From an uncultured Myxococcales bacterium (GTDB taxonomy: Bacteria; Myxococcota_A; Polyangia; Fen-1088): a stretch of DNA of 64,000 bases. The stretch covers positions 4,770 to 68,769 of the forward strand of contig CAZNCQ010000006.1 of NCBI GenBank assembly GCA_964571275.1, given 5' to 3'. The translations under genes were made by a program, and so were the position numbers. The notes below the pieces were generated by a model that saw only the letters and a list, made by a program, of their open reading frames with translations, was not told where the DNA came from and searched no databases. Shown piece by piece: positions 1-64,000 of this stretch. Positions within the stretch are counted from its first letter, which is position 1, and each line of letters opens with the position of its first letter.

Positions 1-150
1 GCAGACGGGGGAAGGCGCGCTCTTCCGCTCCAATCGGTCGCTTCCTCAAGGGTTGTCATCCCGCGCCGATGGCCGGTGCAGCGAGCCTGACTGTACGCTG
101 GGTGCGTCGTCCAGGACAGATGTGGACGTCAGGCGCACGCGGAGGAGTGC

Positions 151-3100
151 ATGCTCGTTCCCATCGATTCAACCAGTGAGAGCGCGGCGGAGAGAAGCGG
201 TGCCCGCGTCCCGTCGGGGCGCCTGCAGGACGTCGAGCGAGATGGGTTGATCGCCGCTGTCGAACAATCGGCGGACGCTGTCGTCATCACGGACTCCGTC
301 GGGACGATTCAATATGTGAACCCGGCGTTCACCGCCCTCACGGGATATGCGCGCGACGAGGCGATCGGACAGTCGCCGCGCCTGCTCAAGTCGGGCCGCG
401 AGTCTCCTGCCTTTTACAAGAACCTCTGGGACACCATCAACGCCGGGCGCATCTGGCATGACGAGCTCGTGAACCGTCGCAAGGACGGCAGCCTCTACAC
501 CGAGGACATGCGGATCGCGCCGGTGCGAAACGCCTCCGGCGAGATCACGAGCTACATCGCGATCAAGCGCGACGTGACGGAGCGCCGGGCGGCGGAAGAG
601 GCCAAGCAATTCCTGGCGTCGATCGTCGAGGGCTCCGATGACGCCATCCTCGCTACCTCCCCCACGGGCATCGTCGTGTCGTGGAACCACGGCGCGCAGG
701 CGCTGGTCGGCTATACGGCGGAGGAGGTCATCGGGCGACACTTCTCGATGCTGGTCTCGCCCGACCTGCACGAGCGGATCCCGCCGCTCCTGGAACAGGT
801 CGTGCGCGACGCCACCTCCTCGCGTCGAGACACGGTGCTGGTGACCAAGGACGGTCGGCGCGTCAACGCGTCCGTCACGGTCTCACCCATCAGGGGCACG
901 GATGGCAAGATCGCGGGCATGGCGGTCATTGGCCGCGACATCAGCGAGCGCGTCCGCGCCGAACAGCAGTTACGCGACAGCGAGGAGCGGTTCCGCGGCG
1001 CCTTCGAGAGCGCGCCCTTCGGCCTCTCCCTCACCGCCAGTGACGGCCGCTTCGTGCAGGTCAACTCGACGCTATGCCGCATGCTGGGGTACTCCGCGCC
1101 AGAGCTCTTCGGCATGACCTGGCTGCAGCTGACCCATCCCGATGATCGGGAGGCGTCGGCGCAGGCGACGCAGGAACTGCTGGCCGGTCGTTCGGGGTGC
1201 TACGAAATCGAGAAGCGGTACCTCCATCGCTCGGGCAGCATCATGCAGGCGCGCAGCCGGATCTCGCTGGTGCGGGACAGCACGGGTACGCCGACCTACT
1301 TCGTGGCCCAGATCGAGGACATCGGCGAGCGCAAGCGCGTCGAGGAGGCGCTGCGAGAGAGCGAGGAGCGTTTCCGCACATTGGCCGACGGTTGCCCGAC
1401 CATCATGTGGGTGACCAACGCCGATGGCGGAATCCGGTTCGTCAACCGGACGTTCCGGGAGTTCTTTCAGCGGACGTACGAGGAGCTTCGCGAGGACAAA
1501 TGGCAACGGCTGTTGCACGCCGACGACGTGCCGGCCTACGTCGCCGGGTTCGCGGAGGCGATTCGCGCGAAGACGTCCTTCCGTGCCGAGGCGCGGGTTC
1601 AGCGCGCCGACGGCGAGTGGCGATGGGTCGCTTCGTATGCCGAGCCGCGCTTCGCCGCGTCCGGGGAGTTTCTGGGGCACGTGGGCCTGAGCCCGGACAT
1701 CACGGAGCGGAAGCAGGCCGAGGTGGCCATCCAGCTCAGCGAAGAGAAGTTCCGCCAGCTGGCGGAGAATATTCGCGAGGTCTTCTGGATGACGAACGCG
1801 ACGGGGACGGAGATGTACTACGTCAGCCCCGCGTATGAGCAGATCTGGGGCCGAACGGCCGAATCCATCTACAAGAACCCGTTCTCCTGGTTCGAGGCGA
1901 TTCGTCCCGAGGACCGGGAGCACGCCAACCAGTTCTTCACCATGCAGGTGGCGGGAGAACGCATCGACTCCGAGTACCGCATAACGACCCCTGACGGTCA
2001 GGAGCGCTGGATACGCGATCAGGCCTTTCCCGTTCGCGACGCCTCCGGCGAGCTGATCCGCATCGTCGGGCTCGCCGAGGACATCACGGAGCGCAAGCAC
2101 CACGAGGCGGAGCTGATCCACGCGCGCGCGGCTGCCGATGCCGCGAACACCGCCAAGAGCCGCCTGCTCGCCAACATGAGTCACGAGATCCGCACGCCCA
2201 TGAACGGCGTGATCGGCACGCTCCAGTTGATGTCGCTGACGAGCCTCACGCCCGAGCAACGCAGGTTCGTCACCATCATCGAGAACAGCGGACGATCCCT
2301 GCTGGCGCTCATCGACGACATCCTGGACCTGTCGAAGATCGAGGCCGGGAAGCTGACGCTCGAGCGCGTGGAGTTCAACCTGCTTCGTCTCGCCGAGGAC
2401 GTGGTCCAGTCCCTGGCCGGCCAGGCCGAACCGAAAGGTCTCGTCCTCACTTTGCGCGCGGCGCCCGACACACCGACGTTGGTGCGAGGCGATTCGAATC
2501 GACTGCGGCAGGTTCTGACCAACCTGACGTCCAACGCCATCAAGTTCACCGAGCGGGGCGCGGTGACGCTGAAGCTGGCGCTCGTGGCGCAGGCCGAGGG
2601 CAAGACGACGATTCGATTCGAAGTCACCGACACGGGCATCGGTCTGCGGCCAGAGCAGATCCAGCCGTTGTTCTCGGCGTTCTCCCAGGCTGACGTTTCG
2701 ACGACGCGCCGGTACGGCGGCACGGGCCTTGGCCTGGCCATCTCCAAGCAGATCATCGAGATGATGGGGGGGAAGATCGGGGTCGAGAGCCGCGAGCGCG
2801 AAGGTTCCACCTTCTGGTGCACGGCGGTCCTCGACACGGCGGCGGCGACGGCGCCGCGCGCGGAGGCCGACCCTGTCGACCCGCGACGAGCGCCGGCGCC
2901 CGCGCAGGCCGCGGCGTTGAACCGCACGGCGCGCATCCTCATCGCGGAGGACAACGCCGTCAACCGCTTCGTGGCCCTGTCGCAGGTGACGAAGCTCGGA
3001 TATCAGGCCGACGTCGTCACCAACGGCGCCGAGGCCGTGCTGGCCTTGCAGAAGGGTGAATACGATCTGGTCTTGATGGACTGCGAGATGCCCGAGATGG

Positions 3101-3297
3101 ACGGCTACGAGGCCACCCGGCGCGTTCGTGAGGCGCGCCTGTCACGCGCGCCCATCATCGCCGTCACCGCCTCGGCCATGCCGGAGGATCGGGAGAAGTG
3201 CATCGCGGCCGGAATGGACGACGTGCTCTCGAAGCCCGTGGATCTGTCACGCATGGCCGACGTGCTCGCGCTCTGGCTGCGGGCTCCTCCGCGCTGA
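151..3297 (+). CDS. hybrid sensor histidine kinase/response regulator with multiple PAS/PAC domains
   Basis: 1048-aa ORF. Several PAS/PAC-like repeats each end in D(I/V)TER(R/K). HisKA H-box SHEIRTPMNGV is present, with HATPase_c motifs (NLTSNAIKFT, DTGIGL, GGTGLGLAIS). C-terminal receiver domain (ILIAEDN..., LVLMDCEMPEMDG, SKP). Confidence 0.9.
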   Translation: MLVPIDSTSESAAERSGARVPSGRLQDVERDGLIAAVEQSADAVVITDSVGTIQYVNPAFTALTGYARDEAIGQSPRLLKSGRESPAFYKNLWDTINAGRIWHDELVNRRKDGSLYTEDMRIAPVRNASGEITSYIAIKRDVTERRAAEEAKQFLASIVEGSDDAILATSPTGIVVSWNHGAQALVGYTAEEVIGRHFSMLVSPDLHERIPPLLEQVVRDATSSRRDTVLVTKDGRRVNASVTVSPIRGTDGKIAGMAVIGRDISERVRAEQQLRDSEERFRGAFESAPFGLSLTASDGRFVQVNSTLCRMLGYSAPELFGMTWLQLTHPDDREASAQATQELLAGRSGCYEIEKRYLHRSGSIMQARSRISLVRDSTGTPTYFVAQIEDIGERKRVEEALRESEERFRTLADGCPTIMWVTNADGGIRFVNRTFREFFQRTYEELREDKWQRLLHADDVPAYVAGFAEAIRAKTSFRAEARVQRADGEWRWVASYAEPRFAASGEFLGHVGLSPDITERKQAEVAIQLSEEKFRQLAENIREVFWMTNATGTEMYYVSPAYEQIWGRTAESIYKNPFSWFEAIRPEDREHANQFFTMQVAGERIDSEYRITTPDGQERWIRDQAFPVRDASGELIRIVGLAEDITERKHHEAELIHARAAADAANTAKSRLLANMSHEIRTPMNGVIGTLQLMSLTSLTPEQRRFVTIIENSGRSLLALIDDILDLSKIEAGKLTLERVEFNLLRLAEDVVQSLAGQAEPKGLVLTLRAAPDTPTLVRGDSNRLRQVLTNLTSNAIKFTERGAVTLKLALVAQAEGKTTIRFEVTDTGIGLRPEQIQPLFSAFSQADVSTTRRYGGTGLGLAISKQIIEMMGGKIGVESREREGSTFWCTAVLDTAAATAPRAEADPVDPRRAPAPAQAAALNRTARILIAEDNAVNRFVALSQVTKLGYQADVVTNGAEAVLALQKGEYDLVLMDCEMPEMDGYEATRRVREARLSRAPIIAVTASAMPEDREKCIAAGMDDVLSKPVDLSRMADVLALWLRAPPR

Positions 3298-3332
3298 GGC
3301 CTGATCTCGGGACGCCGGCGCGGCCAAACGGA

Positions 3333-3357
3333 GCGCGGTCCCCGACCGGGGCCGCGC
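3333..3357. terminator. GC-rich hairpin between convergent genes (candidate bidirectional terminator)
   Basis: gcgcggtccc/cgacc/gggGccgcgc forms a 10-bp stem (one G-U pair) with a 5-nt loop. It lies between the kinase stop (3297) and the FliL-like stop (3359). There is no clear U-tract. Confidence 0.3.
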
Positions 3358-3358
3358 G

Positions 3359-3853
3359 CTATTCGACATGCGCGATGGCCAAGTAGCTGAGGTAGATCGC
3401 GCTCAAGCGCTGGCTCGGGAGGACGTTGCGATAGCGTTCCAGGAGCCGCGCCTTCGTCCTCGCCAGCTCGTCGCTTCCACGAAGCTCCTCGGGGCTCAGC
3501 TCTGACAGGAACGCGATCGTTTCGTTGCGCACGCGCGGCAGCTGTCTGCGGACAGCCTCGCGGTCTTGCACGGAGGCGACCTCCAGATCGAACGCCGCGT
3601 CCACATACAGGTCGCCGCCGACGCTCCGCAGGCCGACCACGACATCCGGAAGCCTCAAGATCGGGCCGTCTGGGCCGTCGCTGTCGGTGGCATCGCCAGA
3701 CAGGAAGCCGAAGGTCACACCGCTCCACCTGTCCCGACTCGTCCCGTAGAGGAGCAGAGCGACCACGACCAGCAGGTTCAGCGCGACCACGATCGTCCAA
3801 CCCATCCGTCGACGTTCGCGTTCAGGCCCCTTGACCTTCTTCATTTGCTGCAT
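3359..3853 (-). CDS. FliL-like membrane protein (flagellar basal-body-associated FliL family fold)
   Basis: 164 aa with one N-terminal TM helix (WTIVVALNLLVVVALLLY). The periplasmic part follows the FliL pattern: LRLPDVVVGL..GGDLYVDAAFDLEV, LPRVRNETIAFLSELSPEELRGSDE, LSAIYLSYLAI. Confidence 0.55.
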   Translation of the reverse strand: MQQMKKVKGPERERRRMGWTIVVALNLLVVVALLLYGTSRDRWSGVTFGFLSGDATDSDGPDGPILRLPDVVVGLRSVGGDLYVDAAFDLEVASVQDREAVRRQLPRVRNETIAFLSELSPEELRGSDELARTKARLLERYRNVLPSQRLSAIYLSYLAIAHVE

Positions 3854-4129
3854 CAGCGCAAACTGCAGGCTCGCCAGGCGAGCCCGCGCCGATTGTCCAC
3901 CCCAGATCCCCTCTGATTCCTCGACATATCAGGCCGAAACTATATGTGTGACGACCAGGCTGCGCGCCGCGACGTCGTGCGTTCTGCGACGCGACGTCGT
4001 TGGCGGGCGGCGGGAGCGCGGGACAGTCCCGAACCCGCGCGGCGCGGCTGTTGGAGACGTCGCTAAAGGTCCGAATCAGCGTACCGAAGGGGCGACGGAG
4101 GCGACTAACCGCCTTTGCGAGGAGAGGAC

Positions 4130-4669
4130 ATGACGCAGTTCAAAGCGATCTCGCCGAGCGCCGAGGTGAACGGCGAGGCGGTGCACGCGATCCTTGACGG
4201 TGTGGGAACCATGAAGCAAGCGGCGCTCGAGATGCTGCGCAAGTACGGCATCGTCGACCCGCAGCCCGGCAAGTGGTATCCGCAGCAGGCGTGGCTCGAC
4301 GCGTTCAAGGAGATCACCGAGAAGATCGGGCCCAACACCGTCTTCCAGATCGCCACGAAGATTCCGGACAACGCGAAGTTCCCGCCCCAGATCGACTCGA
4401 TCGAGAAGGCGCTGGCGGCGATCGACGTCGCCTATCACATGAACCACCGGGGCGGCGACATCGGATCCTACAAGTCCACTTCGACCGGTCCGCGCGCCGC
4501 GAAGGTGGTCTGCGCCAACCCAATGCCTTGCGCCTTCGACCGGGGGCTGATCACGTCGATGGCCAAGCGGTTCAAGCCTGCGGGGGCGGCGGCGACCGTG
4601 AAGCACGACGATTCGCAGCCCTGTCGCAGCAACGGACAGACGACCTGCACCTATCTCGTGAGCTGGTAG
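4130..4669 (+). CDS. hypothetical protein
   Basis: ATG at 4130 is preceded by GAGGAGAGG. 179 aa with host-like GC3-rich codon usage. No motif recognised. Confidence 0.6.
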   Translation: MTQFKAISPSAEVNGEAVHAILDGVGTMKQAALEMLRKYGIVDPQPGKWYPQQAWLDAFKEITEKIGPNTVFQIATKIPDNAKFPPQIDSIEKALAAIDVAYHMNHRGGDIGSYKSTSTGPRAAKVVCANPMPCAFDRGLITSMAKRFKPAGAAATVKHDDSQPCRSNGQTTCTYLVSW

Positions 4670-4773
4670 CGAACCCCAGGTAATCGGTCGAGGAATCGAG
4701 AAATAGTGATCGGACGAGCACCGCCGGCGCATGACCAGGCATGGGATCGACGCGCACCTCGAAGGGGACGCCC

Positions 4774-5850
4774 ATGCGAAGCTGGAGAATCCTCGCCGTC
4801 GCGGTGCTGGGCGGTCTCGAGGCGTGCAGCGGCGGCGCGGCGGGGCCGGCGTCTTCGTCGACGACCGACGGGGCGGGCGGTGCGACCGTCGTGACCGGCT
4901 CGGGCGGTGCTGCCGGCGCTGCCCTCGACGGTGGCGCGCGCGACGCTGCCGCCAGCGGCGGCTCGAACGGCACGGGCGGCGCTCCGACGGGGCCGGGGAA
5001 CGGCGGCCGCGCCGGCACGGGCGGAGCAGGCGCGACCGACGCGGGTGTACCCGACACGGGGGTCGCCGACGCGAGCAAAGGCGACGCGCGGAGCGCCGAC
5101 GCGGGCACCATCGTCGCTGCGGTCACCTGCAACACCGCCGGCGCGGCCACCGCCAAGACGCCAACCGTCTACGTCATCGGCGACTCCACCGCGTCGGTGT
5201 ACACGAGCGATCTCTACCCGCGCATGGGCTGGGCGCAGCCGCTGCAAGAGTATTTCACGCCCGCGTGCGCGACGATCCAGGACGAGGCGCTGTCAGGCCG
5301 CAGCTCGAAGAGCTTCTTCGACGAGGGCGACTGGGCGCCGATCAAGGCGGCCCTGCGCGCTGGCGACATCGTGCTCATCCAGTTCGGGCACAACGACGAG
5401 AAGACCGACGATCCGACGCGATTCACCGATCCGTTCACGACGTACGAGATGTACCTGTCGATCTACATCGACGACGCGATCGCGAAGGGCGCGACGCCGA
5501 TCCTCCTCTCGTCGATCAACCGCAACGACTGGACGAACGCCGCGCTCGACGACACGCACGGCAACTACCCGGTGGCGGTGCGGCAGCTCGCGGCCGCGAA
5601 GAAGGTCGCGCTGGTCGACGCCACCGCGCTGACCAAGACATTCTTCACGCGCATCGGCCAATCCGCGACGACCGCGCTGTTCATGGACCTGGCGCCCGGC
5701 CAGTTTCCAAACTACCCGAACGGCAACACCGACGACACCCACCTTCAGGACAAGGGCGCGCATACGATAGCGCAGCTGCTCCTCGCGGATATGTACCGCC
5801 AGGCCTTCCCCCTCGCCTACCTGCTGAAGGCGGTGCCACTGGCGCCGTGA
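4774..5850 (+). CDS. SGNH/GDSL hydrolase lipoprotein, rhamnogalacturonan acetylesterase-like
   Basis: Lipobox LGGLEAC followed by a Gly/Ala-rich linker. SGNH blocks are present: VYVIGDSTAS, GRSSKSF, IQFGHNDE, DDTHLQDKGA. The start could alternatively be 4741. Confidence 0.75.
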   Translation: MRSWRILAVAVLGGLEACSGGAAGPASSSTTDGAGGATVVTGSGGAAGAALDGGARDAAASGGSNGTGGAPTGPGNGGRAGTGGAGATDAGVPDTGVADASKGDARSADAGTIVAAVTCNTAGAATAKTPTVYVIGDSTASVYTSDLYPRMGWAQPLQEYFTPACATIQDEALSGRSSKSFFDEGDWAPIKAALRAGDIVLIQFGHNDEKTDDPTRFTDPFTTYEMYLSIYIDDAIAKGATPILLSSINRNDWTNAALDDTHGNYPVAVRQLAAAKKVALVDATALTKTFFTRIGQSATTALFMDLAPGQFPNYPNGNTDDTHLQDKGAHTIAQLLLADMYRQAFPLAYLLKAVPLAP

Positions 5851-5880
5851 GCAGCCGCCGCCGGCGTCCCGGGCCGACCG

Positions 5881-6249
5881 CTACTTTCCCCGCATCTCCT
5901 TCGCGCGCATGGTGTGATAGTCGGCCGCCTTCTCGGCATCGGCGGATAGTTTGTCCGCATCCTTGGACAGCATCTCGCAATGCTTCTGCATCTTGTCGTT
6001 CCAGGGGTTCTTCACGCCGCCCTTCGAATCCGGGTGCTCCTTCGCGTAGGCGGCCGCCATTGCCCGGTGCTCGTCCCCCACCTTCTTGAATTGAGTGGCC
6101 TCCTCTTTGTATTGCCTGGCGAGCGCCTCGTGCTCGGCCATCGTGGTGGGCACCTTCGCGTCTCCGGCGAATGAGGCCTTGGCGATCAGCGCGGCCGCCG
6201 CAAAAGCGAGAGATGAGACGAGCACAGGGATCTTGGTTCGGAAAGTCAT
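5881..6249 (-). CDS. small secreted helical protein, function unknown
   Basis: ATG at 6249 with GAGGAG upstream. Signal peptide MTFRTKIPVLVSSLAFAAAALIAKASFA. The mature part is charged and helical (122 aa total). Confidence 0.6.
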   Translation of the reverse strand: MTFRTKIPVLVSSLAFAAAALIAKASFAGDAKVPTTMAEHEALARQYKEEATQFKKVGDEHRAMAAAYAKEHPDSKGGVKNPWNDKMQKHCEMLSKDADKLSADAEKAADYHTMRAKEMRGK

Positions 6250-6595
6250 GGGTATCTCCTCTGGTTGATCGGAATGTCTGGTCGTCCGGAACGGACACGG
6301 AATCAAACTCTGCGGGGTCTGTTTCAGAAACCATCGCGGGCGGCGCCTCGCGCCGATTGAAAAGGCGTCGATAAGAGATCGCCTTGTGCCGCGACAAACG
6401 TTACAGAGCGTCCGCTCGAGTTCGCGATGCGTCCGTGCGCATCCGACCATCGATCTGCGCCCGGTCGTTCGTCGTCGCCCAACAACACCCCTCCGAAAAG
6501 CGCCCCCCCGGGTCGCGCCGCGAGAGTATACACGCTTCCGGCGAAGGGGTCGTCGTCATGAACCGTCGAGGCGAGGAGATGCGCCCATGTCCGGA

Positions 6596-9103
6596 CTACA
6601 AGCGGGACCATCGCGACGGGACGAGCATGCGCCACCCGACGGCCAGGACGGCGCCCGCGAAGGGGATCAGCCAGGAGAGCGGACGGAGAGGCACGATGCT
6701 CATCAGCGCCGCCGCGGCCGGCGTGTACATCATGATCGGGAGGCTGATCGCGGCCGCGCCCCACACGATCCAGAAGCGCGGCGAGCGGGGCAGGATCGCG
6801 CTCGCACGTTCTGCCGAGGCGGCGCGCTCGGCGAGGACGAGGATCTGGTAACCGATGATGAGGGTCGCGAGAGCGACGGCGCGGGCGTGGTCGGTCCCAG
6901 ACCGCATATTCCACCAGAACACGGCGAACACGGCCGCCGACAGCAAGAGGCCGGATAACGTCGATCGCAGCACGGCTGCTCTCGGCAACATGGGCGCGCG
7001 CGGATTCCGGGGCGGCCGGCGCATGAGGTCGCCCGGCGCAGGATCACCCTGGAACAGCAGGGCGGAAACCGGGTGAACAATCAGCTCGAGCCAGATCAGG
7101 TGCAGCGGCATCAGCAGGAGGGGCAGGCCGACAATCGGAGGCATCAGCGCCAGCAGCACGATCGGGATGTGGAACGCGATCAGGTACAGGAACGCGCGCT
7201 GGATATCGAGGAAGATCTTCCGGCCGGCGCTGACCGCAGCGACGATCGAGGCGAAGTTGTCATCGAGCAGGACCAGGTCGGCCGCTGCCCGGGCGACGTC
7301 CGTCCCGCGCTGGCCCATGCTCACGCCGACGTCGGCTTGCCTGAGGGCCGGCGCATCGTTGATGCCGTCGCCCGTCATTGCGACGATCTCACCTTCAGCC
7401 TGCAGCGCCTCCACGATCATGTGCTTCTGCGCCGGCGAGATGCGGCAGAGGATGCTGGCGTCGGCGATGAGGCGTCGGCGCAGGCCGGCCGGCGCGGCCG
7501 CGAGCTGTTCGCCGCTCACGATCGCGTCGTCACGATGAATGATGCCCGCGCTCTCGGTGATCGCATGAGCGGTGAGGGCATGATCGCCGGTGACGACCTT
7601 GATTCGAACGCCGGCCGCCTGGCACTCGCGGACCGCGCCCGGCACCTCGGGACGCATCGGGTCCCGAAAGCCGAGTAGCCCGACCACCGACAGGTTTCGC
7701 TCGTCGTCCCCTCGCGTGATGCCCGTTGGGTTCGGGTCGACGCGCTCCGCGACGGCGAGCACGCGGATGCCCTCGGACGCGAGCCGCGCGTGGAGTTGCT
7801 CGATCGCGGTCCGCTCGGCAACCGCTACGTCCGCGTGCTCGAGGATTCCTTCGAGCGCGCCTTTGGCGACCACCCGGATCGTCGGGCCCCCGCTCGCCGG
7901 CGACCAGACGTGCGACATGTGCTTGCCGATGGGATCGAAATCGTGGTCCCGGACGAGACGCCAGTTCTCGATGAGCCGCTCGACGTCCATGCCTTGACGC
8001 GAGGCACGCGTCTCGATGGCCCGCTCCATGGGATCGCTCGGAGAAACCTCCGACGCGAGCACCGCCGCTGCCAGAAGCTCGCGCTCGGTCGTGTGGCCGA
8101 ACGGGACCACCTGGTCCAACACGAACTGCCCCTTCGTGAGGGTCCCGGTCTTGTCGGTGCAGATGACGGTCGTCGAGCCCAGCGTCTCCACGCTGGCGAG
8201 GCGCCGCACCAGCACGCCCTGCTTCGTCAAGCGCCAGGCACCCACGCTGAGGAACAGCGTGAACACGAGCGGGAATTCTTCCGGGGCGGCCGACATCGCG
8301 ATGCTGATCCCGCCGAGCAGGGATTGCCCCCAGCCGAGGCCGCGCAGCAGCCCGAGGCCAACCACCGCCGCGGCGACGACGGCGGCGATGACCGCGAGCT
8401 TCTTCACGAGCTGGCCGACGCGCCGTTGAAGCGGCGTGAGCGTCGTATCCGACGCCGCCACGAGGCGCGCGATCTCCCCGAACCGCGTCGCTCGCCCGGT
8501 CACGACGATCTCACCCTCGCCGTGGCCCGCCAGCACCGTCGATCCGGCGAAGAATCGTCCGTCGGCCGGAGCTCGGTCGCCAGCCACCGTCAACTCGACG
8601 GTTTGCTTGCCCTGAGGCTCGGACTCGCCCGTCAGCGACGATTCGTCGATGGCGAGGTTCGCTGCCGACCGGACGACACCGTCCGCGTGAATGAACTCTC
8701 CTTCGGAGAGGACCAGGAGGTCGCCTGGCACGAGCTCCGCAGTGTCGATCGTCGTCTCGCAACCGTCCCGGATCACCCGCGCGCGCGGCGCCACACTGCG
8801 AGCCAGCCTTTTGAGCGCCGACCGCGAGCGCGCTTCGAGGAACACATCGACGCCGATCACCGGGACGAGCGCGCCCAACATCACGATCGCGTCTCGCGCC
8901 TCGCCGAGCAACCTGTAGACTCCGGCCGCGGCGACGAGCATGATCGCCATGGGGTCGAGGAGGAGCGTGGCCGCATCCTTCAGCCAGGCCGCGCGCTCTC
9001 GGCTGACCAGCCTGTTTGGCCCGTGCTCGAGCAAGCGAGCGCGCGCTTCGTCCGTGGTCAGCCCACGGCTCCGCGCCGCCGCCGCCGGTTCGTTGATGGC
9101 CAT
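6596..9103 (-). CDS. cation-transporting P-type (E1-E2) ATPase
   Basis: Motifs TGES, phosphorylation site ICTDKTGTLT, KGA, VTGDH and MTGDGINDAPAL, plus about 10 TM segments. Start chosen at MAINEP (AGGAAG 8 nt upstream); the ORF stays open to 9178. Confidence 0.9.
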   Translation of the reverse strand: MAINEPAAAARSRGLTTDEARARLLEHGPNRLVSRERAAWLKDAATLLLDPMAIMLVAAAGVYRLLGEARDAIVMLGALVPVIGVDVFLEARSRSALKRLARSVAPRARVIRDGCETTIDTAELVPGDLLVLSEGEFIHADGVVRSAANLAIDESSLTGESEPQGKQTVELTVAGDRAPADGRFFAGSTVLAGHGEGEIVVTGRATRFGEIARLVAASDTTLTPLQRRVGQLVKKLAVIAAVVAAAVVGLGLLRGLGWGQSLLGGISIAMSAAPEEFPLVFTLFLSVGAWRLTKQGVLVRRLASVETLGSTTVICTDKTGTLTKGQFVLDQVVPFGHTTERELLAAAVLASEVSPSDPMERAIETRASRQGMDVERLIENWRLVRDHDFDPIGKHMSHVWSPASGGPTIRVVAKGALEGILEHADVAVAERTAIEQLHARLASEGIRVLAVAERVDPNPTGITRGDDERNLSVVGLLGFRDPMRPEVPGAVRECQAAGVRIKVVTGDHALTAHAITESAGIIHRDDAIVSGEQLAAAPAGLRRRLIADASILCRISPAQKHMIVEALQAEGEIVAMTGDGINDAPALRQADVGVSMGQRGTDVARAAADLVLLDDNFASIVAAVSAGRKIFLDIQRAFLYLIAFHIPIVLLALMPPIVGLPLLLMPLHLIWLELIVHPVSALLFQGDPAPGDLMRRPPRNPRAPMLPRAAVLRSTLSGLLLSAAVFAVFWWNMRSGTDHARAVALATLIIGYQILVLAERAASAERASAILPRSPRFWIVWGAAAISLPIMMYTPAAAALMSIVPLRPLSWLIPFAGAVLAVGWRMLVPSRWSRL

Positions 9104-9203
9104 CACCACACTTCCTGCCATGCGAACGAGGCGGAGTCCGACGAAGCGCTGTGGTGACCGGAAGACCGCGCCGCGCACACGCCAGCGCTCACAGCCATCC
9201 CCC

Positions 9204-10433
9204 TCAGTTCCCGCGCCTGATCTCGGGCGGGTGAAAATGGATCGCGAACGTGTGAGCCACGCGATCCTCGCACGCGATCACGCCGGTTTTCAGATCGACG
9301 CTGCGGGGCACCGGTGTGCGGCGCTCTTCGTAGAACGCGTGATAGCCCCGCTCGGCGAGCGTGTCCAGCAGCATGTCGACCGAGGCCGGCTCTCGAAACA
9401 GAGGGCTGTCGGTCTTCACGATGCATCGCCCGGCGAGAGCGTGACGGACGATGACGGGCACGACCTCGTCCTCGATGAAGGTCGCGACCTCCCTGAACCT
9501 GGCGGGAGCGGCGTGCTCGTACGCGTCGAGGCGGCGCACCAGCTCCTGGCGAGCGTGGCGCGTCACCTCGGACACGAGGGGGATGTGGTGGATGATGTCG
9601 TACGTCTGATGGCCGAGCTCGAGGGAGCTCTGGTACTGGAACTCCGCGATGATGCTGCGCTCGACGTCGGCCAGCGCAGCGTCCGCGTTGATGAAGTGGT
9701 AGTGGAAGTGACGGCGCAGGCTCGTGAGCGCCTCGTACGTGCGTTCCTTGAACGTGCGGTACCGGTTGCGCGCCAGCTGCTCGTCGACGTCGGTGGGACG
9801 CAGCTGGACGAGATCGCCCACGCCCGTTCGCTGGACCTGCTCGTTATGGGCGAGGATCTCGTGTCCGCGCCGGAGCTGCCGCTCGATCGACGTCTGCTCG
9901 CCGACGAAGAGCACGGTGATGCGGAAGATCGGACGCCGGAAGCGCATGCCGAGAGGCGTCCCCCAGTACTTCGCGCGCAGCTGCATGATCTGGTCGTGCA
10001 GCAACTTGACGGCCTCGGCCTGGACGCCCGTGCGAGGGAATCCGTCGATGACGACGCCGGTCTGATACTGGGGCTCGAGCACCTCGCGCAGCAGTGCCTG
10101 GATGACCTCCCGGTCACCGACGAACTGGCCGCGATCCTTGAGCGCGCGCATGGCCGGTGTTTCGAGCAGATCGCTGACCACGATCGGTGGCGCGGTCAGC
10201 CCTCGCTCGCGCAGGATGAACGGTGTGTTGGTGCCCTTGCCCGACCCAGGAGCGCCGCCCAGCCACATGATCTCCTTGGGGAAGGCCATCCCCTCGAGCC
10301 CGCGTTCCTGGACCAGCTGGTTCCAGACTTGCTCGAAGATCAAGGGCGCGTCTTTGATCTCGAGCTCGGGCCCGGCGGTGCGGCCCGCGGCGACGTCGGC
10401 GACCCCGTGCGGCTGGGATTTTTCTTCGGACAT
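9204..10433 (-). CDS. adenylate kinase-like P-loop NMP kinase with unknown ~140-aa C-terminal extension
   Basis: P-loop GGAPGSGKGT and adenylate-kinase-like blocks (VVIDGFPRT, RPTDVDE...RYRTF). Residues ~270-409 have no recognisable motif. Confidence 0.7.
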   Translation of the reverse strand: MSEEKSQPHGVADVAAGRTAGPELEIKDAPLIFEQVWNQLVQERGLEGMAFPKEIMWLGGAPGSGKGTNTPFILRERGLTAPPIVVSDLLETPAMRALKDRGQFVGDREVIQALLREVLEPQYQTGVVIDGFPRTGVQAEAVKLLHDQIMQLRAKYWGTPLGMRFRRPIFRITVLFVGEQTSIERQLRRGHEILAHNEQVQRTGVGDLVQLRPTDVDEQLARNRYRTFKERTYEALTSLRRHFHYHFINADAALADVERSIIAEFQYQSSLELGHQTYDIIHHIPLVSEVTRHARQELVRRLDAYEHAAPARFREVATFIEDEVVPVIVRHALAGRCIVKTDSPLFREPASVDMLLDTLAERGYHAFYEERRTPVPRSVDLKTGVIACEDRVAHTFAIHFHPPEIRRGN

Positions 10434-10493
10434 GGCTGGGCAGGTTAGGAAATGCGCGACACCGGGTCGAGCCCGATCGCGCTCGCGACGCGC

Positions 10494-11405
10494 TCAGAAG
10501 TATCCGGTCGCGCCGATCGCCCCAACCGTGATGGGCGCCATGATGGCGGCACCGGCCGGCGTGGGGTGAACGCCGTCGGCGGTGTCGGCGGTGTTGGTCG
10601 GATCGAAGGTACTGTCGTAGTGGTCGATGATGTAAATCGGCGAGGTCGCCGTCGAGTTGGTCGACGCCCAGCTCGGCGTCAGCGCGGCGGCCAGTGCTCC
10701 CACGTTGGCGAGACAGGTCGTGCAACCGGCTGGACTCAGCTTGATGATCTTCGAGACGAAGAAGATGACGTTCGGGTTCTGCTTGCGGAACTCGGCGATC
10801 ACGGCGAGATAGGCCGACAGGATCGTCGAGGTGCCGATGCCGTCCCAGACATCGTTGGTTCCGTAGTGCATGAGAACGATGTCGGGCTTCTCGGCGGCCC
10901 AGCTTTGCAACTCGGCGTAGCTTCCGCACCCGGTGGTCTTCGTGCAAGCAGAGCGAGTGCTGTCCTGGGGAAGGTACGTCACGCCGTAGCCCGCGTGTCC
11001 CTCGTCCTTGACCGAGCTCGGGGCGCCGGCCAGGCAGGACTGGTTCGTGGTCTCCATCCCCACGAACTGGAAGTTGGTGTGACCGCCTGCCTGCAGTTGC
11101 TGGTACGTGGCCTGAGGGTAGCAGGTCGACTCGGTCACCGAATCGCCCAGCATCATGACATTCCAGACCCCGGTGTGGTTGGTCCCTCCAACCCCGGGAG
11201 CGCCACCGGTTGCCGCCATTCCGCCCGCGCCAACCGCTCCGCCGGATCCCGTCGCGCCGCCGCTCGACGCGTCGCCGGCCGGCGAACCACCCGCGCCCGA
11301 GCCACCGGTTCCCGAGCTTCCCGAACCAGGCCCGCTACTGCAGGCCGCGGCGAGGACGAGCGCCCCAGCGAGCGAGATGTACGACAGGGAGAGACGGCAT
11401 GTCAT
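10494..11405 (-). CDS. SGNH/GDSL esterase lipoprotein
   Basis: Lipobox LAAACSS with a Gly/Ser/Ala linker. SGNH blocks are present: MLGDSVTE, HAGYGV, MHYGTNDV, DGVHPT. Confidence 0.75.
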   Translation of the reverse strand: MTCRLSLSYISLAGALVLAAACSSGPGSGSSGTGGSGAGGSPAGDASSGGATGSGGAVGAGGMAATGGAPGVGGTNHTGVWNVMMLGDSVTESTCYPQATYQQLQAGGHTNFQFVGMETTNQSCLAGAPSSVKDEGHAGYGVTYLPQDSTRSACTKTTGCGSYAELQSWAAEKPDIVLMHYGTNDVWDGIGTSTILSAYLAVIAEFRKQNPNVIFFVSKIIKLSPAGCTTCLANVGALAAALTPSWASTNSTATSPIYIIDHYDSTFDPTNTADTADGVHPTPAGAAIMAPITVGAIGATGYF

Positions 11406-11468
11406 GGGATGAAGACCTCCAAGGCCGCGATGATCGCATCATCTGACGAAAGGGAGAAGTCTCCCCCG

Positions 11469-11933
11469 TCAGTACTCGGCCTTGATCACGAAGTACGATC
11501 CTCGGATGGTACCGGCCAGCTTCGACTTCTGCCTCGCAAACTTGAAGCGGGGCGCGAGCTCGGCGGGGATTTCCATCCCGTCGGAGAGCTTGAATCCGAC
11601 GGCCCGCTTCTTCTCGTCATCGATCGTGTACATCACGTTGATCGAGAGGCCGCTCTCGTAGAACACGTACGCGATGCGGATGTTCTCGACCTGAAACTCC
11701 GTCGCCTCGAGGGGGCGGGACTGGATGACGAGGTCGCGTTCCTCTTTCAGGATGCGGTGGACCCAATCGATCGTCTTTCCGGCCGTGCTCGCCGGTTCGA
11801 CCGCGAAGACGTGGCGATATTTGTTCTTGAAATAGCGAGCCTCGTTGGCGCGCAAGCCCGCGAGCGCGCTCGCCACCGGGGACGACTCGAGCCCGACCGT
11901 CGACACGTTGCTGAAGTCCACTTCGTATGCCAT
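11469..11933 (-). CDS. hypothetical protein (low-GC3 orphan)
   Basis: ATG at 11933 with GAGGAG 4 nt upstream. 154 aa, beta-rich, no signal peptide. A/T-ending codons are visibly more frequent than in neighbouring genes. Confidence 0.55.
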   Translation of the reverse strand: MAYEVDFSNVSTVGLESSPVASALAGLRANEARYFKNKYRHVFAVEPASTAGKTIDWVHRILKEERDLVIQSRPLEATEFQVENIRIAYVFYESGLSINVMYTIDDEKKRAVGFKLSDGMEIPAELAPRFKFARQKSKLAGTIRGSYFVIKAEY

Positions 11934-12023
11934 GGCGCTCCTCTCGGTCCGGCTCGACTGCCGGTCTGCGCTGAATGTAGCCGGCACGTCGACGGCCTGA
12001 AAAGCGCTTTGGAAGGCTCCGCG

Positions 12024-12308
12024 TTAGCCGACCGACGGAGCCGCGGGGAGCTCGCCGAGGAGCACGCGCGGCGTCAAGCCCGCGAGCGCGCGGAACTCGG
12101 CGACGAGGTGCGCCTGGTCGCAGTCGCCGGCGGCGCCGAGCGCTTCCTCCTCGCGCTCGAAGGTCTCGACGTGCGCGTGCTTCGGCTGCCCTTTTTATGG
12201 CGACGGCGATCCGCACATCGCGGAGGCGATCCCGATGATGCGCGACGCAGACGCGATCGCCGCTGGCGCATAGATAGACGAGCATCCCTCGGTGACGCGG
12301 CGCTTGAC
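12024..12308 (-). pseudogene. AraC/XylS-family HTH domain remnant (C-terminal half only, in-frame stop)
   Basis: The frame reads VKRRVTEGCSSIYAPAAIASASRIIGIASAMCGSPSP*KGQPKHAHVETFEREEEALGAAGDCDQAHLVAEFRALAGLTPRVLLGEL. It is colinear with the two AraC HTH units (…A..G.SP… and G..DQ.H..reFr...G.TP). There is an in-frame TAA at 12195-12197, and no start codon or N-terminal domain. Confidence 0.45.
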
Positions 12309-12338
12309 TCAGGCCTCGGCGACGATGAAAAATGGCTT

Positions 12339-12992
12339 ATGATCGAGGCGAAGCTCCTTGTTGGTAGGTTCTTGCAGATCACCACCGCGCCCACGAGGCC
12401 CATGCGCGGCGTGCCTCCCATCTTTGACATCGTCGTATGTCCTCCGTTGACGATCCAGGAGTCGACCCGGTTTGCGGGTCCCCTCGGCGGTCACTTCGGC
12501 CAAAAGGCGAGCGCCGTGGTTCCGGGCGCAAACCCAAACCCAGGCAAGATTCACCGCAACCTGAAATGGTTGCCGTATTACGAGGGTGATATTTCGGCAA
12601 CGACCCAGACCTGCGACGTCCTCACCGGCCCCATGTCTGGCTGCCCACTGGTTCGTTATCTACATGCGGGTCAAATCCACGTCGGACACATAGGCACCGT
12701 CCTCGGCCAGGTTGCCGTGAACGCCGCTGTGACGGGTCTTTGGAATGCTTTCGCCCTGGCAAATCCGGGCAGCGTTCTCGGAGGGTTCAATCCGTTTGGT
12801 GCCGGCGTTCCCTTGCCTCCGGCGGCCATTGGACAGGACAGTGTCGCCCGGATCTGGGGCCTCATCACCACGGCCGGAGGGTTCTTCTCGGTCCAGGTCT
12901 ACCAGCAGCTCAATCAGGCCAACTACTACCGGGTGGCGGCCGTCCACGCGGTGCCGTCGATGACGTTGGCCCAGCTTCAGGCTCTTCACTAG
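12339..12992 (+). CDS. hypothetical protein with Cys/His enzyme-like motif (low-GC3 orphan)
   Basis: This is the only plausible part of the chimeric 10452..12992 ORF. 217 aa from ATG 12339 (alternative start 12402). It has many A/T-ending codons (ggt, cct, tat, gat, att, caa, ata, aat). Motif TGPMSGCPLVRYLHAGQIHVGHIGT. Its stop overlaps the stop of the convergent gene (CTAG at 12989-12992). Confidence 0.55.
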   Translation: MIEAKLLVGRFLQITTAPTRPMRGVPPIFDIVVCPPLTIQESTRFAGPLGGHFGQKASAVVPGANPNPGKIHRNLKWLPYYEGDISATTQTCDVLTGPMSGCPLVRYLHAGQIHVGHIGTVLGQVAVNAAVTGLWNAFALANPGSVLGGFNPFGAGVPLPPAAIGQDSVARIWGLITTAGGFFSVQVYQQLNQANYYRVAAVHAVPSMTLAQLQALH

Positions 12993-13780
12993 CGTCGCGC
13001 CGTGGATCGCGGTCGTTGGGCGACGTCCAGGACCCGCTCGGCGACCAGCACCTGCAACGTCGCCCGCTCGTGTCCGGCGGTGCGCAGCGCCGCGACACAG
13101 ACCGGTGTCGCGCACGTCGCCCAGATCTGAACCTCGCCGGCCTCGGCCTCGCGCAGGACGCCGGAGATGGCGGGCGCGAGCAGCACTTCGATCTCCCCTT
13201 CCGCGTCGGGCACCAGTCGCGCCGCCGTCACGTCGTCGGCGGAGCCTGCTCCCGCGTTCATTGCGGCCGCGACGGAGGTCGGCACGCGCAGCAGCGTCGC
13301 ATCCTCACCGCGGACCAAGGCGGTGTCATCGCTGAGCGAGGCCGGATCGGTCGTCTGCGCCGGTGCTCGCTGCGCACGCTGAACGGCTTGCTCGATCCGG
13401 CAGATGACCGCGGTCGTCGAGCCCGCGGGAACCTGCCCGGCAATGTAATCGAGCAGGACGTCCGCCTCGGTGGCGAAGAACGACTCCGTGCCTCCGCCAC
13501 GCTCGACCCAGCCCTTGACCAGGGTCCGCCGTTCGTGCGGCGGCAAGGTTCCGAGGGTCACCCGGGCCGCGTTCAACGTCCGCAGCTCGCACCACGACCG
13601 TTGCACCTCGACCATGAATCGAAATCCGGGGTTGCCCGACAAGCGATGGAAGAACGCGGCTTCCCGCGCGGACAGGGCGGGGGCGGACTCGTCCGACGGG
13701 CGTGCCTCGAGATCCTCCAGCGCCGGAATGCGCCGTTCGCGAACCGCCGTTCCGAGGAGCCTCTGAAACCGGCTCAGCAT
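12989..13780 (-). CDS. MNIO partner protein (MbnC/TglI/DUF2063-type position), function inferred from context
   Basis: 263 aa. Its ATG overlaps the stop of the upstream DUF692 gene (ATGCTGA at 13780-13774). The N-terminal helical region (…AAFFHRLSGNPGFRFMVEVQRSWCELRTLNAARVTLGTLPP…) is loosely reminiscent of DUF2063-type partners. The assignment rests mainly on position. Confidence 0.6.
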   Translation of the reverse strand: MLSRFQRLLGTAVRERRIPALEDLEARPSDESAPALSAREAAFFHRLSGNPGFRFMVEVQRSWCELRTLNAARVTLGTLPPHERRTLVKGWVERGGGTESFFATEADVLLDYIAGQVPAGSTTAVICRIEQAVQRAQRAPAQTTDPASLSDDTALVRGEDATLLRVPTSVAAAMNAGAGSADDVTAARLVPDAEGEIEVLLAPAISGVLREAEAGEVQIWATCATPVCVAALRTAGHERATLQVLVAERVLDVAQRPRSTARR

Positions 13781-14736
13781 TCGGCGGTTCCGCGCGCAAC
13801 GATCACGTCGGCTCCCGATCGGCGTCGATACCGGTGCCAGATCTCCCGCGCGCGTTCGAGCTCCCGGCCGATCAGCTTCGGCCCCAGGCGGGGAGCCGCT
13901 TCGTCGAGCACCTCGAACACCACGCCCGCGACGTTCGGTGCTCGGGGCAACACGTCTTCCAGCAGTCTCCAGACCGGCTCAGGAACGCCGGCGTTATGGC
14001 CGTCCATGTAGAACCCATCCCGCCAGGAGCCCCCGGCCACGTGAATCTCCAGCACGCGTTCGAGCCGCACACCCTGGAGAAGACTCGCGACGTCGATGCC
14101 GAAGTTGACCGCATTGCAATACAGGTTGTGCAAGTCCAGCAGCTGCCAGCAGCGGCCCCGTTCGACGATCGCGTTCATGAGGCCGATCTCCCCCTGGATC
14201 TCGTCGTCGAATGGAAGATCGAACAGGTAGTGCGCGGGGTTCTCGAGCAGGAAAGGGACGCCGTACCGATCGCAAAGCCCCGCCGCCCGCGGCGCCACCA
14301 GGTCGACGGCCTCGCGCGTGCTCGGCAGCGGCAGCGGAACACCGACGGACACGAAGTCCCGCGTCGAGGCCCCCGCCGGGCAGGCAGGCGGGACGGTTTG
14401 AAAGCCAAGGTGCTCGCTGTGCCATTGAAATGGCCACATCTTCCAGAACCGATCGAGCATGTCGATGTAAGCGTCGTTCCAGCCTTCGGCGGAGCCGATT
14501 GAAAGCTCCACGCCGTGGATCACAATCTGCAAACCGTCGCACGTCTGGCGAGCCCGCTCGACGTGCGACGGGATCAGATCCAACGCTCTTTGTCCCCCTA
14601 CCCGACGCTCGCGGCACAGCGACTCCGGCGTGACCTCGACGAAGTCGATCAATCCGGAGCGATAGATCTCCGGTGGAAGGTCAGCGATGTACGGGAAGCC
14701 GACGCCGCTGATGGAGATGGAGGACGCGTTCACCAT
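13774..14736 (-). CDS. DUF692 / multinuclear non-heme iron oxidase (MNIO; MbnB/TglH/HvfB/BufB family)
   Basis: 320 aa from ATG 14736. Family motif series present: FVEVTPES, VIHGVELSIGS, WHSEHLGF, FLLENPAHY, LLDLHNLYCNAVNFG, EIHVAGG...FYMDGHNAGVPEPVWRLLE. Confidence 0.9.
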   Translation of the reverse strand: MVNASSISISGVGFPYIADLPPEIYRSGLIDFVEVTPESLCRERRVGGQRALDLIPSHVERARQTCDGLQIVIHGVELSIGSAEGWNDAYIDMLDRFWKMWPFQWHSEHLGFQTVPPACPAGASTRDFVSVGVPLPLPSTREAVDLVAPRAAGLCDRYGVPFLLENPAHYLFDLPFDDEIQGEIGLMNAIVERGRCWQLLDLHNLYCNAVNFGIDVASLLQGVRLERVLEIHVAGGSWRDGFYMDGHNAGVPEPVWRLLEDVLPRAPNVAGVVFEVLDEAAPRLGPKLIGRELERAREIWHRYRRRSGADVIVARGTAEC

Positions 14737-14737
14737 C

Positions 14738-14953
14738 TCAACGAGCGAGTGCTCCGGTCTCGAACGAGATGACGTTTTCCTTGGACAGGTCCGGCGGCGG
14801 ATCGCCGAGGAATTCGACCTGCAGACGCATGACGCGACCACAGTGCCCACAGCCGGCGATTTTCGTGATCTGCGCAACCACCTGGGTGAGCGCCTCCAAT
14901 GTTTGTCCTTTGGGGTTCAAGGTCGCGGCGGTGAAATGTGCCTGGTTTGACAT
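14738..14953 (-). CDS. candidate RiPP precursor peptide (71 aa, central AGCGHCG motif)
   Basis: ATG 14953 with GGAGG 4 nt upstream. The stop TGA lies 1 nt before the MNIO ATG (TGAgATG). Sequence: MSNQAHFTAATLNPKGQTLEALTQVVAQITKIAGCGHCGRVMRLQVEFLGDPPPDLSKENVISFETGALAR. No signal peptide and only two Cys. Confidence 0.6.
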   Translation of the reverse strand: MSNQAHFTAATLNPKGQTLEALTQVVAQITKIAGCGHCGRVMRLQVEFLGDPPPDLSKENVISFETGALAR

Positions 14954-15055
14954 GGGTCCTCCATTCGTTGACGATTGATTCCGCTTGAAACGGCAGAACG
15001 TTCACGATGACAAACGGCCTCAAGACCCATTCTTCCCTGGTCGCGAGCGGTCGTT

Positions 15056-15982
15056 GTGCGTCTGACCAGCCGCGAACGGCGTTCTGGCTTGCGTCTGAGC
15101 CGCGACGCAAAGGCGCTGCAGGACTTGTTTCACGAATCGTCCTGGGCGCGCGCATTTCTGCGTGCGGCCGTTGGGCTCACGCCGCCTCCCACAGCGACGC
15201 TTTTCCATGTGCCTGGCGCCGAGGCTTACTTCACGCGCCCTGAAACGCGAACCCTGTCCCGCGCGGCACGACGGCGGTTGCGCAAACGGCCGATTGCTCC
15301 TGACTTTTGGTCCCACGCACACGGATCATGTCTTGTTTACGCGCGGGTGCTGTCATTGCTGGAGCCGGAACGGAACGCTCCCCTCCCGGCGCGCATCCTG
15401 GACTTTGGTTGTGGAGCGGGCGCCCAACTTCGGGCGCTCGCGCGCAACCGGGCTGTGAAGGACGCGTGCGGCGTTGAGGTATCACCTCTGTTTCAGAAGC
15501 TTTACGATCAGTGGTTCGAGCGGATCCGCGAGGTCCCTCCTGTTTGGCGCGCCGGCCGTTGCCGGGTTGTCGGTGGTCGGTTCCCTGCAGATCCCGTCGT
15601 TGTGCGCGCTATCGAGGGTCCGTTCGATCTGGCCATCGCGAAGAACGTGCTCAAGCGCGGGTGCCTGCGCCCGGGCCGCGGACTGCAGCCCCACACCGCG
15701 CTCGGCATGTCGAGCGCCGCCTTTCTGCGCGCGATACGCGGCTCGTTGCGCCCCGGTGGACAATTCGCCGTCTATAACCTCTATCCCACGTCGACGACCA
15801 GAACACCCTGGGCCTGGCGAGGGCCACCCTTCGCCCGTCGAACGTGGAGCAGGGCCGGATTCGAACTGCTTCACTACGAGGTCGACGACTCGGTGGCGGC
15901 GCGCGCCATCGCACGTGCGCTTCGCTGGCCCAACGCCATTGGAACGTCGGCGGCGTTCACCCTCGCCCGCAGGAGCGACTGA
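15056..15982 (+). CDS. class I SAM-dependent methyltransferase
   Basis: Motif I ILDFGCGAGAQ, post-I DACGVEVS, and motif IV/V-like FDLAIAKNVL...LRPGGQFAV. GTG start at 15056 is uncertain. The gene is divergent from the MNIO operon. Confidence 0.75.
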   Translation: MRLTSRERRSGLRLSRDAKALQDLFHESSWARAFLRAAVGLTPPPTATLFHVPGAEAYFTRPETRTLSRAARRRLRKRPIAPDFWSHAHGSCLVYARVLSLLEPERNAPLPARILDFGCGAGAQLRALARNRAVKDACGVEVSPLFQKLYDQWFERIREVPPVWRAGRCRVVGGRFPADPVVVRAIEGPFDLAIAKNVLKRGCLRPGRGLQPHTALGMSSAAFLRAIRGSLRPGGQFAVYNLYPTSTTRTPWAWRGPPFARRTWSRAGFELLHYEVDDSVAARAIARALRWPNAIGTSAAFTLARRSD

Positions 15983-16016
15983 GCCGGACGCTTTCTCCCG
16001 AGCTCAAAGAACGCGA

Positions 16017-16847
16017 TTAGCTGGAGCCGTCGAAGTCGGTCGACAGGCTGAGGGTCTTCCAGCGCGCGTCCTCGTCGGCGCGAGCGGCGATCGCGGCGGC
16101 GGCGCCCGCGACGGCGTCGCTGCCGAGCAGCAGGCGCACCGGCGGCTGCTTCTCGTCGGCGAGCCGCAGGAGCGCCCGCGCCATCCTGGCCGGATCGCCG
16201 CGCGCGTTCTCGGCGCGGCCGAAGGTGGCTCGGATGACGGCACCGACCGTGGGTTCGTAGTCGGGCGCGAGGGCGTCGGCGAGCATCGACAAGCCAAACA
16301 TCTCGGTGCGCATTCCGCCGGGCTCGACGCAGGTGACGCGAATGCCGAGGGGAGCGACCTCGCGCGCCAGCACTTCGCTGAACCCGCCGACCGCCCACTT
16401 CGCCGCCTGGCAGCCGCCGAGGCCGGGCGTGCCGCGCCGTCCCCCGATGGACGAGATCTGGATGATGTGTCCGTCGCGCTGGACGTGCATCTGGGCCAGA
16501 GCCGCGCGCGTGACGTTGTAGACGCCGAAGAGGTTGATCTCGATCTGGCGGCGGAATTCGTCCTCGGGGAGGTCCTCGACCGAGTTGGCCTTGATGTAGC
16601 CCGCGTTGTTGACGACGACGTCCAGCCGACCGAACGCTGACGTGGTGGCGGCCACTGCCGCGCGCGCGGCGGCCGGGTCGGTGACGTCGAGAGCGACGGT
16701 GCGCAGGCGATCACTGGGCGCCAAGAAAGCGAGCGCACTTGGCTCGCGCGCGGTGGCGACCAGGCGATGCCCGGCCTCCAGCACGGCCTGGGCCAGCGCG
16801 CGGCCCAGCCCGCGCGAGCAACCGGTGATGAGCCAGACCTTCGACAT
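16017..16847 (-). CDS. SDR family oxidoreductase
   Basis: N-terminal TGCSRGLGRALA, NNAG, and an active-site region with S...AAKWAV (YxxxK-type position). Confidence 0.9.
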   Translation of the reverse strand: MSKVWLITGCSRGLGRALAQAVLEAGHRLVATAREPSALAFLAPSDRLRTVALDVTDPAAARAAVAATTSAFGRLDVVVNNAGYIKANSVEDLPEDEFRRQIEINLFGVYNVTRAALAQMHVQRDGHIIQISSIGGRRGTPGLGGCQAAKWAVGGFSEVLAREVAPLGIRVTCVEPGGMRTEMFGLSMLADALAPDYEPTVGAVIRATFGRAENARGDPARMARALLRLADEKQPPVRLLLGSDAVAGAAAAIAARADEDARWKTLSLSTDFDGSS

Positions 16848-16892
16848 GAGAGCCCTCCGCGCCGGACTCTAGCAGCCGATCGGCTACGCGGG

Positions 16893-17270
16893 TCAGGCCG
16901 GCTCCCACAGCTCGACCTTGTTGCCGTCGGGATCCATGATCCACGCAAATTTGCCGTTCTCCTCGGAGTCGGGCCCCTTGACGATCTCGACGCCGTTGCT
17001 CCTGAGCTGCGCGAGCAGCGCGGTCAGGTCGTCGACGCGGTAGTTGATCATGAAGCTCGACGGGCTCGGGCTGAACCACTTCGACTCGCGCTCGGCGACG
17101 TGCCAGACGGTGAGGCCGCCGTCCTTCGCCTGATCCTCGGGCCACTTCAGGATCGCGCCGCCCCACTCTTCGAGTGCGAGGCCCAGGTTGTCCCGGTACC
17201 AAGCCGCGAGCCGCTTGTGGTCCGACGTCGATTTGAAAAAAACGCCTCCGATTCCTGTCACTCGGGCCAT
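16893..17270 (-). CDS. VOC/glyoxalase family protein
   Basis: Start MARVTGIGGVFFKS with AGGAGG 5 nt upstream. C-terminal motif FAWIMDPDGNKVELWEP is typical of glyoxalase/bleomycin-resistance fold proteins. Confidence 0.8.
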   Translation of the reverse strand: MARVTGIGGVFFKSTSDHKRLAAWYRDNLGLALEEWGGAILKWPEDQAKDGGLTVWHVAERESKWFSPSPSSFMINYRVDDLTALLAQLRSNGVEIVKGPDSEENGKFAWIMDPDGNKVELWEPA

Positions 17271-17574
17271 CATTGCCTCCTGATTGGACTCGCGAGGGAC
17301 CTGGCGGTCGACAGAAGAGTCGCTCGCTCCGGATCCCGCGCTTGAATGACCATGTCCCGACCAAGCCGGACCAGGCAATCCTCGCCGGCGCGCGGTTGCC
17401 CGCCGGCAGGACAAGCCGGTTGGATGTCGGGTTGCACACCCACCCCTTCGATCTCACCCCCGCCTGCGCCCAGCATGCGCCCGTTCATCAGCAGAAGGCC
17501 CAGTGGTTCGTCGGCGGGCATCCCCGGGGAACGGGCTTGGCGGGTGCATCACGCTGTTCTCGTTCCCATCGAAC

Positions 17575-17603
17575 TCGGCATCGTAGCGTTGCGACACTAT
17601 AAT
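17575..17603 (+). promoter_or_regulatory. candidate sigma70-type promoter (TCGGCA-17 bp-TATAAT) giving a near-leaderless transcript
   Basis: Perfect TATAAT at 17598-17603, 14 nt upstream of the GTG at 17618. The -35-like TCGGCA matches consensus at 4/6 positions with a 17-bp spacer. No SD sequence lies between the -10 element and the start codon. Confidence 0.3.
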
Positions 17604-17617
17604 GGTGACCACCGCAC

Positions 17618-19825
17618 GTGCTGAAACGTTCCCATCTGAGTCTATTCGTCGGGCTGGTCGCCGCAACCGTGGTCGCCGGGGTCCTGGCCCGCCCGCGTTC
17701 CCGCGCTCACCCGGCGGCCGACCGCGCGACGACCGACGCCAACACCACGCGGTTGGTCGCGTCGCTGCTGGCGCGGTCGCAGTTCGCGCACCATCCGCTC
17801 GACGAGCAGCTGGCCAGCAAGCTGGTCGCCCGGTACATCGAGGCGCTCGACGGAACCCGGTTGCTGTTCCTGCAGAGCGACGTCGACGAGCTGGCGGGAC
17901 ATCCCCACGACCTCGCGCGCGCCACCACCGAGGCCGGAGATACGCACCTGGCGCAGGCGATCTTCCGGCGCTATCGCGAACGCATCGACCAACAAGTCGC
18001 ATACGACACCGAGCTTCTGCACGGCGCTGCCTTCGACTTCACGGGGCACGACGCCTTCGCCTTTGACCGAAGGCACGCGCCGCGCCCGCGCGATCTGACC
18101 GAAGCGCGATCGCTCTGGCGCCAGGCCCTGCGGTCGGAGGTCCTGGACGAGAAGCTCAGCGACGAGAAACAGACCGCCGCGGCGATCCAGGCCAAGCTGC
18201 TGCGCCGGCACCAGCAGCAGCAGGCGTTCGTGCGCGGCATGCACGACGACGACGTGCTGGCGATTTACCTCGATTCCCTCGCCCACGTCTACGATCCCCA
18301 CTCGGACTACCTGGGGCACGAGGAGATGCAATCGTTTTCGATCGAGATGAACCTCTCGGTCGCGGGCATCGGCGCGGCGCTGGTCACCAAGGACGGCGCC
18401 TGCACGATCCACGAGCTGATCGCGGGCGGCCCGGCGGCGCGCAGCGGGCTGCTCAAGCCGGGCGACCGCATCAGCGCGGTCGCCCAGGACAATGGCACGC
18501 CCGTGGACGTCAGCGAGATGCCGCTCACGCGGATCGTCCAGCTCATTCGCGGGCCGAAAGGCTCGGCGGTGACGCTGACGGTGCTGCCACCGGCGGGATC
18601 TCCGGGCGCTCCGCGGACCATCCGGTTGGTTCGCGACGAGGTCAAGCTCGAGGATCAGCAGGCGAAGATGCGGATCATCGACACACCCGAGCCGACCGGC
18701 GGACACACGCGATTGGCGGTCCTCGACTTGCCATCTTTCTACGCGGACGGCGGCGGCGACGGCAAGGATCATAAACCCACCGGGGGCGCGGCCCGAGACG
18801 TCGCAACGCTTCTCGGGAAAGCGCGGACTGAGTCGGTTCAGGGGATCGTCCTCGATCTGCGGCACAACGGAGGCGGGTCGCTCGACGAAGCGATCCGATT
18901 GACCGGCCTCTTCCTGGCCAGCGGCCCCATCGTCGAGACGCGCGACCCCAAGAACGAGATTCAGGTCGACGACGATCCGGACCCCGGCGTCGCATACGAC
19001 GGGCCTCTGGTCGTGCTGACCAGTCGGTTCAGCGCCTCGGCTTCGGAGATCGCCGCGGGCGCGCTGCAGGACTATGGTCGCGCGCCGATCGTCGGCGATA
19101 CGTCGACCTTCGGCAAGGGAACGGTCCAAACCATCTTCCCGCTGGCGCCGGTCATGGACGAGGCCAGGCTCGCGTACACCTACGATCCGGGCGGGCTCAA
19201 GATCACCATCGGCAAGTTCTATCGACCGAGCGGCGCCTCGACGGAGCTGCGCGGCGTCGCCTCTGACATCGTCCTGCCGTCGAAGAGCGACCTCGCGCGC
19301 ATCGGCGAGGCGGAGCTCGATGATCCGCTACCCTGGGATACGATCGCGCCGGTGCCCTATCGGCCGGTGAACCGCGTGGCCCCTTACCGCGCGGCCTTGA
19401 GGGAACGTTCTTCGCGGCGCATCGCCGCCGATCGAGCCTTCTCGAATCTGCGTCAGGAGGCCGGCACCTTGAAAGAGAGGCTCGCCAGCGGGCGCATGCC
19501 ACTCAACGAGGCCGACCGCCGTCGCGAGCTGGCGACCACGAAGCGGCTCGACCAGGAGATCGCGCACGATGTGCGGGCGGCGACCGCCGTGCGTACGACT
19601 TACGTGATCACGGTGAAGAACGCGGCGAACGCCGGGCTGCCCGCGCCCGAGGCGGCCACCGGCGAGCACCACCCCGACGCCGGCGCCGCGAATGACCAGG
19701 AGTCGGCCGATAGCGCGGCCGCCGACGACCTGGTGCTGAACGAGTCGCTCGCGATCGTGCGCGACTACGCGCAGCTGCTGCAGGCGAAGGCTCCGGCCAG
19801 CGCCGGAACGCCGAAGACGCGCTAG
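17618..19825 (+). CDS. S41 carboxy-terminal processing (tail-specific) protease with PDZ domain
   Basis: 735 aa with an N-terminal signal/anchor. PDZ region (GIGAAL...GGPAARSGLLKPGDRI), S41 catalytic region (LTSRFSASASEI...GDTSTFGKGTVQ), and an LDLRHNGGG block. Confidence 0.9.
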   Translation: MLKRSHLSLFVGLVAATVVAGVLARPRSRAHPAADRATTDANTTRLVASLLARSQFAHHPLDEQLASKLVARYIEALDGTRLLFLQSDVDELAGHPHDLARATTEAGDTHLAQAIFRRYRERIDQQVAYDTELLHGAAFDFTGHDAFAFDRRHAPRPRDLTEARSLWRQALRSEVLDEKLSDEKQTAAAIQAKLLRRHQQQQAFVRGMHDDDVLAIYLDSLAHVYDPHSDYLGHEEMQSFSIEMNLSVAGIGAALVTKDGACTIHELIAGGPAARSGLLKPGDRISAVAQDNGTPVDVSEMPLTRIVQLIRGPKGSAVTLTVLPPAGSPGAPRTIRLVRDEVKLEDQQAKMRIIDTPEPTGGHTRLAVLDLPSFYADGGGDGKDHKPTGGAARDVATLLGKARTESVQGIVLDLRHNGGGSLDEAIRLTGLFLASGPIVETRDPKNEIQVDDDPDPGVAYDGPLVVLTSRFSASASEIAAGALQDYGRAPIVGDTSTFGKGTVQTIFPLAPVMDEARLAYTYDPGGLKITIGKFYRPSGASTELRGVASDIVLPSKSDLARIGEAELDDPLPWDTIAPVPYRPVNRVAPYRAALRERSSRRIAADRAFSNLRQEAGTLKERLASGRMPLNEADRRRELATTKRLDQEIAHDVRAATAVRTTYVITVKNAANAGLPAPEAATGEHHPDAGAANDQESADSAAADDLVLNESLAIVRDYAQLLQAKAPASAGTPKTR

Positions 19826-19966
19826 ATGCACCCGTGTAGGTAGTCGATCGTCAGCCGTGGAGGTCGAGGTCGACGCCGGCCGCTTCTCGCGCGGGAAGCG
19901 AAATCGGCTTGGCCCGCGCTCGTTTTCGTCGGGTCGCACGTCGTTCCACAGTGCCTGTTCCGATGC

Positions 19967-20515
19967 TCACCCTTGGGGAACCAGCGTGTGCCGCGTGACG
20001 GGACCGGAGACGCTGGTATCGCCGCTGGTCACGTAGAGCGTTCCCTCGGTGTGGACGAGCGCCCAGCGCGCGTTGCGATCCGTTGCAGCGTCGAGCGCAT
20101 CGAGCAGCTCGCCGCCGAGCGCGTAGACCTCGATCGCCTCCGCCTTGTGGATCGCCTTGCCGCGTGCCGCCTTCTTCAAGAGCTCGGGATCGTGCTGGGT
20201 GAACACGACGACGCGCGGCGACGCCTTGCTGGCCTTGTGCAGCCGCTCCGCCGAAGGCGTGCCGACCTCGATCCAAGCGCGAAGCTCGCCGCGCGCGTCC
20301 TTGATCCACACCGCCGGCTCGTCGGTGGTGGACAAGCCTTTCGAAAAGGCGATGCCTTCTTCGTAGCACAGGCAGTAGGCAACGACGCGTGTCAGCAAGT
20401 ACCGCGCGCTCTCCGATGGGTGGCGCGCGATCCGCAAGTCGACGGTCTGATAGACCCCGCGATCGACGTCGGATAACTCGATCTGAAATCGATACATCGT
20501 CGCGGCGATGGCCAT
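19967..20515 (-). CDS. YaeQ family protein
   Basis: MAIAATMYRFQIELSDVDRGVYQTVDLRIARHPSES...DEPAVW aligns by eye with the E. coli YaeQ N-terminus (MALKATIYKATVNVADLDR...ARHPSET...DEPEAW). Confidence 0.8.
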   Translation of the reverse strand: MAIAATMYRFQIELSDVDRGVYQTVDLRIARHPSESARYLLTRVVAYCLCYEEGIAFSKGLSTTDEPAVWIKDARGELRAWIEVGTPSAERLHKASKASPRVVVFTQHDPELLKKAARGKAIHKAEAIEVYALGGELLDALDAATDRNARWALVHTEGTLYVTSGDTSVSGPVTRHTLVPQG

Positions 20516-20732
20516 GGCCCGCAAGTCTACTTGCGCGGACGCGGGTTCGTAAGGCCGGCCGAAGATTGTCGCCGCCGAAGTGACACGGGACAGAGACGCG
20601 GTCGTGGTGTCCGACGCGACGAGCAGCCCGCGAGTGCGAGCGGAATGGCGTCGCAACGGCGCGCGGACGATGAGGCCCCTGGCCGGCCGAGACCGGGGTC
20701 AATGGCGTCCGGATCACCGCGGACCGCCGCCG

Positions 20733-21716
20733 TCACGCACGCAGATGGAACTGCCGGCGGTAGACCTGGGGGCTCGTCCCCACCACCTCGCCGAACTGGG
20801 CGCGCAGGACCGTCGCCGAGCCGAACCCGACCTCCGTGGCGATGCGTTCGACGGCGTGGTCGGTGGTTTCGAGCAAGCGCTGCGCGCGACGAACGCGGGC
20901 ACGCGCAACCCAGAGTGCCGGCGTCGTTCCGACCTGGGTGCGGAAGTGGCGGCTGAGACTCCTCGCACTCATGGCGGCGCGGCGGGCAACCGCTGCGAGC
21001 GACAGGTCGCCCGCCAGATTCTTCTCGAGCCAATCGAGGAGCGCACTCATCGACGTGGCGCCGTCGGGCGCCGGGTCGTAGGCGATGAACTGGGCTTGCC
21101 CCCCGGTTCGCTCCAGCGGCATGACGGCCGCGCGCGCCACCGCGGCCGCACGCTCGGCCCCGAGATCTTGCCGCACCAGATAGAGACAGAGGTCGAAACC
21201 CGCCGCGGCGCCCGCCGACGTCAAGATTCGTCCGTTGTCGACGTAGAGGACGTCGGGGTCGACGTCGAGGCGCGGATGCCGTCGCGCGAGCTCCGCCGCA
21301 CACGCCCAGTGCGTGGTCGCCTTCAGGCCGTCGAGCGCGCCCGCCGCCGCGAGCACGAACGCTCCGCTGCAGATCGATGCGACACGCGCTCCGCGGTCGA
21401 CGGCGGCGCGGATACCCCGCAGAACGCTGGTCGGAATCGCCCGGTCGAGGTGGTCGATACCGGGAACGAGAACCGTGTGCGCGTCTCGCAGCGAAGCCAG
21501 CCGCCACGGCACCACCAGGCTCGCATACGCCGATGCGACTTTCGACGTGAGGGCGCAGACCCGCACCTCGTAGGCGGCCGTGCCATCCGCGGCGCGCGCC
21601 ATTCCAAACACCTCGCAAGCCGTCGAGAGATCACCCAGGACCACTCCGTCGAAGGCGACGACGGCCACGCGACACGGCCGGCTCCGACTCGGCTTTGGCG
21701 CGATTCCTGCGGACAT
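20733..21716 (-). CDS. GlxA-family transcriptional regulator (DJ-1/PfpI domain + AraC HTH)
   Basis: N-terminal DJ-1/PfpI-like domain (VAVVAFDGVVLGDL..., ASICSGAFVLAAAGALDG). C-terminal AraC HTH (LSLAAVARRAAMSARSLSRHF...IATEVGFGSATVLRAQFGEVVGTSP). Confidence 0.85.
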   Translation of the reverse strand: MSAGIAPKPSRSRPCRVAVVAFDGVVLGDLSTACEVFGMARAADGTAAYEVRVCALTSKVASAYASLVVPWRLASLRDAHTVLVPGIDHLDRAIPTSVLRGIRAAVDRGARVASICSGAFVLAAAGALDGLKATTHWACAAELARRHPRLDVDPDVLYVDNGRILTSAGAAAGFDLCLYLVRQDLGAERAAAVARAAVMPLERTGGQAQFIAYDPAPDGATSMSALLDWLEKNLAGDLSLAAVARRAAMSARSLSRHFRTQVGTTPALWVARARVRRAQRLLETTDHAVERIATEVGFGSATVLRAQFGEVVGTSPQVYRRQFHLRA

Positions 21717-21781
21717 TGTCTTTCGAGCCACTGGTCGAGATTGCCTGATTCCGTAGCATCTGACCACGAGGAGAAAGAACG

Positions 21782-22207
21782 ATGCACAACCCACCGCTTC
21801 ACCTGATGGACTACCTGGGCCCGGCGCTCGGCGCCGGGCTGTTCGTGCTGATCATGTCACTGGTGCGGGAACCGGCTCGCCTGAAGGTCAACGTGATCTT
21901 CCTGGCCGGCGCGCTCGGCGTCTACCTGAGCGGCGGCTTCGGCCCCTGGGAGCTCCTCTTTCCGCTGGTGGCCTTCCCGATCGTGTACCAGGCGCAACGC
22001 TCCTATCGATGGATCGGCGTGGCGTGGCTCATGCACGCCGCCTGGGACATCGTCCACCACCTGTATGGCAATCCCGTCTGGCCGTTCATGCCGACGTCGT
22101 CCTTCGGCTGCCTCATCTTCGACGCTCTCCTCGCGGTGTGGTGCCTGGCGGGCGCTCCGTCGCTGCTGCCACGGCGAGTGATGCTGTCATCGGACGGACT
22201 TCGCTAG
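21782..22207 (+). CDS. small integral membrane protein, function unknown
   Basis: 141 aa with 4 predicted TM helices, His/Trp-rich (WLMHAAWDIVHHLYGNPVWPF). Divergent from the GlxA regulator. Confidence 0.55.
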   Translation: MHNPPLHLMDYLGPALGAGLFVLIMSLVREPARLKVNVIFLAGALGVYLSGGFGPWELLFPLVAFPIVYQAQRSYRWIGVAWLMHAAWDIVHHLYGNPVWPFMPTSSFGCLIFDALLAVWCLAGAPSLLPRRVMLSSDGLR

Positions 22208-22231
22208 CGGCGACGCGGGCTCCATCGCCAC

Positions 22232-22816
22232 TTACGGGTGCTTCACCAGATATCGAACGGCGAATGTGCCGTCGTCCAGGCGAGTCCCCTCGGCGGCACT
22301 GAATTCGATCGGGCGCGGCAAGCCGGCGAACAGCGCGCGACCCTTGCCGAGCACGACCGGCGCGACCAGTATCTGCAGCTCGTCGACGAGGCCGGCCGCG
22401 AGCAGGCTCTGGGTCAAGCGCGTGCTGTTTTGGATGATGATGTCTTTGCCGGGCTCTCGCTTGAGGGCGGCGACTTCCTCGGCGGCGCTGCCTCTCGCGA
22501 GCCGGGCATTCTTCCATTTGACCTCGCGGAGCGTGCGCGAGAAGACCACCTTGGGCACGTCGTCGAGCCAGCGGGAGATCGCCACATCGTTCGGCGGTGC
22601 CTTGGGATCGTCCTTCACCTTCGGCCAGTATCCAAAATAGCCCTCGTAGTTCACGCGTCCCACGAGAACCGTGTCGCATCGTTCGCGGAGCCGGCGGAAG
22701 ATCGCGTGCGCCTCGGGGGTGGTTGCGTGCGGCCCCAGCCAGTCGTCGATCCGCTCGTTCGGGTCCGACGTGAACCCATCGAAGGACATTCCAATCCAGA
22801 GCACGACGTTTCTCAT
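22232..22816 (-). CDS. dihydrofolate reductase family protein (RibD C-terminal domain type)
   Basis: MRNVVLWIGMSFDGF..., TVLVGRVNYE, IIIQNSTRL..., DELQILVAPVVLGKG are typical of the RibD_C/DHFR-like family. Confidence 0.85.
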   Translation of the reverse strand: MRNVVLWIGMSFDGFTSDPNERIDDWLGPHATTPEAHAIFRRLRERCDTVLVGRVNYEGYFGYWPKVKDDPKAPPNDVAISRWLDDVPKVVFSRTLREVKWKNARLARGSAAEEVAALKREPGKDIIIQNSTRLTQSLLAAGLVDELQILVAPVVLGKGRALFAGLPRPIEFSAAEGTRLDDGTFAVRYLVKHP

Positions 22817-22919
22817 GACCGACCTCCTGCGACCAACGTGGGTCTGGTCCCGACCCTGCGCAACGGGCCAGAGCGGATCGGGGCGAGCGTCCCTCGTCAG
22901 GACGCCCGGCGCGCGGCGC

Positions 22920-23168
22920 TCAGAACTCCTCTGCTTCGTGAGCGTGGCCGATGGCGGCCCTCAGCTTCGGCTCGAGCTTCTTGCAGTCGAACGTCACCTT
23001 CTCTGACTGCACGGACACGACGGCGGCGGCCGGCACCGGGAAGTCCCCGGCGTTCTCGACATAGACGATGAGGCGACGCCCATCGGGCGAGACCTCACGG
23101 ACTGAACCGAACTCCTCCTCGCCGTCGGAAACGAACGCCTGGAACCCGACCTGAATCTTCTCGCGCAT
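22920..23168 (-). CDS. small hypothetical protein (82 aa)
   Basis: ATG ORF with host-like codon usage, acidic and beta-rich. No motif confidently recognised. Confidence 0.45.
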   Translation of the reverse strand: MREKIQVGFQAFVSDGEEEFGSVREVSPDGRRLIVYVENAGDFPVPAAAVVSVQSEKVTFDCKKLEPKLRAAIGHAHEAEEF

Positions 23169-23335
23169 CGAGAGCTCCTCTCGTGAGACCTGATACCACG
23201 TCCGGCGCCGCGAAGCGCTCGGTCACCATGCGCCGATATACGTCGAAGCCGCTCGCGGCACAATCGACCCTCGCGAGGGTTCGAGGAAGCTCTGCGACGC
23301 ATCGCCCAGAGAATCCCGATGGTAGTCTCCCGGTG

Positions 23336-23845
23336 ATGGCGCTGCTGGTCGTGGGCGTCGCCGCCCTCGCGTTGACGGTCGTCGCGCTGGCGATCGCGAT
23401 CGCGGGCGCTCGCCGCCGGCCGCGGCGACAGCGGTCGCGCAAGTGGATGTCGGCGGGGGGCCTGGTGATCGACGCGCGGGGCCGGATCGCGCTGGTGCGC
23501 CAGCGCAGCCGCCGCGGGCGCTGGCACTGGACGCTGCCCAAGGGGCGCATCGATCGGGGCGAGACCGTCGAGGCGGCCGCGTTGCGCGAGGTCTACGAGG
23601 AGAGCGGGCTGCGCGCGCGCATCGTGCGGCCGATCGTGCTCCACGAAGGGCGGTTGCACTTCACGCAGTTCTTCGAGATGACCCTGGAGCGCGCCGACGG
23701 CCAGCACGACAGCGAGACCAAAGAGGTGCGGATGGTGACCTTCGCGGAAGCCGCCGGCATGCTGCGTGCGCGCCGCGACCTGCGTGTGCTACGCCGGCTG
23801 GTCGAAACGAGGACTCGCGTGGTCGCGATCGCCGCGAGCGACTAG
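23336..23845 (+). CDS. NUDIX hydrolase with N-terminal TM anchor
   Basis: Nudix box GRIDRGETVEAAALREVYEESGL. N-terminal hydrophobic helix MALLVVGVAALALTVVALAIAIAG. The start is uncertain (the ORF is open from 23183). Confidence 0.8.
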   Translation: MALLVVGVAALALTVVALAIAIAGARRRPRRQRSRKWMSAGGLVIDARGRIALVRQRSRRGRWHWTLPKGRIDRGETVEAAALREVYEESGLRARIVRPIVLHEGRLHFTQFFEMTLERADGQHDSETKEVRMVTFAEAAGMLRARRDLRVLRRLVETRTRVVAIAASD

Positions 23846-23909
23846 TGCACTAGGCTTTGACCAGGCTGCCTCTTCCCCGGTGGACCCACCCAATGTTATT
23901 CGAGTCGCC

Positions 23910-24569
23910 ATGGCTGCGAGGCAAAACGGGCTTGCCAGGCTCCTCGACGCCATCGTCATGGACGACGCCGAGGCGGTACGGATGGTCCGCGACGCGCCCG
24001 AGCTCGCGCGGCTCGTTGTCGAGGAGGAATGCTTCATCGAGACGATTGCTCATGCGCTCTACGCCGGAGATACCGCTCTCCACTTCGCGGCGGCCGCAGT
24101 CAAGCCTGTCGTCGTCGAGGCCCTTCTCCGCGCGGGAGCGAATCCCAACGCGGCGAACCGGCGCGGAGCCCTCGCGCTCCACTACGCCTGCGACCCTCGG
24201 CCCGTGTCGGCGTTGGTCTGGAGTGCTGGCGCTCAACGGAAGGCCATCGAGCTCCTGCTCGATGCCGGGTCGAGGATCGACCAGGCCGAAAAGTCTGGAG
24301 CGTCCCCACTTCACCGCGCGGTTCGGGCGCGGAGCCCGGTGGCGGTGAAATGCCTGCTCGAGCGGGGTGCCGATGTGAACGCCTCTCACGGCAAGAGTCG
24401 GACAACGCCACTTCACCTCGCGCTTCACGCGACGGGCGCGAGCGGCACCAAGGGGGCGCACGCCGAGCAGCAGGCGATCGTTGATCTGCTGCTCGACGGC
24501 GGAGCCGATAGCCGCGCCAGGGACGCGCGCGGGAAAGCTGCGCCGCTCCCCCGCCGCAAGCCCCGATAG
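23910..24569 (+). CDS. ankyrin repeat protein
   Basis: Repeated ankyrin units: GDTALHFAAAAVKPVVVEALLRAGANPN, GALALHYA, GASPLHRAVRARSPVAVKCLLERGADVN, TTPLHLAL...LLLDGGAD. Confidence 0.8.
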   Translation: MAARQNGLARLLDAIVMDDAEAVRMVRDAPELARLVVEEECFIETIAHALYAGDTALHFAAAAVKPVVVEALLRAGANPNAANRRGALALHYACDPRPVSALVWSAGAQRKAIELLLDAGSRIDQAEKSGASPLHRAVRARSPVAVKCLLERGADVNASHGKSRTTPLHLALHATGASGTKGAHAEQQAIVDLLLDGGADSRARDARGKAAPLPRRKPR

Positions 24570-24617
24570 CAGGACGCGCGCAAGACTTGCGCTCAGGTTA
24601 GCGGCAGCCGGCGGCGG

Positions 24618-26102
24618 TCAGAACCCCTGGCAGGTGAACAGATCGTTCAGCAACCCGTCACAGGCCGGGGCTCCGGGCATGAAGCCCGGGACGGGGCTGC
24701 ACTGCCAGTTGGCGACGCCAGCGGCCGTGTGCGCCTGGCAGGCATCCCAGGCCTGATTCTGCGGCAGGCACTCCGGCGTCACGTCGCGCGTGAACTCGAG
24801 GTTATCGAGGAAGGCAGCCATGCAGCTCTCGAAGGTCAAGGCCGGGCATCCGGAGCGCATGACCGCGCGACACACGTTCCCGGTCTCGACCTGATCGGCC
24901 TGGGCGGCGCTACAAGCCACCGAGTTTCGGTTGACGCTGATCGTCGTCCGTGGACTGTTATCGGGAGCCAGCGAGTAGCTGAGGGTCTGGTTCGTGGTGA
25001 AGTCGACACCGAACGCGAACGAGTGCAGGCCGGGATTGAACAGCGTGTTGCGGAAGCCGCTGGTGTCGAGGGCGAGCTGGTTCTTGGTGCCGAACGGAAC
25101 GGTGACACCCACGCCGTTCTTGTTGTTGTAGCCGAAGTAGACCGTCAGCGTGCCGGCCGGGTTGGGCGCGACGCATTCCAGGTTGGGAATCAGCGTCTCC
25201 TGCCCGCCGCGCTTGTATGCCTCGTCGAGGAACGGCAGGAACGGATCGATCCGCGTCGCCAGGCCGTAGTCCTCACAGAACAACCCGCCGAAATACATGA
25301 CGCCCGCGAAGTAGTCTTGCCCGAACGCGTTCACGATGATGGGGCCACCCGAGTCGCCGAAGCAGCTGTTCGAGTTGGGCGTGTGGCCGTCGAACTTGAC
25401 GACGTCCTGTCGCACCGCCGGCACGAGCATGCCGGGGTTGGGATCCTCGGGGTGATAGTCGGCCGCCGTGGGGCTTCCGAGGAGATGCGTGAGCCCGGTG
25501 CGCTGAACGCGGGATCCGGTGGCGGTCGTGCCGCTGGTCGCGACGTTCCCGCCCCAGCCCGAGATCGTCACCTGCCGGTTGATCCACGTATCGTCCAGTC
25601 GGAAACGCGCCAGCGGCAGCGGATCGAACGGCGGCTTGCGATCCAGATAGATCGCGCCCATGTCCGGGTGCTCGAGGTTCGCGTCCCACTGCGGATGCGT
25701 CTCGAACGAGTCGGCCTTGGCCCAGAACGACGGCTGCCCGACGGGCGGCGGGACCAACAGCCCGTTTTGCGGGGTGAGCTGCGCAAAATCCTGAGTGAAG
25801 TTGTCGCCCCAGTAGACGAAGAGCTGACCCTGGAAGATGTCCGTCAAGCAATGAGCCGCCGTCATCACCACGCGCGGAGCGAAGTACGATCCCGAGCAGG
25901 TCCGGGTTGTGAGCCCCCCGGGACCGGCAACCGTCGCGTAGATCATGACGACCTCGTTCCGGCCCCCCGTGGCCGTCGGTCGAACGATCGGGCTCGTCTC
26001 GTTGATGAGCGGTTCGCTGGAGTCGGGGCCGCCCTCTCCGCATCCGGCCGCGGCGAGCGCGCCGATGATCAGTAAGCTAACGAGTCTCGTGATTGGTTTC
26101 AT
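24618..26102 (-). CDS. secreted trypsin-like (S1) serine protease lipoprotein with Cys-rich C-terminal domain
   Basis: Lipobox LAAAGCG with the catalytic triad context MTAAHC ... GDSGGP. The ~190-aa C-terminal extension has several Cys. Confidence 0.85.
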   Translation of the reverse strand: MKPITRLVSLLIIGALAAAGCGEGGPDSSEPLINETSPIVRPTATGGRNEVVMIYATVAGPGGLTTRTCSGSYFAPRVVMTAAHCLTDIFQGQLFVYWGDNFTQDFAQLTPQNGLLVPPPVGQPSFWAKADSFETHPQWDANLEHPDMGAIYLDRKPPFDPLPLARFRLDDTWINRQVTISGWGGNVATSGTTATGSRVQRTGLTHLLGSPTAADYHPEDPNPGMLVPAVRQDVVKFDGHTPNSNSCFGDSGGPIIVNAFGQDYFAGVMYFGGLFCEDYGLATRIDPFLPFLDEAYKRGGQETLIPNLECVAPNPAGTLTVYFGYNNKNGVGVTVPFGTKNQLALDTSGFRNTLFNPGLHSFAFGVDFTTNQTLSYSLAPDNSPRTTISVNRNSVACSAAQADQVETGNVCRAVMRSGCPALTFESCMAAFLDNLEFTRDVTPECLPQNQAWDACQAHTAAGVANWQCSPVPGFMPGAPACDGLLNDLFTCQGF

Positions 26103-26218
26103 CGTCTCTCCGTCTCTGACGTTGGGGCGTCGGGAATCCCGACGAGCAACCTTTACGCCATTGCGACGACAAAAGGGTGTTGTTGTTGCTCACGGCCTGG
26201 CCAAGATCGTTTTCCACC

Positions 26219-29200
26219 CTACCCTTCGGGCGTGGCGTCAGGTGCCGCGCGGGGAACGCGCAACGGACGCCACCATCCGTGCTCGCGCAGGCAGCTCCAG
26301 ACCCAGCGCGACCAGCGCAGGCAGGCGAGCGCCAGCCACAACGACCAGGCCAGCATCGCTCCCCGATACATCATCAGGGGCGCCGACAGGATCCAGGGCC
26401 GTGGTAGCAGCGGTCCGGTCCGATCCTGATACCAGCGCAGCAGCTGGTCGTTCGATCCGTTGCCAACGACGCGCATGTCGGGATGCGACACCAGCCCTTG
26501 CTCGATGGCGCCGAACAGAATCGCGACCGCCGCCACCGTGAGGCCGACGAACACGATCTGCGAGAGGTCGTAGAGGACCGCGCGCCCGGCGATGGGGTGC
26601 CGCGCGCGCCACCCCATTGCCAGCAGGAACAACCCGACGACGCCGGCGGCCGGCAGCGGCAGCTGCGCCATACCGATGCCCAGCAGCGTCCAGTCCCACC
26701 AGCGCAGCGGCGTCAGACGCGTGCGGCCCAGGACCCAGCCCATCACCAGAAGCACGATGACGATGCTCCAGATGTGCACGGCCGGTCCCAATCGCGGCCC
26801 CGCCGCCCACAGCATCCAGCGCGGCGCCTCGGCGAGCTGGATCTGCGTGACGATGTTGGTCGCCGGGACGCCGACGTCGACCGCCGGAGCGCGAAAGATC
26901 GGCGACAGCGGTGTCGGTTCGCGCCAGCTGATCGCGAACGTCTGCTTGCGTGGGCCGATCGGCAGCACGATGCGCCGCCCGTCGCTCTCCAGGTGCAGCG
27001 GCATCGCCTGCCCGTCCAGCGTCACGCCTTCGAGCTCGGCGCCCGCCGCCAGCGCAATCGTGTGCTGGGTGCCGCGGCTCGACCGGATCGCCAGCGACAG
27101 CGTCGAGCGCGTCATGCGCGTCCCCGGCGACACGTCGAGCTCACCGCCGTCGATGGTCAACGTCTGTCCGCCGGCGCCCGCGGGCCGGCCGAGCGCGATG
27201 CGCACCTCCTCGCCGGGCCAGGGACGCCATTCGGCGATGCGCGCGCCGTCGGGGTCAGCGCGCTGGATGGGTGGAATCCCGGCGAACGTCGCGTGCCAGG
27301 TGGCGCCGAGATCCAGCAGCCAGGTCTCGGCCCACAGGCGAGCGAACGCCGGAGCCGCGTGCAGGCGCAGCGCCGCGGATTCGGTCAGCGTCGATCGCCA
27401 CTGCGTCTCCGTCGCATCGGGCCCGAGGCTGACGTTCACCGCCGTCTTGGCCTTGTCCACGCGCACGCCGGCGGTGGTGACCGCCTCGCCGGGCAAGAGC
27501 GGCACGTCGATCACCACGGGCGCGCCGGTGGGCGTCTCACGGCGGACCACCGTCTCGACTTCCCATTTGAGACCGAGGTGCAGGGTGCGCGTGACGCGCA
27601 GGAACGGCGCGAGCGACACCGCCGCGCCGGCCGCGTCCGGCGGCGCCGGCGTCCCTGTGGCGCCGCCCGCGCGCGACAACTTGAGGCTCTCGTCGGCGGC
27701 GCCGTCCTCGTGCAGGCCGTCCAGCGTCCACCCGCGCACGCGGGCGGTGACGAACCGCGGCTTCAACGGCAGCGCGATCTGGATCGTCTCGCGCGGCGAC
27801 AGAGCGCCGGTCATCTCGACGCGAAACGTGCCCGGCGACAGCGCCAGCCACAGCGTGCCGTCGTCGGTGCGCGCCAGCGCGGAAGCCACCTTCCCGTCGA
27901 CGCGCACCTGATCCGGGACCCAGTCCTTGAGATTTCCCGGCAGCGGGATCGCCGTGCGTGCCGCGGCCGAAGCCTCCAGGACCAGCTGCAGCTCGCCCGG
28001 GGTCACGTCGAGCGCCAGGCGGCTGATCCCGCCGCAGTTGGGCGCGCAATGCGGCGGCTCGAGCAGGCGCTGCTTCAATTGTTCGAGCAGCTCCGGCGAA
28101 GGCGCGGTGAGCTCCGCCGCGCGCGCCACGCCGGACAGGGTCGCCGCCGCCGTCGTCGCCAGCAACAAGAGCAGTATCCCGGCGCGGTTGCCGGCGCCGT
28201 CGAGCAGCGGACGCGCCGCGTGCCACCCGCCGCCGAGGCGCATCGGCCGGCGCAGGATGAGCAGCGCCAGCGCCACGAGCAGCGCCGCACGTGCCAGCGA
28301 CAGCGCCAGGTTCACGGACGGAGGTGCCAGCCACAGTTGCAGCTCCTGGTCCTGGCGCACCGGCGCGTTGAAGGTCAGCGAGGCGGTGTCCCACTCCCAG
28401 GTCGGAAGCCCAGGACCGGTCTGGACCACGGCGCTCGGATCGTAGACGTCGCGTTTTTGCGAGACGGCGTCGCTGAGACGAAGGTTCTTGTCCACGCCAA
28501 GCAGCCCAGCTTTCCCGGCGTAGGCCGACCCACGGGACTGCTCGACCTCTTTCTTCGGCTTCGCCAAGAGGCCGATTCCCGATCCCGAGGCCTCCTTGCT
28601 GAGGTCGCCGAGCGCCCCCATCGCCGAAGCGTGGCCCTCCGCGGTCGCAACCGGCGCCTCCGCGGGCACGGGAGCGGGGGCCTCGGGGACGAAGAATGCG
28701 ACCTGACTTCTTTCGGTGGTCGGGCCTTCGCGCTCGGCCGCCGGGTGCACGCCGCGCCGCACCTCCGCGACGGCGTACGGAAAAAGCACCGAGGCGAGCG
28801 CGATCCACGCGGCGATCCGATACACGCGCGCCAGCGTGTGCAGCTTGCCTGTACGAAGCGCGCGCGCCAGCGCCTCGCCCAGCAGGACCGCGAGCCAGAC
28901 CACGCCGGGCGCGTCCGATTCGGTAATCGAGAGGCCGATCCCCACGAGCGCTACCAGCGCCAGCTTCCAGCCGAACAGGCGCTGCGCCGCCAGCGTGGTC
29001 ACCAGCAGCAAGAAGAAGCTGAGCAACGACCACCGATCGATCCAGGTCCCCGTCACCTTGTCGGCGCCGGCGGCGTGAATCAGCCGCCAGCCGGGCGGGA
29101 TCATCAACGTCGTCGACACGCTCTGAAAATCGAGCAGAAAGCTCGTCGCCGGGACGCGCCAGCGGCGGCCTTCGATGCGGCTGTCGGCGCTGATGGCGGC

Positions 29201-30493
29201 GCGGCCGCTGCGAATCTCGACGCCGTCGTTCCCGTCGGCGTCGCGCGTGATGAACTGATCCCGGCCGTTGATCGCGACGCGACCGAGGCGCGTGTGCGCC
29301 GCGCCCGCCAGCCGCCAGCTGCGCGTGAACCGGCCGGTGATCTGATCGCTGACGGTGTAGCCGCCGCCGTCGAAGTCCAGCCACAGCCGCCGCTGCAGCT
29401 GCAGCTGATCGGGACCGGCGTCGCTGTCGCCGCGCCGCCGTTCTGCCAGGGTCAGCGTCGCGCCCGGCGGTAGCGCGTAGGCGGGCAACAGCTTCCAGTC
29501 GTCGGGCAAGGTCGTCTGCGCCGGATCGATCGCGGGCGCGCCGCCGAGGTCGACCACGCGCAGCTCGGGGCGGCTCTGGAAGACCCAGACCTCCTCGCCT
29601 TCCTTCCAGAGACCGTCGGGCCGCGGTCGCGTCACGCTGTCGCCGGCGGCGGTCCGCCGCGCGATCAGCGTGATGGTCCAGCTGCCGGGTCGGACCTGAA
29701 GGCGCACGTGACCATCCGCATCGAAGCGCAACGGCAGGTTGCCGACGACCTCTTGCGCCTGGAAGCCCTCCGGCAACGCGCGGCCCAGCATGACCTCGCG
29801 GCTCTTGCCCGAGACCGCCAGCTGCAAGCGTGTGATGAGGTGCAGCGGGACATCGTCGACCAGCTTGCGGTGCACGGAGATGTCGATGCTGTCCGCCTCG
29901 GCAACCACCTCCTTGCGGCCGAGAAATACCTGCCCGCCCTCGTCGCGCACGGGAAAATCGACGCGCCTGCCGTTGACGGTCAGGGCGACCAGACCGGTCT
30001 CCGGGAGCACGGCCAGCCCGTCGGGCAGCGCTTCGTCCCAGGCGAAGCGGCCGGTCACCAGGTGGTGGCCGGCGGCGAGCTCCAGGACGGGATCGCCGTC
30101 GTCGCCCGACACGACGGCTGCCGGCTTGCCGTCGACACGCACGTCCAGCGGCCAGTGCTCGTCGCTGCCGGGCAGCTCGGCCAGCCCCGCGTGGAACACC
30201 TCCCACTCCTGCGCAAAGGTGCCGCCCTTGTCATTGACCGTGAGCGATAGCCGCGCCGGCCAGGCACAGACGCGGTCGTCGTCGTGGCCGTGCAGCTGCG
30301 GGCAAGCCAGCTGCTCGTCGCCGTCGCCGTGCAACACCCATCCCGCCCAGGGCCGCAGCGCCTCCGGCACCGAGTCCGCCGGCCCGGCCGCACGATCCGG
30401 CCGGACAGGACGAGCCGCGTGCGCCACGGATCCCGTCGCCAGAACGGTGACCAACACGGCCGAGACGCCCAGCGAGCCCCGCGCGTTCGCCAC
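26219..30493 (-). CDS. very large multi-pass membrane protein, function unknown, internally duplicated
   Basis: About 1,424 aa from GTG 30493 (GAGGAGG 9 nt upstream; the ORF is open to 30538). Signal peptide, then two long extracytoplasmic regions, each followed by clusters of TM helices. Confidence 0.75.
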   Translation of the reverse strand: MANARGSLGVSAVLVTVLATGSVAHAARPVRPDRAAGPADSVPEALRPWAGWVLHGDGDEQLACPQLHGHDDDRVCAWPARLSLTVNDKGGTFAQEWEVFHAGLAELPGSDEHWPLDVRVDGKPAAVVSGDDGDPVLELAAGHHLVTGRFAWDEALPDGLAVLPETGLVALTVNGRRVDFPVRDEGGQVFLGRKEVVAEADSIDISVHRKLVDDVPLHLITRLQLAVSGKSREVMLGRALPEGFQAQEVVGNLPLRFDADGHVRLQVRPGSWTITLIARRTAAGDSVTRPRPDGLWKEGEEVWVFQSRPELRVVDLGGAPAIDPAQTTLPDDWKLLPAYALPPGATLTLAERRRGDSDAGPDQLQLQRRLWLDFDGGGYTVSDQITGRFTRSWRLAGAAHTRLGRVAINGRDQFITRDADGNDGVEIRSGRAAISADSRIEGRRWRVPATSFLLDFQSVSTTLMIPPGWRLIHAAGADKVTGTWIDRWSLLSFFLLLVTTLAAQRLFGWKLALVALVGIGLSITESDAPGVVWLAVLLGEALARALRTGKLHTLARVYRIAAWIALASVLFPYAVAEVRRGVHPAAEREGPTTERSQVAFFVPEAPAPVPAEAPVATAEGHASAMGALGDLSKEASGSGIGLLAKPKKEVEQSRGSAYAGKAGLLGVDKNLRLSDAVSQKRDVYDPSAVVQTGPGLPTWEWDTASLTFNAPVRQDQELQLWLAPPSVNLALSLARAALLVALALLILRRPMRLGGGWHAARPLLDGAGNRAGILLLLLATTAAATLSGVARAAELTAPSPELLEQLKQRLLEPPHCAPNCGGISRLALDVTPGELQLVLEASAAARTAIPLPGNLKDWVPDQVRVDGKVASALARTDDGTLWLALSPGTFRVEMTGALSPRETIQIALPLKPRFVTARVRGWTLDGLHEDGAADESLKLSRAGGATGTPAPPDAAGAAVSLAPFLRVTRTLHLGLKWEVETVVRRETPTGAPVVIDVPLLPGEAVTTAGVRVDKAKTAVNVSLGPDATETQWRSTLTESAALRLHAAPAFARLWAETWLLDLGATWHATFAGIPPIQRADPDGARIAEWRPWPGEEVRIALGRPAGAGGQTLTIDGGELDVSPGTRMTRSTLSLAIRSSRGTQHTIALAAGAELEGVTLDGQAMPLHLESDGRRIVLPIGPRKQTFAISWREPTPLSPIFRAPAVDVGVPATNIVTQIQLAEAPRWMLWAAGPRLGPAVHIWSIVIVLLVMGWVLGRTRLTPLRWWDWTLLGIGMAQLPLPAAGVVGLFLLAMGWRARHPIAGRAVLYDLSQIVFVGLTVAAVAILFGAIEQGLVSHPDMRVVGNGSNDQLLRWYQDRTGPLLPRPWILSAPLMMYRGAMLAWSLWLALACLRWSRWVWSCLREHGWWRPLRVPRAAPDATPEG

Positions 30494-30631
30494 CAATGAG
30501 TGCCTCCTCGTGGTTGAGACAGGAAACCGCGCCGACACTTTAACCCGCGAGACGCGTCGCCCGCGAGCGATCCGGAGGATTCGACAATCCTCCGACGCGC
30601 AGGTTCCGCGGCGGATCGCGCGAACGCCGGG

Positions 30632-31612
30632 TCAGTGACAGCCGCCGGGCAGGCTGACGTAGACCTGCCCGAGCGCCGTCGGCGAGCCGTCGCTGTTCAC
30701 GAGGCGAGCGTTGGGGATGGGATCGGCGCTGAACCACGAATAGCGAAAGACGTGCGGGTTGCTTTCCAGGTAAGGGATGGCCGCGCGCATGAACGCCTCC
30801 TGATCGGCCGCGGTCTTCGTGCCGTCGCACGAGAACTCGGTGAGCCAGATCGGCTTGCCGAACTGCTCGAAGCCCTCGAGGCTGCCGCCCGGCTCCAGGT
30901 AGTCGACCAGCGACGGCAGATCGCAGTTGTACCAGTGGACCGCGATGTGATCGACGCGGCAGCCGGCGCAGGCCGCAAAGAAGTCGCGCAGATACTGATA
31001 CGGGCTGGTGCCGTTGCATGACGTCGCGGGCCCGCAGAAGTTCACCGCCGGCGACACGAGGGCGGCGCTGGCGGCGGTCGCCTTGGCTTCCAGCATGGGC
31101 CAGTCGGCGGCCGCCTGTTGCGCGGTCAGGTTCGACTGCGCGTGGAAGTTGGGCTCGTTGAAGCCGAGCAAGTAGCGCGTCAGCGCGGGCAGCGTCGCGT
31201 TCAGGTCCATCGAGCCCCAGATCATCGGGTCGAACTCGAGAGCCGAGCCGGCGCCCGCGACTCGCGGCGACCAGTCGTACCACCAGCCCACCGACGGGAA
31301 GAACGCCGCGCCCGGCGCGGTATTTGTCGCGATGCCACGCTTGCAGGCCCCGCTGGTGCCGGCCGCGCCGCCGGCGCCGCGGTCACTGGCGCCGTCACTC
31401 GGCGCGTCGATGCGAGCGTCGGTGGCGCCGCTCGCGCCGGCGACGCCACCCGCGCCCGCGTCGTGTCCGCTTTGGCCGCCCGCCGGAGCGCTGCCGCTGG
31501 CCTTCCCGCCGGCACCGGCCGCGGTCCCGCTGTTCGTGCTCGAAGTCGAGCAACCTCCCGCGAGGGCGATCAGCGCGAGCGCTCGCAGCAAGGCCGGCGA
31601 TACGCGCGGCAT
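30632..31612 (-). CDS. glycosyl hydrolase catalytic core (GH128-like) lipoprotein
   Basis: Lipobox LAGGCS with a Gly/Ala linker. Blocks KRGIA, WWYDWS, FDPMIWG, LLGFNEPN, VDHIAVHWY and KPIWLTEFSC match the Glyco_hydro_cc pattern. Confidence 0.75.
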   Translation of the reverse strand: MPRVSPALLRALALIALAGGCSTSSTNSGTAAGAGGKASGSAPAGGQSGHDAGAGGVAGASGATDARIDAPSDGASDRGAGGAAGTSGACKRGIATNTAPGAAFFPSVGWWYDWSPRVAGAGSALEFDPMIWGSMDLNATLPALTRYLLGFNEPNFHAQSNLTAQQAAADWPMLEAKATAASAALVSPAVNFCGPATSCNGTSPYQYLRDFFAACAGCRVDHIAVHWYNCDLPSLVDYLEPGGSLEGFEQFGKPIWLTEFSCDGTKTAADQEAFMRAAIPYLESNPHVFRYSWFSADPIPNARLVNSDGSPTALGQVYVSLPGGCH

Positions 31613-31743
31613 GCCTCAGGGTACCACCGGCTCAGGTCACCGGCCACGGTGCCCCCCCATTCGTGTGAGACCTGCTCCCACCGCTCGCACGTGAGCGACC
31701 CGCAGCTCACGGATCGGTCGGGCGCGCCGCTCATCGCGGGAAA

Positions 31744-33867
31744 TCAAAGCAGATCGAGAAACGCGAGCAGTGCGTGCTTCTCCCGGGGAGCGAGGCCAGC
31801 GCTCTCGTCCGATGTTCCCTCCGGCGTCTTCGCGGTGTCGTGCCAGAACGCGCCATCTCCGTAGCGCGCGCGGTCCAGGACCGACGACAGATCCTTTGCC
31901 GAGCCGTTGGTGAAATAGGGCCGCTTTTTGTAGAGACGCCGCAACGACGGGATGCGTGCACCCTCCGGGTGGACGTAAGGCACGACGCCGCTCTTGCTGT
32001 ACTCGTCCTTGCCCCAGACGATCGGACCGTCGTGGGCGAACAAGAGTGACTCCCAGCGTTCGAACGGCACGCGCGAATCCGAAACGTCACTGGCCAGGCG
32101 CGCCTCGTGGCACGATTCGCAGCGGTCGCGGAACACGCGCGCGCCGGCCCGCTCGTCGTCGGAGAATGCGCTTCGTCCCAGCGTCGCCGGGTTCGGGCGG
32201 TGATTGAACGCGGTCAAGAAACGCATGAACGCTTCACGAAGGCGTAGGGGTGACAGAAGATCGTCGCCGACGCCCAGCGCCGCGAGCCAGGGCGCGTCGC
32301 CCACGCGCAGGCCGAACCACGGGTCGTGGCCGCTGCGCGCGTTGGCCACGCGGAACTCGTTGAATGCCACCGAGACCAGGTCCGGATCCAGCGCGCGCGA
32401 GAAGTGAGGGCGGTTGTTGAACAGACCGAGCAGCGGCTTGGTGACGGCGTGAACGTCGCCGCGGCCGGTGTGATGGGTCCGCCCGTCGGCGTAACCCTCG
32501 AAATGACAGGTTTCGCACGTGAAGCGGCTCAGCGGTCCATCCGAGCGGCCCCAGGGCGCCATCAACGTCGTGAAGATCAGCGCCTCGCCCAGGCGAAGCG
32601 CCGGATCGCGGGGCGCCGCCCCAGGGATCGGAACAATCACCGGTTTGGCGCCGGGCCGCGCGACCTCGACCCACGCGTCGAGCAGCGGATCGGCGAAGAT
32701 CAGCGCGCCGTCCGAGCGTTCGACGACGTCGTTGGTGCCAGGAACGAGCTCGGTGATGGTCTCACCGGCGGGGACCGGCCCATCGAGGTTCATCTCGAGC
32801 AGCTTGTCGGTTCCGTAGCCGGACACGCGCGCGGTGGCTCCCGAGAAGAGCAACACCTTGGGCACGACCACGCCGCGCTCGCCGAGGTTGACGGCCGCTC
32901 TCCGTGTCGCGCGCCGGGCGCCGAGATCGACGTCGTAAAGATAGAGGAAGGAATCGACATAGCCGAACGCGCCGATGGTCCGATCGAGCGGATGATCCTC
33001 GGCCGAGCCGATCCCGATCAGCAAGCCCCGGCGGCTCTCCCGGGCGGCGAACGACCAGATGGGACCGTCGAGAACGATGCGAATGGGAGGCTCGTCGGCA
33101 GCCCCGCCCAGCGGATTCAGCCGCTGGATCACCAGGGCGTGATCGAGCAAGCAGTCGACGATCAGGCGATCGCCGACGCGCGCCATGCGCACCGGTCCAT
33201 GGCCAACGGCGAGGTCGTGCCGGCGCCCAAAGGCCAGCCGGTCGCGCACCGAGGCATCGACTTGCAGAGCCACCAGCCTGCCCCGCTGCTCCTCGATGAG
33301 ATAGACCCAGCCGCCAGGACCGAAGGTGATGCCGCGGATGGCGCGGACGCCTTCAATCACGGCGGTGCCCGCCGGCGAGAGCCGCGCGCCATCCCAGCGA
33401 AAGCGCGCGACCTCCGTCGCAAGCTCGCCCGCGACCAGCACGACGTCGCCGGCCACCGCCAGCGCAACGGGCGATCGCGGAGCGGGCAGTCGCTGGATCT
33501 CGCGCAACGACCGATCCAGGACGACGACGGCGTCACTCCCTCTCAGGATTCCCACCAGGAACCCCGAGCTCGCGATCTCCTTCACTGTGTAGGGATCGGG
33601 ACCGCTGGCGCGATCCCACGTCACCGGGTTTGCAAAGTCGGCTTTCGCGCGCGCGCCCTCGTCGAGCGCGTGAAGCTCCTTGTCGGCCTCGGCGATCTCA
33701 CGGTCGTGAGCGGCGGAACCGGCGGGCGCGTGCGGGCGTCGGTTCCGGCCGGTCATCCAACCGGTCATCACGCCGGTGATCAAGCCGGTCTTGGCCAACG
33801 CCACGGCGACAATTCCCGCAGCGAGACCGACGTACAGGACCGACCGTGCGGGCCGCATCATCTGCAC
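31744..33867 (-). CDS. di-haem cytochrome c peroxidase/MauG-like protein with large N-terminal beta-rich domain
   Basis: N-terminal TM/signal anchor. Two CxxCH motifs (CETCH, CESCH). CCP-family tail IPSLRRLYKKRPYFTNGSAKDLSSVL. Confidence 0.8.
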   Translation of the reverse strand: MQMMRPARSVLYVGLAAGIVAVALAKTGLITGVMTGWMTGRNRRPHAPAGSAAHDREIAEADKELHALDEGARAKADFANPVTWDRASGPDPYTVKEIASSGFLVGILRGSDAVVVLDRSLREIQRLPAPRSPVALAVAGDVVLVAGELATEVARFRWDGARLSPAGTAVIEGVRAIRGITFGPGGWVYLIEEQRGRLVALQVDASVRDRLAFGRRHDLAVGHGPVRMARVGDRLIVDCLLDHALVIQRLNPLGGAADEPPIRIVLDGPIWSFAARESRRGLLIGIGSAEDHPLDRTIGAFGYVDSFLYLYDVDLGARRATRRAAVNLGERGVVVPKVLLFSGATARVSGYGTDKLLEMNLDGPVPAGETITELVPGTNDVVERSDGALIFADPLLDAWVEVARPGAKPVIVPIPGAAPRDPALRLGEALIFTTLMAPWGRSDGPLSRFTCETCHFEGYADGRTHHTGRGDVHAVTKPLLGLFNNRPHFSRALDPDLVSVAFNEFRVANARSGHDPWFGLRVGDAPWLAALGVGDDLLSPLRLREAFMRFLTAFNHRPNPATLGRSAFSDDERAGARVFRDRCESCHEARLASDVSDSRVPFERWESLLFAHDGPIVWGKDEYSKSGVVPYVHPEGARIPSLRRLYKKRPYFTNGSAKDLSSVLDRARYGDGAFWHDTAKTPEGTSDESAGLAPREKHALLAFLDLL

Positions 33868-33936
33868 CGCGCCAGCCTAGCGCGAATGTGTGGTTCGGGT
33901 GTAAGTACGTCGCCAGGCACGAAAGGAGAGACGCTG

Positions 33937-34113
33937 ATGAAGAAGCGAACCTTGATTGGGGCCATTGCCGGGTGCGCCCTGCTGGTGTTCGGACTTGCCG
34001 AGTGTGACATGGGCTCGTCATCGAGCTCGGCGCTCGACAGCACCTGCGACGCGGGACCGGACGCGACCTGCACCCCGGTGACGAGCGATCCCGGACCGTC
34101 GTCGGGCTGGTGA
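33937..34113 (+). CDS. small lipoprotein (58 aa)
   Basis: AAAGGAGAG SD 7 nt upstream of the ATG. Signal plus lipobox MKKRTLIGAIAGCALLVFGLAEC. Short Ser/Asp/Cys-rich mature part. Confidence 0.45.
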   Translation: MKKRTLIGAIAGCALLVFGLAECDMGSSSSSALDSTCDAGPDATCTPVTSDPGPSSGW

Positions 34114-34305
34114 GCCCGCCGCAGGAATCGGCCAATAAACATTCGCTTTTATTCAGCAAACTGTTTTTGCGCCACCACGTAAAGCGCCCGCTGGGCGTGT
34201 GCGCTTGCAGCAGCGCGATCCGCCAACGCCTTGTACTGACACGCAAAATAAGTAACTAAAATTACCCTATTGACGCGCACTAAGGATTACCTACATCCTA
34301 GGCGT

Positions 34306-34572
34306 ATGACCACCGCACGCACCATCAAGCGCTACGCGAACCGCAAACTCTACGACACCCGCGACAGCCGGTACGTCACTCTCGAGCACATCGCGGCAAT
34401 GGTCCGCGCTGGAGACGACATCCGGGTTGTCGACAACACCACCCAGGCTGATCTGACCACCGCCACCTTGGCCCAGATCATCTTCGAGGAGGAGAAGGCG
34501 ACGCCCCGGCTGTCCCTCGCCGGCCTGCGCGAGATCATCCAGGGCGCGACGCTCTCGATTCCCAGCGTTTGA
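34306..34572 (+). CDS. PHA/PHB accumulation regulator DNA-binding domain protein (PhaR N-terminal domain only)
   Basis: [59 protein letters not shown] matches the PhaR DNA-binding domain. The ORF ends after 88 aa. Confidence 0.75.
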
Positions 34573-34577
34573 CCCAC

Positions 34578-34622
34578 GGACGATGCCCGGCATCGATCTC
34601 GAATCGCCGCCGGGCATCGTCC
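34578..34622. terminator. perfect 14-bp inverted repeat hairpin between convergent genes
   Basis: ggacgatgcccggc (34578-34591) pairs with gccgggcatcgtcc (34609-34622) around a 17-nt loop, followed by ggttctctc. It lies between the phaR-like stop and the pepF stop. Confidence 0.45.
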
Positions 34623-34660
34623 GGTTCTCTCGATTGCCCTGACCGGCCGCGGCCGGAGCG

Positions 34661-36544
34661 TCACTTCTTGCGCTGCAGGATGTGCTCGATCTCGTCCATG
34701 GTCGCGTTCATCTCGGCGATCGCCGAGTCGAACGGCACTGACGTGGTCATGTCGACACCGGCGTCTTTCAACAGGTCGATGGCGTACTTCGAGCTGCCCG
34801 CCGAGAGCATCTGCAAGTAGGCGTCGCGCCGCGCGGTCTTGCCAGCCCGCGCCTCCTCGCGCACGGCGCGCGCCAGCGCCGTCGAGGCGACCATGCTCGT
34901 GGCGTACTGGTAGACGTAGAAGTTGTAGTAAAAGTGGGGCACGTACGCCCACTCGGTCGCGAGCACCTCGTCGACCTGGCAGACCTTCTGCGCGTGGCCG
35001 TAGTAGAAGCGCGCGAGCTCGAGATAGCGCTTCGACAGGTTCTCGCCGGTCAGCGGCTCGCCCCGCTCCGCCTGCTCGTGAAAGCCGAGCTCGAACTCGG
35101 CGAACTGGGTCTGACGGAACAACGTCGTGCGCAACCCGTCGAGCAGCGTGCCCAGCAGAGACAGCCGGGTCGCGTCGTCCTTGGCGCGGTCGAGCATGTA
35201 GTGAATCAGCAAGTTCTCGTTGAAGGTCGAGGCGACCTCGGCGACGAAGATCGGGTAGTCGGCGGTGGCGTACGGCTGCGCGCCGTGCGACAGGAAGGTG
35301 TGCATCGAGTGCCCCGACTCGTGCGCCAGCGTGGTCAGATCTTCATAGCGGCCGTTGAAGTTGAGCAGCTGGAACGGGTGCACGCCGTAGACGCCCGTCG
35401 AGTACGCGCCCGATCGCTTGCCGGCCGACGGCAGGTAGTCGGTCCAGCGGCTCTCGAACCCCTTGCGCAGGGCCTCGGTGTACGCCGTGCCCAGCGGCGC
35501 CAGCGCCTCGAGCGTGATCGCGCGCGCCTCGTCGGGGCCAAAGCGCATGTCGACGCTCGCGACCAGCGGCACGTACAGGTCCTGATAGTGGAGCTCGTCG
35601 AGGCCGAGCATGCGTTTGCGCAGCGTCAGGTAGCGGTGCAGCGTCGGCAGGCTGCGGTGCACGTCGGCCAGCAGCTGCTTGTAGACGGCGACCGGGATGT
35701 TGTCCTGGAACAGCGCCGCCTCGAGCGTCGACCCGAAGTGCCGGACGCGCATCTCGAAGAGGTGCGCCTTCACCGCGGAGGCCAGCGTCACGCCCATGGT
35801 GCGCTCGTAGGTCTTGAGCGCGCCGAAGAACGCCGCGAACACCTTGTCACGATCGGCGCGGGCACGATCCTGCCGGTGCAGCGTGAACGCCGCGGGGTCC
35901 AGGCGCACCGACTCGCCCGTCGAGAGCTTGAGCGTCGGATACGGCAAGTCGGCGTTGGACAGGACGCCGTGCACCTCGCTCCCGGCGCTCTCCAGGTCGG
36001 CCGCCTCGGCGGCGATCTTCTCCTCGGCGGCGGTCAGCGTGTGCGGCTTGCGCCGCAGCGTCTCCTCCAGATAGACGCGGTACGGAGCCAGCCTGGGCTC
36101 GTCGGCGACGAACTTGCGCACGCGCGCCGGGTCCATCGCCAGGATCTCCGGCCGCACCCACGAGCAGGCCGCGCCAAACGCGGTTGCCAGCTCCTGCGCG
36201 CCCTGCTTCATCTCGCGCGGGCGCCCCGCGCGCACGTCCTCGTCGGACAGGCCGTTCGCGTAGACCAGAAGCCGCGACAGGTCTCGATCCAGATCGAACA
36301 TCAGCTGCAGACCGCCCAGCAGCTCCTTGGGCGACTTGCCCAGGTGCCCCCGATGATTGCCGAGCTCGGGCAGCCGCTTCTGGATCGTGTCCTTGGCCGC
36401 GGTCCACGCCGCCTCCGACGGGTAGAGATCCCCCAGGTTCCACCTGTACTTGTCGGGGATCTCCGAGCGGTCCCCGGCCGCGATCGCGCCTGCCGTCATG
36501 CCGATGCCTCCGAGGCACACGAGTATCAGCCGCCGATAGCCCAT
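34661..36544 (-). CDS. pepF: M3B oligoendopeptidase F
   Basis: 627 aa with a signal-like N-terminus. Zinc motif HESGHSMH. The length and flanking blocks are typical of PepF. Confidence 0.9.
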   Translation of the reverse strand: MGYRRLILVCLGGIGMTAGAIAAGDRSEIPDKYRWNLGDLYPSEAAWTAAKDTIQKRLPELGNHRGHLGKSPKELLGGLQLMFDLDRDLSRLLVYANGLSDEDVRAGRPREMKQGAQELATAFGAACSWVRPEILAMDPARVRKFVADEPRLAPYRVYLEETLRRKPHTLTAAEEKIAAEAADLESAGSEVHGVLSNADLPYPTLKLSTGESVRLDPAAFTLHRQDRARADRDKVFAAFFGALKTYERTMGVTLASAVKAHLFEMRVRHFGSTLEAALFQDNIPVAVYKQLLADVHRSLPTLHRYLTLRKRMLGLDELHYQDLYVPLVASVDMRFGPDEARAITLEALAPLGTAYTEALRKGFESRWTDYLPSAGKRSGAYSTGVYGVHPFQLLNFNGRYEDLTTLAHESGHSMHTFLSHGAQPYATADYPIFVAEVASTFNENLLIHYMLDRAKDDATRLSLLGTLLDGLRTTLFRQTQFAEFELGFHEQAERGEPLTGENLSKRYLELARFYYGHAQKVCQVDEVLATEWAYVPHFYYNFYVYQYATSMVASTALARAVREEARAGKTARRDAYLQMLSAGSSKYAIDLLKDAGVDMTTSVPFDSAIAEMNATMDEIEHILQRKK

Positions 36545-36673
36545 GAGCCCGAGGGAAACTAACGGCAGATCGCCCGGCGATCAACCCGGCGCCGTCGATT
36601 GCCGTGCGTGGCGCCGGGCGTGCGCGCCCGCGAATCGGTTGCAGGCGCGCGCGAAATATGGCACGAGCGCACG

Positions 36674-37711
36674 ATGACGGTGAGGGGACGCGACAGGAGA
36701 CGCGCAAGAAGATCGGTCACCGGATGGCGGCGCGCGCTGATGCTGGGCGCGGTCAGCGCAGCGGCCGTCGCGCTCGCGCCGGTCGGGCGCGCGCACGCAG
36801 GGGCCGAGGAGCCCGCGGTGATCGTTGGACGCGTGACGTTCCGGGACAGCGTGCGCCAGGCCCGGGCAGAAGACGTCGAGCGCCTCCGCTGGGGCCGCCT
36901 CATCGTCGAGATGCGCCGGGGCTGGGACGTGTACGCGGCGAACCTCGACGCAAACGGCTTCTTTTCAATCAGCGGACCGCCGGGTACGTACCGGCTCGAC
37001 TACGTGCGCGTCGGCCAGCTGACCGAATTTCTGGCGCCGCACGAGGTGAAGGCGCGCGCGGGGCGCGTCACCTGTCTCGGCACGCTCGAGATCGCCGTCG
37101 CGGATCTGGGACGCGATCTCGGCAACAACAACGACAGTCAGTTGCAGGTGCGCGACGACTGCGCCGCGCTCGAGCCCGAGGTGCGCCGGCTGGCGAACGC
37201 CGACGCGGGGATCGCGACGTCGGTGCCGGCGCCGGTCGAGCGCCACTGGAAAGGTCCGACGGCGGTCGAGATCGCCGCCGGCCTGCGCGCCGAACTGGCG
37301 CTGGACAACAAGGGCGGCTCGATGGTCCGCGGCAGCTTGCTGGTGCCGATCAGCCAGGACACCGGCAGCGGCAACTTCGTGGCGGCAGCGCAGCTGCTGC
37401 ACCTGTCGGCCGCCTTCGAGACCAACCGTCTCAGCAACGGTACCGGCACGACCATCCCGGGCACGGCGAAGTGGGGTGGCGCCGTCGGCGCCGGGTACTC
37501 GATCTGGCTGCTCGAGGCGATGCTCCGGGGTGGGTTCCTGGCCGGCGATGGCCCGGGCGAGCACGGGCCCATGGTGGGTGGATCGCTGCGCGTCGGAACC
37601 TTCCTGTTCGGCGTCGGCCTGCAGATCGAACGCTACCCGTCGGCCAGCCAGCAGATGCAGCTGATCACCCTCGACCTGTCGCCGATCGGTCTGCTCGGGA
37701 GCCTGCTGTGA
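36674..37711 (+). CDS. secreted protein with carboxypeptidase-regulatory-like N-terminal module and beta-barrel-like C-terminus
   Basis: Arg-rich signal (RRRARRSVTGWRRALMLGAVSAAAVALAPVGRAHA). VIVGRVTF...NGFFSISGPPGTYRLDYV module. The Gly-rich C-terminal part shows an alternating hydrophobic pattern. Confidence 0.6.
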   Translation: MTVRGRDRRRARRSVTGWRRALMLGAVSAAAVALAPVGRAHAGAEEPAVIVGRVTFRDSVRQARAEDVERLRWGRLIVEMRRGWDVYAANLDANGFFSISGPPGTYRLDYVRVGQLTEFLAPHEVKARAGRVTCLGTLEIAVADLGRDLGNNNDSQLQVRDDCAALEPEVRRLANADAGIATSVPAPVERHWKGPTAVEIAAGLRAELALDNKGGSMVRGSLLVPISQDTGSGNFVAAAQLLHLSAAFETNRLSNGTGTTIPGTAKWGGAVGAGYSIWLLEAMLRGGFLAGDGPGEHGPMVGGSLRVGTFLFGVGLQIERYPSASQQMQLITLDLSPIGLLGSLL

Positions 37712-38355
37712 CCGGCGCGGCGCGCGCGATCTGGTTGCCGCTCGCGGTGGCCGCGCTGGCCAGCGCGGCGGCCGGCGGCTGCTTTCGCCTGAGCGATCCG
37801 GTCTACGCCACACAAGACATTCGCGCCCACGAGCCGAGCGAGGCGGGGCGATCGTTGATCTTCGGCACCATCGTCGTCGACGAGTTCGGGGCCGGCGATC
37901 TCGACACCATCACCCTGGCCAAGGTCGGTCCGGGCACGGAGCGCGGCCACCGCAGCACCAACCGGATCAATCTGTTTCGCGTGTTCTCCCGGCGCGCGAT
38001 GAAGGACGGCCACTTCGTCATCGAGGTCGAGCCCGGGATCTACGAGCTCGAGAGCTTCTCCACCTCGGGCTGGGGCCAGCCACGCACCTGGACGTCGAAG
38101 GACGAGGCGCGCCGGGGCACGCGCGTGATCGTGACCCGCCCCGGGATCTACGACATCGGCACGCTGCGCGTGGCCTTCGGCGCGGTCGGGTTCTTGGAGA
38201 GGTCGTACAACTTCGAACGCATCACGGCCCCCAACCCCGAACGGCAAGCCGTTCTGGCAAGAGCGATCGCCGACACGCGCTGGGCCCGGGTGCCGATGGC
38301 GCCCATGACGCCGGGCGCGCCCGCCCCGACCGCGCAGGCCCCGCCAGCGCCATAG
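37708..38355 (+). CDS. lipoprotein, paralogous module to upstream gene
   Basis: GTG overlaps the upstream stop (GTGA). Lipobox AAAGGC. LIFGTIVVDE...DGHFVIEVEPGIYELESF...GIYDIGTLRV resembles the N-module of the 36674 gene. Confidence 0.6.
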   Translation: MTGAARAIWLPLAVAALASAAAGGCFRLSDPVYATQDIRAHEPSEAGRSLIFGTIVVDEFGAGDLDTITLAKVGPGTERGHRSTNRINLFRVFSRRAMKDGHFVIEVEPGIYELESFSTSGWGQPRTWTSKDEARRGTRVIVTRPGIYDIGTLRVAFGAVGFLERSYNFERITAPNPERQAVLARAIADTRWARVPMAPMTPGAPAPTAQAPPAP

Positions 38356-38370
38356 CGGCGGCGCACAGGG

Positions 38371-41259
38371 CTAGAGGGCGCCGCGGATCGTGGCGTCGTC
38401 GCCGACCAGCGACAGCACAGTGCCTTCGTTGCACGCGGCGAAGACGCGGTGGACGTCAGGTGGCGTGACCCGCGCCAGCTCGTCGACGTCGCCGGTGACC
38501 GTGTCGATGGGCAGGCCCAGCGTGATGGTCTCCATGATCTCCTCGGCCAGCTCCGACGCGGTCTGGAAGCGCAGAGCGGCGCCGCGGGTCAGCGCCCACT
38601 GCACCTGGCTCAGCGCCGCTTTGTCGACGTCGCCGCGGGCCAGGAGGTCGATCTGCGCGTGCAGCACACGGAGCACCTCGCGCAGGCGGCGGCTATCGAC
38701 GGACATCGCGGTCTCGATGTGCGCGGCTCCGCCCGGAGCCAAGAATGCCGTGCTGTCGATCGAGTAGGCGGCGCCGGCCTGTTCGCGGATCTCATTGGTG
38801 AGGTAGCCGCCCAGCACGCTTGCGGCGATGCGCTGGGCGGCGCGTTCGCGCGCGGTCTTGGGATACGGCAACCGGCAAGCGAGCGTGACCTCGACCTGCG
38901 CGCCCACCGGCCGGTGGGTGATGAGCAGCTCTTCCCGCTTTTGCGCGCGGAGCGGCGGCGGGACCCAGGGGACGTTGAGCCGGCGCGCCGACGCCGGGCC
39001 GTGCCAGTCGGAGAACCAGCCGGCGACGATGCGAGTCGCGGCGGCGACGTCCATATCGCCGGCGACGACCAGCACCGCATTGCGCGGCCCGTACAGCTGC
39101 GGCAGCCACACCGGCGCCAGGCTCGGATCCAGAACGCGCAGATTGTCGAGGCCGGCGCGCGTGCCGTAGGCGTGCGATCCGTACAGCGCCGCGCGCACCT
39201 TGGCGGACGCTTGCGCGCGCGGCTCGTCGATCGGCGCCGGCATCGACGCCAGGCGCGGGCGCGCCCGCTCGAGCACCCCGGCCCAGTCGGTACCGGCGAC
39301 GTCGTGTACGCGATCGGCCAGCAGGTAGAGCGCGTTCGACAGATGCCGCCGGTCGGTGCGCACGACGTCGGCGGTGTAGCCGGGGCCGTCGGCCCGCTCG
39401 GTGCGCAGCGCTGCTGCGCCACGCTGGCCAGTGCCGCCTGCTTCGGCGGCGCGCACCAGCGTGAGCACGCCAGGGAATATTGCGGCCGCGCCTCCGTGGA
39501 AGCCGAGCAGCGCGGTCACCGCGGGAAACCCGGGGCGCGGTACCAGCACCACCGTCAGCCCGTTGGGAAGCGGGAAGATGCGGGCTTCGCGTAGTCCGGG
39601 TGGTGCCGGCGCCGGTGGCGGCGCGCCGAAGTCCGCCGCGCGAAAGGGGCTCGCGTCGAGCGGCAGGTTCTCGGGCGACGCGACGCCGACCGGGCCTGGC
39701 CGCTGCACCTCGCCCACCACCGGTTCGAGAAACAGCGTGCGCGCGCGCTCGGGCGCCAGCGCGCGGAAGGCGACATTGCTGACGTCGCTGGTGCGCGTGG
39801 CCGCGATCGTCCACAGCAGTCGGTCGAAGGCGTCGACCGCCCCGGTGATCTGGAACGACCGCGCGCGGCTCGTCGCGCGCTCCAGGAACGGCTCCGATTC
39901 CAGCACCGCGCTGTTCACCGCCGCGTGCTGCAGGTTGAAGACCGTGCCTTGCCGCCAGTCGACCCATTCGACGGCGGTGGGTGGCCCTGCGTCGGACCAC
40001 AGCGCCCAGATCAGGTTCTGCGCGGTCTGCGCGAGCCAGTCCCGGCGGCGACTGTGCTCGAGCACGATCTGGCATCCGAGCAGCATGCGGTCGCGCAGCT
40101 CGAATGCGTGAAACTCGACGGCCAGCACCTCGGGTTCGACGATGAGGTGCTCGCGCACCGCCGCCTCGGCCGCGGCCGTGGTCAGGATCCTGCCGACGGC
40201 GCCCGGCTGCGCCGACGAGGGGCCGAGGTCGTAGGCGAGCCAGATCTCGGGCGTGGCGACCGCGGCCCGCAACGTCTCCGGCGCGGCCGGCGGACCGGCG
40301 GCACCGGGGCCGGGTGCCGGCGCGACGCCGCTGGCGGCGGCGCCACCACCGACGGTGGCCGGCGCGAGAGCGTTGCGTGCGGGGCCCCCCGACGCGCCCT
40401 TCTTGATCGCGTCGGGCAGGCGCGCGACCACGCCGGCCAGCGCGCCGGCGCCGATCTCGCCGGTGACGAGCAGCGTGGCGTTGTCGGGGCGGTAGTGGGC
40501 GGCAGCGAACGCGCGCGCGTCGGCCAGGGTCAGTGCGCGCAGCGTGGCCGGGCTGCCCCCGATCGGGCGCGCGTACGGGTGCCCCGGCGGGAACAGCGCG
40601 TGCTGCATCCAGGCGACCACGCGGCCGTAGACGCCGGTCTCGTTGCGCTGGTAGAGCTCGTTCTCGACGATGGCGCGCTCGCGCTCGAGATCGGCTTCGT
40701 CGACGCCGGCCAGAGGCCGCGACAGGCGCTCGGCGGTGATGTCCAGCAGCGCCGGCAGCGCGTCGGCGGGCGCTGCCTCGTAAAAGCGCGTGGCGTCCAG
40801 GCTGGTGTCGGCGTTGTACGCGGCGCCGACGCGCACCAGGCGCTCGCTCTCCGGGCGCTCGCGCCGGCTGTGCGCGTGAAACACCAGGTGCTCGACCAGG
40901 TGGGCCAGCCCCTCGCGCGCGGGCGGGTCGGCGCTGGCGCCGCTGCCGACGACGGCGACCACCGCCACCAGGCCGCGCGCCCGCCCAGGCTCGACGCCCA
41001 CGCGCAAGCCGCTCGGCATCACCGCTTGCGCGACCGCGAAGCGCGGCAGGTCCAGCACGTTGTCCGGGTCGGGAGCCAGCGTGGGCGCCATGGCCGCGAA
41101 CTGCTGCGGCGACACCACCGGTCCCCACGACGAATCGAAGCCGCGCGCGGCCGCGTAGCAACCGCCGGCACCGGCCGCGACCGCCAGCGCGGCCATCCAA
41201 CGTCGATCGGTGATGCGGCGCGCGCGGGGCGACGCCGCGCGCGCGAGCGCGGGGGTCAT
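38371..41259 (-). CDS. M16 (pitrilysin/insulinase) family zinc peptidase, double-length
   Basis: HxxEH motif HLVEHLVFH. 962 aa with two M16-like halves. A possible lipoprotein start lies at 41196 (AAGAGGC). Confidence 0.9.
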   Translation of the reverse strand: MTPALARAASPRARRITDRRWMAALAVAAGAGGCYAAARGFDSSWGPVVSPQQFAAMAPTLAPDPDNVLDLPRFAVAQAVMPSGLRVGVEPGRARGLVAVVAVVGSGASADPPAREGLAHLVEHLVFHAHSRRERPESERLVRVGAAYNADTSLDATRFYEAAPADALPALLDITAERLSRPLAGVDEADLERERAIVENELYQRNETGVYGRVVAWMQHALFPPGHPYARPIGGSPATLRALTLADARAFAAAHYRPDNATLLVTGEIGAGALAGVVARLPDAIKKGASGGPARNALAPATVGGGAAASGVAPAPGPGAAGPPAAPETLRAAVATPEIWLAYDLGPSSAQPGAVGRILTTAAAEAAVREHLIVEPEVLAVEFHAFELRDRMLLGCQIVLEHSRRRDWLAQTAQNLIWALWSDAGPPTAVEWVDWRQGTVFNLQHAAVNSAVLESEPFLERATSRARSFQITGAVDAFDRLLWTIAATRTSDVSNVAFRALAPERARTLFLEPVVGEVQRPGPVGVASPENLPLDASPFRAADFGAPPPAPAPPGLREARIFPLPNGLTVVLVPRPGFPAVTALLGFHGGAAAIFPGVLTLVRAAEAGGTGQRGAAALRTERADGPGYTADVVRTDRRHLSNALYLLADRVHDVAGTDWAGVLERARPRLASMPAPIDEPRAQASAKVRAALYGSHAYGTRAGLDNLRVLDPSLAPVWLPQLYGPRNAVLVVAGDMDVAAATRIVAGWFSDWHGPASARRLNVPWVPPPLRAQKREELLITHRPVGAQVEVTLACRLPYPKTARERAAQRIAASVLGGYLTNEIREQAGAAYSIDSTAFLAPGGAAHIETAMSVDSRRLREVLRVLHAQIDLLARGDVDKAALSQVQWALTRGAALRFQTASELAEEIMETITLGLPIDTVTGDVDELARVTPPDVHRVFAACNEGTVLSLVGDDATIRGAL

Positions 41260-41346
41260 CGCGCGGATGATCTCGCGACAAAAAGCATCGTCAGCAGCCC
41301 GCGCACAGCGATCTCTTTCTCGAACGCGTCCTGCCGGCGCCGGACG

Positions 41347-41934
41347 TCACCGGGCACTCACGAGCAAGACCAGGCCCACGAGGCCGAACAACACCGCGGC
41401 CACCCGCTGGGTGACCTTGGGATTCAGCAAGTGCCCTGCCCTGTTGCCGACCAGGACCGCGAGCGCCGCGACCGCCCAGAGAGCGGAGGTCGCAGCTCCG
41501 AACACCAGCAGCGGCGAGCGATAGCGGGCTTCGAATCCGGCCGTGGCGATCTGCGTGAGATCCCCCCACTCGGCGATGAACACGACGGTGAAGACGAGCC
41601 AGAACGCCCGAAAGAACCCTCGTTTCGGCGACTCTGCCTTTTCGCTACCCGAGGGGCTCTCCTCGTCGGGCCGCCTTCGCCACATGACGACGGCCGACAC
41701 GAGAAACAGGACTGCCGCTGCGATATGGACGATCTTCGCCGGCAGCAAGGAGAAGATGTGACCGGCGCCCACCGCGACGACACTCTGGACGGTGAGTGCC
41801 AGCGATGCCCCCAAGAACACCGGCAAAGGACGATACCTGGTCGCGAGCACGAGCGACGCGAGCGCCGTCTTGTCCGGCAACTCCGCCACGAAGATGAACC
41901 CGAAAATCGTCGCGAAAAGCGTGTACCTGTTCAT
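41347..41934 (-). CDS. GDT1/TMEM165 (UPF0016) family cation transporter
   Basis: Two E-x-G-D-(K/R)-(T/S)-like repeats (AELPDKT, AEWGDLT) in a 6-TM, 195-aa protein. Confidence 0.85.
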   Translation of the reverse strand: MNRYTLFATIFGFIFVAELPDKTALASLVLATRYRPLPVFLGASLALTVQSVVAVGAGHIFSLLPAKIVHIAAAVLFLVSAVVMWRRRPDEESPSGSEKAESPKRGFFRAFWLVFTVVFIAEWGDLTQIATAGFEARYRSPLLVFGAATSALWAVAALAVLVGNRAGHLLNPKVTQRVAAVLFGLVGLVLLVSAR

Positions 41935-41982
41935 CGCTCGAGTGACCTTGCCATCTTGCGGGTCGAGACGCTCGGTTCTTCG

Positions 41983-43737
41983 TCAGTGGTTGCTCTTCGA
42001 GACGTGCGTCGAGGTACCCGTGATGTCCTCCCAGGCGACGATGGGGACCGTGTTCCCGAAGAGCGCGAGCGCGCAGTTGCCGTTCGCGGAATGGAAGACG
42101 CCGTAGCCCTCGTCCCAAGCTGTGCCGGTCCAGCCGGCGACGTGCAGATCGGAGGTGGTCGGGTCGGTGGTCGTCGGACCATCGTATTGCAACCAGGTGA
42201 CGATCGGGCGGTCGCCAGGGGCCAACGCCACCTGGCCTGCTTGATTCACCGCCGGCGACATCGGCGCGCTGTTCAGCGACGGCACATACGTGCTCGCGAC
42301 GCCAGCGGTTGAAACCGCGATCACGTCCAGCGTCTGCGACACGCGGAACGCGATGGCCTGCTGGGCGCTGTCGAGCGCCAGGCCGTTGCCGGCACCGGTG
42401 CCGGGGAGCGCCGTCCACGACGAGCCGTTCCAGCGCGAGATGCGCAGATTGGCCTCGACGACGGGGAAGTCCGAGCTGTCGACGGCGACGCGACACGGAG
42501 ACATGTCGCACGTGCCCATGGTGAAGTCCGGATAGGCGCTCCAGGCGCTGCCGGTCCAGCGCGAGACGTGCCCGCGATGGTTGGTCCCGGCGGACGATTC
42601 GTCCCAGCGGACGACCGGCTGCCCGGCGGCGGAGAAGGCGATCGCGAGCGACGTGGTGCTATCGCCGAGCGTGGTCAACAAGGTCCCGTAGCTGGCGTCC
42701 CACGCGGTGCCGGTCCAGCGGGCGACGTGGACGGGGACCGAAGATCCCACGGGCTCGTTCCAGGCCAGGAACAGCCCCGCCTTCGTGCTGCCGAAGCCAG
42801 GGATGCCGGCAAGCTGACCGCTGGTCTGCGGCGAAGGGATGCTGGTGTCCCAGCTCGTGTTGCCGGTGTGGCGGGCGATCTGGATCGTGCCGTTGACCCA
42901 GGTCGCGACAGTCGGCTCGCCCGCAGCGTCGAGCACCATCTGCGGCCCGATCCCCGCGACCGTCCCGAGATCGACCCACAGCGGAACTGCGTAGCTCCAC
43001 ATCGCGCCGGCGAAGGCGTTGCCCGCGAGGTCGGTGATGCTCGACGCGACGGTCTCGGTCATCGTGCCGGGGAGCGCCAGCGCCGAGCGGTCGGCGAGCG
43101 CGATCGTGATCGTCTTGCCGTCGTTTCCCAGCGAGGCGGTCGCGCCGACCGGCGCACCTGCGAGCGCCAGCGCCACCGACCCGCTGCTCACGCTGGTCGA
43201 CGACAGCGTCTCGGAGAAGACGATCTGGATCGGATCCGCCAGCGACACGTTGCTCGCGCCGGAGTCGGGCGCCTTCGACACGATCGTCGGTGGCGTCCTG
43301 TCGACGACTATCGTCACCGGCGCGCTCGTGACGGTCTGGCCGCCAGCGGTCGTCTGCGCGACGATCTGGTAGCTCTTCTCGGCCACGGCCGTCGTGTCCC
43401 AGTCGAAGCTGTAGGGCGGTGCGCCGATGTTGGTCAGCGTGGCGCCGTCCGCGAGCAGCCGCACCGCGTGGGCCGCGCCGCCGGCGTCGACGACGCTGAC
43501 CTGGATGGTGACGGTCTTGTTCGTATACGCGGGCGACATCGGGCTCACGATGGCGATCGTCACGGGCCCGCTGCTGCCGTCAGCGACGCCATCGGTGCCG
43601 ACGGCGTCGGCCGCCGAATCAGAGGGCGCCGTCGAGCCGTCGGCAGTCGCCTTGGCGCCGGAGCCGCAGGCGAGCGCGAGTAGCGCCGGCACCATCCCCA
43701 TCGCCACGACCAGGCTCTCCCTCCGATCCCGCAGCAT
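41983..43737 (-). CDS. lipoprotein with Ig-like domains and W-x-G-[ST]-x-W repeat (propeller-like) region
   Basis: Lipobox LALACGS. N-terminal Ig-like/SbsA-type segments (VTIAIVSP..., PPTIVSKAPDSGASNVSL). C-terminal repeats ARWTGTAWD, SRWTGSAWS, SRWNGSSWT, AGWTGTAWD. Confidence 0.7.
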   Translation of the reverse strand: MLRDRRESLVVAMGMVPALLALACGSGAKATADGSTAPSDSAADAVGTDGVADGSSGPVTIAIVSPMSPAYTNKTVTIQVSVVDAGGAAHAVRLLADGATLTNIGAPPYSFDWDTTAVAEKSYQIVAQTTAGGQTVTSAPVTIVVDRTPPTIVSKAPDSGASNVSLADPIQIVFSETLSSTSVSSGSVALALAGAPVGATASLGNDGKTITIALADRSALALPGTMTETVASSITDLAGNAFAGAMWSYAVPLWVDLGTVAGIGPQMVLDAAGEPTVATWVNGTIQIARHTGNTSWDTSIPSPQTSGQLAGIPGFGSTKAGLFLAWNEPVGSSVPVHVARWTGTAWDASYGTLLTTLGDSTTSLAIAFSAAGQPVVRWDESSAGTNHRGHVSRWTGSAWSAYPDFTMGTCDMSPCRVAVDSSDFPVVEANLRISRWNGSSWTALPGTGAGNGLALDSAQQAIAFRVSQTLDVIAVSTAGVASTYVPSLNSAPMSPAVNQAGQVALAPGDRPIVTWLQYDGPTTTDPTTSDLHVAGWTGTAWDEGYGVFHSANGNCALALFGNTVPIVAWEDITGTSTHVSKSNH

Positions 43738-43825
43738 GAGAGCCTCAGTTCAACGCCTTCGCGCGTCGCTGTCCAGCATTCGATACGGTTGCCACGCGAT
43801 CGCAGCGACCGTGACGATGACTACT

Positions 43826-44209
43826 TCAGATCCCCAAACCCAGCAGATCCGGCAGCGGCCCGGTCGGCGTCCGCAAGTCGACGAGTAGCCGCGTGAGGTG
43901 TTGAATCAGCGCGGTGACGCGCAGCCCGGCCAGTAGCTCCGTTGTCGGCTTGTCCGGCGACAGCTTCCTCACGCCCTTCTCCAGCAGGCGCGTGGCCGGC
44001 CCGCCACGACCTTCGATCAGATGATGAAGTCCGGCGGCGATCTGAATCAGCCCCTGTACGGCGAGCCGCTCGCTGCCCCTCAATTCGTGCCAGACCTGCT
44101 CCCACCGCTCGTGCGCCAGGAAGAACTCCCCCCGGTTGAACGCGATCTGCCCCTGGCGAATCCCTTCCGCCTGGTGAAGGCGATCGAGTGGCAGCGGTGG
44201 ATCGGACAT
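43826..44209 (-). CDS. DUF309 domain protein
   Basis: FNRGEFFLAHERWEQVWH...LQGLIQIAAGLHH fits the DUF309 signature. Confidence 0.7.
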   Translation of the reverse strand: MSDPPLPLDRLHQAEGIRQGQIAFNRGEFFLAHERWEQVWHELRGSERLAVQGLIQIAAGLHHLIEGRGGPATRLLEKGVRKLSPDKPTTELLAGLRVTALIQHLTRLLVDLRTPTGPLPDLLGLGI

Positions 44210-44255
44210 CGCCGCTCCACCCTACTCTGCCGGCGGGCGGCATGCTCTCGCTCGA

Positions 44256-44455
44256 TCACCGCGGCGTGACGCGGGTCCAGAGCTCGTCGAAGTCGCGCGG
44301 CATCGAAGAAGACGACGACGGTGTCACCATCCCCATAGAGGCCCCGCAGGCTCCTGACGGCTCTGGTAGGTCTTCGACACAGGGAATGAGCCAACGATCG
44401 TCCATTCGGCGTCGGTCGCCAGGCGGCGCGCAGCGCCAACCAAACGCGGCCTACC
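44256..44455 (-). pseudogene. NTF2/SnoaL-like (ketosteroid isomerase-like) gene remnant with frameshifts
   Basis: Three different frames carry colinear family-like pieces: LATDAEWTIVGSFPVSKTYQSRQE, then LYGDGDTVVVFFDA, then FDELWTRVTPR*. There is no start codon, and the region abuts the stop of the upstream gene. Confidence 0.3.
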
Positions 44456-45259
44456 TCAGCCCAGGCAGCACAGCACGCCCCCGGCGCGGTGCGAGTCCAT
44501 CGAGCCGCAGCCCTGGTCCACACCCTCGGGGATGTGCGTGTGCTGCTGCCAAACACCGTCACGGCAGGCGCCGAACTGGCCGCAGTCGCGGCCACAACAC
44601 ACGGGCTCGGAGCACCAGCCATGCTCGAAGCAGCTATAGCTCGCCGCCGGCGACGGATCGGCGCTGCAGCCTTGCTGCGCTTTGCAGTGCGAGATCGCCG
44701 CCGAAAAGCGGCCACCGCCGGCCGTCTCGCAATCGACCGCGCTCACTTGCCGCAGCTCCTGTACCGCGCCGTTCGCGCCGCACACGTGCCATCCCGGTGC
44801 GCACAGATCCGCCGGTGTGTCGCACGGCCCGATCTCGTCACCGCAGGCTCTGGCCGTTGGCGCCGCGCGCAGGCTCTGACGCCCCATCCAGGATCCGAGG
44901 CAACCCGCGATGCGCGGGAAGCGGGTGAGATCGAGAAAGGCCTCACGCCTGCCGTCCGCGCAGCCCACCACTGCGGGATTTCCCGGCGCGCCGTGCTCGA
45001 GCCGAATCGACCGCCCACGGTCGTCCGTGGTCGTATCCGACGTGGCGCCGGTTTGCATCCCGCCGGGGCCCGACATCGCCGGATAGCCCGCGTGTTCAGG
45101 CCCCGCACCCTGTGTTGGCCCGCCATAGGGAATCGGCTGAGCCTGCCCGTACCACTGCGGAGCGACCGGCGGGGGTGGTGGCGGGATGATGGTGCAGCCG
45201 GCGACGACCGCGAGGAGGGCGAGCGCAGAGAGACATCTCCGACCCCTTTTTGTCCACAT
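44456..45259 (-). CDS. Cys-rich lipoprotein, function unknown
   Basis: Lipobox VVAGCT with a Pro-rich linker. The C-terminal ~165 residues contain 18 Cys by my count. Confidence 0.6.
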   Translation of the reverse strand: MWTKRGRRCLSALALLAVVAGCTIIPPPPPPVAPQWYGQAQPIPYGGPTQGAGPEHAGYPAMSGPGGMQTGATSDTTTDDRGRSIRLEHGAPGNPAVVGCADGRREAFLDLTRFPRIAGCLGSWMGRQSLRAAPTARACGDEIGPCDTPADLCAPGWHVCGANGAVQELRQVSAVDCETAGGGRFSAAISHCKAQQGCSADPSPAASYSCFEHGWCSEPVCCGRDCGQFGACRDGVWQQHTHIPEGVDQGCGSMDSHRAGGVLCCLG

Positions 45260-45372
45260 GGGGCCGAAGGTAACCGATTCCTTTCGACAGAGGACGTGAA
45301 TCTCGGCGCCGCAGAAGGAGGCAGGAACGACCCCGAGCCGCCGAGCGTGCGCGCCGCCCGCCCCGACTGCTC

Positions 45373-47928
45373 TTAGTTGGAGTGATTCGGTCTCGGCGAG
45401 CTCGCGGGGTCGAGCGCGGCTATCAAGAGCATCGCGTCCACTGGCTTGACGAGGTGCACTTCGAAACCGACCGCGCGAGTCCGAGCGATGTCACCTTCAC
45501 GGCCATAACCGGTCAGGGCGATGAGGCGGGGCCGCGACTTGGTCGACGTTTCGGAGATCTGACGGGCCAGCTCGAACCCATCCATCACCGGTAGACCCAG
45601 ATCGAGAATGGCGACTTCGGCGGCGAAGGCTCGCAGCTTCTGGAGCGCGGTTGGTCCGTCGTGTGCCAGCACCACCTCGTGACCGAGAGTCCGCAGCATC
45701 TCCGCGAGCATCTCGGAGGCGTCCTCGTTATCATCGACCAAGAGAATGCGCCGAGGAGTGCCTCCCGCGACCCGGAGAGCTGGTGAAGGCACGCCGACGG
45801 ACGGTGCGGTCACCGGAAGCGCGGGCACGCGCACGACGAACTCGCTCCCCCTGCCCGGCCCGTTGCTGGTCGCGGCGACCGTCCCTCCGTGAAGCGTGAC
45901 CAGGCTCTTCACCAGCGCGAGCCCCAGACCGAGCCCTCCTTCCGAGCGCGCGATCGTGCGCGCTCCCTGCACGAAGAGATCGAATACATTGGGGAGGAGA
46001 TCAGGCCCGATGCCGTCGCCGTCGTCGCGGACGCGGATGACGGCGTGGCTTCCCTCGCGCTCTGCGCTCAGCCACACATGCCCCCCCGAGGGCGTGTACT
46101 TGGCGGCGTTCGTGAGGAGGTTCGACACCACCTGGGCCAGGCGTGGCGCGTCGGCATCGAGTGAAAGACCGGTTCGGGGCGCCGAGATGGTGAGTTGCTG
46201 GGCCCGCTGCTCGAGGAGAGGGCTCGCCATCTCGACGGCATTGGTCAAGACGTCCGAGATCTCGATGGGCGCGCGCGACAGCGAAATCAGCCCGCGCGCG
46301 ACGCGAGAGACGTCCAGCAGATCGTCGACGAGCGTGTTGAGATGAGAAACCTGGCGCTCGACCACCTCCCGCTCGCGCTGAACGTGTGCGTCCCCCCGCA
46401 GCTTCATGAGCTGCACCGCGGTGGAGATCGGCGCGAGCGGATTGCGCAGCTCGTGGCCGAGCATCGCCAGGAACTCGTCCTTGGAACGGCTCGCGGATTC
46501 GGCGCCCGCGCGCGCCTGGCGCTCGGCCGAGAAGAGCCTCGCGCGGTCCAGCGCCTGGGCGCAAAGGTCGCTCATGGTGAGCAGGAGCACGCGGTCCCTC
46601 GCATCGAAGGAACGCGCGCGGTCGAAACGAAGCCCGAGAACGCCCAGGAGCGTACCGTGCGCAACCAGCGGCAGCGCCGCCGACGCCTCGAAGTTTCCGG
46701 CCCCCATCGCATCCCGCAGTTCGGGGTATTGGTCGGAGCAGGCGACGAAGCTCTCAAAGAACAACGGGGTCCGCCGGCGGGCGGCGTCGGTGACCGGCGT
46801 TCGGGCGTTGATTGGCACGGAGGCAAAGCCACGAGCGACATCTTCCGGGTGCCCTCGCTGGCCGATCAGATCCAGGTTGCGCCCGTCGACGCTCGAAAGA
46901 AACACCGCGCTCCCCGTGGCCCCGACCGCGTCGGCACATTCCCGCAGGACCGCGGCCGATACATCCTCCGGCGTCAGCGCCTCCGAGAGCGCCGCCGTGA
47001 CGCGCTGAAGGCGAATCAGTCTCTCTTCGCTCGCACGCACCAGCTGCTCTGCCTTCTGAGCCGCTTCGCGGGCCGCCCTCTCGACGAAGAGACGATGCTC
47101 GTTCTCTTCGGCGCGCAGACTCTCGGTGAGATCGCGCGTGATCTTGGCGAAGCCACGAACCCGGCCGTCGGCGTCGCGCAGCACGGTCAACGAGCCCTGC
47201 ACCCAGAACAGCGAGCCGTCCTTGCGCACGCGCCAGCCCGTCGTCTGGTGGCTGCCATGAGCGAGGGCATCGGCCAGGAGCCTGGCCGGCACACCGGCAA
47301 TGCGATCCTCGGGCGTGAAGAACACATCATAGGGCTGGCCGATGATGTCGTCAGCATTCCAGCCCTTGATGTGCGCCGCGCCCGCGTTCCAGCTCGAGAC
47401 GCGGCCCTCTTCGTCCAACATATAGATGGCGTAGTCCCGCACGCTGTTGACGAAGAGCTGGAAGCGCTCCTCGCTGTCTCTCAGCCGCTCGACCGAGCGA
47501 TCGATTTCGAGTCGATCGCGCACCGTCATCACGAAGACGACCAGCTCGGCCCTCCGCGCCGACCCGAAGCACCACTCGATCGAGCGTTCCGTCCCGTCGC
47601 GCATCAAGCCCGGCAGCTCGACCTGCATGAGGTCGATCCCCTCTTTCATCGGCGGCGCGTCCGGCTGCCTCAGCCGTTCGGGGATCAGCGCATCCGTCGT
47701 CCGGCCGGCGAGCTCGCCGCGGTCATAGCCGAAGACCGCCTCGGCCCGCGCGTTCGCGCACAGGATCCGCCGGTTGGCATCGAACGCGACCAGCGCTTCT
47801 GCCGAAGCCTCCAGGATCTGCGCGGGCTCCGCGGACGACGATCCAACCTCGCCCAAAATGGCCCGCAACGCGTTGCGAGTCGAGTGCAACGCGTCGGCGT
47901 GGTCTTTCACGTCGGTATCGTAGCTCAT
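45373..47928 (-). CDS. hybrid sensor histidine kinase (PAS-PAS-GAF-HisKA-HATPase-REC)
   Basis: PAS modules and a GAF-like region. H-box LGHELRNPLAPI, HATPase motifs (NLLTNAAKYT, DDGDGI, GGLGLGLALV), receiver domain (ILLVDDN...VAILDLGLPVMDG...KP). Start chosen at MSYDTD (47928). Confidence 0.9.
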   Translation of the reverse strand: MSYDTDVKDHADALHSTRNALRAILGEVGSSSAEPAQILEASAEALVAFDANRRILCANARAEAVFGYDRGELAGRTTDALIPERLRQPDAPPMKEGIDLMQVELPGLMRDGTERSIEWCFGSARRAELVVFVMTVRDRLEIDRSVERLRDSEERFQLFVNSVRDYAIYMLDEEGRVSSWNAGAAHIKGWNADDIIGQPYDVFFTPEDRIAGVPARLLADALAHGSHQTTGWRVRKDGSLFWVQGSLTVLRDADGRVRGFAKITRDLTESLRAEENEHRLFVERAAREAAQKAEQLVRASEERLIRLQRVTAALSEALTPEDVSAAVLRECADAVGATGSAVFLSSVDGRNLDLIGQRGHPEDVARGFASVPINARTPVTDAARRRTPLFFESFVACSDQYPELRDAMGAGNFEASAALPLVAHGTLLGVLGLRFDRARSFDARDRVLLLTMSDLCAQALDRARLFSAERQARAGAESASRSKDEFLAMLGHELRNPLAPISTAVQLMKLRGDAHVQREREVVERQVSHLNTLVDDLLDVSRVARGLISLSRAPIEISDVLTNAVEMASPLLEQRAQQLTISAPRTGLSLDADAPRLAQVVSNLLTNAAKYTPSGGHVWLSAEREGSHAVIRVRDDGDGIGPDLLPNVFDLFVQGARTIARSEGGLGLGLALVKSLVTLHGGTVAATSNGPGRGSEFVVRVPALPVTAPSVGVPSPALRVAGGTPRRILLVDDNEDASEMLAEMLRTLGHEVVLAHDGPTALQKLRAFAAEVAILDLGLPVMDGFELARQISETSTKSRPRLIALTGYGREGDIARTRAVGFEVHLVKPVDAMLLIAALDPASSPRPNHSN

Positions 47929-48083
47929 TCCTGATTCCCCGGAGCAATTGGCCCCTCCCAAGCACGCGGGCGCGCCACGCTTCAGCTGTTCCGGTCGACC
48001 GCCATCTCGCCTGCCGGCGCCGAGCAGACCAGTCTCCACGCCCGTCCTTGCCGGCGTGGGGAACGAGCCGTAGGCTGCGGTCC

Positions 48084-48614
48084 ATGACGGCTCACGATAT
48101 CCCGACACCCGGCGCGTACGCGGGAGGGCTGGCTGCGTTCGAGCGTCTCACGGCGTGCTTTTACAAGAAGGTTCGCGCCGACGAGTTGCTGGCGCCGATC
48201 TTCGCCGAGATGAGCGAGGATCATCCGCAACACGTGGCCGCGTTTCTCGCGCAGTGCTTCGGTTGCGGGCACGCGTATTCCGGTGACCGCTCCGAGAACG
48301 AGGCCCTGAGGGAGATGGTCGGCAAGCACCTGGGCCGCCACCTGACCGAAGCGCAACGCCGCCGCTGGGTCGCGCTGCTGATGGACAGCGCCGACGAGGT
48401 CGGGCTGCCCAACGATCCCGAGTTTCGCTCGGCGTTCGCAGCCAAGATCGAGTGGGGCACGCGCATCGCCATCCAGAACTCGGCCGGGAACGAAAACCCG
48501 GTCCAGCCCGGCGACCACATCCCGCGCTTCGGTTGGGGCAGTGTGCGCGGGCCATACGAGATCGTCGGCAGCATCTGCGGCTTCGACCTCGACGACGAAG
48601 CAACGAAACGCTGA
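48084..48614 (+). CDS. truncated (2-on-2) haemoglobin-like globin
   Basis: FERLTACFYKKVRADELLAPIF...HVAAFLAQCFG....Y...MVGKHLGRHLTEAQRRRWVALLMDSADEVGL follows the trHb pattern (FY..V..D..L...F; H as proximal candidate). Confidence 0.65.
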   Translation: MTAHDIPTPGAYAGGLAAFERLTACFYKKVRADELLAPIFAEMSEDHPQHVAAFLAQCFGCGHAYSGDRSENEALREMVGKHLGRHLTEAQRRRWVALLMDSADEVGLPNDPEFRSAFAAKIEWGTRIAIQNSAGNENPVQPGDHIPRFGWGSVRGPYEIVGSICGFDLDDEATKR

Positions 48615-48626
48615 AGAGACCGTCCG

Positions 48627-49034
48627 TCAGCTCAGCTTCTCCAGCAGCGCCCGCAGCTCGGCCTGCTGCGCGACCGTCAAACGCGCCAGGCGGGCGCCGA
48701 ACGCCTCCGATAGCAGCGCGAGCCCGCGCGTCATCACTTTGCGGCCCGCGGGCGTGACGATGAGGCGGTGCCGCCGGAGGTCGCTGGCGTCGATCTCGCG
48801 CCGCACGAAACCCGCGGCCTCGAGGCGCTTCAGGTTGACGGTCACCGTGGGCTTCGGCATGCACAGCTGCTCCGCCAGCTTGGCCGGGTGCGGATGCTCG
48901 TCGATCTCGGCGAGCACGAAGAGCTCCTTGGTCTCGAGCCCCAGGTCGCTCACCTCGCGCGCGACGCTGGTGATGACCGACATCAGGAGTTGGTAGTTGA
49001 GAGACCAGATCTTCGCCGCGTCGATCTTCACCAT
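48627..49034 (-). CDS. MarR family transcriptional regulator
   Basis: Winged-helix core LFVLAEIDEHPHPAKLAEQLCMPKPTVTVNLKRLEAAGFVRREIDASDLRRHRLIVTPAG. Confidence 0.85.
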   Translation of the reverse strand: MVKIDAAKIWSLNYQLLMSVITSVAREVSDLGLETKELFVLAEIDEHPHPAKLAEQLCMPKPTVTVNLKRLEAAGFVRREIDASDLRRHRLIVTPAGRKVMTRGLALLSEAFGARLARLTVAQQAELRALLEKLS

Positions 49035-49127
49035 GCCCCCTTGCCGGGCGATTGATTTAGTATTAAACCATCTCGCAAATGAACTACCTGCGTGTGTGAA
49101 CTAAAGTAGCACACCCCAACCCTGGAG

Positions 49128-50222
49128 ATGCATGCCATGCCACTCGACCACTACGTCACGCTCGGCCGTTCCGGACTTCGCGTCAGCCCGCTCTGCCTCG
49201 GCACCATGACCTTCGGCGAGGATCTCGGCTGGGGCTCCAGCGTCGAGGAGTCACAGAAGATCATCGACCGGTACGTCGAGCTCGGCGGAAATTTCATCGA
49301 CACGGCGAACTTCTACACGAAGAGCCACTCCGAGAAGATCATCGGCGATCACATCGGCCGCCACGCGGCCCGCCGCGACCGGTTGGTCATCGCCACGAAG
49401 TTCAGCGGCAATCTCTATCCCGGCGATCCCAACGGCGGCGGCTCGGGGCGCAAGTCCGTCGTCGCGGCGTGCGAGAACTCGCTGCGGCGCCTGCAGACCG
49501 ACTACATCGATCTGTACTGGCTGCACAACTGGGACATGCACACGCCGATCGAAGAGACCATGGCCGCGCTCGAGGATCTCGTGCGCGCCGGCAAGGTGCG
49601 CTACCTCGGCGTGTCGGACACGCCGGCGTGGAAGATCGCCGAGGCGAACGTGACGGCACGGTTCCGGGGCTGGTCGGCGTTCATCGGCCTGCAGATCGAG
49701 TACTCGCTGCTCGAGCGGACCGTCGAGCAGGAGCTGGTCCCCATGGCGCACGAGCTCGGCCTCGGCATCACGCCGTGGTCGCCGCTCAAGAGCGGCGCGC
49801 TCAGCGGCAAGTACACGCGCAAGAACGCTGGTCAACTGAAGGGCGACCGCGGCACCTTCCTCGACCCCTTCCTCAACGAGAAGACCTACGCGCTGATCGA
49901 TGAGCTGGAGGTGATCGCCAAGCAGCACGACAGCACCGTGGCGCGCGTCGCGCTGGCGTGGCTGCGGGCCCAGCCCGGCGTGACGTCGACGATCATCGGC
50001 GCGCGCCGGATCGGTCAGCTCGAAGACAACCTGCAAGCTCTCGCGCTCCAGCTCACGGCGGAGAATCTGTCGCGGCTGGATGCGCTCACGAAGCCGGCGC
50101 TCGGGTTCCCGCAGCATATGCAGGCCTGGTTCCCGGCCATCCACAACGGCGGAACCAGCGTCAACGGCGTCCAGATGCCGCCGTCGGGCTTTGTGATGGA
50201 AAAGGGCGACAAGCCCTACTGA
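49128..50222 (+). CDS. aldo/keto reductase
   Basis: LGRSGLRVSPLCLGTMTFG, GGNFIDTANFY, DYIDLYWLHNWD and VRYLGVSDTPAW are typical AKR blocks. Confidence 0.9.
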   Translation: MHAMPLDHYVTLGRSGLRVSPLCLGTMTFGEDLGWGSSVEESQKIIDRYVELGGNFIDTANFYTKSHSEKIIGDHIGRHAARRDRLVIATKFSGNLYPGDPNGGGSGRKSVVAACENSLRRLQTDYIDLYWLHNWDMHTPIEETMAALEDLVRAGKVRYLGVSDTPAWKIAEANVTARFRGWSAFIGLQIEYSLLERTVEQELVPMAHELGLGITPWSPLKSGALSGKYTRKNAGQLKGDRGTFLDPFLNEKTYALIDELEVIAKQHDSTVARVALAWLRAQPGVTSTIIGARRIGQLEDNLQALALQLTAENLSRLDALTKPALGFPQHMQAWFPAIHNGGTSVNGVQMPPSGFVMEKGDKPY

Positions 50223-50250
50223 GGTCCGTCACCCTGCAGACCAACCGCGC

Positions 50251-52041
50251 TCACGATCGCTCCGGCACGTAGTAGAGCCGGAGCGACGCGCCCACGCGTA
50301 CGACGGGCTCGAACGCCTTGATCCAGTCGAACGCATCCACCGGATCGACGTGGAACTGGTACGACGCGCCCGGTGCACACGACTCGCGACGGAAGCTGAA
50401 ATGCAGTCCGGAGCGATAGAACTGCTCGCTCAGAACGATCCAGCCGGGCGCCGGCCGTCCCGGCTCGAGCGGGAGCATCTTTGGCATTGCCGAATCACAT
50501 GGGTTGACGATCGCGAACAGCCCGTAGTGGACCTCGCTGACGCCGCGCGCGGCGAGCTCGCGCTTGAGGAGGAGCATGTCCTGGCCCCAATCGAGATCGG
50601 AATCGATGAGGGCGTGTCCGGGCTCGTGGCCGGCCAGCGGATTGAAGTAGGCCATGAGCTGAGGGCGCGCGCGCGCGACCGACGCGACATTGATGGCGAT
50701 CAACAGACCGACCGCTGCCGCCGCAATCGCGCGGGGTCGCGGCGCCAGCGCCTCGATCCACGGCACCAGGACGCGCGCGGCAAAGATCGCCAGCAGCGGC
50801 ACGACGATCAGCATGTGCCGCAGGCCGATGTTGACGGTGATGATGGCGGAGAACGCCAGCGCGGCGAGCGCCGCCAGTCCAGCCCCGACGCCGCGCGTGC
50901 CGGGAGCGCCGAGCCCGCCGCGGCCCGCGCGCCGGAACGCCGCCAGCGCCACGCCCGCGGCAGCGGCGACCAGCGCCAAGAACGGCAACGGCGACTTCAA
51001 CGCCAGGCCGACCAGGTAGAAGCTGCGGAAGCCATGCTCGCGCGTCTGGCCATACAGGAAGGCGAGGTGGCCGTGAACGTCGTGGGCGCGCAGGAACAGG
51101 TACCCGTGCCAGAACTCCGGAGCGGGCAGCGGAAGCCGGGCGAGCCACGCGAGAAACGCGGAGCGCTGGCCGACCGGGGCCAGCGCGGGCGTACCGTCGT
51201 AGTCCATCGGGGGCAAGTCCTCGAGGCGGCCGACAGAGAAGCGGTAGCCGGCCCACACGACGACCAGCGCGGCGAGCGCCGCCAGAGCCACCTGCGTGGC
51301 CAGCGCGCGCCCGCGCGTCGCGGCGGCTCCGTCCCCCAACCACCGGCCACGCGTCGCGCGCCGGCCGCCGAGCCACGCCACCGCGAGCACGCCGCACAGG
51401 ATCGGCGCGGTCAACTTGCACAGCGACGCCAGCGCCAGCGCCGCCCCCACCAACACCGCGCGGCCGCGCGTGGGCCCGTCGGCCCAGCGATCGAGCGCGA
51501 GCAAGAACCCCAGCATGGTGGCCACGGCCGCGATGTCCGTCGTCGCGAAGCCGGCATGACCGAGCAGCGGCGGGTACGTCGCGACGAGCGCGGTCGCGAG
51601 GAACGCCGCGCGAGTCTGCTTTCTTCCCCCGGCGAGCGCGAACGTGAACCCCAGCGCCAGCAGCAGCCACGGGATCGTGCCCAGGCGCGCGAGCATCAGC
51701 GTGCGCGCGCCGCCGCCGTCGAGCAGCGAGATGCCCACGTCCCATACGCCCGAGTCGGGCGTGACCGGCCCCGGTAATCGAACGCCCGCCAGGTACGGGC
51801 CGAGCGCCGTCAGCACCTTGGGCAGCGGTGGATTCTCCGTCCACCAGCGGTAGGTCCCGAACTGCCACCACTCCATCCCGGTCGCCAGGTGGTGCGGCTC
51901 GTCGAACGTCATCGACAGCGCGGACGCCGACGCCACCGTCCAGACGACCGCGGCCACGACGAACACGAGGGCGAGCACGAGGAAAGCCGAAGGCGGAAGA
52001 TTCCTCTCACCCCGCACCTGCCCGTCCCGCTCATGTTCCAC
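50251..52041 (-). CDS. GT-C fold membrane glycosyltransferase (GT39/ArnT-like)
   Basis: 596 aa with >10 TM helices. N-terminal FDEPHH motif region is typical of PMT/ArnT-type enzymes. GTG start. Confidence 0.7.
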   Translation of the reverse strand: MEHERDGQVRGERNLPPSAFLVLALVFVVAAVVWTVASASALSMTFDEPHHLATGMEWWQFGTYRWWTENPPLPKVLTALGPYLAGVRLPGPVTPDSGVWDVGISLLDGGGARTLMLARLGTIPWLLLALGFTFALAGGRKQTRAAFLATALVATYPPLLGHAGFATTDIAAVATMLGFLLALDRWADGPTRGRAVLVGAALALASLCKLTAPILCGVLAVAWLGGRRATRGRWLGDGAAATRGRALATQVALAALAALVVVWAGYRFSVGRLEDLPPMDYDGTPALAPVGQRSAFLAWLARLPLPAPEFWHGYLFLRAHDVHGHLAFLYGQTREHGFRSFYLVGLALKSPLPFLALVAAAAGVALAAFRRAGRGGLGAPGTRGVGAGLAALAALAFSAIITVNIGLRHMLIVVPLLAIFAARVLVPWIEALAPRPRAIAAAAVGLLIAINVASVARARPQLMAYFNPLAGHEPGHALIDSDLDWGQDMLLLKRELAARGVSEVHYGLFAIVNPCDSAMPKMLPLEPGRPAPGWIVLSEQFYRSGLHFSFRRESCAPGASYQFHVDPVDAFDWIKAFEPVVRVGASLRLYYVPERS

Positions 52042-52131
52042 GCCGTTGTCTCCCCGAAGATTCGTCCGCCGCTGGTCGGCGGCGCCGCCGCGAGTATAGC
52101 GAAGGTCGGGGCGCGCCCGCGTGTCATTCGT

Positions 52132-53220
52132 TCACGCGCGGCCGTCTCGCACCGCCTCGATCCAGGCGAGCCCGAAGCGGGTGTCGGGCTCGAGGTAGTG
52201 TCCCTCGCTCCATTCGTTGAGAGAGGCGACGAACACCGCCTGCTCGTCGGGGGGAAGGCCGCCGGCGCGCGCGTGCGCCACGGCGCGTGCCACCGCTGCG
52301 CGAAAACGCTCGGGGTGCTCGCCGGTGACGACCGGCGACCAGGGGTAACGGTCGGGTCGGGTGGCGCCGAAGTCGGCGCCGCGCGGGGAGGCGTCCCAGC
52401 CCGGAGACACAGAGGGGTGGTACGGGAGCCGCGCGCGCGCCGCAAACAGCGGCCACTCGCGCGCTCGCAGCGCCGCCCGCTCCTGGTAATCTTGCACGGG
52501 CGGGCCTCTCCAATCGGGCAGGAGAACATAGTGCGTGACGCTGTCGAAGCCCGCGTCCGCCACCTGCCCGATGACGTCCGCGCTGGGATCGATCGCCGCC
52601 AGGTGCAACGGCGGCAGGCCGGCCGACGCGAGCATCGCTCGCGCATTCGCGATCGCCGCGCGAGCGCCGTCGAGACCGAGCTCGCGGAGAAAGAACGTCG
52701 AGTCGAAGATCGACAGGTAGGCGCGGCCGCCCAGCCGGATGTATTCCTCGCGGACGAAGTAGCGCTCGGCCAGGTAGCGCACCAGCGCGACGAAGTCGTC
52801 GACGTCGGTGGGCACGAGACGGTCGGGGTCGATCACCGCAACGTCAGCGCGGCGCACCGGGAGCACGCGGCGAGGCATGCGGTTCGCCCACATGATCGCG
52901 AACGGAAAGCGCCGGCCGGCGAGGCTGCCGAGAAAGCCGAGGTCGATCGCATCCTGGAACACGCGCTTGCCGCGGCACCAGAAGAACCCGAACACCAGAC
53001 CGTCGACACCGTGGTCGCGGCAGAGAGCGACGCGACGCTCGACGGCGGCGGGATCGCGATCGTCGTAGCGGCCCCAGAGCGGCAAGCGCGGCTGCACGTG
53101 CCCCGGGAAGCGAGGCCGGCTCTCGAAGACCAGATCCCACTCGGTGAAGCCGGGATAGTAGCGCTGGTCGCGCTCCGGGATCGGATGCCAACCCGGGTAG
53201 ACATAGGCGAGGACCCGCAC
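52132..53220 (-). CDS. WbsX-like glycosyltransferase / GH99-like domain protein
   Basis: VLAYVYPGWHPIPERDQRYYPGFTEWDLV...PRFPGHVQPRLP...GRYDDRD...HGVDGLVFGFFW matches the WbsX family N-terminal pattern. Confidence 0.7.
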   Translation of the reverse strand: MRVLAYVYPGWHPIPERDQRYYPGFTEWDLVFESRPRFPGHVQPRLPLWGRYDDRDPAAVERRVALCRDHGVDGLVFGFFWCRGKRVFQDAIDLGFLGSLAGRRFPFAIMWANRMPRRVLPVRRADVAVIDPDRLVPTDVDDFVALVRYLAERYFVREEYIRLGGRAYLSIFDSTFFLRELGLDGARAAIANARAMLASAGLPPLHLAAIDPSADVIGQVADAGFDSVTHYVLLPDWRGPPVQDYQERAALRAREWPLFAARARLPYHPSVSPGWDASPRGADFGATRPDRYPWSPVVTGEHPERFRAAVARAVAHARAGGLPPDEQAVFVASLNEWSEGHYLEPDTRFGLAWIEAVRDGRA

Positions 53221-53320
53221 GGGGGCGCAACACTACATCGGTTGCCACCTTCACGAGCCCCGTTGCGTTCACGAGGAGGCGGCGGAGCGTCCCGGCGTCA
53301 CTCCGCCGCCCCACCTCACG

Positions 53321-54145
53321 TCATCCCTTGAGGAACGCGAGCAAGTCGGCGTTGATCGTCTCGGCTTGCGTGGTCGGCATGCCGTGCGGAAAGCCTTTGT
53401 AGGTCTTGAGCGTTCCGTTCTTGACGAGCTTCGCCGACAGCGGCCCGGCATCGGCGTAGGGAACGATCTGATCGTCGTCGCCGTGCATGACCAGCACGGG
53501 GATCGTGATCTTCTTGAGATCCTCGGTGAAGTCGGTCTGCGAGAAGGCGACGACGCCGTCGTAGTGGGCCTTGGCGCCACCCATCATGCCCTGACGCCAC
53601 CAGTTCTGGATGATAGCCTCCGAGACCTTCGCGCCGGGCCGGTTGAAGCCGTAAAAGGGCCCCGCCGGAAGGTCGCGATAGAATTGCGAGCGATTGGCCG
53701 CGAGCTGCGCCTGCAATCCGTCGAACACCTCCTTGGGGAGCCCGCCCGGATTGGCCGCGGTCTTCAACATCAACGGCGGCACGGATGAGATGAGCACGGC
53801 CTTCGCGGCGCGGCCCTCGCCGTGCCGGCCCAGGTAGCGCACGACCTCGCCGCCGCCGGTCGAGTGACCGATGTGCACGGCCTTCTTGAGATCGAGATGC
53901 GCGGTGAGCGCGGCCAGATCGTCGGCGTAGTGATCCATGTCGTGACCTTCGCCGGTCTGTGAGGATCGGCCGTGACCGCGACGGTCATGCGCGATGACGC
54001 GATAGCCTTGGCGCAGAAAGAAGAGCATCTGCGTGTCCCAATCATCCGCCGACAGGGGCCAGCCATGGCTGAACACGAGCGGCTGTCCCTTGCCCCAATC
54101 CTTGAAATAGATCTCGACTCCGTCCTTGGTCGTAATGGTCGGCAT
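53321..54145 (-). CDS. alpha/beta hydrolase, non-haem haloperoxidase/perhydrolase type
   Basis: [40 protein letters not shown]..., nucleophile elbow GHSTGGG, C-terminal HG. This is the classic non-haem chloroperoxidase pattern. Confidence 0.9.
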
Positions 54146-54318
54146 GCAGACTCCTTGCGTGAGCTTTCTGGACGAGCGGTGCTCATCGATGGCGGAAACC
54201 TGGGGAACGTGGACATCCTGCCCGGGCGAACAATCCGGACTCGGCCTGACATGCGCGCCGAGGCGCGCAGCCCACCGCCCGAGTTTGACACAGACGCGGG
54301 CGGCTCAAGATTCGGGTC

Positions 54319-54879
54319 ATGAGCACACCTGGTTCTTTCGCGTCGGACATCGGCGAGATCCGCAAGCGGGCTCGCGAACATCTCGAGCAGGGAGCGCTGA
54401 CTCCCAACTATGGCGGCGACGTCGAGACGGCCATCTCACTCCTGAACGACGCAGTGGCGACCGAGATCGTCTGCGTCTTGCGCTATCGCTTTCATGCGAT
54501 CGCGGCCGCGGGCATCGCGAGCGACGCGGTCAAGGATGAGTTCGAGGAGCACGCCGACGAGGAAGAGCGTCACTTGCTCTGGATCGCCGAACGCATCAAC
54601 CAGCTCGGCGGCAAGCCGGACCTGAACCCGGCCGGCGTCTCGGCGCGCTCCGCCACCGAGTACGTGGAAGGCGAGAACCTCGTCGACATGATCAGGGAGA
54701 ACCTGATCGCCGAGCGCATCGTCATCGAGACCTATCGCGACCTCATCCGCTACTTCGCGGACAAGGATCCCACGACGCGATCATTGCTCGAAAAGGTGCT
54801 CGCGCAGGAAGAGGATCACGCGAACGACATGCACGACCTGCTCGTCGCCCACGAGGGCTGGCCGATGCTGGATCACTAG
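54319..54879 (+). CDS. ferritin-like (bacterioferritin-related) protein
   Basis: Di-iron ligand-like spacing: EIVCVLRY..., EHADEEERH, LAQEEDHANDM. Confidence 0.65.
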   Translation: MSTPGSFASDIGEIRKRAREHLEQGALTPNYGGDVETAISLLNDAVATEIVCVLRYRFHAIAAAGIASDAVKDEFEEHADEEERHLLWIAERINQLGGKPDLNPAGVSARSATEYVEGENLVDMIRENLIAERIVIETYRDLIRYFADKDPTTRSLLEKVLAQEEDHANDMHDLLVAHEGWPMLDH

Positions 54880-54924
54880 CGCCGTGCGCAGAGCGACGGC
54901 TTCTCGGCGCTAGGCCCGACGGGG

Positions 54925-54943
54925 CCGCAATCTTCAATTGCGG
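54925..54943 (+). terminator. short hairpin downstream of ferritin-like gene
   Basis: ccgcaat/cttca/attgcgg forms a 7-bp stem with a 5-nt loop. A second, looser 9-bp inverted repeat lies at 54876-54913. There is no U-tract. Confidence 0.25.
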
Positions 54944-55039
54944 GATTGCGCCTGGAGACCGAGACCTCCTCTTGCGGCCTTCGCCGAGGCTCCCCACTTT
55001 TCTCGTCCTCCTCGACGACCGAGGAGGCGGAGGAATCGA

Positions 55040-55849
55040 GTGCTCGTGGCGCGCGTTGCACGAATCGGCGAACGGATGTCGGCGCGGGTCCTCGGACCTG
55101 TGGGCCGGAGCGCCGGCCGCTTCGTGGCCGACTCCGGACGGCTCCTCCTGTTCGTCGCGGTCGGGGCGCGGCGAATCGTGAGCGCGCCCTTCCGGTTGCC
55201 CCAGATCGCGGCGCAGCTCGAGTTCATCGGAGGGCGCTCGATCGGCGTCGTCGCGCTGTCGGCGATCTTCACCGGGCTCGTCCTGGCGCTGCAGGGCTAC
55301 AGCGTGCTGGTTCGCTTCGGCAGCGAGAACCTGGTCGGCTCGCTGGTCGCCCTCAGCCTGACGCGCGAGCTGGCGCCCGTGCTGGCCGCCCTCATGGTGA
55401 CGGCGCGGGCCGGCTCGGCCACCGCGGCGATCATCGGGAACATGGCGGTCACCGAGCAGATCGACGCGCTCCGCTCGCTGGCCATCGATCCGATGAGCTA
55501 TCTGGTCTCGCCGCGGCTGGTGGCGGCGGTCCTGTCGCTGCCGATCTTGACGGCGTTGTTCTCGCTCGCGGGCATCGCCGCCGCGTTCCTCTTCGGCGTC
55601 TCGGTGCTCGGCCTCGACGGGCTGGCGTTCATGTCGAATGTTCGGTCCTCGGTCCAGGTCAAGGACGTGTCGGTGGGACTGTGGAAGGCGGTGGTCTTCG
55701 GCGTGATCATCGCCGCGGTCTCCACGTTTCGCGGGTACGAGGCCCGGGGCGGCGCGCAGGGCGTGGGCCGCGCCACCAGCCGCACCGTCGTCGAGAGCGC
55801 CGTGCTCATCCTCAGCGGTGACTACGTCATGACCGCCCTCTTCTTCTGA
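55040..55849 (+). CDS. mlaE: MlaE-family ABC transporter permease
   Basis: LEFIGGRSIGVVALSAIFTGLVLALQG, LTRELAPVLAALMVTARAGSA, TEQIDALRSLAIDP. GTG 55040 has GGAGGA 5 nt upstream (alternative ATG at 55076). Confidence 0.85.
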   Translation: MLVARVARIGERMSARVLGPVGRSAGRFVADSGRLLLFVAVGARRIVSAPFRLPQIAAQLEFIGGRSIGVVALSAIFTGLVLALQGYSVLVRFGSENLVGSLVALSLTRELAPVLAALMVTARAGSATAAIIGNMAVTEQIDALRSLAIDPMSYLVSPRLVAAVLSLPILTALFSLAGIAAAFLFGVSVLGLDGLAFMSNVRSSVQVKDVSVGLWKAVVFGVIIAAVSTFRGYEARGGAQGVGRATSRTVVESAVLILSGDYVMTALFF

Positions 55850-55876
55850 GGACGATCGGGCCGGGCGGAGCCTTGC

Positions 55877-56410
55877 ATGCTCGACTACACCAAGACCGAG
55901 ATCATCGCCGGCATGTTCCTGATCCTCGGGTTGATCGCGCTCGCGTATCTTTCAGTCTCGATAGGCGGGCTGAAGATCGTCCCCGCGCACACGTACGGTG
56001 TCTCGGCGCGGTTCTCGAACATCGGCGACCTCAAACAGCGCGCGCCGGTGAAGATGGCGGGCGTGACCGTCGGCGAGGTGCGCAGCATTCACCTGGCGGA
56101 CTACTACGCGTCGGTGACGATGACGGTCGACAGGACGCTCGCGCTCCCCGAGGACACCATCGCCTCGATCTCGACGGCGGGCCTGCTCGGTGAGTCGTAC
56201 GTGTCGCTGTCGCCGGGCGCGTCCGACCGCAACCTGCCGCCGGGCGGCCGCATCGTGCACACCGAGCCCGCGGTGAACGTGGTCGACCTCATCAGCCGCT
56301 TTGCCTTCGGCGGCGCGGGCGCGGCATCGACCGGCGGCAGCTCGGGTCATGCCGCACCGGCCCCACCCTCACCCAAGAACCCCGCTCCACGAAAGGAACA
56401 ACTCCGATGA
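55877..56410 (+). CDS. mlaD: MlaD/MCE-domain protein
   Basis: N-terminal TM anchor followed by an MCE domain (ARFSNIGDLKQRAPVKMAGVTVGEVRSI...GLLGESYVSLSPG). Confidence 0.85.
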   Translation: MLDYTKTEIIAGMFLILGLIALAYLSVSIGGLKIVPAHTYGVSARFSNIGDLKQRAPVKMAGVTVGEVRSIHLADYYASVTMTVDRTLALPEDTIASISTAGLLGESYVSLSPGASDRNLPPGGRIVHTEPAVNVVDLISRFAFGGAGAASTGGSSGHAAPAPPSPKNPAPRKEQLR

Positions 56411-58563
56411 TGCTCGCGCGCCGATCCGTTCACATCCTGGTCGCGTCGGCGCTGGCGGCTTCGCCCGCGGGCGCGCGCACACTCGACCGGAGGAGCGCTG
56501 TCCGCATCGCGCTCGAGCAAAACCCCCAGGTCGCCGCGGCTCGCGCCGAAGAGGCGGTGGTCAAGGCGCAGCGCGGGCAGGCTGACGCGGCCCGCTGGCC
56601 CATGGTCAGCTTCCTCGCCGGGGTCGGACCGTCCGAGCGGGCGACGCTGGTGCCCGGGACCGCGGTGCAATCGACCAAGAGCCTCTACAACGACTTCAGC
56701 TTCTCCGACCTGTCGGCGGTCTTCATCGGCAACCTGTCGGCGATCCAGCCGCTCTATACCTTCGGCAAGATCGCCAAGCGTCAGGAGGCAGCCGACGCCG
56801 GGCTGCGCGCGCGCGAGGCGCAGACACGCATGACCAAGGCCGACGTGGCGTTCGAGGTCGCGCAGATCTACGAGGGCTACCTCTACGCGCGCGACGCGCA
56901 GCGATACTTCGAGGAGATCGTGCACTGGCTGGGCAGCACGCTGCAGTCGGCGACGGAGCGGCTGGCCGGCAAGGTGCAAGGAGTCAGCGAGCGGGATCTG
57001 CTGCGGCTGCAGGCGGGGATCGCGCTCGCGAACATGGGCCTCGATCAGGCCAACGCCGGGATGGCGCAAGCAACGGCCGGCCTGACCGCCTACCTGGCGC
57101 TTCCAGCCGGGGAGCCGATCACGTTCGCGGAGGACGAGCTCCTGCGCGTCGGAGGAACTCCGGGAGATCTCGCCTCGCTGATGGCGCTGGCGGCCGGGCA
57201 CCGGCCGGAGCTGGTGGCGCTCCGCAACGGCCAGCTCGCGCTCGAGGCGCTGGCGAGCGCCGAGGCGGCGGGGTTCAAGCCCGACCTGTTCTTGCTCGGC
57301 TTTGTCAGCGCCGCGTACACGCCGGGCCGGGACTGGATCGAGACGCGCTTCATTGTCGATCCCCTGAACAACTTCATCCCGGGCGCGCTGCTCGGTTTGC
57401 GCTGGCAATTCCAGGGAACGATGGCTCAGAGGCGCGCCGACGAGGAGCGAGCTCACGCCGACGTCCTGCGCTTCACCGGCGCGTGGGCGAACGACGGCAT
57501 TCCCGCGGAGGTGCGCAAGGCCTACGAGGACGTCCGCCGCACCGACCTCGACATCGAGAAGGGAACGGTGGGCGTCGCGAAGGCGCGCAAGTGGATGGTC
57601 ATGGCGGGCGCCGACTACAGCGTCGGCTTCCTCGACGTGCGCGAGGTGTCGGACGCCGTGACCGCCTACGTGGCCCTGCGCACGGCGGTCATGAAAGCGC
57701 ACTTCGACCACAACGTCGCCATGGCCGCGCTCTCGAAGGCGACCGGGACGCTCGACGACAAGAGCGACCTCCTCTACCTGGCGCCGCCCGTGCCCCGGCC
57801 CGCCGTCCGCGGCGAGGGCGCGAAGCTCGAGCTCGACGAGGATCGCGGGGCGCTCGCCGCGCTCACGAGCGCGGACCGGACCGCGGCGTCCTGGGTTGGC
57901 GGCGCGGCGCCACGACCGGGGGCAAGCCCGGGGGCAAGCTTCACGGGCGACCACCAGCGGCGAAGCGCGCTCGCCGACAGCGCGGGTGGCGGTGCCGGAA
58001 CCGGCGGACCCGTGGGACAGGAGGGCGAGCCGCCGGCGATCATCCGCAAGACCGTCGACGAGGCCTTCGCGGTGCTCAAGGACAAGTCGCTCACCGGCCC
58101 CCGGCAGCGCCCGAAGCGGATCGCCGGCCTGCGCGCGATCGCCGATCGCGTGTTCGACTGGGCCGAGATGGCAAAGAGCAGCCTCGGCGTGCAGTGGCGC
58201 AGCCTGCGCCCCGGCGAACGCGCGCGCTTCGTCGAGGTGTTCAAGGACGTGCTGGCCGCGCAGTACATCGACGACATCGATCGCTTCCAGGGCACCGAGA
58301 AGGTCACCGTCGAGGGCGCGACCCACGACGGCGAGGATGTCACCGTTCACACGATCCTCATCACCGCCGCGCGCGACAACGTCCCCATCGACTACCGCAT
58401 GCGCGAGCAGCAGAACCGCTGGGCGGTCGTCGACATCAGCGTCGAAGGGGTGAGCCTGGTCAACCATTTCCGCGGGACGTTCTCGAACGCGCTGACCAAC
58501 ATGACCGTCGAGCAGCTCATCGACCGGCTCCGCCACCAGCTCCCGCAAAGCGAGCGGCCGTAG
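56407..58563 (+). CDS. TolC-like outer-membrane protein fused to MlaC-like (Ttg2D/toluene tolerance) domain
   Basis: ATG overlaps the mlaD stop (ATGATG/TGA). Residues ~25-455 are typical OEP/TolC repeats. After a Gly/Ala/Pro-rich linker, the C-terminal ~190 aa match MlaC (…RIAGLRAIADRVFDWAEMAKSSLGVQWRSL...RFVEVFKDVLAAQYIDDI...NRWAVVDISVEGVSLV). Confidence 0.8.
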   Translation: MMLARRSVHILVASALAASPAGARTLDRRSAVRIALEQNPQVAAARAEEAVVKAQRGQADAARWPMVSFLAGVGPSERATLVPGTAVQSTKSLYNDFSFSDLSAVFIGNLSAIQPLYTFGKIAKRQEAADAGLRAREAQTRMTKADVAFEVAQIYEGYLYARDAQRYFEEIVHWLGSTLQSATERLAGKVQGVSERDLLRLQAGIALANMGLDQANAGMAQATAGLTAYLALPAGEPITFAEDELLRVGGTPGDLASLMALAAGHRPELVALRNGQLALEALASAEAAGFKPDLFLLGFVSAAYTPGRDWIETRFIVDPLNNFIPGALLGLRWQFQGTMAQRRADEERAHADVLRFTGAWANDGIPAEVRKAYEDVRRTDLDIEKGTVGVAKARKWMVMAGADYSVGFLDVREVSDAVTAYVALRTAVMKAHFDHNVAMAALSKATGTLDDKSDLLYLAPPVPRPAVRGEGAKLELDEDRGALAALTSADRTAASWVGGAAPRPGASPGASFTGDHQRRSALADSAGGGAGTGGPVGQEGEPPAIIRKTVDEAFAVLKDKSLTGPRQRPKRIAGLRAIADRVFDWAEMAKSSLGVQWRSLRPGERARFVEVFKDVLAAQYIDDIDRFQGTEKVTVEGATHDGEDVTVHTILITAARDNVPIDYRMREQQNRWAVVDISVEGVSLVNHFRGTFSNALTNMTVEQLIDRLRHQLPQSERP

Positions 58564-58764
58564 CTCGTCAGGGGGCTCGGGCCACGGCGGATCACGGCGC
58601 TCACACGACCGAACCACGACAGGAATGTCGGGCGACGACGGATCGTCGATGCGTCCGGAGCGCGAGGCGATCGACACCTCGCGGACGAAGCGTCGCCGCG
58701 ACAGCGTCGCGCGCGGGCGGAGGGTCGGCGCCGGATTGGTACGAGGCTTGCGTTTCGGGTCACC

Positions 58765-60081
58765 GTGACGATGACCTCGACGAACCTCGACGTCGCGCCG
58801 GCGATCGACGCGGCAGCGCCGGGCGCTGGGCGTCGCCGCTGGCGCCCGCGCGCGTCGTCGCTGGCGCTGGTTGGCGTCATCGCCGCGTGCCTCATCTGCT
58901 TTGCCCAGAGCGTGCGCGCACCGATCTTCGAGAACCTACGCGGGGGCGGCGGCAACCTCCATGCGCACCAGGCGCGCGCGTTTCTGTCCGGCCATCTCGA
59001 CATCGACACGCCAGGGTTCTTCGACAGCGCCGCCTACAAGGGGCGCACCTACGATCCGTTCCCGCCCATGCCGGCGGTGGTGATGATGCCGATCGTTGCG
59101 CTGGTGGGCGTCGATCGGACCAACGGCCCGATCCTGGCGCTGGTGCTGACCCTGCTCAACGTGGTCGTCGGTTACCGGCTGGCACGCCGGCTGGGGTTGT
59201 CGCCGCGCGAGCGCGTCTGGTGGCTGGTCGCGATGTTCCTGGGCACCGGGTACTGGCTAGCGATCATCAGTAGCACCGGCGTCTGGTACTTCGCCCACGT
59301 GGTGGCGTTCACCGCTCTGCTGCTCGCAGTGGCCGAGGCATGGGGCAAGGGGCGCGGGCACTGGGTCGGACTGGCATTCGCGGCCGCGTTCCTCTCGCGC
59401 CAGCTCACGCTGTTCGCGGGGTTGGCGCTGGCCTCCCGCCTCTGGTCGCATCCGCGCTTCGTCGACCGGCGCGCTCGTTGCCTGAACCTGGCCGCGTTCG
59501 GCGCGACGGCGAGCTTGGGCCTCGCCGCGTACCTGGCGTTCAACCGCGCGCGCTTCGGTCACGTGTTCGAGACCGGTTACCGCTACCTGCAGTTCGACGG
59601 ATTTCTCAAAGAGCGGTTCGCGCGGCACGGGCTCTTCAGCGCGGCTTATCTCCCGTTCAACTTCATCTACCTGACGGTGCAGGGCGTGCACGTCGACTTC
59701 ACGTCGCCGGCCAAGCTCGCGGGTGTCACCACCGACGCCTTCGGCGCGTCGCTGCTGGGGACCAGCCCGTTCGTCGTGGTCGCCGCCTTCGCGCGCCGCG
59801 CCGACGCGCCGACGCGCGCGCTCTGGCTATCGGTCGCGGCCATCACCCTCGGCCAGCTCCTTTACCTGAACAACGGCTTCTCGCAGACCAATACGCAGCG
59901 CTTCACGCTCGACTTCATGCCCGTGCTGTTCGTGCTGGTCGCGATCGGCCTGCGGCGCGAGGCGGAGCGCGGCCGCGCCAGGCTGTGGCACGGCGCCATC
60001 GCCTACGCTGCGTTGCTGAACGCCCTCGTCATGTCGCTGTTGCCGGCGCTGGATGGAGCGTTTCGCGCGCTCGAGCGCTAG
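58765..60081 (+). CDS. polytopic membrane protein, probable GT-C type glycosyltransferase
   Basis: 438 aa with about 10 TM helices. Loop motifs resemble ArnT/PMT_2-type enzymes. The assignment is tentative. Confidence 0.5.
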   Translation: MTMTSTNLDVAPAIDAAAPGAGRRRWRPRASSLALVGVIAACLICFAQSVRAPIFENLRGGGGNLHAHQARAFLSGHLDIDTPGFFDSAAYKGRTYDPFPPMPAVVMMPIVALVGVDRTNGPILALVLTLLNVVVGYRLARRLGLSPRERVWWLVAMFLGTGYWLAIISSTGVWYFAHVVAFTALLLAVAEAWGKGRGHWVGLAFAAAFLSRQLTLFAGLALASRLWSHPRFVDRRARCLNLAAFGATASLGLAAYLAFNRARFGHVFETGYRYLQFDGFLKERFARHGLFSAAYLPFNFIYLTVQGVHVDFTSPAKLAGVTTDAFGASLLGTSPFVVVAAFARRADAPTRALWLSVAAITLGQLLYLNNGFSQTNTQRFTLDFMPVLFVLVAIGLRREAERGRARLWHGAIAYAALLNALVMSLLPALDGAFRALER

Positions 60082-60159
60082 CGCGGCCCTCGCGCGGCCC
60101 GTACCGGCATCTCGGGCAGCCCCCGACGGCGACGACCGGCCGGCGCGCGCCGCCGGCGC

Positions 60160-60483
60160 TCAGCGTCGTAGGCTCGAAGAGACCGCGACGTGACCGGCCG
60201 ATACTTTCGCGGTCGCGGCGCGGCGGCAATCCTTGTTGCCACACGCCAGGATGTCGTGGGTCCGGACGACGATGTCGTCGAGATCGGGAACGGACTGACC
60301 GCAGATCTCGCACGAGGCCTTCGGCACGCGGCGCTCGTCGTCCCTGACTTCCACTTGTACCGCCGTATACGCATGGCGTGAGATGCCCGCGCGGGATTGC
60401 GCCTCCTGCCGGGCGGCGTTCTCATCGTCGTACCGGCCGAACTGGCAACTGATGGTCTCGTCGAGCGCGGTCCACTTCTTCAC
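60160..60483 (-). CDS. small putative zinc-ribbon protein
   Basis: 107-aa ORF with a GTG start and two Cys pairs (CEIC ... CGNKDC). The SD is weak, so coding status is uncertain. Confidence 0.35.
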   Translation of the reverse strand: MKKWTALDETISCQFGRYDDENAARQEAQSRAGISRHAYTAVQVEVRDDERRVPKASCEICGQSVPDLDDIVVRTHDILACGNKDCRRAATAKVSAGHVAVSSSLRR

Positions 60484-60897
60484 GGCCTGGATACTACCTG
60501 ATTCGTCGGGGCCAGGCTCCGAAGACGCACCGAGATCGAGAATTGCCTCTTTTCTGCGCTCGAGCTCGAACCGACCGGTCCCGCTGGCCGCGCAACGCGT
60601 TCAAGGCCAGCGCCCCGCGACGACCAGACCTCCGGCCGGAGCGCTGTCGGCCGATCGCGACCCGAGACTGCCCAGGATTGACATCAGCGATGCCGCGACG
60701 CTACGGTCTCCGCGCGCGCAAAGCTTCGCGGAAGGAAACACAATGACTCCCGCTACAAGACTGTCGTACCAGGTCTTCATCTCCGATCCGTCCCGTGCGA
60801 CGACGCCGCGAACGCGCCCAACGGCGATCGACGCATGAGGTCTCGGCGCGCAAACGAGCTGTTCAGGTAGCTCGCTCGACATACGAGACGCGGCGCC

Positions 60898-62226
60898 GTG
60901 GAGGGCGACAGCGGAAGCGAAGAGGGACGGCGCCGGGCGCACCCGGTCATGCGGGCCGTCGCCACCCAGGTGCTGGTCCCTGCCCTGATCGGGCTCGGCA
61001 CCGGCGTCTGCGTGGTCGTCGCGTTCGGTCTCGTCGAAGGACTCGCGCTCAGCCATCTCGCCCGCCTGCCCGGGGGTCTCCCGGCGCTGTTTTCCCTCGC
61101 GGCGCTGGTTGCGACCCAGCTCGTGACCCGCTACGTGACGCGCACCGCGCACCCCGCGACCACCGAGGTCTACATCCTGGCGTACCACGACCCGAAGGCG
61201 CGGATCTCGTTGTCTCAGGTGCCGGGCCGCGTGCTCGCCGCGGCGGCGACGATCTCGTTCGGCGGCTCGCAAGGACTCGAGTCACCCTCGGCATTGATGG
61301 GCGTCTCGCTGGGTCAGATCGCCGGCGGCGTGATGCGCGGGCGCGTCCGGGACGAGGAGCGCCGAGCGTGGATGATCGCGGGCGCCAGCGCCGGGATCGC
61401 CGCGGTCTTCTCCTCGCCGGGCGTGGGGATGTTGTACGGCATCGAGGTGCCGTTCCGACGAGACGTCGACGGGCGGCACCTCGTTCCCTCGGCGGTCGCG
61501 GCGGCCTGCGCCTACGCGGTGCGCGCGCGCCTGATCGGCGCGCGCAGCCTGGTCACGCTGGCCGCCGCACCGATCTTCGACACCCGATTCGTCCTCGGCT
61601 GTCTGCTGACCGCGCTGGCTTGCGGTTTCGGCGCGCGGCTCTTCGCGATCGCCAGCCTGGCCCTGCAGCGCATCGGCGCCCGTACGACGGTGTGGCTGCG
61701 CAGCGCGTTTGCGGGCGCGGTGCTGGCGGCGCTGGCGTGGACCGGACACGCGCTCACCGGACGCTGGATCACGTTCGGTCCCGGTTACTACGCAGCGGCC
61801 TGGGTCACCGGTCATCATCATGCGGTGTGGCTGGTGGCCGCGATCCTGGTGATTCGCACCGCCGGGACGTTGACGTGCGTCTTCGGCGGCGGTGGCGGTG
61901 GTGTCTTCACCTCGCTCGCGTGCACGGGCCTGCTCGTCGGGCAGATCGTCGGCCAGGTCGTCGGCCGCGCCGAGGGCCAGGTCGACGGCAACGTGTTCGC
62001 CGTCCTCGGAATGGCTTGCTTTCTCGGCGCGGGCTACCGCATCCCCCTCGGCGCCATGCTGCTGGTTGCCGAGACGACGGGCAACCTGCTCATGACGGTG
62101 TCTGGGCTCGTCGTCGTCGCGCTCGGGCAGGTGCTGGTCGGTGAGCGCTCGGTGTCCGACGCGCAGCACGAGGAGCGCACGCTGCCTGCGGAATCGGGAG
62201 CAGACCCGCGTGGGACCAGGAGATAG
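60898..62226 (+). CDS. ClC-family chloride channel/antiporter protein
   Basis: About 10 TM helices with ClC-like selectivity-filter blocks (GGSQGLESPS, GVGMLYGIEVPF, GGGGGVFTS). Start is GTG 60898 or ATG 60949. Confidence 0.8.
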   Translation: MEGDSGSEEGRRRAHPVMRAVATQVLVPALIGLGTGVCVVVAFGLVEGLALSHLARLPGGLPALFSLAALVATQLVTRYVTRTAHPATTEVYILAYHDPKARISLSQVPGRVLAAAATISFGGSQGLESPSALMGVSLGQIAGGVMRGRVRDEERRAWMIAGASAGIAAVFSSPGVGMLYGIEVPFRRDVDGRHLVPSAVAAACAYAVRARLIGARSLVTLAAAPIFDTRFVLGCLLTALACGFGARLFAIASLALQRIGARTTVWLRSAFAGAVLAALAWTGHALTGRWITFGPGYYAAAWVTGHHHAVWLVAAILVIRTAGTLTCVFGGGGGGVFTSLACTGLLVGQIVGQVVGRAEGQVDGNVFAVLGMACFLGAGYRIPLGAMLLVAETTGNLLMTVSGLVVVALGQVLVGERSVSDAQHEERTLPAESGADPRGTRR

Positions 62227-62294
62227 ACGATGGCGAGCACGGCTCGCTCTCCTGGCTTGCCCCGGCAGGAGCTGATCCGGCGCGCGCGCAATGA

Positions 62295-62717
62295 CCAGGA
62301 AGAGAGTCCAGCCGTACCCTGTCGCTGCCGGGATTGCTGCTCGAGTGGCATCGCTACTGGCCCGGGACGCGCGGGCATTGTTCGCTCGCCTGGCACGTGA
62401 TCTCGCTGTCGCGGTCGCCGGTCAGTCGAGGCGAGCGGGGCAACGATCGCGGTGGCTTCGTTCCGTTCGCCAAGACGCAGGGGACGATGACGATTCTTCC
62501 CGCGGGCGCGGGGCCGCCGGTGCGACTGGCGACGCCGACGGAGGTTGTGGTCTGCGCGCTCGATCCGAAGCTCGTCGGCGCCGTGGGTTCGGAGGTCGAA
62601 GGTCGCGCGCCGCCGGAGCTCGCCTTCATCGGCAGCATTCACGATCGGGACCTGCTGGATCTGCTTCGCATCCTCGGCCGCGAGGTCGACTATGCGACCC
62701 CGGCGTCCGGAGCGTGA
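62295..62717 (+). pseudogene. AraC-family regulator N-terminal (ligand-binding/cupin-type) fragment without HTH
   Basis: The frame is open from 62295 with no good start. It reads …LLLEWHRYWPGTRGHCSLAWHVISLS...GTMTILPAGAGPP...VVVCALDPKLV...IHDRDLLDLLRILGRE… and stops at 62717 before any HTH. Confidence 0.4.
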
Positions 62718-62794
62718 GGGCGAAGGCGGCGGCGATCGCCTTTCCGTCGCCACGGGATTGCGTTACTGCCCATCCGGGTACATGTTCACCGACC

Positions 62795-62920
62795 ATGGGC
62801 GACAAATCTCCGAAGTCGATGCGCAAGCAGGCCGATCAAAAACAGGCCAAGAACAGCGAAGACAATCGAAAGAAGCAAGCGGCCGTGGTCGCCAAGCAGG
62901 TGCCTGGGAAGAAGAAATAG
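62795..62920 (+). CDS. small lysine-rich basic protein (41 aa)
   Basis: MGDKSPKSMRKQADQKQAKNSEDNRKKQAAVVAKQVPGKKK. The local G+C is lower than surroundings and no clear SD is present. Coding status is uncertain. Confidence 0.3.
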   Translation: MGDKSPKSMRKQADQKQAKNSEDNRKKQAAVVAKQVPGKKK

Positions 62921-62930
62921 CGGCCTTCTC

Positions 62931-63566
62931 CTACTTCGTTCCGAACAGGCGATCCCCGGCGTCGCCCAGGCCGGGCAGGATGTAGCCGTGGTCGTCCAGG
63001 CCCTGGTCGATGGCGGCGGTGAAGATCGGCACATCGGGGTGGATCTCGTGAAAGTTCGACAGGCCTTCGGGCGAGGCCAGGATGCAGACGAACTTGATCG
63101 ACTTCGGTACGGTGGTCTTGATGCGGTCGACGGCGGCGATCGCGCTGTTGCCGGTGGCGATCATGGGATCGGCGACGATGATGTCACGGTCGCCCATCTC
63201 CTTCGGCATCTTGAAGTAGTACTCGACGGCGCCCAGCGTCTCGGGGTCGCGGTAAAGGCCGATGTGTCCCACGCGCGCCGACGGAAGGATGCGCAGCATG
63301 CCATCGACCATGCCCGTGCCGGCGCGCAGGATGTTCACCAGCACGACCTTTTTCCCCTCGAGCATCGGGGCGCGCATGGTGGCCAGCGGCGTCTCGATCT
63401 CCTGATAGACGAGCGGCAGATCGCGCGTCACCTCGTAGGCGAGCAGCGTGCTGATCTCGCCCAGCAGCTCGCGAAACGAGTTGGTGCTCCGCTCTTTCTG
63501 GCGCATGAGCGTGAGCTTGTGCTGGACCAGGGGGTGATCGATGACCCTGACGTTGGCGGCTGTCAT
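62931..63566 (-). CDS. upp: uracil phosphoribosyltransferase
   Basis: [34 protein letters not shown] and the PRPP motif [12 protein letters not shown]. 211 aa. Confidence 0.95.
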
Positions 63567-63575
63567 TCGGTCCTC

Positions 63576-64000
63576 TCAGAAAACGGTGCCGTCGCTCTTC
63601 ACGTGGATCGGGGGAGCGCCGTCAGGACGCCGCTCCTTGGCCAGCTCTCGCCCCGCGCGCCAGGTGCCGCCCTCGAGCACGCGCGCGAGGGGCAGCTCGT
63701 CTGCGCGCAGCCCGAGCTGTCGCCGTATCTCGACGGCGATCCGGTCGAGCAAGGCGACGGTCAGCGCGCGCCATTCGACCACCAGCGGCGATGACACATC
63801 ATGCGTGTCGGACAGCACGCGCGGATGCTTTGCGCCGAGCACGCCTCCGTCCACGAAGAGCCCGCCGTTGCGATATTCGGCCAGGCCGGTGAGCTCGCCC
63901 ATGTCGGCGATCCGCAAGCCGCTCTGCTCGAGCGGCTCGCACAGCGAGTAGGTGAGCCACTGCGAGAGCTTGTGAAAAGGCACACGGCCGACGGCAGGAT
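63576..64000 (-). CDS. URC4/DUF1688 family protein (C-terminal part; gene continues beyond the window end)
   Basis: VGRVPFHKLSQWLTYSLCEPLE...LTGLAEYRNGGLFVDGGVL is the conserved DUF1688 core. The frame remains open to position 64000. Confidence 0.7.
   Translation of the reverse strand, partial: PAVGRVPFHKLSQWLTYSLCEPLEQSGLRIADMGELTGLAEYRNGGLFVDGGVLGAKHPRVLSDTHDVSSPLVVEWRALTVALLDRIAVEIRRQLGLRADELPLARVLEGGTWRAGRELAKERRPDGAPPIHVKSDGTVF

Follow-up and report, generated by a model that had tools for sequence, protein, structure and literature searches.

A coupled three-gene MNIO operon with an invariant Cys-Gly small protein, related to a computer-catalogued MNIO group

Three minus-strand genes in the window (the whole 64-kb stretch of DNA that was analysed) form a genuine, translationally coupled and self-contained operon, which encodes a 71-aa small protein, a 320-aa protein that is by its sequence clearly an MNIO/DUF692 iron oxidase, and a 263-aa protein whose modelled fold makes it most likely the partner of that enzyme. 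The system matches none of the experimentally characterised MNIO pathways, and sequence comparison suggests that the operon is a further member of a gene family so far known from computer surveys alone. The reading favoured here, and held to be fairly probable, is that the operon supplies a substrate protein, an MNIO and a TglI-like partner of the cluster #2 group, acting by the mechanism set out below. The features are:

14958..14962, minus strand: Shine-Dalgarno GGAGG, 4 nt before the ATG of the 71-aa ORF (sequence reading)
14738..14953, minus strand: gene for the 71-aa small protein, the probable MNIO substrate (ORF and independent gene call)
14834..14854, minus strand: codons for G34-C35-G-H-C38-G39-R40 (peptide-family alignments)
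14842-14840 and 14839-14837, minus strand: codons for C38 and G39, the sole invariant residues of the family
13774..14736, minus strand: gene for the 320-aa MNIO/DUF692 protein (ORF, Pfam PF05114)
12989..13780, minus strand: gene for the 263-aa partner (ORF, predicted fold)
15056..15982, plus strand: divergent class-I methyltransferase gene (weak Pfam Methyltransf_23/12/11 matches)

The coupling geometry, including the position of the GGAGG, agrees to the base with that given in an earlier note on this DNA: the stop codon TGA of the 71-aa ORF (14740-14738) is followed by 1 base and then by the ATG of the 320-aa ORF (14736), whose own stop overlaps the start of the 263-aa ORF in the string ATGCTGA (13780-13774). 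The three genes are recovered identically by independent gene calling (4 metagenome contigs). Relative to a sister lineage whose peptide is 87% identical, dN/dS is 0.18 for the peptide, 0.19 for the MNIO and 0.33 for the partner, and all three genes are thus under purifying selection. No second copy of any of them is found within the 64-kb window, Rfam and tRNA scans detect no RNA genes in the whole of it, and promoter and terminator scans gave nothing useful.

The trio of peptide, MNIO and partner occurs at 17 or more genome loci spread over several phyla, including Acidobacteriota, Pseudomonadota and Chthonomonadaceae, and is seen in further metagenome loci as well, with the tight junctions between its genes kept across loci. 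The expectation that the small ORF should accompany orthologous MNIO genes is borne out, since at those 17 or more loci the ORF lies directly upstream of an orthologous MNIO-partner pair; the partner gene is retained after the MNIO gene in 18 loci. All-against-all clustering of the ORFs of 22 loci returns only the three genes and shadow ORFs in other frames, and none of the window's flanking genes recurs in related loci. The accessory genes of known pathways had been described as missing, and the genes within ±10 kb that carry a Pfam annotation indeed include none of the methanobactin, bufferin or pearlin kinds. No protease or exporter gene travels with the cassette, an absence that is in itself no proof of a cytoplasmic product, and no metal-homeostasis gene recurs beside it in the window or in related loci. 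At one locus (L016) an orthologous MNIO (56% identity) and partner are preceded by an unrelated peptide that has a double-glycine leader and a C-C-T-C-G core, and this cassette adjoins a C39-peptidase ABC exporter. The divergent methyltransferase gene stands beside the cassette in the sister lineage too (77% identity, the other flanking genes being different there) and is absent at all other trio loci; it possibly encodes a tailoring enzyme specific to this lineage, but whether it belongs to the system is uncertain.

The proposed identity of the 320-aa protein is upheld by a match to Pfam PF05114 (MbnB_TglH_ChrH) of 150.4 bits (E 7.2e-44, profile positions 11-260 of 263), the curated cut-off being 25 bits, and all the motifs quoted earlier are present: VIHGVELSIGS, WHSEHLGF, FLLENPAHY, LLDLHNLYCNAVNFG, EIHVAGG and YMDGHNAGVPEPVW. 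The putative iron ligands are H74, H109, E165, D201, N204, H232, D245, H247 and E275, of which the last seven align with ligands of TglH (the full set in that enzyme being H71, H107, E151, D184, N187, H216, D229, H231 and E258; PMC10880893) and H74 and H109 with the HG and S(D/E)HL motifs of 3BWW. These ligands, whose loss had been named beforehand as decisive against the assignment, are intact, all nine predicted positions being invariant in 12 orthologues. Among solved structures TglH gives the best match by sequence (E 3.6e-27 with the single sequence, 2.9e-34 with a profile); it is the closest solved enzyme for the C-terminal half and has the short GGSW…D-x-H loop in common with the 320-aa protein, and the N-terminal half aligns better with the HvfB-like 3BWW. 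Asn73 of TglH, which is catalytic, essential and found in TglH orthologues only (PMC10880893), lies two residues after the first His ligand, and its position is taken here by Val76, invariant in the clade. A counterpart of the MbnB general base Asp240/242 was not located in the 320-aa protein by sequence, the match to MbnB is weak (profile E 4.7e-5), and the protein scores below every NCBIfam equivalog cut-off (117.8 bits against 310 for BufB, 105.6 bits against 360 for HvfB).

The 263-aa protein has no Pfam match, as is the case for all 16 orthologues examined, with no DUF2063 at E ≤ 10; searches of the protein and 15 orthologues against Pfam and NCBIfam likewise do not find the DUF2063 signature, and a partner profile meets only chance matches among PDB sequences (Tm-1, E 0.18). 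Its AF2 model (pLDDT 86.5, pTM 0.79) predicts a helical N-terminal domain (~1-138) and an α/β RRE-like C-terminal domain (~154-253). The only significant Foldseek matches of this model in the PDB are two known MNIO partners, TglI (8hi7_A; E 5.2e-5, TM 0.59) and NGO1945 (3DEE; E 6.9e-4, TM 0.52/0.66), MbnC (7dz9_C) giving E 1.7 and a probability of 0.10. The model thus agrees with the role suggested earlier for this ORF, most likely that of a non-catalytic MNIO partner with the TglI/NGO1945 fold.

The 71-aa protein lacks a signal peptide, since its N-terminus, MSNQAHFTAATLNPKGQ, reads without a hydrophobic stretch. It matches no Pfam or NCBIfam family, but a profile search finds 78 relatives, and those found by a full HMMER search form 112 clusters at 50% identity. 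In an alignment of 75 sequences the 60-residue body is conserved throughout, beyond any core, and no leader/core boundary is recognisable in the family; modelled alone, the protein is predicted with low confidence (pLDDT 69.5) to form a single helix. The CGHC signature put forward in the earlier note does not hold as the family motif, which is G-C-x-x-C-G-(R/L): of the two Cys of the protein only the second, Cys38, is invariant in the alignment, together with Gly39, and a "MAC…AIECGIM" subfamily has lost the first motif Cys and retained Cys-Gly. A PDI-type CGHC redox motif is rejected on the same grounds, as its two middle positions are free to vary and that subfamily does without the first Cys, and the Sir2/NAD-deacetylase matches of the protein (E 0.049 and 0.1) are sub-threshold and reflect the CxxCG knuckle alone. 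Because Cys38-Gly39 are the sole invariant residues of the family, Cys38 is the likely target of the MNIO. Rare relatives carry two modules after a signal peptide, and here too an MNIO gene comes next, on the downstream side.

MNIO SSN cluster #2, whose upstream ORFs are named "adjamnio-2" and partners "PME-type 2", and whose representatives are from Hahella sp. KA22 (WP_127967850/851/852) and Cellvibrio sp. KY-GH-1, was catalogued by computer (Antoine et al., Microb Genom 2025, PMC12452194), and that paper assigns it neither a function nor a chemistry or target residue. The same source places MBL9107279.1 under Cluster_2 (sheets Fig1B and Fig5A) and its partner, MBL9107280.1, among the proteins encoded after MNIO genes. 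At a related locus (L037) the MNIO is apparently this very member, since the adjoining peptide is MBL9107278.1. The 320-aa MNIO is 52% identical to the L037 enzyme over 282 aa, above the cluster network threshold of ~40% identity, and the corresponding partners are 29% identical. MBL9107278.1 (P0224) is distantly related to the family of the window peptide (HMMER E 1.8e-5; hhalign probability 97%, E 1e-10), and the peptide link to cluster #2 runs through this one upstream ORF, not through the representative WP_127967852.1. Adjamnio-7 is another CxxC family and a possible alternative assignment for the window peptide, the adjamnio-1, -2 and -7 sequences being published as images only (PMC12452194). 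The Blastocatellia UBA11741 trio (HBB89494-6) and MBA27043xx are not among the rows listed in PMC12452194, which possibly comprise representative nodes only. The claim of an undescribed RiPP system thus appears partly right as to novelty: it stands for chemistry, product and function, and it falls short in that the MNIO is so similar to an inferred cluster #2 member. Membership in a published MNIO family, which the earlier note had set against its own claim, applies in a weak form, the peptide's relative being distant and the groups having been named in Antoine et al. 2025.

The mechanism that we infer for this system, from binding mode and target residue to chemistry, localisation and function, would begin with docking of the partner's helical N-terminal domain onto the MNIO barrel and binding of its RRE-like C-terminal domain to the 71-aa protein at a conserved N-terminal strand and helix (~residues 8-33). 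The Cys38 thiolate would ligate the site-1 iron (H74, H109, E165), and site 2 would activate O2, with abstraction of hydrogen from the Cys β-carbon. Cys38 would most likely undergo four-electron oxidation and end as a sulfur heterocycle (5-thiooxazole or oxazolone-thioamide), with β-carbon excision of the TglH type less likely. By analogy with FonB, a 5-thiooxazole-forming enzyme that prefers a Cys-Gly dyad, the product is probably such a heterocycle at Cys38, since this Cys is internal and always before Gly, and since the TglH-specific essential Asn73 is an invariant Val76 here. Points that tell against this reading are the want, in the partner, of the DUF2063 signature by which the 5-thiooxazole (captophorin) systems are defined, the low scores of the enzyme in the BufB and HvfB models, and the low-confidence model of the peptide alone. 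The product would probably remain an uncleaved modified small protein of the cytoplasm, as no protease or exporter accompanies the cassette, and perhaps serve as a soft-metal (Cu) ligand, although a metal-binding role is a guess, given that no metal-homeostasis genes recur nearby. A bolder proposal, doubtful at present, is that this MNIO clade performs an undescribed reaction, one that forms no thiooxazole or oxazolone-thioamide and excises no C-terminal β-carbon. Its target would be one internal Cys-Gly in a cytoplasmic protein of 70 residues that is folded and stays uncleaved, and it would create an intracellular, protein-borne cofactor or metal site instead of a secreted natural product; related clades would use the module in exported tandem form, or the same enzyme clade on a different exported precursor that bears a leader.

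Because the closest solved enzyme is TglH and the closest partner fold that of TglI, the same architecture might carry TglH-like β-carbon excision, yielding an internal 2-mercaptoglycine, or a reaction that is wholly new, at Cys38 or at both Cys of the CxxC. Such chemistry is considered unlikely though far from negligible: the E values of the TglH match and the GGSW…D-x-H loop, the top structural match of the partner, the scores of the 320-aa enzyme under all NCBIfam equivalog cut-offs and the discovery of new MNIO chemistries in small MNIO clusters speak for it, but TglH uses a PEARL-added C-terminal Cys, whereas the Cys here is internal and the ±10 kb around the operon contain no PEARL gene, the catalytic Asn73 has given way to an invariant Val in the window clade, and the N-terminal half of the enzyme is closer to the HvfB-like 3BWW.

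Other rivals concern the small protein itself. It might be an accessory subunit (a metallochaperone, regulator or scaffold), with the MNIO and its partner acting on an unlinked peptide or protein; this would suit the conservation of the entire body rather than of a core alone and the want of a recognisable leader/core boundary, protease or exporter, and a zinc-knuckle-like CxxCG would explain the sub-threshold match to the Sir2 zinc module (E 0.049). It is nevertheless quite improbable, since the first Cys of the knuckle is missing in a whole subfamily that retains Cys-Gly, copy number varies and the exported tandem two-module forms adjoin an MNIO, the same slot before the orthologous pair at L016 holds a classical leader-core Cys peptide, and known MNIO systems as a rule have the precursor gene first, then the MNIO and then the partner. 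For a chance ORF, or an operon that is a decaying remnant, only the small size of the ORF and its want of a Pfam family could be cited, and against this stand the dN/dS of 0.18, the 112 clusters of relatives, a position conserved across phyla, a good Shine-Dalgarno sequence and intact iron ligands in the adjoining enzyme; the conservation data in effect dispose of this explanation.

Unusual peptide chemistry is being found in MNIO enzymes at a growing pace, and the new reactions have mostly emerged from small clusters that, like this one, had been little explored. With just three genes, a single invariant residue as the likely target and neither protease nor exporter, the cassette is minimal and should therefore be simple to reconstitute in E. 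coli, and the cluster #2 link leads to cultured hosts for genetics in Hahella sp. KA22 and Cellvibrio sp. KY-GH-1. As the enzyme and partner look most like TglH and TglI and the substrate has an internal Cys-Gly such as thiooxazole-forming enzymes use, the product would reveal which enzyme features steer the outcome of MNIO catalysis, and should it prove to be a modified protein of the cytoplasm, the reach of MNIO chemistry would go past secreted metallophores.

Compared with known systems, the operon resembles methanobactin MbnABC in having an MNIO with a partner and a ribosomal peptide with an internal Cys and no signal peptide, but its partner does not match MbnC, its MbnB match is weak, no TonB receptor, MATE exporter or MbnH/P genes lie near it, and its peptide has 71 aa conserved throughout, whereas MbnA is short. 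With the captophorins (bufferins, oxazolin/HvfA and fontiphorin), the MNIO-PME1 systems that install 5-thiooxazoles, it shares the order precursor, MNIO, partner, a minimal cassette without a protease, a protein-like substrate, a likely Cys target and the preferred Cys-Gly dyad. Unlike theirs, however, its partner lacks the DUF2063 signature (PME1) and resembles 3DEE in fold only, its precursor has no Sec signal, DUF2282 or EGKCG repeats and a G-C-x-x-C-G-R motif in place of Lys-Cys/Cys-Lys, its MNIO is far under the BufB and HvfB equivalog cut-offs, and there are no DoxX or sigma-factor genes near the operon. TglHI of the pearlin (3-thiaglutamate) pathway in Pseudomonas syringae provides the closest solved enzyme by sequence and the closest partner by fold, with the same iron-ligand set and a precursor that also lacks a signal peptide. 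In contrast to TglHI, a PEARL (TglB) gene is missing within ±10 kb and is not a conserved feature of related loci, the precursor shows no relation to TglA, the Cys is internal instead of C-terminal and added post-translationally by the PEARL enzyme, and the TglH catalytic Asn73 is replaced by Val76. With cluster #2 the window trio has in common the gene order, a small protein that contains Cys, lacks a signal peptide and is encoded immediately upstream of the MNIO gene, and a partner of TglI/NGO1945-like fold without the DUF2063 signature; it differs from that group in that the window clade is made up of uncultured soil and bog lineages.

The three ORFs of the cassette and the junctions between them, as described in the earlier note, were borne out by direct reading of the sequence:

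14953..14738, minus strand: 71-aa ORF (small protein), with GGAGG 4 nt upstream of its ATG
14736..13774, minus strand: 320-aa ORF (MNIO oxidase), entered from the 71-aa ORF via the junction TGAgATG
13780..12989, minus strand: 263-aa ORF (partner protein), its start overlapping the stop of the 320-aa ORF in ATGCTGA

An independent gene caller called these genes identically on four metagenome contigs with the same sequence, and comparison with the sister lineage (87% peptide identity) gives dN/dS values of 0.18, 0.19 and 0.33 for the 71-, 320- and 263-aa genes; all three are thus real, constrained genes.

The 320-aa protein scores 150 bits against Pfam PF05114 (MbnB_TglH_ChrH; E 7e-44), and this match together with nine ligand positions that are invariant throughout its clade upholds its assignment to DUF692/MNIO. 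It stays far short of the curated threshold for every one of the four NCBIfam MNIO equivalogs (bits/cut-off: BufB 118/310, HvfB 106/360, ApyH 82/400, ChrH 77/600). Among solved structures it is closest to TglH (8hci/8hi7; E 3.6e-27, over the C-terminal half), followed by the HvfB-like 3BWW (E 5e-14); a 12-sequence MNIO profile finds TglH at E 2.9e-34, 3BWW at 2.6e-31 and MbnB at just 4.7e-5. Carrying the published TglH ligands over the alignment predicts E165, D201, N204, H232, D245, H247 and E275 as iron ligands, to which the 3BWW alignment adds H74 and H109.

No Pfam or NCBIfam family is found in the 263-aa protein or in 15 orthologues, and a profile of the partner family matched no PDB sequence. 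The AlphaFold2 model from a 47-sequence alignment is confident (pLDDT 86.5, pTM 0.79) and shows two domains, helical at the N-terminus and α/β at the C-terminus. Foldseek against the whole PDB gave only two significant matches to this model, TglI (8hi7_A, E 5e-5, TM 0.59 over 276 columns) and NGO1945 (3dee, E 7e-4), which, MbnC apart, are the two MNIO partners of known structure; MbnC itself was not matched (E 1.7). The predicted fold thus agrees with the proposed role as a non-catalytic MNIO partner, and in the terms of the computer survey of Antoine et al. 2025 (PMC12452194) the protein is a "PME-type 2" partner.

A single-sequence search with the 71-aa protein finds just six relatives, a profile search with its family 78 proteins, and an exhaustive HMMER search of 1.84 billion representatives 112 clusters, nearly all of 57-110 aa; matches with a checkable source are all environmental sequences or MAG "hypothetical protein" entries. 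Conservation of the small ORF beside orthologous MNIO genes is seen in nearly all of 22 genome loci, where such an ORF lies directly upstream of MNIO orthologues of 48-63% identity (source MAGs: Bryobacteraceae, Blastocatellia, Pyrinomonadaceae, Terriglobia, Xanthobacteraceae, Sphingomonadaceae, Caulobacteraceae, beta-proteobacterial and Chthonomonadaceae). The "CGHC" by which the earlier note names the peptide proves to be a lineage detail and not the motif, since only Cys38 and Gly39 are invariant in a 75-sequence alignment and, beside a two-Cys subfamily G-C-x-x-C-G-R … G-D-P-x-P-D, a second subfamily, M-A-C … A-I-E-C-G-I-M, no longer has the first of the two Cys. The MNIOs paired with this one-Cys subfamily carry H-S-V-S-L, not H-G-V-E-L, next to the first His ligand, which hints at enzyme–substrate co-variation. 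The N-terminus of the 71-aa protein shows no signal-peptide features, and its AlphaFold2 model (mean pLDDT 69.5) contains a single confident helix, residues 19-32; this low-confidence model would fit folding upon binding, yet is no evidence for it.

When the ORFs of the 22 loci are clustered all against all, the three cassette genes are all that is shared. No flanking gene of the window recurs among the compared loci, nor is a protease, exporter or metal-resistance gene consistently found beside the cassette; in further loci the same trio lies amid unrelated housekeeping genes (e.g. hflX/hfq, parAB, dnaA/dnaN), and its tight junctions are kept across loci. A class-I methyltransferase (15056-15982, plus strand), divergent from the operon, is adjacent also in the sister lineage L027 (77% identity), whose other neighbours differ, whereas none of the remaining loci has it. 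NCBIfam gives it a faint match to ApyS, a RiPP methyltransferase (E 0.02, confined to the SAM motif). A convergent 196-aa ORF (12402-12992, plus strand) runs 4 nt into the 3' end of the partner gene. Gene calling on four contigs recovered it independently; it has no Pfam or NCBIfam family, and the sister lineage does not have it on the downstream side of the cassette. About 5.6 kb downstream of the cassette (6280-8790 region, equivalent to L023:15853-18360) lies an 835-aa P-type cation ATPase of Cation_ATPase_N/C type, with no heavy-metal domain annotated and not kept beside the cassette elsewhere. GC content is ~62-71% around the locus, and no tRNA, tmRNA or Rfam family reaches gathering score in the 64-kb window (1-64000). 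At another locus (L034:2764-5824, ENA ERZ25039470 contig_84657) the cassette has as its neighbour a second MNIO cluster in divergent orientation, with a 46-aa ORF, a 151-aa ORF, a 500-aa MNIO (PF05114) of unusual length and a 259-aa ORF.

The 71-aa protein is the likely substrate: the position upstream of this MNIO clade appears from sequence comparison to be a substrate slot with Cys-Gly as its common element, and two observations point to this. Rare distant relatives of the small protein (P0228, P0218) are 210-237 aa long, with an N-terminal signal and two tandem copies of a helix–GCxxCG–strand–GPxPDP module; in P0228 (L035:383-1810, ENA ERZ1758171) the signal is twin-arginine-like and an MNIO 40% identical to that of the window follows immediately. 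In an alphaproteobacterial MAG (CAVYWO010000011.1; L016:2051-8727) an MNIO orthologue (56% identity) and partner stand behind an unrelated 58-aa peptide with a double-glycine leader (…EIAGG) and a VCCTCG core. This locus has no adjamnio-like peptide; with an adjoining HlyD and C39-peptidase ABC exporter, and a 2OG-Fe(II) oxygenase after the MNIO and partner, it is a classical secreted RiPP cluster.

If the system works like MbnBC, TglHI and HvfBC, the partner would present the 71-aa peptide to the MNIO, the thiolate of Cys38 would ligate the iron of site 1, and O2 activation would lead to removal of hydrogen from the Cys β-carbon. Four-electron heterocyclisation, to a 5-thiooxazole or an oxazolone-thioamide, is favoured over TglH-type excision because the Cys is internal and always followed by Gly, and because the Asn specific to TglH is absent; Asn73, which is essential in TglH (PMC10880893), aligns with an invariant Val76 in the window clade. 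FonB prefers Cys-Gly. The TglH/TglI-like sequence and fold weigh on the other side, as does the negative outcome of every captophorin membership test, and the window MNIO may carry out new chemistry. With neither a protease nor an exporter linked to the cassette, the product is most simply read as uncleaved and cytoplasmic; that it binds metal is a guess.

None of the experimentally characterised pathways fits the locus, and it fails at least one defining feature of each of the pearlin, captophorin and methanobactin systems. To this extent the claim of an undescribed RiPP system stands; it was overstated in that the family is already catalogued as MNIO cluster #2 (PMC12452194). The connection is through MBL9107278.1 (P0224), which belongs distantly to the peptide family (E 1.8e-5 by HMMER; 97% probability by hhalign). 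The next gene codes for an MNIO that shares 52% identity with that of the window, and the one after it for a 222-aa protein without a Pfam family. In their supplementary tables, Antoine et al. 2025 (PMC12452194) place MBL9107279.1 in MNIO "Cluster_2" and MBL9107280.1 among proteins encoded after MNIO genes, accessions that were assigned to the MNIO and 222-aa genes by consecutive numbering. Upstream ORFs of cluster 2, which has Hahella sp. KA22 and Cellvibrio sp. KY-GH-1 among its cultured members, are termed "adjamnio-2" and are described as Cys-containing, without signal peptide and paired with PME-type 2 (PMC12452194). The 71-aa protein probably belongs to this family, judged by its match to MBL9107278.1. 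The locus is a genuine, well-conserved MNIO cassette and a new member of a computer-catalogued family never characterised experimentally; though specialists had already flagged that family, it offers a clean and tractable candidate for MNIO chemistry that is new or boundary-defining.

Follow-up and report, generated by a model that had tools for sequence, protein, structure and literature searches.

Three genes on the minus strand of the window (the whole stretch of DNA analysed, 64,000 nucleotides in length, 68% GC) form the subject of this analysis and are called A, B and C here. Gene A (14738..14953, including the stop codon) encodes a 71-residue candidate precursor or substrate, a designation based on its translation, its family and its position beside an MNIO gene. 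Gene B (13774..14736) encodes an MNIO (DUF692), an iron-dependent peptide-modifying enzyme of 320 residues, and starts 1 nt after the gene A stop codon. Gene C (12989..13780) encodes a 263-residue partner protein and overlaps the end of gene B by 7 nt. A-B-C is a self-contained, translationally coupled three-gene cassette. Divergent from gene A on the plus strand (15056..15982, start codon uncertain) is a gene for a class-I SAM methyltransferase, a possible tailoring enzyme whose sequence matches the Pfam families Methyltransf_23/12/11 near threshold.

Minus-strand translation of 14738..14953 gives exactly the 71-residue peptide that had been quoted in an earlier annotation made without database searches (hereafter the sequence-only reading), followed by a TGA stop codon; that reading had given no strand. 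The gene A product has a computed pI of 6.7 and a computed mass of 7.6 kDa. It contains two cysteines, Cys35 and Cys38, which are separated by Gly-His in the string A-G-C-G-H-C-G-R and flanked by 34 residues on the N-terminal side and 33 on the C-terminal side. No hydrophobic segment was found: the Kyte-Doolittle mean of 15-residue segments peaks at 1.09 (residues 21-35), and the protein thus has neither a signal peptide nor a TM helix. Translation and hydropathy thus confirm what the sequence-only reading had described, namely a mid-peptide pair of cysteines with Gly-His between them, arms of approximately 33 residues and no signal peptide or TM segment.

Several properties identify gene A as a coding sequence. 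A Shine-Dalgarno sequence, GGAGGA, can be read on the minus strand at 14957..14962 (plus-strand numbering), 3 nt upstream of the ATG. GC content by codon position is 0.61/0.46/0.71 (GC3 > GC1 > GC2). In a codon comparison of eight loci, dN/dS between gene A and its homologues is 0.18-0.28 for the better-resolved pairs, and synonymous change is saturated between gene A and its distant homologues. Judged on these data, gene A is a real conserved gene under purifying selection: the codon-position GC values, a dN/dS of approximately 0.2 and the existence of 83 homologous clusters (discussed below) argue against a chance ORF of a genome with 68% GC. The sequence-only reading had made its proposal depend on coding-type conservation in relatives, and it is this kind of conservation that the dN/dS values and the clusters reveal.

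Gene A is present in one copy in the window, and no other candidate precursor was found there. An AlphaFold2 model of its product, built from 61 sequences, is partly ordered (pLDDT 68.8, pTM 0.48), with a single helix at residues 19-32 and the best scores in the N-terminal 30 residues. In this moderate model the product is not predicted to fold autonomously; such low order would fit a peptide-like substrate that becomes ordered on binding.

The gene A family and its cysteine motif

A word-indexed search found five close homologues of gene A (51-87% identity). When 1.84 billion representative proteins were searched with a profile, 83 clusters (defined at 50% identity) matched at E<=1e-3, of which 43 passed E<=1e-10. 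Family members are approximately 60-80 residues in length, mostly 65-75, excepting three long spurious matches and some mis-called starts, and are encoded by genomes of 56-70% GC. P0068, P0084 and P0088 were rejected as members, being long proteins that matched through Pro-rich stretches and that lack CxxCG[RL]. No meaningful match to a Pfam or NCBIfam model was found for the family, and comparison with PDB sequences gave insignificant CxxC, zinc-ribbon or de-novo-design matches only (E >= 0.03). All of the relatives are named 'hypothetical protein' in the databases, and the named relatives found are all from MAGs (Bryobacteraceae, Burkholderiaceae and one 'Margulisiibacteriota').

The presumed modification site, located by column counts over 91 family sequences and by regular expression, is the motif G-C-G-H-C-G-R at codons 34-40 (14834..14854, minus strand). 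Cys35 and Gly39 are present in all 91 sequences, Cys38 in 89, Gly34 in 86 and Arg40 in 84, with Leu in place of Arg in the other seven. Conservation is also observed at Gln17 (77/91), Phe48 (76/91), Asp51 (83/91), Pro52 (89/91), Gly60 (70/91) and Val61 (72/91). The signature of the family can therefore be written as G-C-x-x-C-G-R followed by F-x-G-D-P-x-P-x-L, and both arms of the protein are conserved, N- and C-terminal to the motif. Exactly two cysteines occur in 89 of the 91 members, and their two-residue spacing is nearly invariant. The residues between them vary freely, Gly36 being present in 18/91 sequences and His37 in 13/91. Cys35 can be followed by P, G, L, D, T or other residues, among which Asp, Arg and Glu are frequent, and an invariant Cys-Gly context is found across the 91 sequences at Cys38 only.

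These counts bear on several claims of the sequence-only reading. The A-G-C-G-H-C-G motif that it singled out survives in part: the two cysteines are among the most conserved positions of the family, but Gly36 and His37 are not, and the exact string is clade-specific. The suggestion that two heterocycles might bracket the His to form a Cu site is abandoned at the family level because so few members have His37; in addition, the residue after Cys35 is variable, and only Cys38 has the invariant Cys-Gly. With Gly36 and His37 both in the minority, we agree that the likeness of CGHC to the protein-disulfide-isomerase motif is coincidental.

Some features of the family sit awkwardly with a substrate role. 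RiPP precursors do not usually have a core at the centre followed by a conserved C-terminal arm, here of 33 residues. There is also only one candidate site in the family, compared to the multiple cysteines typical of bufferins and captophorins. The second Cys is missing altogether in 2/91 members.

The MNIO, its partner and the related loci

Gene B matches the Pfam model PF05114 (MbnB_TglH_ChrH) with 150.4 bits (cutoff 25, E 7e-44) over profile positions 11-260 of 263. It does not reach the cutoff of any named MNIO equivalog in NCBIfam: the best partial matches are to BufB (117.8 bits, cutoff 310) and HvfB (105.6 bits, cutoff 360), followed by ApyH (81.7 bits, cutoff 400) and ChrH (77.2 bits, cutoff 600), the extra length of which is absent from gene B. 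When a profile of nine orthologues was compared with solved structures, the closest relative was TglH (8hci; E 7e-34, mainly in the C-terminal half), followed by 3bww (E 3e-26), while the match to MbnB (7dz9) was marginal (E 8e-4, 89 residues only). H74, H109, E165, D201, N204, H232, D245, H247 and E275 are found in all nine orthologues and fall in HG, SxHL, LEN, LDxxN, IHxAG and DxH blocks that align to both TglH and 3bww; we take these residues to be the iron-ligand set. Gene B is a bona fide MNIO and, judged by these residues, looks catalytically intact. By sequence comparison it belongs to no characterised MNIO clade, and the chemistry of known members is therefore not transferable to it. 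The sequence-only reading had drawn on the sites that MbnB- and BufB-type enzymes convert; with a score well short of the BufB cutoff and a marginal match to MbnB, gene B is an orthologue of neither.

Gene C has no match in Pfam or NCBIfam. A profile search found 92 homologues, none of which has a precomputed Pfam domain and the named ones of which are from Bryobacteraceae and Burkholderiaceae MAGs only. Comparison of the gene C profile with PDB sequences gave nothing significant, and its placement comes from fold comparison. The AlphaFold2 model (85-sequence alignment; pLDDT 88.3, pTM 0.79) consists of two domains, a helical one at the N-terminus (residues 1-138) and an alpha/beta, RRE-like one at the C-terminus (residues 154-253). 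The top match of this model in a Foldseek search of the PDB is NGO1945 (3dee; E 9e-5, prob 1.00), followed by TglI (8hci_A, E 4e-4, and 8hi7_A, E 1e-3; each prob 1.00), with TM values of 0.50-0.63 for these top three, while the match to MbnC (7dz9_C) is not significant (E 1.2, prob 0.10). DUF2063 was detected in none of 85 gene C family members, even at E<=0.1. A PME-type 2 partner is defined as the product of a gene that follows the MNIO gene, is structurally related to 3dee/8hi7 and is without the DUF2063 signature (Antoine et al. 2025, PMC12452194); gene C counts as PME-type 2 because of its place in the gene order, its NGO1945/TglI fold and the absence of DUF2063. Partners of this type go with precursors that have no signal peptide (PMC12452194).

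GTDB genomes, metagenome contigs and look-ups of exact proteins together gave 41 related loci, 39 of which are genuine. The other two, L003 (Phycisphaera) and L041, were discarded as false matches to FLGDPPP, which occurs there in frames that are unrelated or antisense. The MNIO (DUF692) gene lies directly after the gene A homologue, in the same orientation, in all 39 genuine loci, and gene C (approximately 250 residues) follows the MNIO gene in every locus for which the contig is long enough. Searching from the partner protein gave three distant loci (L018, beside a ribosomal-protein operon; L019, in a Burkholderiaceae MAG; and L020), and in all three a gene A homologue of 59-75 residues precedes the MNIO gene, which in turn precedes the partner gene. 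Precursor - MNIO - partner is described as the commonest MNIO gene order (PMC12452194). The sequence-only reading had looked to homologous small ORFs upstream of related MNIO genes and to their conserved positions, and both are now in hand, in 39/39 loci and as counts over 91 sequences, respectively. Its view of gene A as an MNIO precursor is well supported by this conservation and by context, gene A lying 1 nt upstream of a PF05114 gene.

An all-vs-all comparison of flanking ORFs from 16 representative loci found no recurrent neighbours beyond A, B, C and the methyltransferase. No linked protease, exporter/transporter, regulator, DoxX or metal-homeostasis gene was found at the related loci examined, and no other conserved small ORF or Cys-rich gene lies beside the cassette in any clade compared. 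The SAM methyltransferase stays beside A-B-C in L004, L010 and L023 (52-76% identity), in which the genes farther out differ, and is absent from L002, L016-L020, L028, L029, L033 and L037. Its linkage is limited to the subclade of the window and is absent from most of the family.

Proposed modification of gene A and alternative readings

The best explanation of the locus as a whole is that gene A encodes a ribosomal substrate of the MNIO B and the partner C, processed by the steps and to the product outlined below; we put the probability of this reading at roughly 0.7. We infer that gene A is most likely modified by B/C at its two-Cys motif. By analogy with TglHI, MbnBC and BufBC, C would pair with B as a heterodimer. 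The RRE-like domain of C would then capture the N-terminal arm of gene A (extended at approximately residues 8-14, helical at 19-32); MbnC and TglI bind leader peptides by antiparallel beta-sheet (PMC10214503). Capture would place the G-C-x-x-C-G-R loop at the multi-iron site of B, where O2-dependent oxidation would begin at Cys38, in its invariant Cys-Gly-Arg context.

Cys38 is chosen as the first site because of two precedents: ChrH attacks the C-x-x-C-G of ChrA from the Cys before Gly, after which the upstream Cys closes the ring (PMC10214503), and the thiooxazole-forming FonB favours a Cys-Gly dyad and rejects a charged residue after Cys (PMC12668002). Cys35 is less likely to be the primary site because the residue that follows it is often Asp, Arg or Glu; it may be converted too, or may take part through its nearby thiol, either as a ligand or, as in chryseobasin, as a nucleophile. 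We consider a Cys-derived N,S heterocycle of the 5-thiooxazole or oxazolone-thioamide type (-4 Da per Cys) the most likely outcome. A heterocycle of the 5-thiooxazole type appears most probable, since the literature presents it as the prevalent way in which MNIOs modify Cys. The product may also be methylated in the subclade of the window, by the neighbouring SAM methyltransferase.

The product would be a modified cytoplasmic small protein of approximately 70 residues, plausibly a binder of thiophilic metals. Because its arms are conserved, it has no signal peptide and neither a protease nor an exporter is linked to the cassette, it probably stays protein-like, full-length and cytoplasmic. The sequence-only reading had offered three options for the long C-terminal follower (a protein-like product as in bufferins, double proteolytic maturation, or a peptide that is not the substrate), of which the protein-like product fits best given the conserved arms and the lack of a linked protease or exporter. 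Known systems make a metal-binding role plausible by analogy; among the cassette neighbours at the examined loci, no copper or other metal pointer was found, and the sequences themselves argue neither for nor against copper.

A bolder version of the substrate reading is tentative and, in our judgement, rather unlikely. It holds that the cassette makes a modified cytoplasmic small protein, and not a secreted RiPP, through an undescribed modification of G-C-x-x-C-G-R by an uncharacterised MNIO clade whose nearest solved relative is TglH: for example, a CxxC-bridging heterocycle or crosslink that is neither 5-thiooxazole nor oxazolone-thioamide nor the chryseobasin scaffold. The product would be approximately 70 residues in length, with both arms, and would serve in intracellular metal handling or redox.

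A ChrH-like CxxC crosslink is a serious alternative, particularly in the methyltransferase subclade, although for the cassette in general we consider it unlikely. Gene A would still be the substrate, but following oxidation of Cys38 by the MNIO, the Cys35 thiol would add to the rearranged residue and give a small CxxC-bridging macrocycle or heterocycle, with S-methylation by the SAM methyltransferase in the subclade of the window. The nearly invariant spacing and number of cysteines in the gene A family suit this chemistry: ChrA contains C-P-A-C-G-M-G, with the same C-x-x-C-G spacing, and its second Cys starts the reaction, its first closes the ring and a SAM-derived thiomethyl is added (PMC10214503). 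The retention of the methyltransferase beside A-B-C in four lineages, despite changes in the other flanks, points in the same direction. However, the ChrH model gives gene B only 77 bits, compared to a cutoff of 600, and gene B is without the extra length of ChrH, partner C is a soluble NGO1945/TglI-like protein instead of a DUF1772 membrane protein, the motif in gene A is central and not C-terminal, and most of the family is missing the methyltransferase.

Alternatively, the gene A product could be a small subunit that assists the MNIO complex (for example in CxxC-based metal or iron handling, redox or scaffolding), with the true substrate encoded elsewhere; we regard this as very unlikely. 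Both arms are conserved as in a small protein, unlike a leader followed by a variable core, and there is only one CxxC motif. The family also has a weak profile likeness to zinc-ribbon CxxC segments (RecR, L32), which is not significant (E 0.04-3), and the authors of the 2025 survey call the assignment of precursor status to unknown ORFs hazardous (PMC12452194). An accessory role would call for a substrate in another gene, but no conserved small ORF or Cys-rich gene other than gene A accompanies the cassette in any clade compared, and the window holds one gene A with no further candidate. In addition, gene A is not predicted by AlphaFold2 to fold alone, two cysteines are insufficient for a Zn or Fe-S site in a monomer, and the invariant Cys-Gly agrees with known MNIO site preferences (FonB, ChrH). 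To our knowledge, characterised MNIO systems need the enzyme and its partner only, and the gene in front encodes the substrate.

Finally, gene A might be thought a frame left open by chance in GC-rich DNA, or the shadow of a gene that overlaps it. This idea, for which the ORFs at 14687..14950 (plus), 14769..14978 (plus) and 14730..15155 (minus) might be cited, is refuted by the dN/dS of approximately 0.2 with saturated synonymous change against distant homologues, by GC3 > GC1 > GC2, by the GGAGGA ribosome-binding site and by the 83 homologous clusters from genomes of 56-70% GC.

If the product of gene A is both intracellular and full-length, protein modification by MNIOs would extend from the periplasm (bufferins) to the cytoplasm, and a function would be given to a small-protein family that is now 'hypothetical' in databases. 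Newly examined MNIO subfamilies nearly always show different chemistry, including oxazolone-thioamide formation, beta-carbon excision, the chryseobasin rearrangement, 5-thiooxazole formation, ortho-hydroxylation, nitrile formation and bis-hydroxylation. A-B-C should thus be of interest to RiPP and metalloenzyme specialists, uncharacterised MNIO clades having repeatedly given new chemistry. It is a minimal three-gene test system that should express easily, with one sharply defined site and no signal peptide or linked protease/exporter.

Comparison with known MNIO systems

The chryseobasin system (ChrA/ChrH/ChrI, PMC10214503) has a substrate with C-x-x-C-G, as in gene A, and adds a SAM-derived methyl, a parallel to the SAM methyltransferase of the cassette's subclade. 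The two systems differ in the position of the motif, which is C-terminal in ChrA and at residues 34-40 of 71 in gene A; in the partner, ChrI being a DUF1772 membrane protein and gene C a soluble, NGO1945/TglI-like one; and in the peptidase of the chr cluster, no counterpart of which is linked to A-B-C.

TglH and TglI, from the TglA/TglH/TglI system (3-thiaglutamate/pearlin; 8hci, 8hi7), are the closest solved relatives of both B and C. In that system a PEARL enzyme appends a Cys to the C-terminus, and TglH removes the beta-carbon of this Cys. In contrast, gene A itself encodes its cysteines, which lie within the peptide, and a PEARL-type gene was not found at the examined loci. As in A-B-C, a signal peptide is absent from the Tgl precursor, and the system has a PME-type 2 partner (PMC12452194).

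In the bufferins and captophorins (BufABC, HvfABC [oxazolin] and FonABC [fontiphorin]; PMC11626156, PMC12668002), an MNIO and a two-domain partner act on Cys, as proposed for A-B-C, and according to the 2025 survey the products can be protein-sized instead of short peptides (PMC12452194). However, their precursors carry a Sec signal peptide, which gene A does not, and contain several Cys or repeats, with DUF2282 or Lys-Cys/Cys-Lys repeats as their signature, compared to one CxxC and no such signature in gene A. Their partners are DUF2063 (PME-type 1) proteins, often accompanied by DoxX and regulators, all of which A-B-C is without. The family described in the fontiphorin paper was considered as a match to the gene A family and rejected, since fontiphorins have EGKCG repeats and PME1 partners (PMC12668002).

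The methanobactin genes (MbnA/MbnB/MbnC) share the order precursor - enzyme - partner with A-B-C, and their MNIO turns a Cys with small neighbouring residues into a chelating N,S heterocycle. MbnA is 20-30 residues in length; its leader is cleaved off, and a dedicated system serves its export and uptake. Neither a cleaved leader nor dedicated export/uptake is seen at A-B-C, which also has no MbnB or MbnC orthologue (7dz9, E 8e-4; 7dz9_C, prob 0.10).

The adjamnio-1, -2 and -7 groups (Antoine et al. 2025, PMC12452194) resemble gene A in being small and signal-peptide-free, in having Cys motifs (CxxC in adjamnio-7) and in lying beside MNIOs. These MNIOs are from small SSN clusters and have PME-type 2 partners, and the groups are described by bioinformatics only (PMC12452194). 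Their representatives are from cultured Massilia, Hahella and Novilysobacter, whereas the named relatives of gene A are all from MAGs. Going by these descriptive features, the gene A family may coincide with one of the adjamnio groups. A literature search covering MNIO with CxxC, PME-type 2, Acidobacteria and cytoplasmic or follower peptides found the 2025 survey and unrelated systems only, and no experimental work on a gene A-like family. A-B-C is a precursor - MNIO - partner system and so of a known kind, and the gene A family is new or, at most, bioinformatically catalogued.

Methyltransferase and other genes beside the cassette

In the window, a gene for a class-I SAM methyltransferase (15056..15982, + strand) lies divergent from the small gene that encodes the candidate precursor. 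Its start codon is uncertain, as alignments with homologues begin only at residue 17. The methyltransferase gene, the small gene, the MNIO (DUF692) enzyme gene and the partner gene form the sole syntenic block common to the window and the related loci L004, L010 and L023; this limited synteny suggests that the methyltransferase provides a subclade-specific tailoring step.

On the other side, a 196-residue gene of unknown function (12402..12992, + strand) is convergent with the partner gene. A call for this gene is seen in L007, and it was not found adjoining the cassette in other clades. A P-type cation ATPase is encoded approximately 5.5 kb from the cassette (6596..9178, - strand); its Cation_ATPase_N/C domains identify it as the Ca/Mg type rather than the CopA type. 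The ATPase gene is not conserved beside the cassette elsewhere, and the proposed copper link therefore gains no support from it.

Site variants and rejected loci

Within the small-protein family, C-G-R is replaced by C-G-L in 7 of the 91 sequences, and in two members, P0021 and P0086, the second Cys has been lost (C-T-E-S-G-R and C-D-K-Y-G-R). The copy from a Burkholderiaceae MAG (L019, 4763..4942) is only 59 residues in length, with an extra Cys at its end. Pattern-based locus scans gave two false positives, L003 (6001..6063) and L041 (6001..6045), both with FLGDPPP-like strings that lie in unrelated frames; neither is counted among the relatives.

Genomic settings of the cassette in relatives

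The flanks of the three-gene cassette are unrelated in every clade, and in one metagenomic relative an ISL3-family transposase (L012, 253..1485) is encoded immediately upstream of the small gene: together, these observations hint that the cassette is mobile. In one genome (L018, 6933..12762), a ribosomal-protein/SecY/RpoA operon immediately adjoins the cassette, and in L016 and L017 secG is its neighbour, placing it among housekeeping genes and not in a secondary-metabolite island.
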